Shown in pieces: positions 1 through 64,000 of a stretch of DNA of 64,000 nucleotides. Position 1 is the stretch's first letter; every line of letters starts with the position of its first letter. Under the pieces are notes generated by a model. It was not told where the DNA came from. It worked only from the letters and a program-made list of their open reading frames with translations, and ran no database searches. The stretch comes from Fimbriosthenelais zetlandica (Eukaryota), in contig OZ365113.1 in assembly GCA_977030845.1 (NCBI GenBank), positions 21,700,001-21,764,000 on the forward strand, in the 5' to 3' direction. A program made the translations under genes and the position numbers.

Positions 1-123
1 AATTCGGTCCATAACTTTGTAAACACACCTTTTATAGTAAGGAAGATGCCGTAAATTGCCTAAACGTTTCACTAGCTACTAGACAGAAGATCTCAAGTTG
101 GTTACCTAGACAATATCGCCCCT

Positions 124-124
<1 letters not shown>

Positions 125-155
<31 letters not shown>
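125..155. repeat. C31 homopolymer in GC intron 2 (also at 9868-9898)
   Basis: Direct count, identical length in both copies. Confidence 0.95.
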
Positions 156-156
<1 letters not shown>

Positions 157-289
157 AACACACCACCACATTCGTAAGACCGGTGTTCCCCGAGGAGCTG
201 TACTAGGCCCACTATTAAAATTTGTGACCGTAAAAACATCCATATTATGCCAATTCGTTCTTTCCTATATTGATTCATGCATTATATAG

Positions 290-3200
290 ACATTTGAATG
301 GATGTGGACTGGGGACCCCCAAAAAGATGCCAAGTTGAGGATCGCCTACAGGTCACTGATACATATCACAAAAATACCCTATTTCTTAGGGGAAGCCTAC
401 ACCAACTTTTTAATGGAAGTACGTCAGAGGTTGTTAGAACCACCTTTTAATTCCAACTTATCGTCAATATCAGAGGTAAGTCCAGTTTCTTAAAACCATT
501 AAGTAAACTACAGTACCAACATTAGGCTGGGAGGGGGAAACTAATGCTATTTTAAATTGTTGTCTGGGCTTATAGATATGGCTCGACGTTTCATTGTGTT
601 TTATATGGCCGGGCGTTGCATTGTATTCTATAGGGCTGGGTGTTGCATTGCATTCTATATGGCCGGGCGTTGCATTGTATTCTATAGGGCCGGGCGTTGC
701 ATTGTATTCTATAGGGCCGGGCGTTACACTGTATTCTATAGGGCCGGGCGTTGCATTGTATTCTATAGGGCCGGGCGTTACACTGTATTCTATATGGCCG
801 GGCGTTGCATTGTATTCTATAGGGCCGGGCGTTACACTGTATTCTATAGGGCCGGGCGTTGCATTGTATTCTATAGGGCCGGGCGTTGCATTGTATTCTA
901 TAGGGCCGGGCGTTGCATTGTATTCTATAGGGCCGGGCGTTGCATTGTATTCTATAGGGCCGGGCGTTACATTAAATATTATGATAGGACCATACTCGTG
1001 AGGCAGATGGGTAACCAGATCAACAAAAGCGAGAGTGGATATGGCTTGAAGGGTCTCACGAGACCGTCAGGTAGTAAATCTAAACGTTCCAAATCCGGCC
1101 CACCACGCGTGGTGGCGCCAGCAAAGGACCACACCCCCGGATTAGCCCGACTTTTTACTGATAAACACCAATGTCATGGCATAAATATATATGGCACATC
1201 TTCCATTAGAAACAGGTCCCTGGTAAGCTTGGAACTATTAAAGTTGGGTCTATAATTTTGCATGGTTTTCACAGTAATCAAGCATTATATCTTAAGGCAA
1301 TCGTTTTCATATATATAGGTGAGCCGATCTGCCGGATTTGTGTATGATGCAGTAATTCTATATGCACTGACGGCTGATTTAATGATAAAGCAAGGGATGG
1401 ACCCCACAAATGGGCGAGAGTTCACTAAACAGGCAAAAAATGTGAATTTTCAAGGTGAGAATCCGATATGAATCTTCCATAGCTGGCATGGCTTAAATTA
1501 ATTAACTCATTCATTCATTCATTTGCTCTCCAAAATCTCTACAAATCAGGAACGTGGGCAGCTGAAATATCAGCACTCTCATAATTATTGCTCCGACCTC
1601 TTCCCTTTCCACAATTATATATAACACGACTATCAAAACTGATTACTTACCTTTTTCATAGAAGTCAAGATGAAATATCTTACTCTGGAGCCTGTTTCAG
1701 AAGAAAAAGATAAGTTTCATTAGGCCTATAGCTTAAATGGTATATCTATGAAAATGAAACATTTTATTTTATTTTCATATACTATTTTTTCTTCTATATC
1801 AAAGGTAAAACTGGAGCTGTTAGTGTTAATGAGAATGGTGACAGAAACGACGACTATGCGATATACGACTATCGGGATGGCACATTAAAAAAGGTGGCAT
1901 TTTATGACGGGTTTAAGCACGAGTACATCACTTTGGAAAAGGTTGGTGTTACGAATATTGATTACGAATTTGTCTGTGGAACATTGCTATTAGCATCACT
2001 TAATTGGTATGCAATTTGAATGTTCTTAGTTTATAGATTGTTATTTCCTTTATATATTTACATTTCAGATACTCTGGGGTCGTGATAATGTAGACGAAGT
2101 TCCACGAGACACACCACTGTGTGGTTTCCAGGGAGAGTTATGTGTGGCTGACGAGAAGTGTAAATTTTTAGACATAATTACCAATAAATTCTTATGAACG
2201 TTGAAAGGTTCACAACGAGGGACAGCGTAGCCCTGGAATAAGCTCCTTGTCCCATCTAATATCAACTAATCGGGGGTGTACATTCAGTCGACACATTTAG
2301 GCTGCCACAATCCTGATAGAAGACATTATGTAGGCGATAAAACACTGGGCTGGAGTGTTTTATTGTATTTTCTATCTTTATTTATTAAATTTATACCTGT
2401 TTTATATGAATACAGTAAATCGTATATTTGTCCATATCTCTGCTATGTCGCCAAGTGACCCCATAATTATAATCCTATTATGTGCGCCTGGGACCATTCT
2501 AATTATATGCTTCAAGCCAATTCCACCACCTTGCACTCGATTGACCGACCTTTAGAACTTCTCAATTGTATAGATGCACGCCTCTGTACAGGACCTAGAC
2601 ATTTCTATAACATTTTAGTAATTATAGTAAGTATACCTAAACAAAAACGCACAATCGTGTACTAATGAGTAACAAATGCTATATCGGTTCAGATTTGCAT
2701 ACCTTTCAATATTTTTCATGGTTAATCTGTTACAGCTGACTTGACTGTGATGATAGTAGGGGCTACTCTTGGATTGTTGCTCATATTATTGCTTGGGTTA
2801 GGAATATTCTTCTACAGAAAGAACCAGTTTGAAGCTGAGCTGAGTTCAGCAAATTGGAAGGTTGAGTGGAATGACATCAATTTTAACATCGAAACTGTAA
2901 GTAAGGCTTTGGATACTTTGAATCACCCCAATTCTCAAGTGCTGCAAATTTCCGACCCACAGGCCTTGAGCATACAATGAATGCTGAATGCTTCACTATA
3001 TATATACTAACAATCTCCCAAGTCCGTTCCCCCTACATTTATGTTTACTCCCTTTTTAACCGAAGTTCCCTAAGGCAGTGTATCAGGCTTACTACTTTTT
3101 CTTAATCAGCATAAATAACCCCACTGATTATATTCCAAGTGTTTACCATAAACATAATCAAATCCAAATCTTCGATTTCCAGAGAACCAGGCAATCTGCC

Positions 3201-6200
3201 CTTTCAATTGGTAGCAAAAATAGTCATCAAACCATTGCTTTAGCTTCACCAAACGTGGCAATTTATAAGGTATGGATACAATTTATTTGGTATCTCACTC
3301 ATATATTTCGCTCAAACGCCATAGTGACATGTGTCATATACATTCTGCTTCTACATTCACACGCTTAGAATGAAACTGTTTACGTGAAGAAGATTAACAG
3401 GCCATCTATCGACTGGAAGAAAAGATCAATCCTGCTGGAACTAAAACTGGTGAGATTTTTTAGGTTGTCTACACCAAGATAATAATATTTATAAACTGGA
3501 TTGATTTCATATATTTTTACGGTAATTTCATCCACTGAATTTGATGCTGAAATGGTGAGGAGAGAAAACTCCATTACTTTTTATTAGGCCCATTAAAATT
3601 TGTTTCCCATTGTTACATAAGATACGTGATGCCAGGCATGAGAACCTCAGTTCGTTTATGGGAGCTTGTGTTGAATCTGGCAATATAGCTGTCCTCACTC
3701 GCCACTGTCCCAAAGGAGGCCTGGAAGACTTACTAGAAAATGCTGACATTCAACTAGATTTAATGTTCAGAATTTCTATTGCTATGGACATCATCTCCGT
3801 TAGTATATCATCTGACAGTTCTCGCTCTAAATGAACATATTGACAGCATATAAAATGAATTTAAACTACTTGCAACACCTCAAAAATCATTTAATCAATT
3901 AAGTTGTGATTGCAGGGACTGCGTTATCTTCACAAATCAGATATTAAATTTCATGGGAATTTAAAATCATCAAACTGTCTTGTTGACAGTCGTTGGACGA
4001 TTAAACTAACTGATTTTGGCCTTCATGAGTTCACCAAACCAGATGGGAATACTGAAATTGAAGAGTTTCCGAAATATAAAGGTCAGTTTTGACAGTTACA
4101 TCTAGTTATAACAATGCAACAGCACGATTCGAAATAATCTGTCTTTATCTTTACTAACTCATTACAGCTTTGCTCTGGACAGCTCCTGAGCACCTCCATG
4201 AACCATCACTTGGCTCACTGAAGGGAGATATATTCAGCTTTGGAATAGTGCTACAAGAAATAGCTCTCAGAGCCGGACCATACTCTGAGAATGGCGATCT
4301 TGCACCTAAAGGTAAGGCCACCCAAGTAGCACAAATTTTGGTATTTCTTGATTCGGACTGCTGATTCCAATTAAGTGTGATGGGGGTATTAAGCAGGCCT
4401 ATGGTCCGGTGGATTGTCTGCCTGGATTGTTGGAATCTCTAATCTCTAAAAATGATCCCATTGTTTCAGACATTGTAGATCGAGTGAAGAAAGGATCAGA
4501 CAAACCATTCAGACCGGTCGTACCCAAAGATTCCTGTTCTCCAATCATGCAAGCCCTGATGGCAAAATGTTGGAGTGAGAATCCTTCCCAGAGGCCTGAT
4601 CTTGGTGAAATCATCAGCGATTTAAAACTCCTCAATGGAGGGAAGTATGTCTTTCTCACCTTCATATGTCTATATAGATATTTGTTTGTTATATCTTAAA
4701 CAAATCTAATACAAATTGTCAGAGGCAGTGTCGAATTAAATGAAATAAATCATGAGTCATAATAAATGCATAAGAAAAATATACCCTTCCACACAGGACG
4801 ATAAACATTATGGACAATATGGTGTCCATGCTGGAAAAATATGCCAGCAACCTTGAAGATATTGTTGCCAACAGAACGACACTACTGATGGAAGAAAAGA
4901 AAAAGACTGAGATGCTTCTTCATCAGATGTTACCAAAGTACTAATGTTAACTCAGCACCTCAGACCTTCCTCAGCTAAATATCACTGAACTTCATTCACA
5001 ACTATACATTTAATTTGATAAATAATGAATTTGTCATATCAATCAGATGTGATTTTTACTTTTGATTATCATAGACCTGTTGCTGAGGCTTTGAAAGCTG
5101 GAGAAACAATTGTACCAGAAACGTTTGAAAATGTCACAATATTCTTCTCGGATATTGTTGGCTTTACTTCACTGTCTGCCGAGAGTACACCCATCCAAGT
5201 ACGCAGTTCTTCAAAATAAATTTACTAGCATATAAGTTTACTAGCATATAAATATTTCATTTGGACATTCTAGGCAAAGGTCAATCATGCCGTCAATCAA
5301 TTCCCCCACAGGTTGTCAATCTGCTCAATGATCTCTACACTCTATTTGACTCAATATTGGAGGAGTATGATGTATACAAGGTACAGTACCTGAATCTTAC
5401 ACCAGATTGTCTTGTCCATTTACCTTTAATAAAAGACTATCGTATCATTCTTACTAAATACATGTAATGTTTTTCTCTTAAATTAAACACAGGTGGAGAC
5501 GATAGGTGATGCATATATGGTTGTTTCTGGTTTACCAATAAGGAATGGTGACCAACATGCAGGAGAAATCGCCACAGTTTCTCTCCACCTCCTCTCTAGT
5601 GTACTCTCTTTCAAAATCAGACATCGTCCAGAGATAAAGCTCAAACTGCGAATAGGAATCCACACAGGTAACCGGGGGCAAACTGAATAATAATGCTTAA
5701 TAATGGATATATATGCCCAATCTCATCCCTTATAATCCGACCCTTTCGTGGCTCAACTGAAGTGAATGAAAATAACAACATAAATTATAGTATGTCCAAT
5801 GTGTAAAGGTTCCTTCTTTGATAATGGCAATGTTATGGTAATCACTGAAGCTCATAACAGAGTACTTGTTCTTTCCAACAGGTTCATGTGTTGCAGGTGT
5901 TGTGGGATTAAAAATGCCTCGATATTGTCTCTTCGGGGACACCGTGAACACTGCCTCACGAATGGAATCAAATGGACAAGGTATGTATGGTGATTGTTAT
6001 AATCTAGCCAAACTTCCATTCAAGAAAGGCGTTTTATTATATGCTTTTTATGTTATTTATTCACCAGCTTTGGAGGTTCATGTCAGTGGAATCACACGTG
6101 AACTCTTGCTCAAACTTGGTGGCTACACTCTTGTGGAACGAGGCCAGATAGAAATGAAGGTGACCAGTCTATTATCATTATATTTTCATGTCATCATATT

Positions 6201-6374
6201 GGCCATAGCCATATTAATTCCTTAACAAAATCTTACTGCAAAACAGCATGTTTCTATGTTTAAATAGCTATTATATTAATTATTGGATTGCAGGGCAAAG
6301 GTATTCAGACGACTTATTGGCTTCGAGGAAAGATCAACTTCAACAAACCCCTACCCGAATGGTCCAGCACCTGA
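290..6374 (+). CDS. Receptor (transmembrane) guanylyl cyclase, NPR1/GC-A-like, copy 1; 5'-partial (exons 1-2 lie upstream of the window)
   Basis: Exons read manually with GT-AG boundaries and consistent phases: 290-475, 1319-1454, 1805-1941, 2069-2159, 2736-2896, 3183-3269, 3369-3449, 3622-3798, 3916-4081, 4168-4311, 4470-4644, 4797-4937, 5075-5198, 5312-5380, 5493-5667, 5882-5980, 6068-6159, 6294-6374 (TGA). Motifs: ectodomain [11 protein letters not shown] and NENGDR; juxtamembrane [10 protein letters not shown]; [25 protein letters not shown]; kinase-homology [23 protein letters not shown] and LWTAPE; coiled coil [13 protein letters not shown]...LLHQMLP; cyclase [42 protein letters not shown]. 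The E of KVETIGD and C of RYCLFG are the GTP-specificity residues. Confidence 0.93.
596..975 (+). repeat. 27-bp minisatellite (VNTR) in GC intron 3, about 14 units
   Basis: Unit GGCCGGGCGTTGCATTGTATTCTATAG with variants (ttacactg, tatatgg). It produces the 9-aa periodic ORFs RAGRCIVFY and PGVALYSIG in the track. Confidence 0.97.
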
Positions 6375-7105
6375 ACTCCATCACCTTAATGTTGATAGGC
6401 CTCTCTATATGAGGTGTCACAAATAATTTCAAGAAAAGCTTCACAACTTAGGTTAATGGGCACAATATGACATTGTATTCAGAAAATTATTAATTTTAGT
6501 GTAGGTGAAATTCTCAAACAAGGAAAAGTGGTAGAATAATAAAGTCTAACTCTACCAAATAAAGTTTAGCTGTAAAGTAAGGGAGGTTATCTAGGGTGAT
6601 CTAAGTATTGACAGTTTACGAGGGAAATTGTGTTAATTGTCCATAATTGAGTACCGGTAAATTATGAAATACGTACCTAGATTCATCCCTTTTTGTTTAA
6701 TGTGAAAGACTCTCCGAATATAGATGTTTTGAAGGATAGAGATTAACTACTGTCCCAAAAAATACAATGGGGAAGAAATGTTGATTGTTTGTAAGTAAAA
6801 AGAAATATATATTCATATATATTTTCAATGTCTCACTAAACATTATGAAGCATTCCTTCCCCCTAATCATGTGGATATCCCATTCTGTCAATGACATGTT
6901 CGGAAATAAATGGAATCTGACAGTAAAGTCGTACTCAATGTATGTCTCAATAAAGGAAAACTCTCTTTATAGGTCTGATCTTCATAATTTTGCTGTATCT
7001 GCATCTTTTGTTATAGCATCCATCACAGCTTTTAGAGTAACCCATATTAAAGTTTCATGACTCATTCATTTTCTGGGCGCTAGGTAGCAGTAGATATGCT
7101 CACTA
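6165..7105 (+). repeat. Diverged paralogous 3' end (last intron, last exon, 3' flank) homologous to 16016-17350
   Basis: Alignable by eye with many substitutions and indels (e.g. gttaatgggcacaatatgacattgtattcag, ctagggtgatctaagt, cctagattcatccctttt, ttttctgggcgctaggtagca). The last exons differ at 6 of 81 nt. Confidence 0.92.
6538..6563 (+). promoter_or_regulatory. Candidate polyadenylation signals (two AATAAA) of GC copy 1
   Basis: AATAAA at 6538-6543 and 6558-6563, about 165-190 nt after the stop codon. Confidence 0.5.
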
Positions 7106-7830
7106 TTCCACCCTTCTAAACTATACTTGCCCATCAGCTGACAGTAGTACTTTGTTGGCGACCAACCAAGGTGATGATTTGGGATAATTACAGGCAGGAG
7201 ATATCCTTCAATGAGATTATGGTATAATAATCTTCGGTTTCTTTGGTACTCATAACTATGGTTCCGATTTTTATACGAGCTTCACGATTGTTTACTCACG
7301 ATTGATATTGATATTTTGTATGTTCACGTAAGGGGCTTTATGTAATCTTCCCATCGTAAGGGCTCATACGGGTGAATCGGGACCTTCCGATCGTAAGTGG
7401 ATTACACGCTTTGACTCTGACTATCTTCGCCTATGTGACAAGATTTTAATTCAGTTTCATGTCATTAATGCATCATTCATGACATCTGGGTCATGAGCAA
7501 ATACTAATGCAAATACTACACGAGACGTATGGGACCAACTAATGACAGTGATGCTCTGTTTACTGTCAAACAATTATTGAGAAAACCTGGTTGATATGAA
7601 TCGCTATTTTTTCGATGCCATGTAATTTTGCATCGCAATTTCTCTTCTGCCACATACCCGCAATATAAATGTGAATATGACATTAAAACAAGTCTGAATT
7701 TGCTACCCCACCTCTCATTTCACATAACTAGACGGAGATAAAATTCACTTTTATTTTTCACTTGGCTAAAATTAGGCCTACATTTCCAAGGATCTGTTTC
7801 GATCTTCCTGGAAGCTTTTGTTCACAAAAA

Positions 7831-8314
7831 GGGATTACAATTCTCATCTGTCGCCTGATACCTTTCATTCTCCCTGTCAAAGGTGGACAGCACCCCAAGT
7901 TCAAAGTAAGGACTGCCTTATTAAATGCGGTGAGAAGTTACACTTCAAAGTAGCATGTCGTGTTAGCTGATATGTTAGGTGTAATTTTCTGAACATAACA
8001 ACTCTTATCCCCTTATCATGTGCTTTCCTAGAGACCTTGGTAGGAGTTCAGTAACACTTTGGTCCACAGTTGGGTCCACTGGTTTCACCTGTAAAAATGA
8101 TACTTTGAACACCACCTTCAAAGACACAGTTCACTATTAACTGATTAATTACATGGCCCGAAGAAAGTGTGTTAAATAAACACACTGCCTTTCAGTACAG
8201 AACAACCTTTTACTGGGATTACAATTTTCATTTGCTGCCATTTGCTGCCTGATACCTTTCATTCTCTATATCAAAGGTGGACAAAACCCCAAGTTCAAAG
8301 TAAGGACTGCCTTA
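7831..8314 (+). repeat. Pair of ~90-100 bp direct repeats (7831-7920 and 8215-8314) upstream of GC copy 2
   Basis: gggattacaatt(c/t)tcat...cctgatacctttcattctc...tcaaaggtggaca...ccccaagttcaaagtaaggactgcctta occurs twice. The second copy has an internal 10-nt duplication (tttgctgcca). Confidence 0.9.
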
Positions 8315-8629
8315 AATGAAGTTTGTCATGAAGTACATTGTATAAAGAAAGTTTGTTATATAAATACTGAGCTAGAAGATAAAGAAATCTATAATGGGCT
8401 AATGTAATCCAACTCAATATGAAAACTCTGTCCTAGAAGATATGTTTTATATTAGCTATTATAGGAATCGCATCACATTAGCCTGCCGCTGCTGGAAAGT
8501 CCCAAAGAACGTTCCCAGAACTTCGTGAGCATGCGCAATGTAGTGCTGAGGAGATGCTCACTGGTTGAAAGAGTAGGTCTGAAGTGGGCAACCTTTTTTA
8601 GTATGCTCTGGGCCACCAACAAGGGCAAA

Positions 8630-9866
8630 ATGGGCCCTTGTCGGGAAGTCAGATTTCAGATTCTGGTCTGGCTGATAATATGCCCTCAACGTCTTGAGGC
8701 CAATAAGGAGCTACTCATGAGTTTTTCAGCTATGAGTGACAATGTCTTCTCTGGTCCACCGGGCAAACATTATGGAGAGTTGGGTTCGGCAGTACCAATG
8801 GCTATAGAAGCTATTAAAAACGAACCAAATATCCTTCCAAACCACACATTGAATTATTTCCTCACACCGACGGATTGTTCAGAAAAGAAGGCCCTGGCTA
8901 CACTAGCCGATATCCGGAATAATGTGAGTGTTGTCATTGGACCAGCATGTTCCTCAGCTATCAGAGGGGTAGGACTCCTTGCGTCTTACTGGAACATCCC
9001 TGTCGTTGGCTATTTTGGTACAGGTGCAATTTTATCAAATAAGTTAGTTTACGATACATTTGTCAGGGTGGTTTCACCTGGTGATAGGACTTCTGAAATC
9101 ATGTTGGTCATTCTGAAGAAATTTGGTTGGAAGAGAGCTGGTCTTCACAAGATGGGACGTTATGGCCCTCCATCTCATACCTATACTGGATTGTTGGCTA
9201 AAAAACCAGAGAACTTCACTTACGTTGATCCTTACTTCGGGAACACCAATGATTGGAATTATCTGAGACGAGCCTCATTATTAAAAATAAGTGCAGAGTC
9301 AAGGGGTAAGACAATCTTTGAATAGTCATATTTTCCTCCCATCAAAGATGGCAACACCAGAGGCCCGTATCAAAAGAATCTTATACACAATGTTAAGTTT
9401 ATGGACTAATAAAACATTAGGAAACAGCTAGCCGCAAGTCAATGACTCCTAACAATTAGGGACTCATGATTTCATAAATTAAAATTATATATATATATAT
9501 ATATATTATATTTTCTATTTTCCAGTCATATTACTGCTAGCCAACACATTTGAACTGCCTAACACCATGCTTACAGCTTATGATCTAGGACTATGTAATT
9601 CAAACGAATATGTATTTATATCTATGGACGCGGAAGGTTCCGAGGTAGGAAAGTTATTTCGTGAGCCTTAAATACCATCTGCATGAAGACAATTTCTCCA
9701 ATTCCAACTTTTTTTCTTTACAATATTTTGCATTTCCTAATTGAATTCGGTCCATAACTTTGTAAACACACCTTTTATAGTAAGGAAGATGCCGTAAATT
9801 GCCTAAACGTTTCACTAGCTACTAGACAGAAGATCTCAAGTTGGTTACCTAGACAATATCGCCCCT

Positions 9867-9899
<33 letters not shown>

Positions 9900-12800
9900 A
9901 ACACACCACCACATTCGTAAGACCGGTGTTCCCCGAGGAGCTGTACTAGGCCCACTATTAAAATTTGTGACCGTAAAAACATCCATATTATGCCAATTCG
10001 TTCTTTCCTATATTGATTCATGCATTATATAGACATTTGAATGGATGTGGACTGGGGACCCCCAAAAAGATGCCAAGTTGAGGATCGCCTACAGGTCACT
10101 GATACATATCACAAAAATACCCTATTTCTTAGGGGAAGCCTACACCAACTTTTTAATGGAAGTACGTCAGAGGTTGTTAGAACCACCTTTTAATTCCAAC
10201 TTATCGTCAATATCAGAGGTAAGTCCAGTTTCTTAAAACCATTAAGTAAACTACAGTACCAACATTAGGCTGGGAGGGGGAAACTAATGCTATTTTAAAT
10301 TGTTGTCTGGGCTTATAGATATGGCTCGACGTTTCATTGTGTTTTATATGGCCGGGCGTTGCATTGTATTCTATAGGGCTGGGTGTTGCATTGCATTCTA
10401 TATGGCCGGGCGTTGCATTGTATTCTATAGGGCCGGGCGTTGCATTGTATTCTATAGGGCCGGGCGTTACACTGTATTCTATAGGGCCGGGCGTTGCATT
10501 GTATTCTATAGGGCCGGGCGTTGCATTGTATTCTATAGGGCCGGGCGTTGCATTGTATTCTATAGGGCCGGGCGTTGCATTGTATTCTATAGGGCCGGGC
10601 GTTACACTGTATTCTATAGGGCCGGGCGTTGCATTGTATTCTATAGGGCCGGGCGTTGCATTGTATTCTATAGGGCCGGGCGTTACACTGTATTCTATAG
10701 GGCCGGGCGTTGCATTGTATTCTATAGGGCCGGGCGTTGCATTGTATTCTATAGGGCCGGGCGTTGCATTGTATTCTATAGGGCCGGGCGTTGCATTGTA
10801 TTCTATAGGGCCGGGCGTTACATTAAATATTATGATAGGACCATACTCGTGAGGCAGATGGGTAACCAGATCAACAAAAGCGAGAGTGGATATGGCTTGA
10901 AGGGTCTCACGAGACCGTCAGGTAGTAAATCTAAACGTTCCAAATCCGGCCCACCACGCGTGGTGGCGCCAGCAAAGGACCACACCCCCGGATTAGCCCG
11001 ACTTTTTACTGATAAACACCAATGTCATGGCATAAATATATATGGCACATCTTCCATTAGAAACAGGTCCCTGGTAAGCTTGGAACTATTAAAGTTGGGT
11101 CTATAATTTTGCATGGTTTTCACAGTAATCAAGCATTATATCTTAAGGCAATCGTTTTCATATATATAGGTGAGCCGATCTGCCGGATTTGTGTATGATG
11201 CAGTAATTCTATATGCACTGACGGCTGATTTAATGATAAAGCAAGGGATGGACCCCACAAATGGGCGAGAGTTCACTAAACAGGCAAAAAATGTGAATTT
11301 TCAAGGTGAGAATCCGATATGAATCTTCCATAGCTGGCATGGCTTAAATTAATTAACTCATTCATTCATTCATTTGCTCTCCAAAATCTCTACAAATCAG
11401 GAACGTGGGCAGCTGAAATATCAGCACTCTCATAATTATTGCTCCGACCTCTTCCCTTTCCACAATTATATATAACACGACTATCAAAACTGATTACTTA
11501 CCTTTTTCATAGAAGTCAAGATGAAATATCTTACTCTGGAGCCTGTTTCAGAAGAAAAAGATAAGTTTCATTAGGCCTATAGCTTAAATGGTATATCTAT
11601 GAAAATGAAACATTTTATTTTATTTTCATATACTATTTTTTCTTCTATATCAAAGGTAAAACTGGAGCTGTTAGTGTTAATGAGAATGGTGACAGAAACG
11701 ACGACTATGCGATATACGACTATCGGGATGGCACATTAAAAAAGGTGGCATTTTATGACGGGTTTAAGCACGAGTACATCACTTTGGAAAAGGTTGGTGT
11801 TACGAATATTGATTACGAATTTGTCTGTGGAACATTGCTATTAGCATCACTTAATTGGTATGCAATTTGAATGTTCTTAGTTTATAGATTGTTATTTCCT
11901 TTATATATTTACATTTCAGATACTCTGGGGTCGTGATAATGTAGACGAAGTTCCACGAGACACACCACTGTGTGGTTTCCAGGGAGAGTTATGTGTGGCT
12001 GACGAGAAGTGTAAATTTTTAGACATAATTACCAATAAATTCTTATGAACGTTGAAAGGTTCACAACGAGGGACAGCGTAGCCCTGGAATAAGCTCCTTG
12101 TCCCATCTAATATCAACTAATCGGGGGTGTACATTCAGTCGACACATTTAGGCTGCCACAATCCTGATAGAAGACATTATGTAGGCGATAAAACACTGGG
12201 CTGGAGTGTTTTATTGTATTTTCTATCTTTATTTATTAAATTTATACCTGTTTTATATGAATACAGTAAATCGTATATTTGTCCATATCTCTGCTATGTC
12301 GCCAAGTGACCCCATAATTATAATCCTATTATGTGCGCCTGGGACCATTCTAATTATATGCTTCAAGCCAATTCCACCACCTTGCACTCGATTGACCGAC
12401 CTTTAGAACTTCTCAATTGTATAGATGCACGCCTCTGTACAGGACCTAGACATTTCTATAACATTTTAGTAATTATAGTAAGTATACCTAAACAAAAACG
12501 CACAATCGTGTACTAATGAGTAACAAATGCTATATCGGTTCAGATTTGCATACCTTTCAATATTTTTCATGGTTAATCTGTTACAGCTGACTTGACTGTG
12601 ATGATAGTAGGGGCTACTCTTGGATTGTTGCTCATATTATTGCTTGGGTTAGGAATATTCTTCTACAGAAAGAACCAGTTTGAAGCTGAGCTGAGTTCAG
12701 CAAATTGGAAGGTTGAGTGGAATGACATCAATTTTAACATCGAAACTGTAAGTAAGGCTTTGGATACTTTGAATCACCCCAATTCTCAAGTGCTGCAAAT

Positions 12801-15800
12801 TTCCGACCCACAGGCCTTGAGCATACAATGAATGCTGAATGCTTCACTATATATATACTAACAATCTCCCAAGTCCGTTCCCCCTACATTTATGTTTACT
12901 CCCTTTTTAACCGAAGTTCCCTAAGGCAGTGTATCAGGCTTACTACTTTTTCTTAATCAGCATAAATAACCCCACTGATTATATTCCAAGTGTTTACCAT
13001 AAACATAATCAAATCCAAATCTTCGATTTCCAGAGAACCAGGCAATCTGCCCTTTCAATTGGTAGCAAAAATAGTCATCAAACCATTGCTTTAGCTTCAC
13101 CAAACGTGGCAATTTATAAGGTATGGATACAATTTATTTGGTATCTCACTCATATATTTCGCTCAAACGCCATAGTGACATGTGTCATATACATTCTGCT
13201 TCTACATTCACACGCTTAGAATGAAACTGTTTACGTGAAGAAGATTAACAGGCCATCTATCGACTGGAAGAAAAGATCAATCCTGCTGGAACTAAAACTG
13301 GTGAGATTTTTTAGGTTGTCTACACCAAGATAATAATATTTATAAACTGGATTGATTTCATATATTTTTACGGTAATTTCATCCACTGAATTTGATGCTG
13401 AAATGGTGAGGAGAGAAAACTCCATTACTTTTTATTAGGCCCATTAAAATTTGTTTCCCATTGTTACATAAGATACGTGATGCCAGGCATGAGAACCTCA
13501 GTTCGTTTATGGGAGCTTGTGTTGAATCTGGCAATATAGCTGTCCTCACTCGCCACTGTCCCAAAGGAGGCCTGGAAGACTTACTAGAAAATGCTGACAT
13601 TCAACTAGATTTAATGTTCAGAATTTCTATTGCTATGGACATCATCTCCGTTAGTATATCATCTGACAGTTCTCGCTCTAAATGAACATATTGACAGCAT
13701 ATAAAATGAATTTAAACTACTTGCAACACCTCAAAAATCATTTAATCAATTAAGTTGTGATTGCAGGGACTGCGTTATCTTCACAAATCAGATATTAAAT
13801 TTCATGGGAATTTAAAATCATCAAACTGTCTTGTTGACAGTCGTTGGACGATTAAACTAACTGATTTTGGCCTTCATGAGTTCACCAAACCAGATGGGAA
13901 TACTGAAATTGAAGAGTTTCCGAAATATAAAGGTCAGTTTTGACAGTTACATCTAGTTATAACAATGCAACAGCACGATTCGAAATAATCTGTCTTTATC
14001 TTTACTAACTCATTACAGCTTTGCTCTGGACAGCTCCTGAGCACCTCCATGAACCATCACTTGGCTCACTGAAGGGAGATATATTCAGCTTTGGAATAGT
14101 GCTACAAGAAATAGCTCTCAGAGCCGGACCATACTCTGAGAATGGCGATCTTGCACCTAAAGGTAAGGCCACCCAAGTAGCACAAATTTTGGTATTTCTT
14201 GATTCGGACTGCTGATTCCAATTAAGTGTGATGGGGGTATTAAGCAGGCCTATGGTCCGGTGGATTGTCTGCCTGGATTGTTGGAATCTCTAATCTCTAA
14301 AAATGATCCCATTGTTTCAGACATTGTAGATCGAGTGAAGAAAGGATCAGACAAACCATTCAGACCGGTCGTACCCAAAGATTCCTGTTCTCCAATCATG
14401 CAAGCCCTGATGGCAAAATGTTGGAGTGAGAATCCTTCCCAGAGGCCTGATCTTGGTGAAATCATCAGCGATTTAAAACTCCTCAATGGAGGGAAGTATG
14501 TCTTTCTCACCTTCATATGTCTATATAGATATTTGTTTGTTATATCTTAAACAAATCTAATACAAATTGTCAGAGGCAGTGTCGAATTAAATGAAATAAA
14601 TCATGAGTCATAATAAATGCATAAGAAAAATATACCCTTCCACACAGGACGATAAACATTATGGACAATATGGTGTCCATGCTGGAAAAATATGCCAGCA
14701 ACCTTGAAGATATTGTTGCCAACAGAACGACACTACTGATGGAAGAAAAGAAAAAGACTGAGATGCTTCTTCATCAGATGTTACCAAAGTACTAATGTTA
14801 ACTCAGCACCTCAGACCTTCCTCAGCTAAATATCACTGAACTTCATTCACAACTATACATTTAATTTGATAAATAATGAATTTGTCATATCAATCAGATG
14901 TGATTTTTACTTTTGATTATCATAGACCTGTTGCTGAGGCTTTGAAAGCTGGAGAAACAATTGTACCAGAAACGTTTGAAAATGTCACAATATTCTTCTC
15001 GGATATTGTTGGCTTTACTTCACTGTCTGCCGAGAGTACACCCATCCAAGTACGCAGTTCTTCAAAATAAATTTACTAGCATATAAGTTTACTAGCATAT
15101 AAATATTTCATTTGGACATTCTAGGCAAAGGTCAATCATGCCGTCAATCAATTCCCCCACAGGTTGTCAATCTGCTCAATGATCTCTACACTCTATTTGA
15201 CTCAATATTGGAGGAGTATGATGTATACAAGGTACAGTACCTGAATCTTACACCAGATTGTCTTGTCCATTTACCTTTAATAAAAGACTATCGTATCATT
15301 CTTACTAAATACATGTAATGTTTTTCTCTTAAATTAAACACAGGTGGAGACGATAGGTGATGCATATATGGTTGTTTCTGGTTTACCAATAAGGAATGGT
15401 GACCAACATGCAGGAGAAATCGCCACAGTTTCTCTCCACCTCCTCTCTAGTGTACTCTCTTTCAAAATCAGACATCGTCCAGAGATAAAGCTCAAACTGC
15501 GAATAGGAATCCACACAGGTAACCGGGGGCAAACTGAATAATAATGCTTAATAATGGATATATATGCCCAATCTCATCCCTTATAATCCGACCCTTTCGT
15601 GGCTCAACTGAAGTGAATGAAAATAACAACATAAATTATAGTATGTCCAATGTGTAAAGGTTCCTTCTTTGATAATGGCAATGTTATGGTAATCACTGAA
15701 GCTCATAACAGAGTACTTGTTCTTTCCAACAGGTTCATGTGTTGCAGGTGTTGTGGGATTAAAAATGCCTCGATATTGTCTCTTCGGGGACACCGTGAAC

Positions 15801-16205
15801 ACTGCCTCACGAATGGAATCAAATGGACAAGGTATGTATGGTGATTGTTATAATCTAGCCAAACTTCCATTCAAGAAAGGCGTTTTATTATATGCTTTTT
15901 ATGTTATTTATTCACCAGCTTTGGAGGTTCATGTCAGTGGAATCACACGTGAACTCTTGCTCAAACTTGGTGGCTACACTCTTGTGGAACGAGGCCAGAT
16001 AGAAATGAAGGTGACGAGTCTATTATCATTATATTTTTATAAAAATGTATATATCTTCATTTTGGCCATTTCCAAATTAATTCCTTAACATGATCTTACT
16101 GCAAAACAACATGTTGAATTGCAGGGGAAAGGTAAACAGACGACTTATTGGCTTCGTGGAAAGATCAACTTCGACAAACCCCTACCCGAATGGTCCAGCG
16201 CCTGA
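8630..16205 (+). CDS. Receptor (transmembrane) guanylyl cyclase, NPR1/GC-A-like, copy 2; complete, 20 coding exons, 1038 aa
   Basis: Exons: 8630-9305, 9526-9644, 10033-10218, 11170-11305, 11656-11792, 11920-12010, 12587-12747, 13034-13120, 13220-13300, 13473-13649, 13767-13932, 14019-14162, 14321-14495, 14648-14788, 14926-15049, 15163-15231, 15344-15518, 15733-15831, 15919-16010, 16125-16205. They sum to 3117 nt in frame. The ATG at 8630 (ggcaaaATGg) begins a signal-peptide-like [24 protein letters not shown]; in-frame ATGs further upstream (e.g. 8531) make the start somewhat uncertain. Exon 1 has ANF-receptor motifs [51 protein letters not shown]. Downstream domains as in copy 1. Confidence 0.93.
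9744..16015 (+). repeat. Segmental tandem duplication, unit B (near-identical to 1-6164)
   Basis: As for unit A. The 108-nt length difference equals four extra 27-bp VNTR units. Confidence 0.97.
10339..10826 (+). repeat. 27-bp minisatellite (VNTR) in GC intron 3 of copy 2, about 18 units
   Basis: Same unit as 596-975, with four more copies and a different order of variant units. Confidence 0.97.
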
Positions 16206-16639
16206 TCACTTTAATATTTATATGAGGTGTGACAAATATTATTAGTATTATTTCAAGAAAGTTAATGGGCACAATATGACATTGTATTCAGGAATATATT
16301 TAGTGTACACATGTGGTATTGGTAGAATGATATAGAATAACTTGAACAAATACAATTTAGATGTGCAGCAAGGGAGGTTTTCTAGGGTGATCTAAGTGTT
16401 GAAGGTTTACCAGGCAAATTGTATCAATTGTCCATAACTGAGTAAATTATGAAATACCTAGATTCATCCCTTTTTTCCCGTCTCCGAGTATAGATGTTTT
16501 GAAGGATAGAGATTAATAACTGCCCACAATATACAACGGGGAAGAAATGTTGATTGTTTTAAGTAAAAGGAAATATATATATAATTATATTCAAGTATAT
16601 ATCTGTCTACTAAACATTATGAAGCATTCCTTCCCCCTA

Positions 16640-17146
16640 TAGTCAGGAAGCAGAATCAGAAAAGAGGCCTAGAAATGGAAATCGCTAAACATTTTGAGTA
16701 GAGATTGCCAACAAGTACTAACATGGAGTATATGGGCTGGGCTTTCTGAAAATGCTTGTTGGCATCTGTAATGGGGAAATATGTTACTGAAAAATAAGCG
16801 ATTTTAGGCCCATTCTTAGGTTTGACCTTGGCCCAGATGACCTTGACCTCCATAAAAGGTCAAATGCCCTATATAGAAATTTTGCATATCGTCTCTAGTC
16901 AATGGGTCCCAAATTTGAAGATCCTGCCTAAAATAGCTACAGAGATATGCAAACCTAAGTAAAATCACTTTGGATTTTTCAGATTTTATGTATGTTGCCA
17001 TGGTAACCACCCAAAATATCGAATGCCAGAATGCCAACAAGCATTTTCAGAAAGCCCAGCCCATATACTCCATGTTAGTACTTGTTGGCAATCTCTACTC
17101 AAAATGTTTAGCGAAAGTCGATTTTTGAGATTCTGCTTCCTGACTA
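16640..17146. mobile_element. Non-autonomous DNA transposon (MITE), 507 bp, TAG...CTA termini, 3-bp TSD (CTA); Academ-like assignment tentative
   Basis: Outer TIR TAGTCAGGAAGCAGAATC (16640) / GATTCTGCTTCCTGACTA (ends 17146). Perfect 84-bp subterminal inverted repeat 16682-16765 / 17031-17114. CTA is duplicated at 16637-16639 and 17147-17149. The empty site ttcccc-cta-atcatgtggatatcc is present in copy 1 (about 6858-6880). Confidence 0.92.
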
Positions 17147-20100
17147 CTAATCATGTGGATATCCTATTCTGTCAATGAAATGTTCGGAAACACATGGAAT
17201 CTGATCGTAATATCATCTTCAATATGTCTCAATAAAGGAAAACTCTCTTTATTGATTTTATATTCATAATTTTGGTGTATCTGCATTTTCTTTTATAGCT
17301 TTTAGACTCATTTATTTTCTGGGCGCTAGGTAGCAATAGGTCTGCTCACAGTCACAATTCTACCCACAAATGATGCCCCTGGCCTGGCGCACTACTTAAA
17401 GCAGGGCACTACACTTGGTCCCAACTTAAAACTCTTATGTGGCGGTAGCTGAAACGCTTAGGCCTACCATGGGTATGTACTTTCTCCCAAGGTCTTATTG
17501 CAGGGAATAAGGGATGATGAATCTGCCTAACAAATCAGGAATGGATTTCTGGATGATTTTGGTGCTTTCCTAGGCCTAAAATCATGTAAAATGCTGAGCG
17601 ATGCCCCAGGACTAGTCTGGTCAGGGATAGTCGATATTCCTTGGTCTGGCTATGATACAGTTCAGCCACCTAGTGTTTACCTTGTGCATCGAGAGTGAAC
17701 TGAGCTCCGCCTAGCCTGTAAACAAGCCTCGTCCTCTCTACACCGGGACAGATACTCCGTCTAAGCTCCGCCGCGCCTTTACCTCAGCGGTAAACCACCA
17801 GGTGCCAGCTCTGTCGCCACCATCAGCTGAGTGCCAAAGGCCAAGCCGGTTAATGCCGGCGTCGCTAGGAATTTTCAGACGTCGTTTGTAGATCTATTAA
17901 AGCACCTAAATCAGCCAGAATTGAAATCAGTTGGTACATTTACATGGAAAATCTATTTCATCCAAAAGAACAGAGCTACGCTGCATGTAAACCTGTGAAC
18001 GGTGAGAGAAATTAGAAGTGAGCGATAATAGGAGTTTTGGCAGATCCCGGCCCGAACGAGCATTGACCGTCAAGTGGCTCCCTCGCCACCTATCCGGCAA
18101 ACGAAGGAACTAAGATAAGAGAACTTTCTGCCCCATGTGACTACCCCACCACCGGCAAACGCGGGAACTAATGCTCAATGCTAAGTGAATGGTAGCCATT
18201 GATATAGCATTTAGCGTTAGTTCCCCCTCTTGCCGTATAGCTGCGCAAGGGTGCAACCCCTATCATCGCTCACAACACTGCTTCCATTCAGTTTATGAAT
18301 AACACAATATGATTCATAATGAAGCAGTAGAAATTAAGTTGTTAAAATGTTTAGACAGTTCACCGATTGACATTCAACCCTAAAGTTAAAGTTCGAGAGA
18401 AAATAGGAGGCAAAGAACATGAGAAGGCTCACCGTACCGAGCGATAATAGGGGTAGAAAAGAGATTTTCGTGTTTGAAGACCTCTAAAATTTTCCACGAG
18501 TGCGACATGTGGCTGAAACTTTGGTAAATCACAGAGGACACCTACCTCATTATGTGGTATGAATATGACAAACATGTCGCGTTTCCTCTCATGACAGGGA
18601 CAGGTTCAATCTTCGGGAAGGGAAGGCAGGCGGTGGTGTCTAGCCTACATAATGGGCGTGTTCCTTTTGCTGTTACAGTTAGATTAGGCCTACTAGCTGT
18701 TACATTAGGCCTATACTACTTGAAAGGTCCATACGAAATATGTAGGCCTACATATTGCTCGTCACTCCATTTTCTAACCATAGGCTAGATCTAGTAAGGT
18801 AAAAACAGTGCCCTTGGTTTCAGCCTACAGGTCTGTTACTTTCTAAGGCAATTAGTGATTTTGTAAGGAGTGGTATTCATTGTCGATACATGCCCTGGGG
18901 AAAAGAGCTCTCCATCCATCGATGGAAATAGTTTTACGGTCAAATTGATGTGAGTTGCTGTGGAAAATTGAGCCTATTCAGAGAGCGCTGGGCATATTAT
19001 AGTCCCAGACGACTTTTTACACTCCAGCAGGCGATAATTTGTCAAGAAGTTGAAAGGAGGTGTTGGGTAAGAATCAAGGAGTAATTTGTGGCAAGCTGCC
19101 AAGAGTTAGACCATGGGGACCTGTAGACTATAAGAACTATATAGGGGCCTAAGTCTAATATGTCACTGCTGAACACATTGGACTTCTGAATTTCTAATTA
19201 TTTCTAATGCACGAACAGATGATAGAAGTATTCCCATCTGACACATTCATATGTCACTAAATTGTAACAATCTACTGAACTGCAACTAACTGACACTCAT
19301 GAGATCTCATGACAGCAGTCCAGAGAGCCAGTATTGTCCATTGTCTGAGTTAGACTTGAAACCAAGTACTTATAAGAGATTTCATTATTTTGTATTAGTG
19401 AAAATAACACACTTTCTTGTATCATGGGAATGACATGCAGATTTACCACTGCCTATGTTATGGCCTTGAATTGACTCTGATGCTGATTAAGACTAATCTT
19501 TGATGTCTACTACCCTTCCACAACTTCCTGGTAAGACCATCCAGCCAATCTGGTGGCAGAAAATGAGCAGAGGTCGATAGTTGATGAAGAGGAGCATCGC
19601 CTAACGGGGAGTAATGTTGACACATCAAACACAATCACGACCGGCAGGATATCTCAGCGCGGAAGAAAGTAGTTCCTGTGCACGTCTTGATGAAACACAT
19701 GCCTTATTTTGTGGCACATCTTTTCCCAAAGAAAACAATCAGGAGACTGTCACCAGAATGGATCTTATGTCTCACTGATTGCTGTATTCCAAACAAAAAT
19801 CTTCAGCAGCCAATAGGGAAGTACGATCTCCATTTCCGCCGAGTCATTATTAAGCAATTGAAAGGGTGCTGTCCCAACAAATAATGCCTGTAGTGCAATA
19901 TTGGATTGATTTCTCACCTTATGTGGGACTGTAACACATCCCATCAGCTAAGATTACGCTGTGTCTTATGCTTTGACTCGGATAGATGTACATGTATATA
20001 GGTTGGTGAAATAGCATTTGGATCACATCTGTACCCTCTATCTGGATCTACCTTTAGGGGGTTTTCCACCCATCTCTATTTTGGTATGAAAGTTAGATAA

Positions 20101-23100
20101 CTCAACATACCACTCTGACCTTTAGAGCAGCAGGTACTCGCTGGCTGAGGTCAACACTGTCTGCATCCAGTGAATCATATGCCAAGATGTTATACACACC
20201 AGTTGTGCTGCCATCTTAACCTCAAAATCAGTTTGCCTTAGTTCAGAGAGAGAAATAGGACTGGTGCATTAAATAACACACATGTATAGAGAAAAAGAAT
20301 CTATATCATGAATCACTGCAGCATGTGTGGGCCTGCCAAAGACGTGATGGGACACAAAAGTCAGCAGCACTGTAAATTATAAATGAGTCTTTTTCTTACC
20401 AAAAGTCAATATAGCAACTGTTTGTTGGCCAGATTGTCTAATAGTGTGATAAATGGTAAAGTGAATGCACTGTTCACTAAGCATGTTGGCTTGATGGGAA
20501 AATTAATGAATGCGCAACCAAGCAATGACACCTCATTACAAAGCCGTCAACACGTGGCCTTCTACGGTATGAATAAATACCGCTTTGCAATGACCCCAAA
20601 ACCTTTGGACATTGTAGGGGTTGGCAGCGACTGACAATTGTGAGTGCTTTCGTTAAGGAGGAAATTAACCTCTGTCGAGGTGACACCCGGAAGTGAGATC
20701 TGTTCATCAGAGCGCAGGCAGAGTAGTGATGCCGGGATGTTGTAAATGTCGTCTGCTAGGCAGGATGGACGAGATGCTCTATGGTTTGCCTGCCATAACA
20801 CCCAGTTAGATTACCACACTGTCGCTCTTCCCACCAAAAACCTCCAATAGGCAAGATCAGCTGATCCATTATTTACCACCATGAATCACTGTTTCGGGTG
20901 ATTGTGGACAAATGGCAGCAGGCCCCTAGTTTATTGGAAAGGTGGCGGGTCCACCTATGGCGAGACAAATTGAATTTTTGTTATCGCCACAGTTCTTGCA
21001 GGCAGTCGTTGCCAAATGATGTACAGATTATAGCAGTGGGTAGTGACTCGCATACAGGCAATTTTTCAAAAGGAATTACTATGAAATCTGTGAAATCACT
21101 TGCCCTAGAAGGAAGGCACCAAAGGTCACGCCTTGAAAGGCTTTAACTCAACCCAAAAGGATGAAAATACGGCGTCGCAATTCACCAGACAAACATACTG
21201 CCACCTAACACAAGCTCCTTTCAGTGCGGCAAATAAACTGAGGAGCAAGAGAAGTGGTGGACCAAATGCACTGCTTGTCTTTACGTGGAGATAAAACCCT
21301 CAGACAACTGGGAGACGGGTCTACAAGACCTCCATCCAGCCCCAATTGAGTCCAGTTGGAAACCGTGACGCAGCAATGAGTGGGGAAGATTTGCCTTGTT
21401 TGTTTGTCTGATTGGCCCTGGAAGGCTGTCCCTTGTCCTCCTCTGCGTCCCCAGATACTGAATGTTCCCTGGCTTCTTTAAAGCACCTACTTTATCCGGT
21501 CGCGGGGGGCTAAACAGGCCATAAAGAGCACCTCTTGAATAGCTCCTGGGTATGTGCGAGTTGGATGGTACGTGTCAGGTAGGACGAGCTGCTCCTGGTC
21601 ATCAAGAAAAAACCCAGGATTCAATTGACCCATCCCAGAGGAATAGAGACGCTCACTACTGGGTGATGTGGCACTATAGCAGAAGAGGAGGGTGTTCTAA
21701 ATCACAAGTCCAACTTTGTTATTTAGCATGCAAGATAGATGGACTAAACAGTTTGAATCACATTTATTTATAGGAATCTGTAGTCACAATGTCATGTCGA
21801 ATGGACTAAATTCTTAACCTATTTCAGTTTTCTAAGTCAGATCGTTAACTGCGCATACATGTATATGATTATCCATGGCAATTGACAGGTTAAATGGATG
21901 TTACTTATACATCAAGAGTAGTTCCATAATAGACGATGGTTTCTTCTTTCATTAGGACTAATAGCAACACGTGTCAACTCAGCACTTCCCATATATCTGC
22001 AACATGATTTCTAATTTTATCTCTGCACCTGTTCACACCCCCAATGGTCCTAGGTAATAGGCATTCCTTTATGACTGATCATACTAGATATTGCCTAGCT
22101 AGGTAGAGGCTCTACAGAGTTGCTGAGTCAGGGCCCTGAGATGACTTTAATGAAGAGCCATGACTGGCTCACCACACTAACTGCTACCTTGGGGACTTGT
22201 ACACCCTAGGAAGCATCGACCCTCAGGGCTAATACAGCCAGGGACAAGGCCACTTAATACTTTAAACTGGTGCATGGTGAGGGAGAGCTCTTGCTAAAGT
22301 GATCAGTAATAATCTGACACTTTCTCCCGCCAACACAACCATCCCCTCACAATTGCCTCGAAATCTAATAAAGCGAAGGCCAACTATTATAAAGAGATCA
22401 AAGGCATTTCAATTTACATCAGTTGTTATGACTCTGGTAATTTTTCAGCTTAGTCCACTGCTTGACACAATGGAAGTGATAAAGGACGTTATTGAAAAAG
22501 ACATTAACTTTTGAATAATCTAATATTGATTAAACCACATCTCCACTGAAGAGATAGATAGCGCCACTGAAGAGATAAGATAGTAGATAGATCCTGTCTC
22601 CTCAGTAGACTGTTGAGGAGACAGCAACACCATTAACAGTATTGTGACAGAAGTCTTTTAGAGCACAGTGCACTGGATCAAAAAGTCAAAGTTATCTAAA
22701 TCGTGATCCGGAGAAATAGTATTTACATAAATTTATGGTTAACTATCTCTATGGTATCATCCATCATTATAGATAAGACAACAAATTCTTCAAGGTAACA
22801 TGGGTTTTATTTCTTGTTTCGGCACTGGTAACTGAACTAATCCATCATCATAATACTTCGTACGAATAGTCTTCAATTCGTCTCATTAATGAAGAACACC
22901 TTAATACATTCTATTAAATCAAAGGCGGCTTAATTGATAACATCTTTGTCTAAATGCAAAATTATAACTCTGCACATAAAAGTCCAACGACAAGGCAGTG
23001 TACAATGATCCGCATACCTTCGTTTCATATTCCTAATAATTCTCGACTGATGCTCTGTCTTTTTAGATTAAAACTTTCATTTCCTTGAACTCTCATATAA

Positions 23101-23639
23101 CACAAAGTCACTCTATATAATGTTCGGAAGGCAAGCTATAGATACAATTACATATTAAAACTAGACTGGTGAATATAACAGTAGCACAGAGCATCATAAC
23201 TTATTAATATTATAGCAAAACATCACTGGGTACGAAGTCTTTTAGTACAAAAGTTCTAGGTGTAAGATAAAATTGATCCCTCTGGAAATGTCATTATCAC
23301 AATTCAGATTACGTGACATTTTATTTCTATATTCAGCACATAGATTGTCTGCATTTACCTGTAATGCAGGGAATGCATACTCATACAGACATTGCAAAAG
23401 TGGGCTATATGTAAATAGTATATTCTCGGTATAGTCTATCATCGTTGCAGGGGGCATAGGAGAATGAGTACTATACAATCTATATATGTCCAAATCGAAG
23501 GACCGGGTGGACACAAATTAGCGTTCATTCTAAATGGGGATCGGGTTATCTCAAAGGAAGGGATGTATTAATTAATCCAATATACACGACTGTATCCTAT
23601 AAATGTATAATTAATAGATCTACTTTATAATAGATCTAC

Positions 23640-23645
23640 TTTATT
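23640..23645 (-). promoter_or_regulatory. Candidate polyadenylation signal for POMGNT2
   Basis: tttatt on + (AATAAA on -), about 360 nt downstream of the stop codon. Confidence 0.35.
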
Positions 23646-24004
23646 CGATGAGAGTATAATCCAATTTCCATTATAATTATGTTCCGTTATTGAGTTCATC
23701 CATTGCACCACCCACACAATCTACAAGCATTCCTCCTGCATTTATACAAGTGTTCATCTTCTTACTATGCAATTATTAGAGCAGACCGATTCATATGGAA
23801 GATAATATCTTTTAATATCAACGTCACAACCGATTATTTGCTCGGCGACATACCACTGCTTCATATCCAATGATATTGTACCATTAAATATATTAAATAC
23901 CACCCACCAACGAAACAATGTTTGGATTGATTTCCTAGTAATATTTTCTCCTCCATAAGCCGTTATTTCTTGATCACATATGAATCATAACACCAGAATT
24001 CAGG

Positions 24005-26005
24005 TCACGTCGAGCAGCTGATATGCTCTTGGTTAAATGGGCCTTGTACATTATCATTTATAATGCACCGTACCCAGATATTGTAGCTTGTCTCTGGTTT
24101 GAGTCCCATGGAGAATTGGTGGGCGGTTTTGCTCAGCAGCCAAGCCGTATAGTTCTCTTGCCCAGACTCCTGAATCCACACCTCATAATGAACATTGCGC
24201 ACCTGAAGGTACTTCAAGTTCCAGGGGGGTTGCCATGACAACCAGAGGCTTGGTGGTGTGAAGGCATTTTCGTTGTGAACCGAGTCCCTGTCTTGGTTAC
24301 CCTCACACCGAAGACTCTGTACTGGAGAAGGGAATATTCTCTTATAGAGAAGAACATCTGTGGGGTCAGGAGGGGGTGAGGGCAAGCTGCCCCCGGAGAC
24401 ATTGAACTGCTTGTCCCTTTGTTGAATGGCACCTTGTATAAGAGTTATGACGGAGGGAATATCTACCATGGTGTCCTGGTAAATGCGGTAGAACCATTCA
24501 GGGTCCCTGCAACACAGGTGTTTTGGCACCTCCGTACTAGAGGAGATAATGTCCTGCACCTCCTGGGAGAGGTGGGCTATTCCTCCAGTGTCCCAAGGTC
24601 GTGTGGGGTGAGTCACGGTGTTCTTAACATTCATGTTCCTCCAGGCGCGGTAGATGAGTCCCATCCCCTGGAGATTGGACAGGGTTTTGTATGGGGTGTA
24701 GTTGTTGGGATTTACTGCATAAGGAAATAGTTCAATTAGAATGGCACTCGGTGGTAAGAACATGGCTAGGGACAATAAAGATCCATGCATACCAATAAGG
24801 ATGGAAGCTTTGCTTAGAATTGCCATCATCTCAGCAACGGAGTGGGTCTCCACCCCTACACTAAGCACTTTAGTCTTGAGCTCTCTCACGAGAGCTAAAG
24901 TCAATTCAACTTCATTAATAATCAGTCTGTTGTGCTTCCGAGTAAACAACACTATATAGCTTTCCCCATTGGGAACCGTGAGGTAATCAGTTCCCAGACG
25001 TGATTTTAAGAAGGATGTGAACTGTTTGACCTCACGTCCAGTTATTTGAGAATTAGCAATGGGTCCTTGTGGCTCTCTAAATCCATATTGATACCACGTG
25101 GTGGCTTTACTGATCCCTACATAGGAGTCTTTGAAGCAAATAACAGAGTCTTTGTTCTGTATGTCACTTTTGAATAAAGGTCTATACGAGCTGAATGCTT
25201 CATATAAATTAATGAAGTCACCGGGACTCCAGCCCTCCATAAATACTAACTGTACATCGAAGGCGGAGACATTAGATTTGTGTCCTCCAGTAATCATATG
25301 GAGAGTGTAATACATGGGAAGCAGGTCGTCATGGATGACGTGCATGAGATTATCTGGGTTGAACCGACGGAAAAGCAAACTGGTGGGATCGATAAACTCT
25401 ACCTTGAAACTTTCAGCCTTGGTAGCTGGGAGGTCAACAAAGTTGAAATACTGCATATTGTGGTCCCATACTGAAGACATGTCCAGCAACGTGGGGTTAA
25501 ACCTGTCCAAAGTCAAGCCGGACATGATGCTCTGCGGGCTGTGGAAAAAAACAAAGTCATCCGATGTAGGCATGTAGCACAGGTTGCGAAAGCGACATAT
25601 TCGGTCTGTATGTCGCTCACCCCAACACCAAACAGATGAGCCTTGCTGAGCAAGCCTGGTTACATTGCCATCTCCAAGCAGGTGTTCCTCTTCGGAGGTA
25701 CTAAAGGAGTTGGCGATGTCAATGGTAGGTGTAATCTGGTGTAGGTTCACTTCCAGCGTGTGTGTGGTGACCTGGGGTTGTTGTTGGCCGTTACCTTCCA
25801 AATTATTATTATTGTTGGATTCGGCTGCAACACCAACATGGTTATTACAGGCTCGGGTTGTGGGCAGTCCCCCATCACCTGCCTCAGGGACGCCCGCTGT
25901 GAAATTTTGGAACTCAACATATTTGGTGAGGAGGACTGCGATGGTCACAGTGGAGATGACGTGAAGCCATCCATGAAAGCCCAGCATGATTACATGGGAA
26001 GTCAT
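24005..26005 (-). CDS. POMGNT2: Protein O-linked-mannose beta-1,4-N-acetylglucosaminyltransferase 2 (GT61 family, type II membrane, C-terminal fibronectin type III domain); single coding exon
   Basis: 666-aa ORF. N-terminal TM VISTVTIAVLLTKYV. GT61 motifs DRICRFRNLCY, RRFNPDNLMHVIHDDLLP, TTWYQYGF, RLIINE, LIGMHGSLL, IELFPYAVNP, CCRDPEWFYRIYQDT. FN3 tail LSWQPPWNLKYLQVRNVHYEVWIQE...YNIWVRC distinguishes it from EOGT. A strong acceptor (ttttcctttgcag, ends 26021) lies 15 nt upstream, matching the 5'UTR-intron plus single-coding-exon layout known for vertebrate POMGNT2. The true start may be the ATG at 25987, which has a better Kozak context. Confidence 0.95.
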   Translation of the reverse strand: MTSHVIMLGFHGWLHVISTVTIAVLLTKYVEFQNFTAGVPEAGDGGLPTTRACNNHVGVAAESNNNNNLEGNGQQQPQVTTHTLEVNLHQITPTIDIANSFSTSEEEHLLGDGNVTRLAQQGSSVWCWGERHTDRICRFRNLCYMPTSDDFVFFHSPQSIMSGLTLDRFNPTLLDMSSVWDHNMQYFNFVDLPATKAESFKVEFIDPTSLLFRRFNPDNLMHVIHDDLLPMYYTLHMITGGHKSNVSAFDVQLVFMEGWSPGDFINLYEAFSSYRPLFKSDIQNKDSVICFKDSYVGISKATTWYQYGFREPQGPIANSQITGREVKQFTSFLKSRLGTDYLTVPNGESYIVLFTRKHNRLIINEVELTLALVRELKTKVLSVGVETHSVAEMMAILSKASILIGMHGSLLSLAMFLPPSAILIELFPYAVNPNNYTPYKTLSNLQGMGLIYRAWRNMNVKNTVTHPTRPWDTGGIAHLSQEVQDIISSSTEVPKHLCCRDPEWFYRIYQDTMVDIPSVITLIQGAIQQRDKQFNVSGGSLPSPPPDPTDVLLYKRIFPSPVQSLRCEGNQDRDSVHNENAFTPPSLWLSWQPPWNLKYLQVRNVHYEVWIQESGQENYTAWLLSKTAHQFSMGLKPETSYNIWVRCIINDNVQGPFNQEHISCST

Positions 26006-27706
26006 TCATGTATCTGTTACCTGCAAAGGAAAATAATGTAATCATTAATCACATTATTGTAGGATATGTGGAGAATTTATTTGAACATTAAATTACGTTG
26101 ACCGTATCATCAGGTGAATACAGAAAGTGGTTGGATTTCAACCATGAATTGGAAATATTTTATAAAGCAATGTTTCGTCTGTGAGGTTTGTATAGTTATA
26201 CACACTATACTCCCGTCCACACGATGCTAGAAGTAATGTAACTCTCGCAAGGGAAACATTCTACATTCACCAACCATCAAATCTGATATTTCAGATGAGT
26301 GATATAAAGAGAACGTTAGCTGAATAAGACTTCCAATCTTGGTCATCCGAACTGTGCTGTCTGTGTAACTGACCGCATTTTATGCAGAGCTTGAGGGGAA
26401 CGAGCTTGACTACTGAACTATACGAGAAAGCCTGTACAATTGAGGGAATTATCTGAATAATCGTGTCTTATCAAATGTGAATGAATAAGTTTCCGGATAC
26501 GGAGGAATTATATATCAAATACTGACTGGCTACTCCTAATTCACTGAAAGATTCACTGACACACTCAATGACCCACACTTATACAATAATGAACAAACTG
26601 AATGTGGTCTAAATGGCAAGTGTATGGCTCAATGTAGCACATTTATATAACCAAGTAGGAACTTGCTTAGCCTAACAGAAGCTCCTATCAATGCTTTATA
26701 CTAATAATCTAGTAACATGTCTTGAGGCAGCTTTCTATGAGGTGGAGGTGGTCAGTGTTGTGGCCATTCAGTGGGTATTTTCTCCAGTCCTATGAGCTAT
26801 TGGCGTGTTTGGGATGTCTGGGAGGGTGTCAGGTATAACCTATCATGAAATGGAAGGGTGGATATAAAGGACACAGTTTAGGCCTTTATTCCAACAACCT
26901 GAAATTCCTATTTAGTCACATAACAATTCTCAAATTGCCTGAAAGCACTGGCAATCTTGCCAACTTGTTGACTATTCGAGGTCCATTAGGAAGATCCGCC
27001 AGGAACATGCATTTTTCTTACATCAACATCTTCCACATCATGCACTTGAGAAATGCAGGAATCACCACCTAGATGCAATTAAATGTCCTTCTGACTAAAA
27101 TATAGGCTAAAAATCTTGATCCATACTCTTAATGTACATCACAGAGTTGGTACAATCCCGATTTAACCTATCGCATGGCCATTTGTGTCCATAGGAAATT
27201 TCACCCCCTGCAGATGTACCCCATTATCTGTACTATAGTGACCTAGGAACCTCTATGACCTAACCCATGGGCCTATGGGCCCTTACAGGGGAACACTAGG
27301 CACTTCGGAAAGTATTGCCAAAGCGCTGCAGGAGTTTTCAGGGTGACACGTGTGCTGTGAAGGGGTCACTGCGTGTGTTCTGGTGATTCGAAGGCAGTAA
27401 AAAGGACAAGACCAAGGGGCATTTGTGGCATGTATGACACAGGTTCTCCCTTAGAAGGAAGCTGAGGGCACGTATGATATGTTTCCACTTGTAAAAACAA
27501 GTGCATGTTCATGTAGATTAGGCTGATGATAGAGCCGTAAGTGTATCGCCTGAGCTTGGAGTATTTTCACAAATCATATACTTCGAATCTCGGAGGATGA
27601 AAGAATGATATTGGTAATATCAAGATTGGGCAATGAGAAATCTAGAGCAAAGCTGCAGGTGGCAGATTGAGTCTAGCTCTATATTACTAGCATACCCTCA
27701 GGTGGT

Positions 27707-27707
27707 G

Positions 27708-27736
<29 letters not shown>
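27707..27736. repeat. G30 homopolymer (shorter G runs at 29708-29721 and 46679-46697)
   Basis: Direct count. Confidence 0.95.
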
Positions 27737-27739
<3 letters not shown>

Positions 27740-30700
27740 GGAAACAACAGAGGTCACGCTTTACTGTGTGGTCTTGCCATCAATAAGTGTCAAATATGCC
27801 AGATATGGCTGGCTATGTATTCCTGTTGTAAAGGTCAGAACTGAATCACAATTCTTGCGTGTTCCCTACAGTACTACTTTGATTTCAATTATTTGCAGAA
27901 TTCAGATATTTCTAAAAAAGGATTGCTCACGCGAGAATTATCTACAAACATCTTAGAGCAGAGAGTGGAGCTCCTCTTAACATCACGACATTCCCATGAG
28001 AATAAACAGGGACTTAACAACCCTCAGGTGTTGACTAAATGATTCGAAAACAATCATAGCCCATGATATCTTTATCAAATTACTCAATGCATTACAAAAC
28101 ACACCACCATCCAACAACGTAGCCTTTTAAAAGGCTTTCTTCATTCAAAGCAGTTTCGCAAGATCCGAAAATCCAATTTTGTGGGATTTCATTCTCCTCA
28201 GCTTTCCTCTCTGTCGATTTATTAGATTAAGTACGTGACTGACATTTGCTAAAAACAACAATAAATGGGATAAGCTACTGTATTTTTGCGGTTGATGCAG
28301 ACACAAAAATAAACAAGTGATTCCATTTAACATTCCCTTCAGTCAAAATCTTCAAATCCTTCTTCAGGTCTAATGAAGTCGAGTAATATGAGAGTACATG
28401 TATCCTTATGCGATATGGTTTTTCAATGCTGTCGGGCTAGCTGATGGGTACATGATTTGAGAAGTGGCCCTTCTACTGCCAACATCCTGTTGTCTGTGAG
28501 ATTGGCATTGCCTGTAAAGCACCTGCAAGCCTGCTGTACATCATTTAGAAATATGGCTTCATTCATCTCCCTATCCCCAGGGATCACCCTCCGTCACGAC
28601 AGAATCAATACACGCAAGACAATTATAGCCTCAGGCGTTGACGCAACACTTTTTAAGGAGGTAACTCCTGTGAGAGTTCCCCAGTTGTACATGTTCTCGT
28701 TTTTCTTAAAGATACTTGCAAAAGACACCGTAGGAATGCACTGGTTCAGCTTGACAAGCTAAGCTTAATTCTTCGTGTCCTGCCAATGATGATCAGATGC
28801 TATGGGAAAAGGAAATGGTTTCAGTCCCAAAGAAATATTAGTCCATTTTTCCTCTGTCAAGTTGTTGAGTCATGATTGGAATGTGTCACAGAGATGGTTA
28901 AAAAACAAAGCCAACTCTGAATGAAATTCATGATTACCAAGCAATGATGATTAGAATACGAGGACGCGTGATTTCTGAGGAGGGTAATTCAGGGTTGAAA
29001 AATTAGGTTCTGGGGAATCCTATGATTTCAAGATCTGCTGATCTCAAGTCTCCCACAACTGTGACGGGTCTTATCGGTGTTTTTCATACCACATCATCCA
29101 ATGGGGCAATATTTGTTCACATATACATCCTCAAACCTTGTCAAATATTCAAACATTTCCAAAGAAAACTGAAAAAGTCTAAAAGCGTCCATTCTTGAAG
29201 TCAGACATCCATAAAGAGTGTAGAGCTCTCTTTTACCTGCTCCCTTAATCCTGGGAGAGCTCGTCTGATGGACGACCCATAATTGGTGTCCTCGTCACCT
29301 CAATAGAGGGCCAAGCATAGCTGGGAAGTTCTTTGAATGAATATGTCTGGGTCGATGCCTCCAAGGCCTGATGCCTTAATGCTGCATATAAAGAAGCTAG
29401 TGGGGCCAGGTGATGGAGCAAAAACACCATCACCGTCTGCTCTGGGTGAAGGTCGTCCCATCCTTGTTCTCTTATCTCGAGGTGTTTCATGTTCCATTTT
29501 GTTTGTACACTTGGTTGGCGCTGATCCATTGGGGCAGTAATATTATAAAACCATAGTCCTATAGAAATCTTTCTAGAGTTTGACCACTGATTTTGATTTT
29601 TGACAAGTCAAGAATTGTCCCAGAGTTTGACCACTACGGATCCTATGTTTGGACCAGTGTGAGAGATCTTGCAATACCATCAGTATGAAATGGTAAGGCT
29701 CAGTCACGGGGGGGGGGGGGGCCGAACCGGGACCACCACTAATGGCAATCTCAGCTGCCCCCTTATGATGAAGCTTCTGACCTATTGTTGTTCCTGACAG
29801 GTTATTAGTAATAATTGCATGACTCAGGATCGCCTATAGAGTCAGTTTTAGTCTGGTAGATTTCCTACCAGTTGTTGACTGATAGGGCAAGGTAACGTAT
29901 GGAGGGGTGGACCGCCTCTCTAATGATACCCCACATGCAAGCTTATTTACTGGTTTCGTCAACATGAGCACGACAGGTGGATTATAAAGTACAGGGCATG
30001 AATTGATTCATGGCCTCAGGTAGATGGGGGACATGAATTGTTACTTCTTTGCTTTATGGGACAGGGTGAGGGAGGGCATTATTGAGTTCTCAACAGAGGC
30101 TTTGTCGCTTGTAATAGGGAGAAGCGGGGTAAACATTGTGATCCTAATTTTTCATCGACGGCAGAAAGTCAATAAGATCATGCTGCTTCAAGTGTACCAA
30201 GGTTCGTTCCTATAGATTCATTATAATCAACAGACAAGTACTTTCTTTATGGTCGGGTAGAATGGGAGTATCATTTGATTAATTCAAACAGACGTCTCTT
30301 CATGACTGAATGAGTGGTTATAGATGCATTGCCATGGAACTCTGAATGACCACTGACATCCCTGTCAATCTCCATCAACACAAATGGTCCTATTGACCAT
30401 GAGTGCAAACCAACATAGGCAACGAGGACTATTGACCTAATGGCTGTACACAAGCCCCCAAACTACAGGTGCCACCGACATAGCGGAATAGGAAAACAGA
30501 GTGAGATTGGTATAACTGCCGGTTGAGAGGGTTTATGTTTGGTCTCGCTAGTGCAACTGATCACATACAAGCCCAACCGAAGACCCAACCCAGGGTGTGT
30601 TTGTGTTGATGAATTCGTCTATCAGACATCAACAGTGGGAGCGATATCAAAGCTGGCTGGCAATACAAGTGCAGGTAGAGTTGGGATTAAATGAATCATT

Positions 30701-33700
30701 GCTCTGACAATAATGATATGGCTTTGAAGGCCATGCAGTGAAAACCAGCCATACCTGTCTGCAGAACATTTTTGTAACAGCAGTGTTCAGTGCTGGCTCT
30801 GTCTACCACAGAGATTAATATCACAAATGTATAATATCCACATGGCATGGATATAGTGGGATGAAACGGTGCCAAAAAGAGGGATCAGATGAACACTGAA
30901 ATAATACATTTTTGTAAAAGGAAAGTTTTGGCAATGATTCTCGGTGGTAAGTTTGCCTTGGCAGCAGCTTTGGTGATGCACTAAGAGTGGCTTCTGTGGC
31001 GCGTTGCTTATACTTTGTAGCAATATCCTATGTATACATGCTCAAGTGATTTACATTGAAAATCATTCTAAATCAACAGGTTTAGGGAGGGAGGATAACC
31101 TTACATTAGGAATATCTAAATACTGACGAAATGCATAGATATACCGCCATTATAATATGGATTTAAAGAGCGAGAGATTATCAAGAGAGACTTGAACAAC
31201 TCTGAGATGAAGCTGTCTATTTAGTCTGGGATCTTCCATTCCTGGGATTATCAAGCATCTCCAGAAATTAATCCAGCCACAGAAGTATCAGATGCCATGC
31301 AAGACTTACAAGACAATTACAAACATGACATTTGGCCAAGCGCAAGTGAGAGATTAGCTGATGAACAGACAAAGATAAGTCAGGCAGGCTGGCTGGAAGT
31401 GAGTGGATTGATAGACTGGGAGAGACGCTTGAGTCAGATAATCTATGTAGTTAAGAAGTGATGGATTAGCGATGAGACGCAAGAGGGAATCAGAGAAAGC
31501 TAGCTCTCCCCCATGAAGATAAGAAGCAGTGGATTTTATATCTTCCTATACTGCCTCCACCAATGAATTAGCAATGGGACATAATCCAACCCCAAATGGC
31601 CATTATAGTTGGCAATATAGGCAATATCAATTGATGCAATCGTGGTAGGAACTCCGGTCATAAAACTACAGTACTGAACCAAGCTGGTTGGAATTTAAGA
31701 GAAATGCCTATAGAAATCCTGGAGCAATTTTTTTCCCTCCTGGAAGATCATCCGACTCCCAAAGCTTGTGATTCTAAAATTTATTAGTGCTGATTGTTCT
31801 TTTCCCCGAGAGGAAGGCAAAGAAAAAGGAAGCTGAGAAGGATCGGATGGTTTCTGCTCAATGGTGATAGCATAAAAAGACAACCCACAAGACACTATTG
31901 CAGTGTCGAGGCGAGTCTTTTGCTTGGATGATTTACTGGGTAATATTAGCTGGATGGGCTACACGTATGGGACGTGTTTACCATGGGGAATAAGCTTCTT
32001 CACCAAAAAAGAACAGCCGCACATGTTTCCCGTCTGCATCGTATAAAAAAGCCCGCTCAATATACGTCCTGGCCTTCTAATACAGCAGAGCAGATCATTA
32101 ATACCTAATCTGTTATTTTTCATCTGAACATATCTTTTTTAAAAAGGATATATACATAATGAATCTGACAGAAAGCAAACGGAGAATAAAAAGGCAAATA
32201 AGAATGTACATAGAGAAGGGAAAAGCGGAAATTACTTTTAATCAACGATGGTTCAATTCAAATAAAATTCAATGACTTCCTTATCGGCATACAGCAAGAG
32301 TGTCTTGTGAGCTATAACTTTATGCTATTACTATTGACATTATTAATTACTATTAATCATCTAAATCATCTGCACCTATTCCAGAACACCCTACAAACTG
32401 TTCTTCCTTCGAGGGTGGAGTCCGACTGACTCGGGCCTGCTACACTGCCTTCCCTCGGGGGGAGGCGGGGACATAGCTCAAAACGCCAAGACTTCAACAA
32501 GCCAAGACTTCATTAATAACTGGCCAAACCTATATCAAAGATTATCTGCACCTACTCCACACTTCCTGAGCTCATTTAATACAATAACATACAGGACCCA
32601 AGTAGTGGCCACGAACAGCAAGCCTATAGGGCATTGAGAGTACGTTAATGATTCATGGCCCTTCTTCTTGGCTGATGAACTCCAACATGTCAAGGCCTAT
32701 AACTCAATGAGGCTCGGATCTGCCCTGTTTTCCCCCCAAACGGCCTCCAACTATCTGTCACTGGCCAATAGGTGTGGTCAGTGGGCAGTGGAAAGGCCCT
32801 GCTGACCAAAGTCCATGTACAAAGCCCTCTAATCTTCCATCTGTACCATGGGAAATTGCCTCTATTAGTTATCATTGATTCCATGGCAAGAAGGGTCCTA
32901 TATTAACATTCCCTCATAGATAGAGATGTCAACAGTGGCCAACAATATGAACTGATAGCGAAAAAATATCCAAGCTCGCCAAGGGATTCTTTTTTCTTGC
33001 TAGAGAGTAAACTAATTACAAGTAGCTTGCAGGGTTTCAAATATTTTCAAAGGCGTTCCCTATGTGAAATGTTTTTCATTAATATTTTAATGTTCCTATT
33101 ATAAATTTAGCAAAAGTGAACAAGGCAAAAGGTGCCTGGGGATTTCAGTCTGAAAAGAAGCAAGTCGGCAGTAATTGGCTTGATTTGTGCAGGATACTGA
33201 ACTGAAATGGGCGAAAATTTTGTCAGGACTTACTTTTATAACGGGGAGAAATAGCAAATAGATTTGAAAATGATTGGGTGAAGATGAAGCAGAAGACAAT
33301 TAAAGGGGTTGTGGATAGTGGGGCAAATGCTAGGGGAGATATACAGGTCCATAATTAGGAGATGCACAGAGAAGTAATGAAACGAATGCCGAGAGGGTTT
33401 CATGAGCTTTTTATACCTTTCTCACGCAAACACCCGAGAATATCCCAGTGAAGTGTCAATCAGTGATGTTTTGAACGGATCAAACCTACTTGTTGGGCGT
33501 TTATCCAAGGCTAGCTGGACTTATCAAAAGATGACTGATGACAGAGGTATGAGAGAGGTCACATCTGTCATAGTTACAGCCCGGATTACTGACAACCCAG
33601 GAGGAAAGCTACAAAATGGGAAGAGATCCCTTGTACTACAAAGCCCCAACCAGAAGCTAGGCTTAGGTTACTCATATATTAACCTCTGATAATTAAAACA

Positions 33701-36700
33701 TTCATCTAACAGCCACTCGAATACGGCTGGTCATAAATTGCAGCTGAATTTAGCAGAAAATCTTGAGGATCAAATTTGTTTTTGGTTATTACTTGATCCT
33801 TCACAAAATGTCTTTTTTGCATCTTAGCGTATTATTTTTCACGACTCAGTGGTATGAATGAAGTGGTCGAGGGATGTTATATATGCATAATATTATAGTC
33901 CTTAAATTTGAATATTATCCCATAAATAGTGTATGAATTATAAATGACCAACCTGGCTCATTTGACAGTTATGGTTCATGCCCTCACCAAAGCACCATTC
34001 AGCAGGAGCTGTTAAAAGTAATGGTTTCTTCCTGGCTAATTGAGTAAGATCCATTGTTTCAAAAAAGATTGTGTCGTTTGTCTCTAAATTCGCCAGCTTA
34101 TCATATCACATTTCATCCAGCTTTCAAACCATTTTGAAGAGTTACTTCCATGCAAAATTCACGTAAATGTCCACTAATCTATAGGTGATAGAGGGTACCT
34201 CTAATACGTATTTCTTTTAATCCCGGATTATTAAAATTTAATTATGTTTATGAATCATGGATGTCGATATTAGAAAAAATGACAGGAAGTCCAAGTGCAA
34301 GAGAAATCCAATCAGCAAGTGAAAAAGTTCAATTAGTCAAGAAAAAAGCTCAACAACAAAGTTTTATCAGACAGCTTCATGTTACCACATAATTTCATAA
34401 ATCCCACAGCTAATTAATACAACACCAAGGAATGCTTTCGTTAAAACAACTTTAAAGCTAAGGTACATAAATGTAGCTGAAAAGTCATAGATTAGACTCA
34501 AGTTATGAGAGCTGTATTTAAGTACTTCTTTTCACTTGCTTTCTGCAAATCGACGTTTGTCTTATGCAGGTGCAATATCTTGTGTAAATCGAAATAATCC
34601 AAATAAAAAGCCGATTGATACTGAAAAGAGCTCATTTCTCAGTGTAACAGCAACCAGCACTTTTAGTGCCGGGGAAACTGCTGGGAGAACACCAATGCAA
34701 GACCAGTGATGACAGTAATTCAGGCAATGAGAAGAAATGACTCTTGGCTGCTGGTAGAAAGGTGATACCATAAAAGCCCATCCAGGTAAGACCCCTATAC
34801 CTGTTCTCCCCTCCGTCTACTCCCCCGGGTATAAAGCTTACATGGAATACTGTCTTTGCACATTGATTTCACACAGGAACAAGGTTTGGCAAGCCCTCCC
34901 TTTAAGCCAATTATACGGGGCCCAGGCTTGCCATTTCTCTTGCACTGTATAGCGCAAGCCAATTCTGCAGTGGTACACATGCCCCCAGGACATGGCTGCT
35001 CATTTCTCCATGCAGGAGATGTAGGCAGAAAGCTGGTGTAGAATAATATCTATACAATACATATATACCTTCATAACAAAGACGTTTATATGTAATCACT
35101 TCTTATACACCAAGACATATCATATAGATATATATTTCTACACTTCATCTATACTCAACTCAACAGGTACATTCACTCTGAGGTTGTTAGCGTTTCGAGC
35201 TGAAATTGTAAGTTAGGAAGTTTTTGAACACGAAATTTGATCTGATCAAAGGAGGAGAAATCTTCTGAATCTTTGTTAACAAAGGAGGGGAAGAGTAATG
35301 TAAATGTGATAAAGGAGCAGATGGCATAAAAGGAGTTCTCATCTTTCAGTCGCAGCAGGAAGGACAAGGCTTTCTTTTCGTTCGTATAGAAACACATTTC
35401 CATCTTTCCTGTGGTACAGGACGAGATTTTCAGACATCCTCAAATGAATCATCTAAATTACCAAAGTTGCACAATAACATGCTGCTAATATGGTCTCATA
35501 GTCACTGTAAGAACTGCTCATTGATGAACTGCATATTATATGTAGTGAATTGTCACTAGATGAAAGGAAGAAAGGAAGGAAGAAAGAAGGGAGGAAGGAA
35601 TTTTGTGTCCAGTCCTATCCTAGAGTTTCAATAGGAGATGGAAGTGTGAAATCTTCAAATATGAATCTAATGCAAGATTGAACAAGATTGCCGATGATAT
35701 ATAAGTATAAGTAAATAGAAATCACCTCCGTGAAATCGCCTCGATTATAAGTAAATGGAACACTTCAGCAAGTAAGTTTTCTATGGGCTTCAGCATCAAT
35801 GGTGACACTGTGATCTGGGTCTATATGAAATAGAGAGTGGAGCCAGATGTGGAACTGTTCATCCCCTGAGGCTACATTCCCGCCGTCAACCCTGCTAATG
35901 CCATAAACACTACATGATTATGACATGAAACCCAGCACTGATAATCAGTGGAAACTCACCAAACCATGCTGAGCTATCGTGCTTTAAAAGCGGTCTGAAC
36001 CCAGACGTAATGTTACCGAAGCCATACCGACAAGGCTCCAGAGGCTCATAACTAAAAGCAGTGTATATGGCGAGTTAGCCTCGTGGGACCGGCGCCAATG
36101 GCTACAGGCAAATGTACATTGCAGAGGGCTCCGGATGCTGCTGACTTTCCCACTGAGGGACTCTTGTTCAGGGATATAATTCTAGGCTTGAGGGGGCAAT
36201 TCAAGACTTGAACGGTTAAATGAATAAGTACACTTTCTCTTGTAAATATGCACGGGTTTCACTTCAGATTTTTATGATCATTTGAAATAAGACACACTAA
36301 GAGGAAAGGACAATCTCTTGACGGTGAGACACATTGTGATTTGCATTGATTCTTAAAACACTGGAGAAGGTCAGAGGGAAGAGGAGATGCTGTCCAGGAA
36401 TAATCCTGCACACTAAACATTTATGCTTCGTAAAAAATATATACGATTCTGTACACAGGGCATACTACTCAATGAGGGTAACAATTATGTGCATGGATTT
36501 TATCAATGTAATAATATAGGTATGTATAATAGCTTGCGTTGTGATCTTATTATTGATAAGTGATAAGTATCCAAACAGTGATTACCATATTGCTTGGCTG
36601 TCAATAAATAACCCTGTGATTCACTATAGAGCCTGGTATCAAGGGAATGGCATGACATTTGCACGAGAGATCAGAGGTAAAGAGATCTCCGGAGGGGGAC

Positions 36701-38599
36701 CGATTAGTGCAGGCAAGTCCCAAAACTATAGATCAAGACTGAAAGCTTCCAGCAGACGATGATGTGGACTACACGGTACATATGAGCGTCTATTAATGGA
36801 GGCAAACCAGTCACATCTCGAATGACTGGATCGCTATTGCGATATTGATACAGATGGAGCCATTTTAGTTTTGGTGTACTATCCCCCTGTTGTACAAGGA
36901 ACCTCGCCAATGGCGATGGTCGGCGAGGACAACCTCGTCGAGCGTTTGCTTTGTTCAAGTACTGCTTTCTTGAAAGAAATGCTTGGACAATTGCTTATTA
37001 TTGCATTGTCCAAGCACTGTTTTCTCACAAATATTGTTTGTATAATACAATCGCTCGACGAGGGTACCCTCGCCTTCGGAAACAGATCCTAAATATTCAA
37101 TTTTTCCACCAGCAAAATTGAAATATTCTCCACTTTGGTAGTCCCAACCATTGACTATACATCTAAATCAGCATAATATATATAAGTGCCTGATGAAGCG
37201 CTTTATCAAGACCGTAAATGAACCGGTAAAAGCTTAGTACATGGTAACAAGGTTGACGCTTGGTTATTTAAAGTCGGGCAGTTAGAAGTGGCTTTTAAAG
37301 GCCTTCTCTATGACTGAACATCATTTTACATTAGCTGCCAACTTGGTAGGTGTGAGGAACATGAAGTCATCCATCTAGAGAAGGTTCCAGGATTATTACA
37401 CAACTATCCAGTCCATTACAGCCAAAGTATGCTACTATGATGTATTGTAGTCATTAGAATTTTAATAAGGTAATTACTGAACTTACCAGCGAGATATTTA
37501 TAATTCTTGACACAGCTCACTGCCTTTCCTCATTCGCATATTCTCCTAAAAAGAGAAAAGGCAAATATTATGCGATGGCACGCATAGAAACAGCGAGTAA
37601 ACAATACCAATGATATGCATGCAAGAATTCGCACACACATAATTCTCCAACATACGATTCTCCCGTCAATAAAAATTATGGCAACAACAGACGCCATCAA
37701 CAGCAGAGCAGAAGTATCTCTCTGCACCCTTATATATTTCATGAAATATATATTGGCCAACCCACTCAATGAAAAATGAGACAAAAATGCTTAGATCTAT
37801 ATACCATTTGCCGAAGCAGGACGGCAGGTGATGTTCTTTGTTAAATGTCTTGTAATACCATGTAGGTATGCATTTAGGCCACGGAAAAAAACTATCCAGA
37901 ATGATAACTTGCATGCAGGCGATATATTCCGGCATTATGATGGTGTACCGGTACATTAAGAGACAAATTTATACTGATAGGAAAACAATACCTGACAAGA
38001 GACAATATGGTGGATCACTTGTAAAACATCCTACACAAAACGATCGTTAGTCAATTATATCAAGATTACCTGTCGGAAAGCCATAAGCTACAATTTCAAT
38101 ACTACATCCATATATAACACTGACAACCGGTATCCATCATTATAAAAGGCCTTTGTCGAGGCAATCTATTCATTTAGAGGGAGAGGTATGGACGACTAGC
38201 ATATTATGATCTGGCAATAATAATTTCCCAAGCGGTATAACACTACTGAGAAGAATAATTCTGATTTATCCTAGTGGAACGTGTCTTTCTATGACCATTC
38301 ATTCATTCTGCTCGTGGGGTACTCTCCCTACATTTGAATTATTAAATCAGTGCAAAATACAGAGAGAACAAACGTTTCCATTCGTCTGTTGTAATTTGCT
38401 ATACTGTTCCACAAGGTTAGAACTCCATTCCTCTGGCCCAAGAATACTCATCTGAGATTTTGCCTAGTGATTAAGGTGTGGAGTAAAATGATAATTGCTC
38501 CTGGCAATAGAAGCTCAAAAAATGAGAGGAAAAAACAACTTATCCTTTTGTGAGCCAAGTTTAATCTATTAAAAAACGCCCATCGGTTCATATATGTCG

Positions 38600-39349
38600 A
38601 TCAGTGTGCTACCAACTATATCGTCGATCATGGTGTCCCAACTAGAATAAATGCTGCTCCTCTTTTAAAGCTTCCCATCCCTATCTCATCATTTGTCTCG
38701 AAATCACTCCCATTTACCTCTGTCGATACTTGGAATTCACTTCCTGTTGCCCTACGAATTATTGCTGATCCGGATTGCTTTAAATCCCGGTTAAAAGCCT
38801 ACCTCACCCAAAATTGTTTTCCTGACTAAAAATCTGTATCCGATTTCCATATTTCCACTTGTTGGTCTGCTTCCTTTATGTACTCATCACTCTATATATC
38901 AATGTGATCTGTTCCTCATCTTACCCACCCCAACTATTGTGTCTGCAAGTACGCCTAATTCACCATATGAATGTGTTGATCTCAATACACGTTTAAATTG
39001 TACATATTATTGTAAATATTGATGTATATATTATGTTCCATGTCTGCATGTTGTCAAGTTGTCTAACATATTCCGTTTTCTCACCTTGACATAATCTGTG
39101 TGTAATTTGTAAATTGTGAATTGTGTTAATCTGTATGTCGTTGTTATGTCTGTCTGTGCGTGTTTCCTTGGATGAATAAGTGTATATATATACCCGGTAA
39201 TGCCTGAATCCCGCATGACTCCTAACTCTTTATAACTGACTAGCTGTTGACATCCTGACTTTTAAACATATCGCTTACTTTTAAACTGCATATTGAAATC
39301 TAATTGTAAAAAAAATGTAAAAAAAATGTAAAAAAAAAAAAAAAAAAAA
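38600..39349 (+). mobile_element. 5'-truncated LINE (CR1/L2 group): ORF2 C-terminus, 3'UTR and A-rich tail
   Basis: The + frame ending at TAA 38827-38829 reads HGVPTR...LLKLPIP...FVSKSLPF...WNSLPVALR...FKSRLKAYL, the typical CR1/L2-group ORF2 end. It is followed by an AT-rich 3'UTR and a (TGTAAAAAAAA)n / poly-A tail at 39305-39349. No TSD recognised. Confidence 0.8.
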
Positions 39350-42300
39350 TCCTCATTTGATCTTAATAGCTTTTCTTAGAAATGTATACACCCACAGTTG
39401 CACACACAAAAAATGACTATTGAGCTTTCTTTGTATTCTGCTACCTAAGACGTAATGAATACCCCATGCTACGAACGACAATGGAAAAAATCTCTTCATT
39501 CCCATTCCCAATGGGAGTCTAATATTGGGTGATAGTTGAGTGTATGATTAATGGGACGAAGACTGTCTATAAGCCTAATTAGGTTTTTTTTCTTCTTCAC
39601 GCGTAGCATCTTTCCATAGGATCAATAGAAGCCCTTTTTAGTAAGGACAGTATGTGAGGAACACAAAGGCAATAGCCGAGCAGAAGAAAGTCTTTCAGTC
39701 ACTGAAAACCCGGATCTGCATCGGTCATTTTCACATACAAGAAAGTTATGCAACATTAACAATATCATACGTTATATCGAGTGCATATCTACCTGCAATC
39801 TATGAAAAGGTTCCTATAGTTCATTGCAGAAATATGTCTGACATTAAAAAATGGCAATTTTAGGAATCTCAACACATTCCAGCGTTAACTTTTTGGATAA
39901 TATCTAGAAAGTGCATGCGGTTTTAATGGCTTATATCCGATTTAAAAAATTTCTGGCGACTATATAAGTATTGGTCATTTTCAGCAGCATAGGTCTGACA
40001 CTGTATGGAGTAAAAACGTAGCTGAAAAACCTGCTAGGCTATAATGTTGTAGAGTATGCTATATCGGCTGTGGTCTAACAATGGGGCTTCAGAAAGGGAT
40101 AACATTGGCTAAATCGTACTATGGCGTGTTTCGCACCACCTTCCATTGTCAGATTGGAGCTTTTCAATAGACAGTTCAGCCCGCCTACCTGAGCGTTCAT
40201 AATCTGACCTTTCATTCCTCTCATTGAATGTCCCAGATGATTTCTACTCAGGCAAAAATGGTTTGGACTATACCGGCAAATCAGCACCTAATGTCCCTCT
40301 TGATGCTATATATTGTTACTCTATACAATAGAAGTACATATCTGCTCCGTATTGAACTGATTGGCATCACATTCGTGCCCATTTCTAAATGGCTTCTTCA
40401 CGGGAAATCCAGAACAAAATCATTTCATCGGTATTTGGATTGGAAGGTGATCTCACACCTGGGACTATAACATAAATTGTAAAAAGTAAGATATATGTGG
40501 GTAGGTATGAGGACTATTCGGAAGATAAAGAATCCATGCAATATGGGGTCTTAACTGAGAACCAGCCAGACTGAGTGACGGGGTCGGTATATGGAGATAT
40601 AACGCTGGAACGAACGAAGGTGATTCAGTGGGCATCGCACCGAGCGAGATGATTGGATCACCTCAACACCATCGAGTGCAGACAGGGGGCAGGCATGACC
40701 ATTCAGGGTCTTCCATTGATTGATACTTGAAAAATTAATTACGCTTTTACCAAGGCACAAATATGTCCATGGATATCATGGAATATAAATGCTTGGTAGA
40801 GTGAATGCAGTAGCTACTTCAGACAATCCGTGCATAAAATATCAAACCACTGATATAATTATCACGCACTTGAAGAAGGGTTTGCCTCATAACTAATAAT
40901 ATTTGAAGAACAGTCATTCAGCATCAGTATGAATGAATACAAATGGAATCCATTTGAGAGATAATTCAGAACACGGGGTTTCTCCAGTGTCTTTAGTTTT
41001 CAATACTAGTTTCTTTCCTTTATATCCGTTTTATTTAACCGATTTATGAACATCGGTAGCTATATTGCTTTTATTTCGCTGGTATCTTTATTTGGATGGA
41101 GATTGGCCTGGGAATCCAATATAAAAGGACTGCTGCCAGTCGAGTCGGGGATGAGATAGTAGTACACGAGAAAGGCATTTGCAGCAGGCCAATCCAAGCT
41201 GTGGTTTGGACAGGTGTACAAGAGAAGTATGAAGAACATGCAGGGGGGTGTCTATTGCAGGGCAGTAAACACATCTGTGTAGAGGTTAAGGGTCAGATAA
41301 CACTGTAAAAGACAGCTTGATAAACACCAATGCTCCACCCAGAGGGCAAGACTTGGTGGAAAGAAGGGAGGGGAACAAGGTGTTCCACCCCGGAGCAAGC
41401 TAAGTGACAGGAGGAGGCATTTGATGGATAGGCAAATTATCCAACACCCTTTCCTGGAATGCTTCCAGGCTTAAAAAATATTAGCCATCCAAGATAGCAC
41501 ACAATGTAGCATGCAGCTCGCTATGGCAATATCCACTGCCTATTTCGCTCAGTCGACTGTTAGCCTATAGAAGTGTAAGATACATTGGCACCATCTCATT
41601 TAGTGGTTACAATTAGACCATTGGCAGTGCTTGAATACCTTTTTGGAGTCGTTTATGCCGGTGTAAGATAGGGTCTGTGGAACAGACACTGGGTCTTTTT
41701 ATTTGGTTACATTCACCAAAATGGCACGTTATTGGGTCTTAAAGAAGGTAAAGGAATTGGCCATGGAGTCATTGACTGGTGGAATTATTGCTCGCCTGGG
41801 CCAAGGTATATTATCATTGTTCCACTGAATGTTCCCGCAAACTGCAATAGGGTCCCCTGGGGAAAACTGGTTAGGATAACGTGTAAATAAAGATTTTTAT
41901 AGAGAAGAAAATCTGTATTATAACAGATATTCCACTGGTTTTATCGTTTAGCAATACAAAAGTCAGCAGTAAATATATGCAACGTGTACTTTTGGTGAAA
42001 TTTGGAATGGTAATAAATGAATTATTATTGCTAGTTATCATTAGCCTTTTCATTGTTAGTGACTTGAACGAATATATATAAAATTTCTTATCTGTCATTC
42101 CAGATCTTTCTCGTTTCTGCTTAGCATACTAATTCAACCTTGAGTGCAATTAATGCATCAAATCAACCAAACTTGTCAAGAGCAATTTTGCCTAATCACA
42201 GTCGATTCAATTAATGATAAACGTATTAATTCCTTGGAGCATTACAAATATGATCCAGATCCCCTCTATAGTCAAAGGAGTTGCGAACTTGTTGCGAAAA

Positions 42301-45300
42301 CAATTGTGAGAGTAACTATAAACTATAGTATATATAGCGCACTTATAAAATACTTTGTAATGGTCAGTCTTGCAGAACTTGCTTTAATGTCCTCTCCATT
42401 CTCTCATCATCTCTCGGTGCTATTCCACACAATCCTGTCCCTCACATCCATCCATGCCCTTTAACACTTACATTACTTCATACTGATCTTGGGCCAAAGG
42501 TAGTGCATCCCAAACATCACTAATTAAAAGCATGTTTGACCCTGATCTGGATCTATATCCACACGTGAAGGCCCAACAAGGGTCTTTTCCTCCAGCCAAA
42601 TATGACCAAAGCTGGCTTGGCTCAGCCTTTGGCAACACGAGTAAATCAAGCCAATGACATCCCCTCCCTCTTTGATATCCATTAGTATACAAGTCACTCA
42701 GCACTCTAAACACAGGCAGAATCTGTAATGAAGCGAACCTCACTCGTTTCCATTCTTTTGCTTTTTTTAAAGTTGCTCTGCTGCGAAGAAGAGAGCTGAG
42801 TATTGAAAGGGAGAGGCTAGCACCTTCCCTATATAAACCCTTTATAAAAAGAAAAAAACAAATTTCGATCTAAGATCCATGTATGGATTTATCAACATTT
42901 TCAAAGGCCACAATATTTCGCAGGTTTATTTGCAAATAATTACAATACCCCCAGGTGTAAACATGTAGCAATGTTTCAGTTATCTACCTACAGGGGTCCA
43001 TGTCTGATGGCGTTCGTGAGAGATCATAGATGTCAGCTTTTACATGCTGTTTCCATTGGGTTATCTTTATCAGAAAGCACAGGATCGCCGTAATGCTTTC
43101 AGCGCGTGTTACGCTTGTGTTCTAAGCTCAATTATCAAACCCAACGAACAGGTGAACTTAGATCCACACTAAGAGTCAGCCAAGCATTGGTCGGCAGACG
43201 GCATGATATAATAAAACCTTCCCATAAACACAAACCATTACGAAAGGCAATGGGTTAAAATGTGCCATATGTAACAAAACACAGCCTAATGGACAGCGAG
43301 CAATGCTGAATCCATAAAACTTATAACGCCAGTCAAATATTGCTGTTACTTAATAACAATAATGTATTACCTTTATAGCTTTGATGGTATTTCCCCATCA
43401 GTCAGCTATTGGATCGACAAAGCGATGATCGCAGGTCAGATAAACAATGCTAACAGCATCGTGCTTTGAATGGCCAACAACTTTTTGTTTACCCTGATTG
43501 ATTTTTAATCATATGCGTGCATGGATTCAGCATACAGGACAGCATAATCCTCATGGGACTTCATGAAATTTTAACATCATGGAAGGTCATAAAGGCTGCA
43601 TGTCTATTTGGTGATTGCATTTTGTAGGCAAACAGGTAAGGTCTGGGATCTATATACATGGATGGCTTATCAATTGTTTGCTGACATGGATATATGCTGA
43701 ATCATCCAGCAGCCTACAAAGCCTTTGTGTAGTACGATTGGCATGCATTCCCTACCTAGCCTACCATCCATTATCACTCAACATGCATGTACGACCAGGT
43801 ACACCACTCAGAGGTGTTTAATAGTACCTAAAAACCTCCAGTGAATACAATAGAACTCTTTTAGAGCCCACAACCCCCTTCCCTACAACTCCACTTAACA
43901 ATAGCATGCCTGATGACAGCTGCCTATGTGCCATCATGTTCCCTTGTGCTCACCACTTACCCTCAAACGATGTAGAAGATATTAAGAAATTGGCCCGATG
44001 GCAACTTGCTGATGTATATGGGCCCGGCAGTAAAACATCCGGTCCACGAGCAGTCGCAAAGGAAGATCATAGGAGAGAGTCCATTAATGTATTAGCGATT
44101 ATCGACAGGTCAGACTAGAGAGGGCGGAGATGGGGAAGACCAGCCGTTCCCCACTTCTGACACAGCGCGTGTGAGGAGGAACTGTCTGACCCGATTCACA
44201 TTAACTTTCTATAAGATTAGCATCCAAATTCCCCACTCAGGAACAGGGCCTCTAGCACTATTGCTCCAAAGACAGGAACATAGCTTTGAACATCCAACGA
44301 ACACGGGAGAAATTCAACAGTTGATGGGCCTATTGGCGAAAGCGTTCCCAATCCTGGGACAGCCATCGCTTTTCATGTGCAAAGGCGAATTTTGTGCAAT
44401 TGGGGAATTGTTAGTTAAATGTATTTAACCTATTCCTATTGTATGTTATCGGAAAAACATTGCGACGGCCCTCGAAAATCTTGAGCAACTGTTCTTTCAA
44501 CCGACTTGATAACTACCTCGCCATATCACCCTTATGGTTAATTCATTTAAAGAATGAAGTCAATTGAAATGCAAGGATTGCAGCACGTTGCTGTTTAACA
44601 TAACTTAAATGCACAGGAATGGCCTACTAATGGAGTTATTAGTGTGGAGCATGGCTGACATTTGACTAACAAATGTCAAGTAGTCCCTCTTCAAAGAAGG
44701 AAGCTAAGACCTATTAACAATTAACATACTCACTTATAAGCAAATCAAGACTGACCTTTTCTGACTGGTTTAATTAGCATCTCTAATCAATCAAAATCTG
44801 AACGTGTCCAATCAGCCATGAGCAGGAGGTAGGGTGTCATTAAGGTCTAATGACCTGGGATTAGCTTGCCTGACATAATTATTCCATATCTCATCAAGGC
44901 CTTGTCATCTTGGAGACTAAGCGTCCTAGCTGCTCTACAATGTGCCTTGATGGGATTTGTTTGGCTTTTTCATTATAATTATATTGTACAAAAATGTCAC
45001 TGTGTGATTTCATACAAGTAATATGTAGAGCACCATGGTCACCAAGAGCGATAAGGTCATGCTGATATAGTAATAAAGTCATGAGCACTGAATAGTTTCA
45101 TTTAAATTAAAGCAGATTTCCAAGGTAAAACCCCTCAGCGCAAGGTAGCCATTCCTTTACGCTCTATGTCATTATGACAGTTTATTGCTAATGGAAGGTG
45201 AACTCTGGAAGTGACATGGGCACAGTAGAGCAACAGACAGTGCACAGCAGCTGTGCAGGCATACAGCTATTCAACATCCCATCCATTTCTGAAACTCTTG

Positions 45301-46676
45301 TCGGACCTGTCTGAGCCTGAGGGCCTGAGTAGACTTATTGAAGTCAGAGAGTACCTAGAGCTCAAAGTAAAGCCCTGGATAGGACAAAATCCACTCATCC
45401 TACAGAGTTGTCATGAATCCTGTCATCCAGTCAAAAGCCACTGGAGGAAGCTATATAGGCCTCCAGCCGCCCATAGTCAGTCTAGCCATACAAGAACTCT
45501 ATTAACCTTTATAATATGTATGTATACACAGGGTCCAGTCTCAGGATAGGGTCCAAAATTCACCATCAACTAGGTCTACGCGTATTTATTGTTGCTATAG
45601 GTCTGGTTACTAGATTTAAATGTACCCCATAAAGAAAGAAAATGACATTATCGAGTCACATCATCCCGTAATTTCCAACTGTATCCGCCAATCACCTGAT
45701 TCATATAGCATCAGCAACTCGACCGGTTGCCATGACATCTGATATTTACAGACGCCAGACAGATGAAATCATTTGAGGACTAATTTCGGTGCTGTTTTCA
45801 CTTTCACCATAACCATAAACACAAATATTAAGAGGCCGATGAGATTTTGTTTTCATGACCATTTAGAGGAGTGGGTGGTGTGCAGTGGCCAGTGGGGAAC
45901 AAATAGAACCAATAATGGAAACGCTGACCTACTTGAAAATGAGCAGAGATACCATTAAAGCAGCAGATATGATGTTCTAATTGCATGTAGAGTGATAGAG
46001 CAATTTTCCCCTACAGAGAGGATGCAGATTCGCTTTATCATTACACATCGGTAGGCAATGGCTGCTTTTATGCCAATAAGACAGTCATGAATTGATAATC
46101 CTGGCTTCATACTTGCAGACAAATACAATTATTCCGGCCTCGTTATTGGTCCTGATATAATAGCGTACTAAGAAATGTTTCTCTCATCATACATGGCATA
46201 AAAATCACATGAATCTTGTATTATAAACAGCTCTACATCAAGCCAAGTGTTATTAAATACAAATACGTCAAGCAGTGCGCTGGCTCAAGATCACGGCATT
46301 GTGCTGGGGGAGAGGTTTGGAGTTGGGGCTCTAAACATTGAAGTCGGCCATGCTAAAACATGACAAATCTCCATCAGGAGAAAAAAGGTAGCAAAATCAG
46401 GCAGTGAGTTATTGTCTTCCCTTGAAGGGCCCATCAAGAGGGGTGATAATATAAATTTGGCATGCGTTGAGAAAGGATTAGAGTGCTATCCCATGCACTC
46501 TAAGCAATATGCCTTCCTAAGTGACGAGGATCTGTATCATTTGTGCAGAAGATGACGGTAAAATACAATTTAGATACCAGGAAAAGTAATATACTTATCA
46601 TCTATTCATGTATATAGGACAACACATTCAAATGGAAAACATTTCTCGTGTAAAATGGTATTGCAATCCTTATCGT

Positions 46677-46929
46677 CAGGGGGGGGGGGGGGGGGGGTGA
46701 AATCCCCGGAAACTCATTGGTTTTTTGCTTTAGTCAAAAATCATATATTCAAAAAACTTAGTATCAGAAAAATATTAGTAAGGAATTATCATTATTTGGG
46801 CTGTATTTTTCCAGGACTACCCTGATTTTTCAAGGACCTTTAAAATAAATTCCAGGACTTTTCCAGGCCTTTACAAATAAAATAAAATTCCAGGACTTTT
46901 CCGGGTTTACCAGGACCGTACGCCCCCTG
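46677..46929. mobile_element. Degenerate non-autonomous DNA transposon, hAT-like
   Basis: CAGGGG... / ...CCCCCTG ends, repeated TTCCAGGACTTTTCC subterminal motifs, and an end (ccaggaccgtacgccccctg) resembling widespread CAGGG-terminated MITE families. No 8-bp TSD found. Confidence 0.5.
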
Positions 46930-48860
46930 GGAGTTGAACCGGGGTGACACCACAGGGCTCAGTTCTTTATATATTTGGGGAGGGTTCTACCATCAATATG
47001 GAGTAAATCAGAGTAGTCTGCATTAAGATATCAATAATCCAAGGCATCAAGAAAACAGCAGTCATAGGCAGACATGTAAGGAAGAGTTATTGGTATTAAA
47101 GCATTCCAGGCCATAGAATTGCCCGAGTAATCATAGAAATCGCACGATAAATAAGCTTCTGCATCACTGCTCCGCTAACCTTCTGTTTTATTGCTAATTC
47201 CAAATGATGATTGTGGTAATTTAAGAGCAGATTTATGTTTCTTAAAATACAGAACCATAAATACAATATGCACCAAGATGGCTTCAGTGACTTTACTCTC
47301 TGAAGATAGAAAATTCGACAATGAGGTCAGGAACTTTAAGGTAGAAAAGTGGGGAAGTTAAGGTTGAGCGAAGCCTTTTGGCTGTTAGAGCGCAGGGAAT
47401 CCTCAGGGAAGCTATACTACAAACAGAATCGAGAAAATGACGCAGGGTTGTCACTAATACCCATGTCTAATACTCTTGGCTTAGTAGTTAAACCAGAAGT
47501 AGTTGTCCCTCAGCGGAGCTGGCACAGAGAGGCACATCGACATCATACATAATCTTAGTGACTTCATCATAAATAAACAGTTTCTAGGAAGTCCATTAAT
47601 AGTCAGCCTCTACCTGGAAAGTCTCACGTTTCCCAGGTGTCTGTTTCTGAAAGCTGGTCTCCCGCACTTTAATCAATCCGTCCCAATATAAAGACACTAC
47701 TTTGTTCACTTTAATAAAAGGATCTTTCCCTGGAGATATGTTTAAGTCATGCTAACTAAACCTTTGAAACTCCCTCTCACTGCAGGTACAATATTTTGTA
47801 TGAGGCCACATATAGTTGCAAGATGCAAAACATGTCAGGAGGATGGATGCATATATAGTGCATCACAAGGATCAACCGGCTATGTTTACATCTGACGGTC
47901 TGGATGTATATGTTCGTGAGTGGAGTCTATAAATGGACGCTCAACACTCATGTAAGAGGTACGAGAGGTGCGGGGAAAGCGGGTCTTACAAGGCATTATC
48001 ACATCTCAGGTGAGATCATGCAATGGTGCTATCACCCAAATATCTCTTACGGCAAAGGACTTCCCAGCAAACGGTTAATGGATTAAAAAGAGGTGGGACG
48101 ACATTAGGCATGCTCTCATATTAATCTAAACAATTGCTCCTCAATTATTTAGTTGTTTTGTCAAAGGAAATGTATCATAAAAGAGGCTTGCAAATGTTTC
48201 TTTCAACAAAGACAAGAGTCCTTCAATTATGAACACGTTCAGGCTGTTTCGTGTAATTGAAAGAAATGGGTTTCCATTGGAGATATTGAACACAGTGTAG
48301 CATGTTTGAGGCCTTCGCATGCCAAAGAAGCTGAGCAAAGAGAGCCTTAATTAAAATATTTCCCAGGCAGGAAATCCACACCCGGTGCAACTTGCCTGAT
48401 CACTCTATGCATTTTCAGCCTTTGGAGTTTCCCCAAAAGGAATATATCTATTGGTGTTGCATGAGTCATTGGAAATGGCAAGAAGAAATGTTGTGGATTC
48501 CGTGCTAGCATTGATTAATAATAGCATAATGTTCAATAGTGGCTGTCACAAGTGCAGGCCATCTATCTTACTAGATATCAAATCCCACTGTGGTACTTGG
48601 GACCATATCTATGTGTCCACTCATCCATCACTTAGGGCCAACTCCTGCCTTTTGTTTGCCTCCAGCTACTATACTAGAGTTGTATACGCCATTCACCCAA
48701 CCAGGAGTATGTTTCCTCACCCCCGGTAAAATTGGAAACATCAGTGCATTAAACTTTAGTCATTTTCAGGCACAAAAAAATATGATTAGGCCATTCCAGT
48801 ATAAGGTACACAACAGATAAAGTGGTCTGGTGAGTTACACCAGTTACGTAGAAGTTGCAC

Positions 48861-48943
48861 TGGTAACTAAGAAAGTTTCACTAGTAACTAAGAAAGTTTC
48901 ACTTGTAACTAAGGAAATTACATCAGTAACTAAGGAGTTACAT
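48861..48943. repeat. Degenerate 21-bp tandem repeat, about 4 units
   Basis: (t/c)(g/a/t)gtaactaagaaagtttcac-like units. Confidence 0.8.
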
Positions 48944-51780
48944 AAGTATTGTGGAGGTTACATAGGTTAAGGAGCAGCTACGTAAGTAAGGCATGACTTA
49001 AATTAATATACATCGGTAAGTAACAGACTTGACCATACTTTTGAGAATGTGTCAATAAATTAGCAGTGAAAACCTGGCAGCAGGAACTCCTCTTCACACT
49101 TCCTCATTCCATTTAGAGCACCGGTATTATTCATAAGCTTTACTTTACAGCCAAGGATCTTCACCGACTCCTGATCTAGACCAATTGTTCAACACGAGGC
49201 CATAAAACTTTTTATCAGTACACGCCGGTACACAAAGATAGTGGACTGGGAGTGACCCAGAGCTGCTCACTTGACCTTAACCCCGAGCAGTAGCGCCATC
49301 TGCCATTGTTTATCGACATCTAGAAGCATGAGGGCGTGAGTGAGAGTGACATGAAGAGTACATGAGGTACTCAAGAGACAAGATAACTTACACGATATTT
49401 GTGTGTGTTATACTCTATGCCATACTCTGTTCAATATGGTACATCAGACTGAGCTGAGACTGAGCTGAGCCTGGTCATGAAGCAGACACAGTGTATATAT
49501 AACAGAGATGGGCACTTTGCTTTAGAGTAAGCTATATTTCTTCCAGGCGATTGCGCATGCATCTGGTAATGAGAAAACAAAACATCCACATCTCAAGGCC
49601 AATTATCAGCATAAGTAAATAAGTAAACGTTGTCGAAACATCCAAAAGCACCATGTATCTAACTGTTTCAAACTACAGGCCTCCTTATATTTCTAAGGCG
49701 TAAGGCAATTTCACCATAGGCAAATCATGGCGTAGAAGGGGTATACAAGACAATTATAGATTAATCACCTTTAATTGTGATGAAGGAGGTGTCATCTGCA
49801 ATCCATTACATGAGCTACTTCCCCCAATCATAGTGTATATTTTGACACCTAACTCAGTGGTACTAAATCTCGTTCAATAATTGGCTTACTTCTACATTGA
49901 AGGATAGCGAGGAGGCGATAGAATGCATCAATTTAGAATCATTAAATGCCAGTCAGTATATATACCGTAACATACTTTAAGTCCAATATGGAAGAGATAT
50001 ATTAGACTATAGAGTCTTTATTAATCAACATCCGTCCGGGGAAAATAGCTCAGTGCTCAATGGCTACAGACATTTAGTGTACCATCATGGATACATGAGG
50101 AGAGGCGAGGGAATATGGTGGAGGGGAGAGCAGGTATAGGAGATAAGTTGAGTTTGTTTTTGTTAGTCCCTTGGGAAATCCTAATCCTATAAGAACAGCA
50201 TGGCATGGCTTCATGTTTCTCGATGACATTAGGGATTAGCAGTTGGTGAATATTTGCCTTAGGTACCAGAATAAAACATGATTTTCTTCATTCCGATATC
50301 GTTCTGCACTTCCGAACCACGCTGACCCTTTAATATCAGGATTTCCGTGGGAAGAGTAAAAGCTCGTAACTGGTCTAGGAAAAGTAACACCTGAGCCCGT
50401 GTTGGACTCCCATAAACCCCAAGTGGCTGGACATGTAATCTGTGGTATCAAAACACGGATTGGATGCTGATGGCGAGCCGCATTTAATTATTTAACAGGC
50501 GAGGTTAAAAAAGTGTTGCTATTCACCCTGGAGGCATACAGCCTCCTAAGACCATTCATGTTGGCTGGTAATTTGCATGATGCTGATCTCGGTCACCTAA
50601 TGGAGGATGGTCGCATGTGCACTTGCTTTCTAAATGTGATTTACCACTCCTTGGAGGACAGCGATCCGTATAATAGCAATGTAAAATATCATGTTAAGTA
50701 AAACCACCAGGTCTGAACAGAAGTGACAGTGCAGATCCCAATGCAACACAGCGACCATACAGGAAGAATTAGAAGTACTTACTTTCGCACTGGAAAAGGA
50801 TGAAGATGTTTAGGCAACAGTTCATGGGCGAATTATTTTGTTTAAGATAAAAGAGCAAGTGTGAAATTACATCGCAAAGCCCCATGTCCATTGGGCTGAC
50901 CTGGTGAGGCTTACATCAAAAGTACGGTTCAGTGGACATGGGCTTCCAAATTGCAAGGGAATTCCACCCACAAATTCCACTCTAGTCGCATAAAAGAATA
51001 TAATCATTTCTTTGTAACCTAAATGTTCACTTTGTAACACCTCTGAGACCATCCTATCCCATAAAGAGCAGAGTGAAATGCACTGGAAGCAATGCCGGAA
51101 TCCTCACTCAATGAGAATCAAAGGTCAATTGGTAAAACAATTGGACAGGAAGAAACAGCAATCTGCTTTGAGGTGATAAAGAAGCGATGTCATTGATCTG
51201 TCGCCGTGACCGTTGATAGTGAGGACTACAATAAGAGGGAAAGGGAAATCGATTTACGCCCTATACACTCACAGTTGTGAATCAATCCTAATTGATTGTG
51301 CATTAGAGGCTTTTCTGTTTGTTGATTGCTTCATGTCGACCAGTGAGGAAATCAATTGGTGGCACCGATTCATCAATAGGTAAGTGTTGCCTAAAAGAAT
51401 ACAGTGCACCACCCCACAGGCAATTTTAGCTAATTCAAATACACAGTCACTTTTTATTTCATCATTTCTCCGTGATGGGCGTGTAATTGATTATTTTTAT
51501 TTTAATAAGGGCATGGTACGACTGTAAATATTGGCAATTAGAACAACATAATGAATGATGAGGAACAATGCATCATCGCGTCATGAAAATAATGTTGGGT
51601 CAGGATTTAGTCAATACATTTTCTGATGAATCCTTGAAAAAAATTGTCCAACATTATTTACTTTTGCCAATTCCGCAACAGACAAACGTCAGTTGCAACT
51701 TTAATAAAATACTGAATATTTCAATATGGAGGTTTTCCCTAGAAGGTGCAGAGCCATTCATTATACTGAAAGCCAATTCT

Positions 51781-51870
51781 TTAAAACTGCATACGGGTGA
51801 CGATAAATCGTTTCAATACCTGGGAGTGTTTCGATACAAGTTAACATGGACCAAGAACATTAATAGAAAC
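51781..51870 (+). mobile_element. Decayed LINE reverse-transcriptase fragment (thumb region)
   Basis: KSFQYLGVFRYKLTWTKNIN resembles the non-LTR RT motif FKYLGVxxDxKLxWxxHI. Very short and degenerate. Confidence 0.45.
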
Positions 51871-54800
51871 TACGGCCAATTTAGAGAAGGCTTTCATAGA
51901 ACGCAAAATAATGAAAAGTTTCTGAGGAAACGCCCAGGCCGTAAATCATAGAGCTCCATTGACACAAGAAACATTACAAGGAAAGGAGGCTTTTTTCTTA
52001 GGGAGAAAATGGCGTCTGCCCCGAGAGGGGGATTGAATGGCAATGGTGATTGATAATGAGAAGGCAGAGAGAGAAGGCTGGGGATCTCTGTCAATGGAAC
52101 ACTACATGCATGTCCATCACAACTTTGCCCTCTGCCGGATTTAGCACGCGACTACTACCATATACAGACAACCACACCCCAACCTCCAGGGTCAGTAATG
52201 TCAGGATGAAAGTGTTATTGAAATCATGATGCAATGTCATTCTATCAATGATGCTGATGAAGTCTTCTTTGTTGATATTCCTGATGATTTGCAAATGGCG
52301 ACCACAACGATCTGGTATTATGAAATCAAATACAGCGAAGGATGTGGGTTCAATGGCACTTAATGAGAGATAAAGAAGGGATGGTGGGAGTATGTGACAA
52401 AAATATTGTCAGACTAGTTCGCAGTAAAGGAATTATAGCAGCTTGTCAGGTTGCGCATTATCTACGGGCTGGTAAAGTGTCCTGTGTGGGAGATAATGCA
52501 CTAGTACAAAAATGGCCTTTCAGACTGAAATAGTATTTGAGGAAGGGTTTGGCACAGGGGGCCACGGTTATTGAAAAGCGCACCTGAGGCCCGCCTCAAA
52601 TGTTATCATACTCCACTATTTGATAAACTCACAGACAGCTTATGGCCAGTAACTTGTGGCACTGCAAGACCTTGCATCTTAACCTGCAGGGCGCCTCACC
52701 AACTGACAGTATCGCAATGGAAGTTAGTCTTCCCACACAAAGGAAGCAATCAGACTCTTTCAAATGGGCCTTGGTGTCATTGGTATTAATATTACTTAAG
52801 AGGGATTAGTCGAAGTGACAATATTTTTATATAATGGCCATATAGAGTTACAACCTTATTTTGAAGTCTCCCATTAGATATTAAGTTATGGCAGAATGCA
52901 AATCTTGACAAGAGACACTAGCAAGAATCCTGAGATTCAAGCCAGAAGGAGCTTTGATGCATATTAGCCTCTGCTCAGAAGGGAATTGTATATGGACATA
53001 GATAATGTTAACATCCTCACAGTTATTGTTAGACATCCTCACAGTTATTGTGACAAAGTATTCTCTGTGGGCACCATGAGAAGATGGCTAAGATTCTAAT
53101 GATTATGCTTCAAATATGTATACGTTTCATCTATTGTTCACTCAGATAACTGTGTGTTTGAAGCAATGGGGATGCTACCCAACCATCCTTACTATATTCA
53201 AGACTCTAATATCACAAAATAATTCTAAAACAAAAGCGATGACCATAAATTTAGCAAAGAGTAGGACAAGAAAAGGGACAACGACATGATCAAAGGCGCA
53301 GATGATTGGAAGCTAGGAATAAATCTCATGAAATTAGATGCTTTCCATTCTATTCAACTGAAATAAGTTTAAAGACTTGGGCAGTGAACGTGAGAAACTC
53401 ACAATCAGAGTGGGCAGTGTTGTGCGTAAATCAGGGTTTGTGAAGGTAATTAGACTTCCGCATCTTAGTCTGCCACCAGCTGCAGAAGCAGAGCGTGAAA
53501 GGAGCACGACCTTGCAAAGCAATTAAAGTCACCAGAGAGAAGGAAATAGGAAATCCGAGACAGAGAAGGGCAGGCTGGGAGTGAATGGGAGAGAGTAATG
53601 TTAGCAGCGAGGGCAGGTAGTGAGTGTATGTAGCCAGCGGCTGTAGGGTCGATGGACCGGGCTTGCCCATTCACTTGTCCAGCTCGGAGCACTCGACAAG
53701 CTATCCAAACATGCCGGCTCTCCACAGAGCAACTCCCTGAGCAACTCTGCCTGTGTGAGTTGCTCTTGTAACTCTCACTCTGACTCGTGCCAGATGGCAA
53801 TGTGTGTTGGGAGGACATTCAGTGCTCTCATCCAAGTACACAAGGTGCCTACTTAGTCTGCGGGCGGTGCAGCGCAGTACAGGAAGAGCATCTAATGAAG
53901 CATCAAGCGACAGCATTGTAGTGTTCAATACAACCGATAAGCATTCTGATGGCTGAATCCATTTTTGCTCCACCACTCCAAAGTGACTGGTGTATGGAGT
54001 GAAAGCATTCTGCCGATACAATCCAAAGCCTGAGGCAAAAACGTTTTACAGGTCCATTATAGGTCACTATGCTCAGCATCGAGAGAAACTTTCCTCTCAT
54101 GAATAAAATAGTAGTGATAAGTATTTCCTTTATATACCATCATTTAACCCCAATCATCATTGGCAATGCACTGAAAGTGATATTGCGGGGCGGGCACAGG
54201 TTTGTACAATATGCAATTCACGTCGTCCGAAAGTACTAGCCCCTGCAGTAAGGTGTGATTTGTTATTTCCAACATCCCACAGTTTCATTACCATTAACAC
54301 AATACAAAACACTGCTGTTTGGTCATGAAAAATGCAAGAGGCTCATAATTACTATTCACTTTGTAGCAGAGAACTCCTGGTTCCAGCACTAACCAATAAC
54401 AAAGCCTAGACCAATGGATGATGCTTTGTATAAAGCTTTGCCAACGGCATCAAGTCCTTGTTCCCCTGACAAAATGGGTTGCCATTAACATATCCCTTTA
54501 TGAAAGTTCCCTGCAGAAACTGACCCTAAGAGGCAGAGAGAGGAAAGCTTCGCCGTTGCTTTAGACTGATTACCTAGTTTCAGACAAGGGATTAACCAGA
54601 TTATTCCAAGGTATCTTCCCACAATACCACATCAGTGAATGATTACCTCGGTTCAACGCCTCGTCATCCTCAGGCCTTGTTAGTAACACAGCAAACTGAG
54701 TAGGCAGGATAATGATATTCGTTAAAGGACCAGTGGATCCCTTTAGAATTATCAGAGAAAGACGACCCGGTCATCCTTATCTTTCGTTCCTTCACATCTC

Positions 54801-57800
54801 CATTAGGAGCTGTAGGGAGGTCCCGCAGTGCCGCTTTTATGAGATAACATCGCAGGACAAAAGAGCTAACAAGGTTTCCTCCACCGACATAGTAAAGTCA
54901 AGGTTGTACAGCTCGTTCATTTTCGTCACAAATTCAACCGCTTATAAAAAGGATTATTCCTCTTTTGTTCATTACCCAAGAGTTGTCCAGTTAGGAATAA
55001 AAAGACCAGGAGGTTTTGTGAATCAAATTTCCTGCTTCATAGAAAACTCCTTTTCTTCCCTATATAATTTACTACTGTTTTAATATAAATATGACCTATC
55101 GAAATGACATGTATCAGCTCCACTTTGCAACAGACAGATCACAATAAGTCAATCAAAAAGTATCTTGTCTTGATATTGAAGTTGTGTCGAGCTTTCATTA
55201 ATTGCCTCGGGTCTTAAGTCTTCTCTCGAAGTCAAGACTTTTTCAGAACACTCGGGTAGAAGATGATGACTGGGAAAAGAGTCAAAAAGGCTTTAGGGCG
55301 GGGCTTAATGGGATTTCAGATTAGAACCCATTAGTCGGTGAGAGATGTAATCTTTGTCGTGATAATCATCTCTACTAGGTCTTGATGTTCACGTTTTGTT
55401 TGCAATGGAATGGAGGCGTTCTTGACATTGTGATCATAGCTCATGCTCAAAGATTTCACTAGCACGAAGGTGTCCTGGACAAAGAGAAGCATATTCCCTA
55501 TATAATGGCACAGTTTCTCTTTGGCAGTTAAGCACTGTCCAGCTCATAATTTCAAGTTCCTTTATTTGGATCACCTGATCCATCCAATTTCTTGAGGAAT
55601 TTGAGCAGCATTTCATCAGGATTATGACAATCATGCACAAGTCCTGATGTGAAAGAAATCAAACCCATTCTGAGTGAATGACCAGCAGTGATGAAAACCT
55701 CATCAATCAGGATCAAGATGCAATGTATAGTGAACCTGAGCAGCTCCGACTCAAGTTACGAATTTTGTAGATCTTGCCTGTTTATTAACATTCTCCTGCA
55801 GGAATAAATAAGCTAACTTTTTGCGATTTTGGATTTTTGCAGTTTAATATCTGTCGGTTGAAGACGAGGGAAACGACAGGTCTAGGCCATGATTGTTTAT
55901 GAAAATCAACATGGAGACTTTCTCATATTACCCACAAACTGACAGCAAACTTTCAAAAAGATGAATTACATCATGAATGCTGATGGCAGCTATGTTTTAA
56001 ATATTTAATCGCCCAGTTTCCCCCCTGAGCACAATATATGAATGTTGATGATAAATAACACACCTTTCAGTGTTAAGCTATTTCTGTCCACCTTTACTAT
56101 TCTTTTATATGTGGCCGCCCTCGGTGAATGACGGCCTCCCAGCAGGCCGTAAAGCCACATTCACAGTTCTGCACAGAGAATGGATGCTGCATGGCTGGAG
56201 ACGGGAGTGGGCAGAAGAAGAGACGGACACGTCACGTCCCCACAAAAACCAATGCAGACCAAGGGCAAGAAATTAACTACATGACCAAAACGAGACACAG
56301 GGAAGATCCCTCCCCGGCATGAGAGGTGTATATTACAAGAAAAGGACTCCAAGGTGAACATGTCCTGGCAGGCAAGACAGTGGTGAACGAATGTTATGAG
56401 AAGATGTAGTTAGGCCTACTGTTAAAGGTTGATTTTCGTGCTTTGTAATACAGAAGCACGTCAGGAGAATGTTTCAAATCATCTTTTACTACTACATGAT
56501 AGATGTGTACAATATTTCTTCACATATATATGTCATATCCAATCCATAATAGAACAATGGCTATAGATGAACATCATGAAATATTCTAATGCTCTGCCGT
56601 TTTTGGCAGAAACTTAAGAAGGAAAGCACGCACACACCTACATCGTCTTCATGGAATATCTTAACTGCGTGGGATGCACTGAGAGTATACCACCTTTGAA
56701 AACATTGACAAAAGGAAATTGATCCAGTTACCAAGCTAAAAAGAACTGATATGTAATAGTGCCTAAAACATTTATGTCGTCTAACTGGTTTTTAGTCAGA
56801 GTGCGGTTCTGTACCTGCTAAAGCACATTATTCATCTTGATAAAAGCCTGCAGTGGTGCAGGGATATATATTTTTCCTGGGAAGAGAGCAAAACAGCATG
56901 ATTTGTGTGCTAGCCCTGGATATCTATTATGGATACAACCAAAAAGGCAGGTGTATTGGTGGGCCTGTCCTCTCCAGTTAATGTCCCAGTGAGTAGTACT
57001 TGGCGTGCGGTCTGTAGCATATGTCCCAAGTTACAGCTACATGCCACCATAAAGTGCCCAGTGCTGGATCAGGCCGGATCTATCCCCAATGATGTGGGAC
57101 GCCTGGCCAATATGAGGCAATATGCAGGACGAGAAATAGCGAAAGAGTGAGGGAGAACGAAAAGGACATAAAAGAAGTGAAGTAGCGCGGTTTGGGTGGG
57201 TTTTTTTTATTCAGCGGAAGGAAGAAGACTGATTAAGGAAGTACACTGCTTTCCTTATACAGAAGGGCAATGTGTAGCTAAGCAAGTGTGGCAGTATAGC
57301 ACATTGAAGAAAAAATTACGTTATCCTGGCTATAGTTTACGGATGAGACAAGAGATTGCAAAGACAGCTAGCTTCTACTCAAAGAGGGAGTGGACGGGAA
57401 GTGGAGAATAGGCATGCAGTCACAAGCAGGAGTAAGTACCTATTGGAACCCCCGAGCTTTTAAACATGGGCCCATTTTATGACATGATGCTAGCAATAAG
57501 CAAGGACACTTCTTGACCAATCCCACTATGGGATAATCATCCTGGTACATTAGTGACTATAGCACTGAGCTATGAGGCAGCTTTCAGGTTTCTCCTCTGG
57601 CAAGATTATGACCATGTTTAGAGCGGGAAACGAGATTGTCTCTTCTTTCCCCGGCACTCTGTACCTGGCCATTGTACTCCCCCCATTGCTAAAGGCAAGC
57701 AGCTGTTCCTACATCATGGTAACCTAATAAAGATCCATTGTTCTAAACAAAGTCTCCACCGCAATATTGGCGCCAGTGGAATAACTTAATGCATGATACT

Positions 57801-60800
57801 TAAGTCCACTTTGTATTCTGTCTCCTCCCTCCACCCACCAGCCTCCCATTCTTTCCATCTCCATACTGCTCACTAAAACAGCGTGTCTGTTCTACCGACA
57901 AACCCCGGGCAATTAAGTCAATGTCAATGAGAATTTGCATTATGTTCAATCTATCCACATAGAGGCGGCTTGCCTTATTGAAAGGCAATTGAAAATCGAG
58001 TATGTGTTGATGTCCTTGTGAAAGGCAGGGCGAAAGCAATATCTGCTTGTACAATGAAGAGACATTCAGATCAGTTGAACAATCAGTTATTAGAAAATGA
58101 TTATCTGGGAGAGAGATAATGAAAGTGATATTTGATCAAGGTGTAATAATAGACTTGTTCTGGACCATGAATTTATTGCTATTTGATAGAGTTATGTTGC
58201 TATTATAATGAATAACAAATGAGTCCGTCACTGAGTGTGAGCTATCCGTCTTTGGGCTGGTCGGGCTAGTCTGGCCGGCCACCTTTTACTGGCTAATAGG
58301 TCATCTGTCAGAAGCAGCACATATATCATTCACTCCATTCACGAGCCGCTCGCCAAGGACTTCCTGACAATTTGGCCTGATGGCATCCCAAGATTACTAT
58401 CTGTCCACTAGCCTACATCAGTGTCAGGTCCGAGAAGACATTTGGTTTCTTGTGGCGACTCCATGCAAATGGCCACCTGCCATTTTCACCTCTTAACATG
58501 ATACTGTATCCTAGTTCCTGCTCATAAAAGCGAGACTAAAGTGAAAGTCATTTGGAAGTAAAAGAAGCTTCACTGGGAGGCCTACATTTTGGTTGTGTTT
58601 CTAAGCCGATTATCTAAGTAGGGCAAATGGCGAGTAGGGAGCAAAGGGAAAGTGCACTCTAGACACTAATGGCTAAGCCAGACTTTAAAAAGGATTCTCG
58701 GAGCAGGAGGAGAATGGAAGAGAGAGTGAATAGACAAGATTTCCCAGTTCAACACCGCATCAAGTATTTAATGATATTTCTCACTCATCACCGGACTTTT
58801 AGAAGTCTTCATCAGGAGTTTATAACAGACAAATGAAGCCATATCTCTCTCGACTATAGCCTCGGAAAAAAAGTGGTTGGATGTTGTGGGACCCATTTAT
58901 ATACCCGGGGCGCTATAAATTGAACAAAGGCTCCCGCCATATATATCATATCCAGGGGGTTATGAATAATTGATTCAGTTTTAATATATCCTGGTGCAGG
59001 GCCCACAGCAGCTTCCTATTGTGAAAATAGCTCCGGCAAAACACACAGATAAAAGGGGTCGAGCGGAAAAGCAATCAACTTCGTTTCAAAAGGCAATTGG
59101 CTGATATATTACTGAATGGAAGGTTACAGCTGAGTATACTCCCCAGCCAACCCTGGAAATGTATTACTCTTTAACCCTCATGAGCCCAGCCTTTAAGGAG
59201 TAAAATCAATAGGAGCTGCTCCACTTAAGATGTCACAAGTAATTCAAGCAGAAGACCCCATGATGAATTCAGACTTGTTAGAGCAATTCTCATGCGATTA
59301 TAAAGAGGTCAGACCTACCTTGTTCCTACATGAGTACATGAGAAGTTGGTGGGAGTGGCGGTGGATGGGGAGAGTGGATATATAGAGAGCAGGTAGTCTG
59401 AGGGTGAGCTGCTCAGTGGAGAAGATGGGCTCTTGGTAGGGGTGGACACCTGTATGGAGCAAGAGGTGTCAGATAACGCGTGGAATCATGGCTTCAGGGT
59501 AGGTATCTCTGTGCCACTCAGAACGCATATACACAGCTGATATGCTCAAGTCAGAATCGAGAGCAACTCATGTAAATCTCACTAGGGGCTGGTTTCTAGT
59601 GTACCAAGGGAAGAGAGCTAACGGCAAAAGTACGACTTGCTGGCCTCTCAGTCCACCTCAGACGGCAGTAGAACGTCCTGTAATGGTCTCTACTGAACAT
59701 TTATCCTACTTGTTATTTGATTTTTATACAGCTGTGGTTCATCTGAACGTCCCAGAGCATGAATGTATGAATGTCTCTATTCAAATCAGAACTGTTCCCC
59801 AGCCAACACCATCTGAGTTGCTCTACAGTTTACGATATGGCAGGATCCAGTCATCGTCCAAAGTTCACTATAGAGATAGCAGCACAAAAAACTAATGGGT
59901 TAGGAGGCGATGGAGGCATCTGGTGGGGCTGTCTGGTTTCTGGAGCTGATTGATTCAGACAGCTAGATGACACTAGCCATGATTAAAGTTCCACTGACAT
60001 AGACCGGTGGGAGGGGAGTCTGTAGTATTAGCTCCACAGCCCTGTGGTCTATATGTCCTTAATGATGAATCCTCCTGGGTCCCGCCTCCACTGTGGCGGC
60101 TGGAGGAAGATGAGCAAGTGTTTGCACGATGGCAGATCACCCATGACAAGCCACAGGCACCGCAAAAGAGTTGTGAAAAAGCTGGTCTTATTGGATTCTT
60201 TCCTGGTCGATGCGGAACAGGTCGCACATACTAATGGAATGTGTTTGGAGGAGGATTTGACGGCAGCTTTTCAGCCTGTCTTCTTACTCCTATACCAGCA
60301 AAGTTTCCATCTCCTTCCTGATGACCTGAGTCAGTGTTGGTGAGAGAGCCAGCACTGTTACTAATGCCGGGCTCACGCCGGGCATCTGCTTTTATTGTGG
60401 AGGGATCCTCCACCTCCTCCTTCTCCTCTGCTGCTGCTGCCGCCACTATTGCCGCCCTTGCACTAGTCTAGCTCCCTCGTCTGAGCACAGAGTCAGACCA
60501 AAGCTACTGCTGAAATGAGTGGCTCATACACTCCCCCCAATGACTCAAGTCACCCACTCCCGCTTCTCTAGGCCTACTGCAGGCAGTCCTCCCAAGTCAT
60601 ATCCCCGTTTGAGTAAGGATGTTTGTGACATTTCCCTAACAAGTTCATTATTGAATCAATTTCCTATCATGATGGTTTGTAAATATTCGGCAGCGCATCA
60701 TTTGAAACAACTGCAATAGTCTGATGGGGTCAGACGGGAATTTGTGTTCGCATGATATATCTGTCTCTGTCAGTGAGAAATAGCATTATGTTATGTCATC

Positions 60801-63784
60801 AGCTATGACACTTGACATGTATCAAACAAACAGCTAGGTCCCAATAACACAGAGACCAGTTCGATTGTATGGAGGCCTATACATGTTGTTACAAACAAAA
60901 TGTAAAAAGAACCACAATTTTAGCCTTTGCTTAAAGGAATGTATAAAACCAATCGATTCAACAGATGAATAGATCAATGGATAGATAACTTACTTGCAGA
61001 GAGGTATCCGAAGTCCATATGCTATTTCCGTTCTGAAACATACAGAAATCATATACATATATACTTAAGTTCATTCAATGAAATTAGACATGAATTGGCC
61101 AGATTCAGTTCATTTATGTATCTCAGTCGATGCATGGTTGGAATTTCTCCGAAAATGTCTAACTTTTAAGCTGAGGATACACCCAAATGTCCGATCGATG
61201 ACTTTTTGAGTGCTAATCAGACAAAAAGATCATTGATCGATGTCCCATGCATCCAAGTCGTAAAACAATATAAAATTCTGCTTATTCACCTATTATCTCC
61301 AAAGTTTTTATAAAATGTATCAAAACCCTTTGATGTGATGTTTATGCACTGGGTGACACATTAAACTCAACAGTTTGTGGTAGAATATTCATATTTTACT
61401 TTACAAATGTACAGCATATTCGTTTCACTGCGCTATACTGAAACTACTGCCAAAGTGTTATATCAGCAAAGACACTCCATACTCCTAAAAGGTATAGATC
61501 ACTCCAATACAGGGTTTTAGACACTTTGGGTCCATTCAGGTCTGTATTTTACAGTCTTTGTTACCACGCATTTAGCACTCTCAGGGATCGATTTATTTTA
61601 GTTATTTCATATATCACATCCACACCGTTCATAACAAACGCCTTTCCACACCTCACACAAGCCAAACCTAGCTGTGGGCTGTGGAAGAATTGTATAATTG
61701 TTATCCACGTGATTATCCCTGCTTATATAAAGGCCGGTAGGCGGTTCTGCCAGCTTTGCAGACATAAGATATGGAGGGTAAATAGATGGCAAGGCAAATG
61801 AGGGAAATGGCTGAGGGGCAACTGGAAAATGTACCTTACAATGAGATATTCACCTGAGGAAATGTGAAATATAATGGGCCTGAGGTAGAGTAATTGTAAT
61901 GGATGGTGACGTGGAGTATTAAGATGGTGAAATGTGTCTGGTAAAGCGGGGGCGGGTCATAGGCTCATTACAGATCTTGTGGAGATAGACCGTGATGAAT
62001 GAATGAAACTGGCTGGTGAAGACAGCAACATCATCCTCCACACAGCTAATGACACTGAGCAGCAGACCAACCTTGTATAAAAAGGTATTATGGAGACATG
62101 AGTTAACCCCTTAGTAGAAAATTCCCCGAGCTCACGACATGGGAATAATGCAATTTGGGGACATATATATAAGTAAGATTTCTCCGGCAGGAGACCCTCT
62201 TACAAAAGGTCAGGTATATTCATTAGGGGGAACTGAGATAAGTTCCTCTCGTGGAGGAGCTTCCGCATTAAGGCAAGAAAATATAAAGACACATGGGGCA
62301 CAATCATAATGTCTCCTTCTCGCCAAGTCATCAACCGAAAAAAGCCTGAAAGACAACAGCGTCGGAGAGACATAGTAAACTAAATACGAAGGAAGGTTTC
62401 TTGAACAGGCCACTTCCTGTATGGTATATTTGTGGGAATAAGATGGTAAGAAACCATTGTGAAGTTGCAACTCGTGATGTGATGTAAAAAACCTCTTACT
62501 ACTAGACAAATCACTAGTTCTTATGCCCACACACTATGAGAACATTATTTCATCCACCACTGCACTGAGTAGATTTGTCAGTGGAAGACAAAGCCCACCT
62601 ACACACTCAGTCACGAAGCTGATCAGGATGAGGGGGAGATATTATAGAAGCTATAGCACTGCACATAGGCCCCTTCACACATTATCACTGTCAATACTGG
62701 AATCACGTTATCCCAAAGTCTTTCTCTCACTCAAATAAGAAAACATCTCCCCATTGAGGAAGCTCGCTCACTTCACTCACCGCCATCATGTCAGATGTTC
62801 AGTCAGGCCCGGTGAGTAAGTTGAGCATCATCAATGTGATGGGTCAGTACCGGGCCTTTTATCAGCAACAAAAGAATCCTTCTAAGGACTTCCGCAACCC
62901 CCATAGTCATTGACGTCTATCCATTAGGACCAACTGGACTTAGCGTTCTGCATCCACCTTTCAATGATGGAGTGAGGGTAAACCAAGACCTGACAGAATT
63001 CTCACAGACAGTGGTCAATTCCTCCATGGCCTTCGGGCTCAGAGTCGTGACCAATTCAAATTAATAACCAGAAGTAATAATTCCATTACGGAAGACGCAC
63101 AACTTGTTTACAAGGCCTTATTAGGTGAAGATTACATAGGTCAAAATAATTAAAGCATAAAATCTGTACATTCATAGTAAAAAATGAGTCGTACATATAA
63201 AGCTAATTCCAGCACGAATGGGCCAAGAGTCAAAGAGTCTTGTAGAAAAAGTACTCAAGTTACAATCGCCTGCAGCATACAATCACACGTAGACAATATG
63301 GACTCTAACTATACAAGTGTATAACAGTATCAAAGAATTGCCTGGATTTTGCACTGAATATTTATGTACAGGTAGTTTCTTTCAGGTCTACGATTTGTAG
63401 ATTAAATGGGGGAATGTTAACATTTACAAATGTATGGCACAATTCTGGATCCAAAATGGAAGAGTATATATCTTTGAAATAGAAACGTTCCTTTAGAAGA
63501 AGGATGTCTGGGTGTTGTGCTTCTATCAATAAAGGATTCTGACAGTAGAGGAATATGTAGTAGAAGATGAAAGCCGTTTTAACTTAAAACAGTCTGTACA
63601 AATGTAATGCGGATATCGTAGATATCCGAGGGTTGCTCTATTGGTCTGCTTTCAAAGGATATGTTGTAAATTTCATTTTAAGCCAGCAATGCGTCGAAAG
63701 AAAGGTAAAAAGGGCCATTTATATCTAGAAATCAACAAGATAGAGGGCAATCCATGACAAATTTAGTAATGTTGCGATTTAAAT

Positions 63785-63875
63785 AGAGAGGGTGGAGAGG
63801 GAGGCGGGAGAGAGGGAGAGAGGGGGAAGAGTGAGAAGCGGAGAGAGCAGGGGGAGAGAGGGAGAGGGAAGGAGG
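63785..63875. repeat. GA-rich polypurine low-complexity tract
   Basis: About 90 nt, nearly all G/A. Confidence 0.85.
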
Positions 63876-64000
63876 CTTGTCAGGGGTAAAAATGAAAAAC
63901 AGCTTTCAGAATTGATTGAATCTTTGGCAGAAATGCTCTTCGTTGATCAAAGCTTCAGACAAAATTAGCATCAGTCAATGGCTTCAAAGGAACCCTGGTC

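Follow-up and report, generated by a model that had tools for sequence, protein, structure and literature searches.

A tandem array of predicted receptor guanylyl cyclase genes in Fimbriosthenelais zetlandica, with a hybrid member probably produced by a recent unequal crossover

The 64,000-nucleotide stretch of Fimbriosthenelais zetlandica DNA analysed here (the window; contig OZ365113.1, positions 21,700,001 to 21,764,000, positions of 0 and below lying upstream of its first letter) opens inside a tandem array of three predicted receptor guanylyl cyclase genes, A - H - B, on the + strand. The question raised by this locus is how its middle gene, H, came to combine the body of one neighbour with the 3' end of the other. 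The array contains a 9,743-bp segment, C19:21696422-21706164 (window -3578 to 6164), followed head-to-tail by a second copy at 6165-16015. The two units, 9,743 and 9,851 bp long, show a single substitution over 9,318 bases outside a 27-bp intronic minisatellite, in which they also differ. Their layout is as follows.

1-6164, + strand: in-window part of the first unit, with exons 3-19 of H; 100% identical to 9744-16015 outside the minisatellite.
6165-9743, + strand: A-derived 3' part of H, spacer and exons 1-2 of B, repeated at -3578 to 0; it comprises the remainder of intron 19 (6165-6293), exon 20 (6294-6374), the 3' flank and A-B spacer (6375-8629), and B exons 1-2.
7160, + strand: sole substitution between the units, G here and A at -2583.
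16016-17299, + strand: 3' end of B proper (last intron, last exon and 3' flank); it matches the A/H version at 77-87% identity and is set apart from it by large indels.

Self-BLAST of the window and pairwise alignment give no difference between 1-575 and 9744-10318, nor between 1001-6164 and 10852-16015 (5,164 bp). An earlier note on this DNA had delimited the repeat as 1-6164 and 9744-16015; the identity outside the minisatellite holds, but the true unit is larger, running from -3578 to 6164 and from 6165 to 16015. The note had also let H start inside the window, whereas exons 1 and 2 of the gene sit upstream at -1113 to -99. Its two predictions on the upstream sequence were borne out. The segment 6165-9743 recurs directly before base 1, where 3,578 of its 3,579 bases are those of C19:21696422-21700000, and this repeat is preceded by a diverged paralogue, gene A, which ends GKGIQ...SST*. 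Between -40 kb and +64 kb there are no family members besides A, H and B, and no N bases or contig breaks, unit borders included. Elsewhere in the genome, which carries at least 172 cyclase-exon matches, some of them as tandem pairs, no additional copy or close paralogue of the A/H/B subfamily was found, nor any alternative haplotig for the locus.

Gene models were obtained by spliced alignment to three homologues followed by refinement. Weak donors for exons 5 and 7 were dropped in favour of AAG|GTTGG and ACT|GTAAGT, which are conserved in A and H.

290-6374, + strand: hybrid gene H, exons 3-20 (exons 1-2 upstream at -1113 to -438 and -217 to -99).
H exons 3-8: 290-475, 1319-1454, 1805-1941, 2069-2159, 2736-2896, 3183-3269.
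H exons 9-14: 3369-3449, 3622-3798, 3916-4081, 4168-4311, 4470-4644, 4797-4937.
H exons 15-20: 5075-5198, 5312-5380, 5493-5667, 5882-5980, 6068-6159, 6294-6374 (stop included).
8630-16205, + strand: gene B, 20 exons, with the last intron at 16011-16124 and the last exon at 16125-16205; its exons are offset from those of H by +9743 as far as 575 and by +9851 beyond the minisatellite.

H has a 3,117-nt coding sequence of 1,038 codons for amino acids, distributed over 20 exons, with GT-AG borders at every intron and no internal stop. B is likewise intact and 1,038 amino acids long; its coding sequence departs from that of H by 6 nt and 3 amino acids, in exon 20 only. Pfam assigns to H the domains ANF_receptor, PK_Tyr_Ser-Thr and Guanylate_cyc. 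The ANF_receptor match (PF01094, E 6e-28) falls in the exon 1 ORF at 8465-9322, with a weak second match in exon 4. In exon 7, as read by eye, about 23 hydrophobic residues precede basic ones, a candidate for the single transmembrane helix between ectodomain and kinase-homology domain; a Pfam TM_ErbB1 match is below cut-off. The kinase-homology domain (PF07714 matches in exons 10 and 13) carries HGNLKSSN in place of HRDLK and, read against GC-A, thus lacks the catalytic Asp of HRD. In class III cyclases Asp residues bind the metal and a Glu/Cys pair selects GTP; PF00211 matches exons 17-18, and the corresponding motifs, of 17 and 18 residues, are present. H and B are predicted to be membrane guanylyl cyclases of the kind represented by the natriuretic peptide receptors.

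A three-way alignment shows where H changes from one parental type to the other. H agrees with B at each of the 635 alignable A/B-differing sites left of 6054 and, starting at 6165, with A at each of 94, with no discordant site. The last position where H equals B and not A is 6054, and the first where it equals A and not B is 6165.

6055-6164, + strand: crossover interval, a 110-bp tract in which A, H and B do not differ and across which the markers switch.

The interval takes in exon 19 (6068-6159) together with 13 nt at the end of intron 18 and 5 nt at the start of intron 19. The H junction within it is seamless, without a base gained or missing, and the junction-specific pattern of B-type then A-type sites matches the window once; metagenome contigs yielded no match to it, a blank that carries no weight. 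As the earlier note had seen, H/B identity ends abruptly 5 nt past the donor of the penultimate exon: the donor GT occupies 6160-6161 and the first difference (C versus G) is found at 6165/16016, intron position +6, after which come a 12-bp indel and closely spaced substitutions. Six B-type diagnostic sites lie within 150 bp of the H junction and about 90 within 1.1 kb; A can be told from H and B at 6017, 6023, 6028, 6029, 6031 and 6054. The same note had placed the exchange in the last intron. The crossover structure is upheld, but this position is too precise: since the identical tract is made up of exon 19 with a few bases on either side, the exchange can be placed anywhere in 6055-6164 and exon 19 is equally possible.

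Beyond the junction, window self-BLAST aligns 6283-6865 to 16114-16639 with 77% identity and 6863-7017 to 17147-17299 with 86%. The last exons, 6294-6374 in H and 16125-16205 in B, each read as 26 residues. Relative to A and H, the sequence at 16016-17299 is old paralogous DNA, in agreement with the earlier reading of last intron, last exon and flank as old and diverged.

Gene A lies upstream of the first unit, on the same strand as B and one repeat period apart from it, and resembles H and B in patches, at 84-99% identity in one comparison and 79-99% in another; it shares with H an identical last exon. It has an apparent +1 frameshift in exon 1, where a run of seven A stands at about -9570, and, besides this, one GC donor, while two further apparent defects vanish once the refined donors for exons 5 and 7 are used. 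The A-B identity profile, from a MAFFT alignment, is patchy: blocks at 95-99% are set in sequence at 80-89%, and the two genes diverge by about 10-13% where they can be aligned. A block of about 2.7 kb is 95-99% alike and has the 110-bp tract at its 3' edge, identity falling sharply at the new crossover site. A second tandem pair, on C21, displays a similar profile.

The patchwork suggests that gene conversion acts at the locus, and the array could in principle be the work of conversion itself: in an older three-gene array, long tracts would have overwritten the middle gene and both spacers, B serving as donor for its 5' side and A for its 3' side, or conversion would have copied one 9.7-kb unit onto the other. 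The matching pattern in the C21 pair is in line with this explanation, which we nevertheless regard as very unlikely. It demands that a single tract run unbroken for about 9.7 kb across intergenic DNA or, alternatively, that two tracts abut in the same 110 bp with no older site left among 9,318 bases. It also leads one to expect a diverged upstream spacer, in place of which there is a single mismatch in 3,579 bp; the earlier note had named this comparison as the one to separate the two mechanisms, and the near-identity favours crossover.

We privilege instead a recent unequal crossover (non-allelic homologous recombination, NAHR) of the anti-Lepore type as the probable origin of A - H - B. Its substrate would be the direct tandem paralogues A and B with their 2.7 kb at 95-99% identity, and the duplicated segment begins and finishes at homologous A/B positions. 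An older tandem pair A and B, on sister chromatids or homologues, would have misaligned by one repeat period, and the crossover would have been resolved within the 110-bp A/B-identical tract of the cyclase domain. The duplication-bearing product would be A - H - B, in which the upstream region of H is spacer-derived, like that of B, its exons 1-19 come from B, and A supplies the last intron, exon 20, the 3' UTR and the spacer that follows. The upstream repeat, the presence of paralogue A and the exception-free marker switch agree with this model, which the earlier note had proposed as A, B5'/A3' hybrid, B. A replication-based tandem duplication by template switching (MMBIR/FoSTeS type), using the paralogous identity as homology, would leave the same seamless head-to-tail duplication. 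We hold it to be highly improbable, given that 110 bp of perfect identity in about 2.7 kb of 95-99% homology is a substrate for homologous recombination and far exceeds the few bases typical of template switching, and that the junction bears no templated insertion.

The event would be very young, and probably recent in generations: the units are separated by 1 substitution in 9.3 kb, whereas A and B diverge by about 10-13%. The repeats of the two units bear on this point and on the integrity of the assembly.

587-973, + strand: 27-bp minisatellite in intron 3 of H, 14.3 units.
10330-10824, + strand: 27-bp minisatellite in intron 3 of B, 18.3 units; the internal order of unit variants differs from H.
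125-155, + strand: poly-C(31) in H, intron 2, of equal length in B at 9868-9898.

The 27-bp minisatellite is absent in paralogue A. The difference between H and B is not a single 108-bp indel, the best one-gap alignment leaving 3 mismatches and the order of units being different; at least 2-3 mutational steps are required. The equal poly-C runs, despite the fast mutation of such sequences, fit an extremely recent event. They fit equally an assembler that reused the same reads or normalised the run, and in this respect count against the crossover.

The animal might indeed carry A - spacer - B, with the loop from the 3' end of A through the spacer to the 5' part of B walked once too often, or with two haplotypes stitched in tandem. 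The near-identity of the units, poly-C(31) length included, is what such an artefact would yield, and allelic variation could account for both the single SNP and the minisatellite difference. We consider it unlikely all the same. H joins B-type to A-type sequence across just 110 identical bases, where an overlap assembler needs real reads; the middle part of A is not collapsed with that of B and stays 95% distinct; and the unit borders are without gap or N. Reads used twice would give matching minisatellites, while those of H and B differ: being several steps apart, and with one SNP between the units, the copies are not a single sequence written twice. Two haplotypes with 1 SNP in 9.3 kb would, for their part, imply unusually low heterozygosity. 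The duplication is probably present in the animal as well as in the assembly, and the real number of units could differ from the two assembled copies.

H retains the ligand-binding, kinase-homology and catalytic domains of B, so the immediate effect would be an extra dose of B with 3 altered C-terminal residues and the 3' UTR of A. The chimera announced by the earlier note is borne out by the assembled structure, B at the 5' side and A at the 3' side, but the change in the protein is small. The locus is a very clean case of well-known gene-family growth, and neither a new mechanism nor a new kind of gene. Its value is that of a base-resolved snapshot of a receptor family gaining a member, in which parents, product and the 110-bp exchange tract are all readable ahead of blurring by later mutation or conversion. 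The 6 diagnostic bases of exon 20, which tell B from A and H, and the junction haplotype provide practical markers for copy-number variation among individuals; A and H can be told apart in exons 1-18. A broader reading would combine a segregating copy-number variant, an invariant cyclase exon as recurrent exchange point, and a general engine of receptor-cyclase expansion in this lineage. Taken jointly these are doubtful; the A-B identity drop at the crossover and the profile of the C21 pair fit this reading without demonstrating it. Were the joint reading true, conversion would keep the catalytic halves of tandem genes alike while their ectodomains diverge, and the homogenised catalytic block would seed new copies again and again.

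Among known proteins, H and B share with GC-A/NPR1 the order ANF_receptor, putative transmembrane segment, kinase-homology domain and cyclase, and over NPR1 residues 887-946 their cyclase exon has about 73% identity; their ectodomain, in contrast, reaches only 30-47% identity with any entry of the protein library. As to the mechanism, a close parallel is haemoglobin anti-Lepore (and Lepore), hybrid globin genes that result from unequal crossover between the tandem delta- and beta-globin genes. As proposed for A and B, the tandem paralogues there misalign and cross over in a stretch of identity inside the gene; the duplication product has both parental genes with an in-frame hybrid between them. 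The gene family is another one, the exchange in H lies near the 3' end, the hybrid differs from one parent by 3 residues, and the array is known from one assembly. The human red/green opsin array and the CYP21A2/CYP21A1P module also change copy number and form hybrid genes by NAHR. They resemble A - H - B as tandem arrays with high-identity blocks that conversion keeps alike, or may keep alike in the case of A - H - B, and CYP21A1P in addition as a defective partner, a role that A with its apparent exon 1 frameshift may play here; they are polymorphic in populations, whereas A - H - B comes from a single assembly. Expansion by unequal crossing over has also been inferred for the tandem arrays of ant odorant receptors, from array architecture and transposon density (PMC6211649). 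These too form a large receptor family in tandem arrays, with unequal crossing over as the mechanism of expansion, whereas in the present array one probable event of this kind is resolved to an exchange interval of 110 bp.

Three receptor guanylyl cyclase genes lie in tandem on the plus strand in the order A - H - B, and the middle one, H, is a hybrid almost identical to one parent. BLAST of the window against itself pairs 1-6252 with 9744-16115. Base-by-base comparison finds no difference between 1-575 and 9744-10318, nor over the 5,164 bp of 1001-6164 and 10852-16015; between these identical stretches a 27-bp minisatellite counts 14.3 units (587-973) in one copy and 18.3 (10330-10824) in the other. 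The order of its unit variants places the copies more than one step apart, the best single 108-bp gap still leaving 3 mismatches. Identity ends at 6165/16016 with a 12-bp indel and dense substitutions, beyond which similarity drops to 77-86% and reaches 7017/17299. The sharp near-identical match, VNTR aside, and the diverged paralogous sequence past its break, both reported in the earlier note, are thus borne out. A poly-C of exactly 31 is found in intron 2 of both H (125-155) and B (9868-9898), a surprising equality for so mutable a tract; TRF found no comparable run in the 10 kb of gene A.

The window is C19:21700001-21764000. A search of the whole assembly (a 447-Mb animal genome in 79 sequences) with 6165-9743 finds this stretch again at C19:21696422-21700000, immediately upstream of base 1 as had been predicted, with 1 mismatch in 3,579 bp (G at 7160, A at -2583, negative positions being upstream of the window). 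The true repeat therefore comprises two head-to-tail units differing by 1 substitution in 9,318 non-minisatellite bases:

-3578 to 6164: unit 1, 9,743 bp
6165 to 16015: unit 2, 9,851 bp

Comparison of the 40 kb upstream of the window with the unit locates the third gene, A, upstream of this second copy. It is the further paralog foreseen there, 79-99% like the unit in the parts left of 6165:

5' flank and exon 1 region: 79-85% identity of gene A to the unit
ectodomain and juxtamembrane exons: 84-95%
unit positions 3573-5219: 95%
5299-6164: 98.9%
6165 onward: 100%

Gene models were built by spliced alignment to three full-length homologues, two donors being refined by A-H conservation. H and B have 20 exons each, all introns GT-AG, and a CDS of 3,117 nt (1,038 codons without internal stop). 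Features on the plus strand are:

8465-9322: ANF_receptor (Pfam), open frame of 286 codons
3559-3831 and 4352-4696: PK_Tyr_Ser-Thr (Pfam)
5487-5687 and 5842-6222: Guanylate_cyc (Pfam)
6068-6159: exon 19 of H, donor 6160-6161
6160-6293: last intron of H
6294-6374: exon 20 of H

The cyclase exon aligns with residues 887-946 of human NPR1/GC-A (E 4e-21). The kinase-homology domain carries HGNLKSSN and the cyclase domain [17 protein letters not shown] and [18 protein letters not shown]; these are signature motifs of receptor guanylyl cyclases, with roles that we presume from established knowledge of GC-A. The coding sequences of H and B are 6 nucleotides and 3 residues apart, all in exon 20 (I1016K, N1029D, T1038A); their ligand-binding, kinase-homology and catalytic domains are identical and their upstream region is common over at least 2.2 kb. 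H likely provides extra dosage of B, plus the C-terminal tail variants and 3' UTR of A. In the protein library, the closest relatives found for the exon 1 ectodomain (P0001, P0003, P0004 and P0007) include predicted proteins 2,500-3,900 aa long, each matching in 6-10 separate places; these are probably tandem receptor arrays of other genomes fused in a single gene model.

When A, H and B are aligned together, the informative sites as far as 6054 all group H with B, and those from 6165 on all group H with A: over the whole alignable length, 635 substitution sites to the left and 94 to the right, with 0 discordant. The exchange falls within the 110 bp of 6055-6164, identical in the three genes, and the junction is seamless. 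Since exon 19 occupies 6068-6159, this interval covers that exon entirely, together with the final 13 nt of intron 18 and the first 5 nt of intron 19. The start of the last intron, previously taken as the breakpoint, stands as the right-hand limit of the interval; the exchange itself may lie anywhere in it.

The simplest history suggested by these sequences would be a single unequal crossover, and the earlier reading to that effect holds, with the upstream copy present and the informative sites switching once without exception. Starting from A - spacer - B, a single non-allelic homologous crossover, in which B of one chromatid recombined with A of the other, would yield A - spacer - H - spacer - B. 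Gene conversion instead of crossover would require a 9.7-kb tract across intergenic DNA, or two tracts abutting in the same 110 bp. The outcome of template switching would look alike, but its usual homology is a few bases, against a 2.7-kb homologous block here. Nothing in the sequence requires an assembly artefact, which is unlikely, and several features tell against one: B-type is joined to A-type sequence across only 110 identical bases, there is no N or gap, the body of gene A stays uncollapsed with that of B, and minisatellites and one SNP set the units apart. The equal poly-C length speaks slightly for an artefact.

The units diverge by ~1.1e-4 per site and alignable A and B sequence by ~0.10-0.13, so the crossover would be younger, by a factor of about a thousand, than those parts of A and B that escaped homogenisation. 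Assuming 1e-9 to 1e-8 mutations per site and generation, we infer an age of ~5,000-50,000 generations from one difference, with a very wide Poisson error.

In exon 1 of gene A, a run of A is one base longer than in H and B (7 rather than 6; ~-9570, C19:21690430), which shifts the reading frame and ends it at codon 202. Exon 3 of gene A has a GC donor, and exons 3-20 are otherwise in frame. Against B these exons give dS 0.074, dN 0.016 and dN/dS 0.215; this ratio and the kept frame indicate constraint on gene A during most of its past. Two readings fit: a very young pseudogene, or a homopolymer error made in the assembly.

A-B identity along the genes is a patchwork:

promoter vicinity and beginning of exon 1: 95-97%
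most of the ectodomain region: 78-89%
B 13400-14800: 96-99%
15146-16015: 95-97%
after 16016: 82-93%, large gaps

Because the high-identity blocks take in introns, the pattern looks like past gene conversion between A and B. The last such block ends, on its 3' side, at the new crossover. Proximal upstream sequence and the start of exon 1 (8448-8847 against -10314 to -9929) show 95-97.5% identity, with 50-89% on either side; this is either a conserved stretch of promoter and signal peptide or a short tract of conversion. On C21, another tandem pair of receptor cyclase genes (~24701800-24707300 and ~24709900-24715500, within C21:24692001-24732000) has a profile of the same kind: its 5' half is 84-90% identical, the cyclase exons and their introns 96.5-97%, and the downstream sequence ~80-83%. 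This likeness suggests that the catalytic half undergoes conversion in tandem pairs.

The genome holds at least 172 cyclase-exon matches, several as tandem pairs. Genome search restricts the A/H/B subfamily to this locus, other family members matching only in the most conserved cyclase exon (at most 83% identity), and no further member was found from -40 kb to +64 kb. The A-B spacer contains a short interspersed repeat of ~120 bp (7597-7748), with dozens of copies on many chromosomes at 82-95% identity and no tRNA-like part found, and two copies of a 76-bp direct repeat (7845-7920 and 8239-8314; 89% identity, 394 bp apart). On the minus strand, an open reading frame of 666 codons runs without interruption over 24005-26005; it encodes a Glycosyltransferase 61 domain and, at the C-terminus, a fibronectin type III domain.

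The layout A - H - B matches the globin cluster's anti-Lepore configuration, and hybrid opsin and CYP21 genes are made by the same process of unequal crossover. Growth of receptor arrays is generally attributed to it (e.g. PMC6211649). A - H - B is a new and unusually clean instance of this known process.
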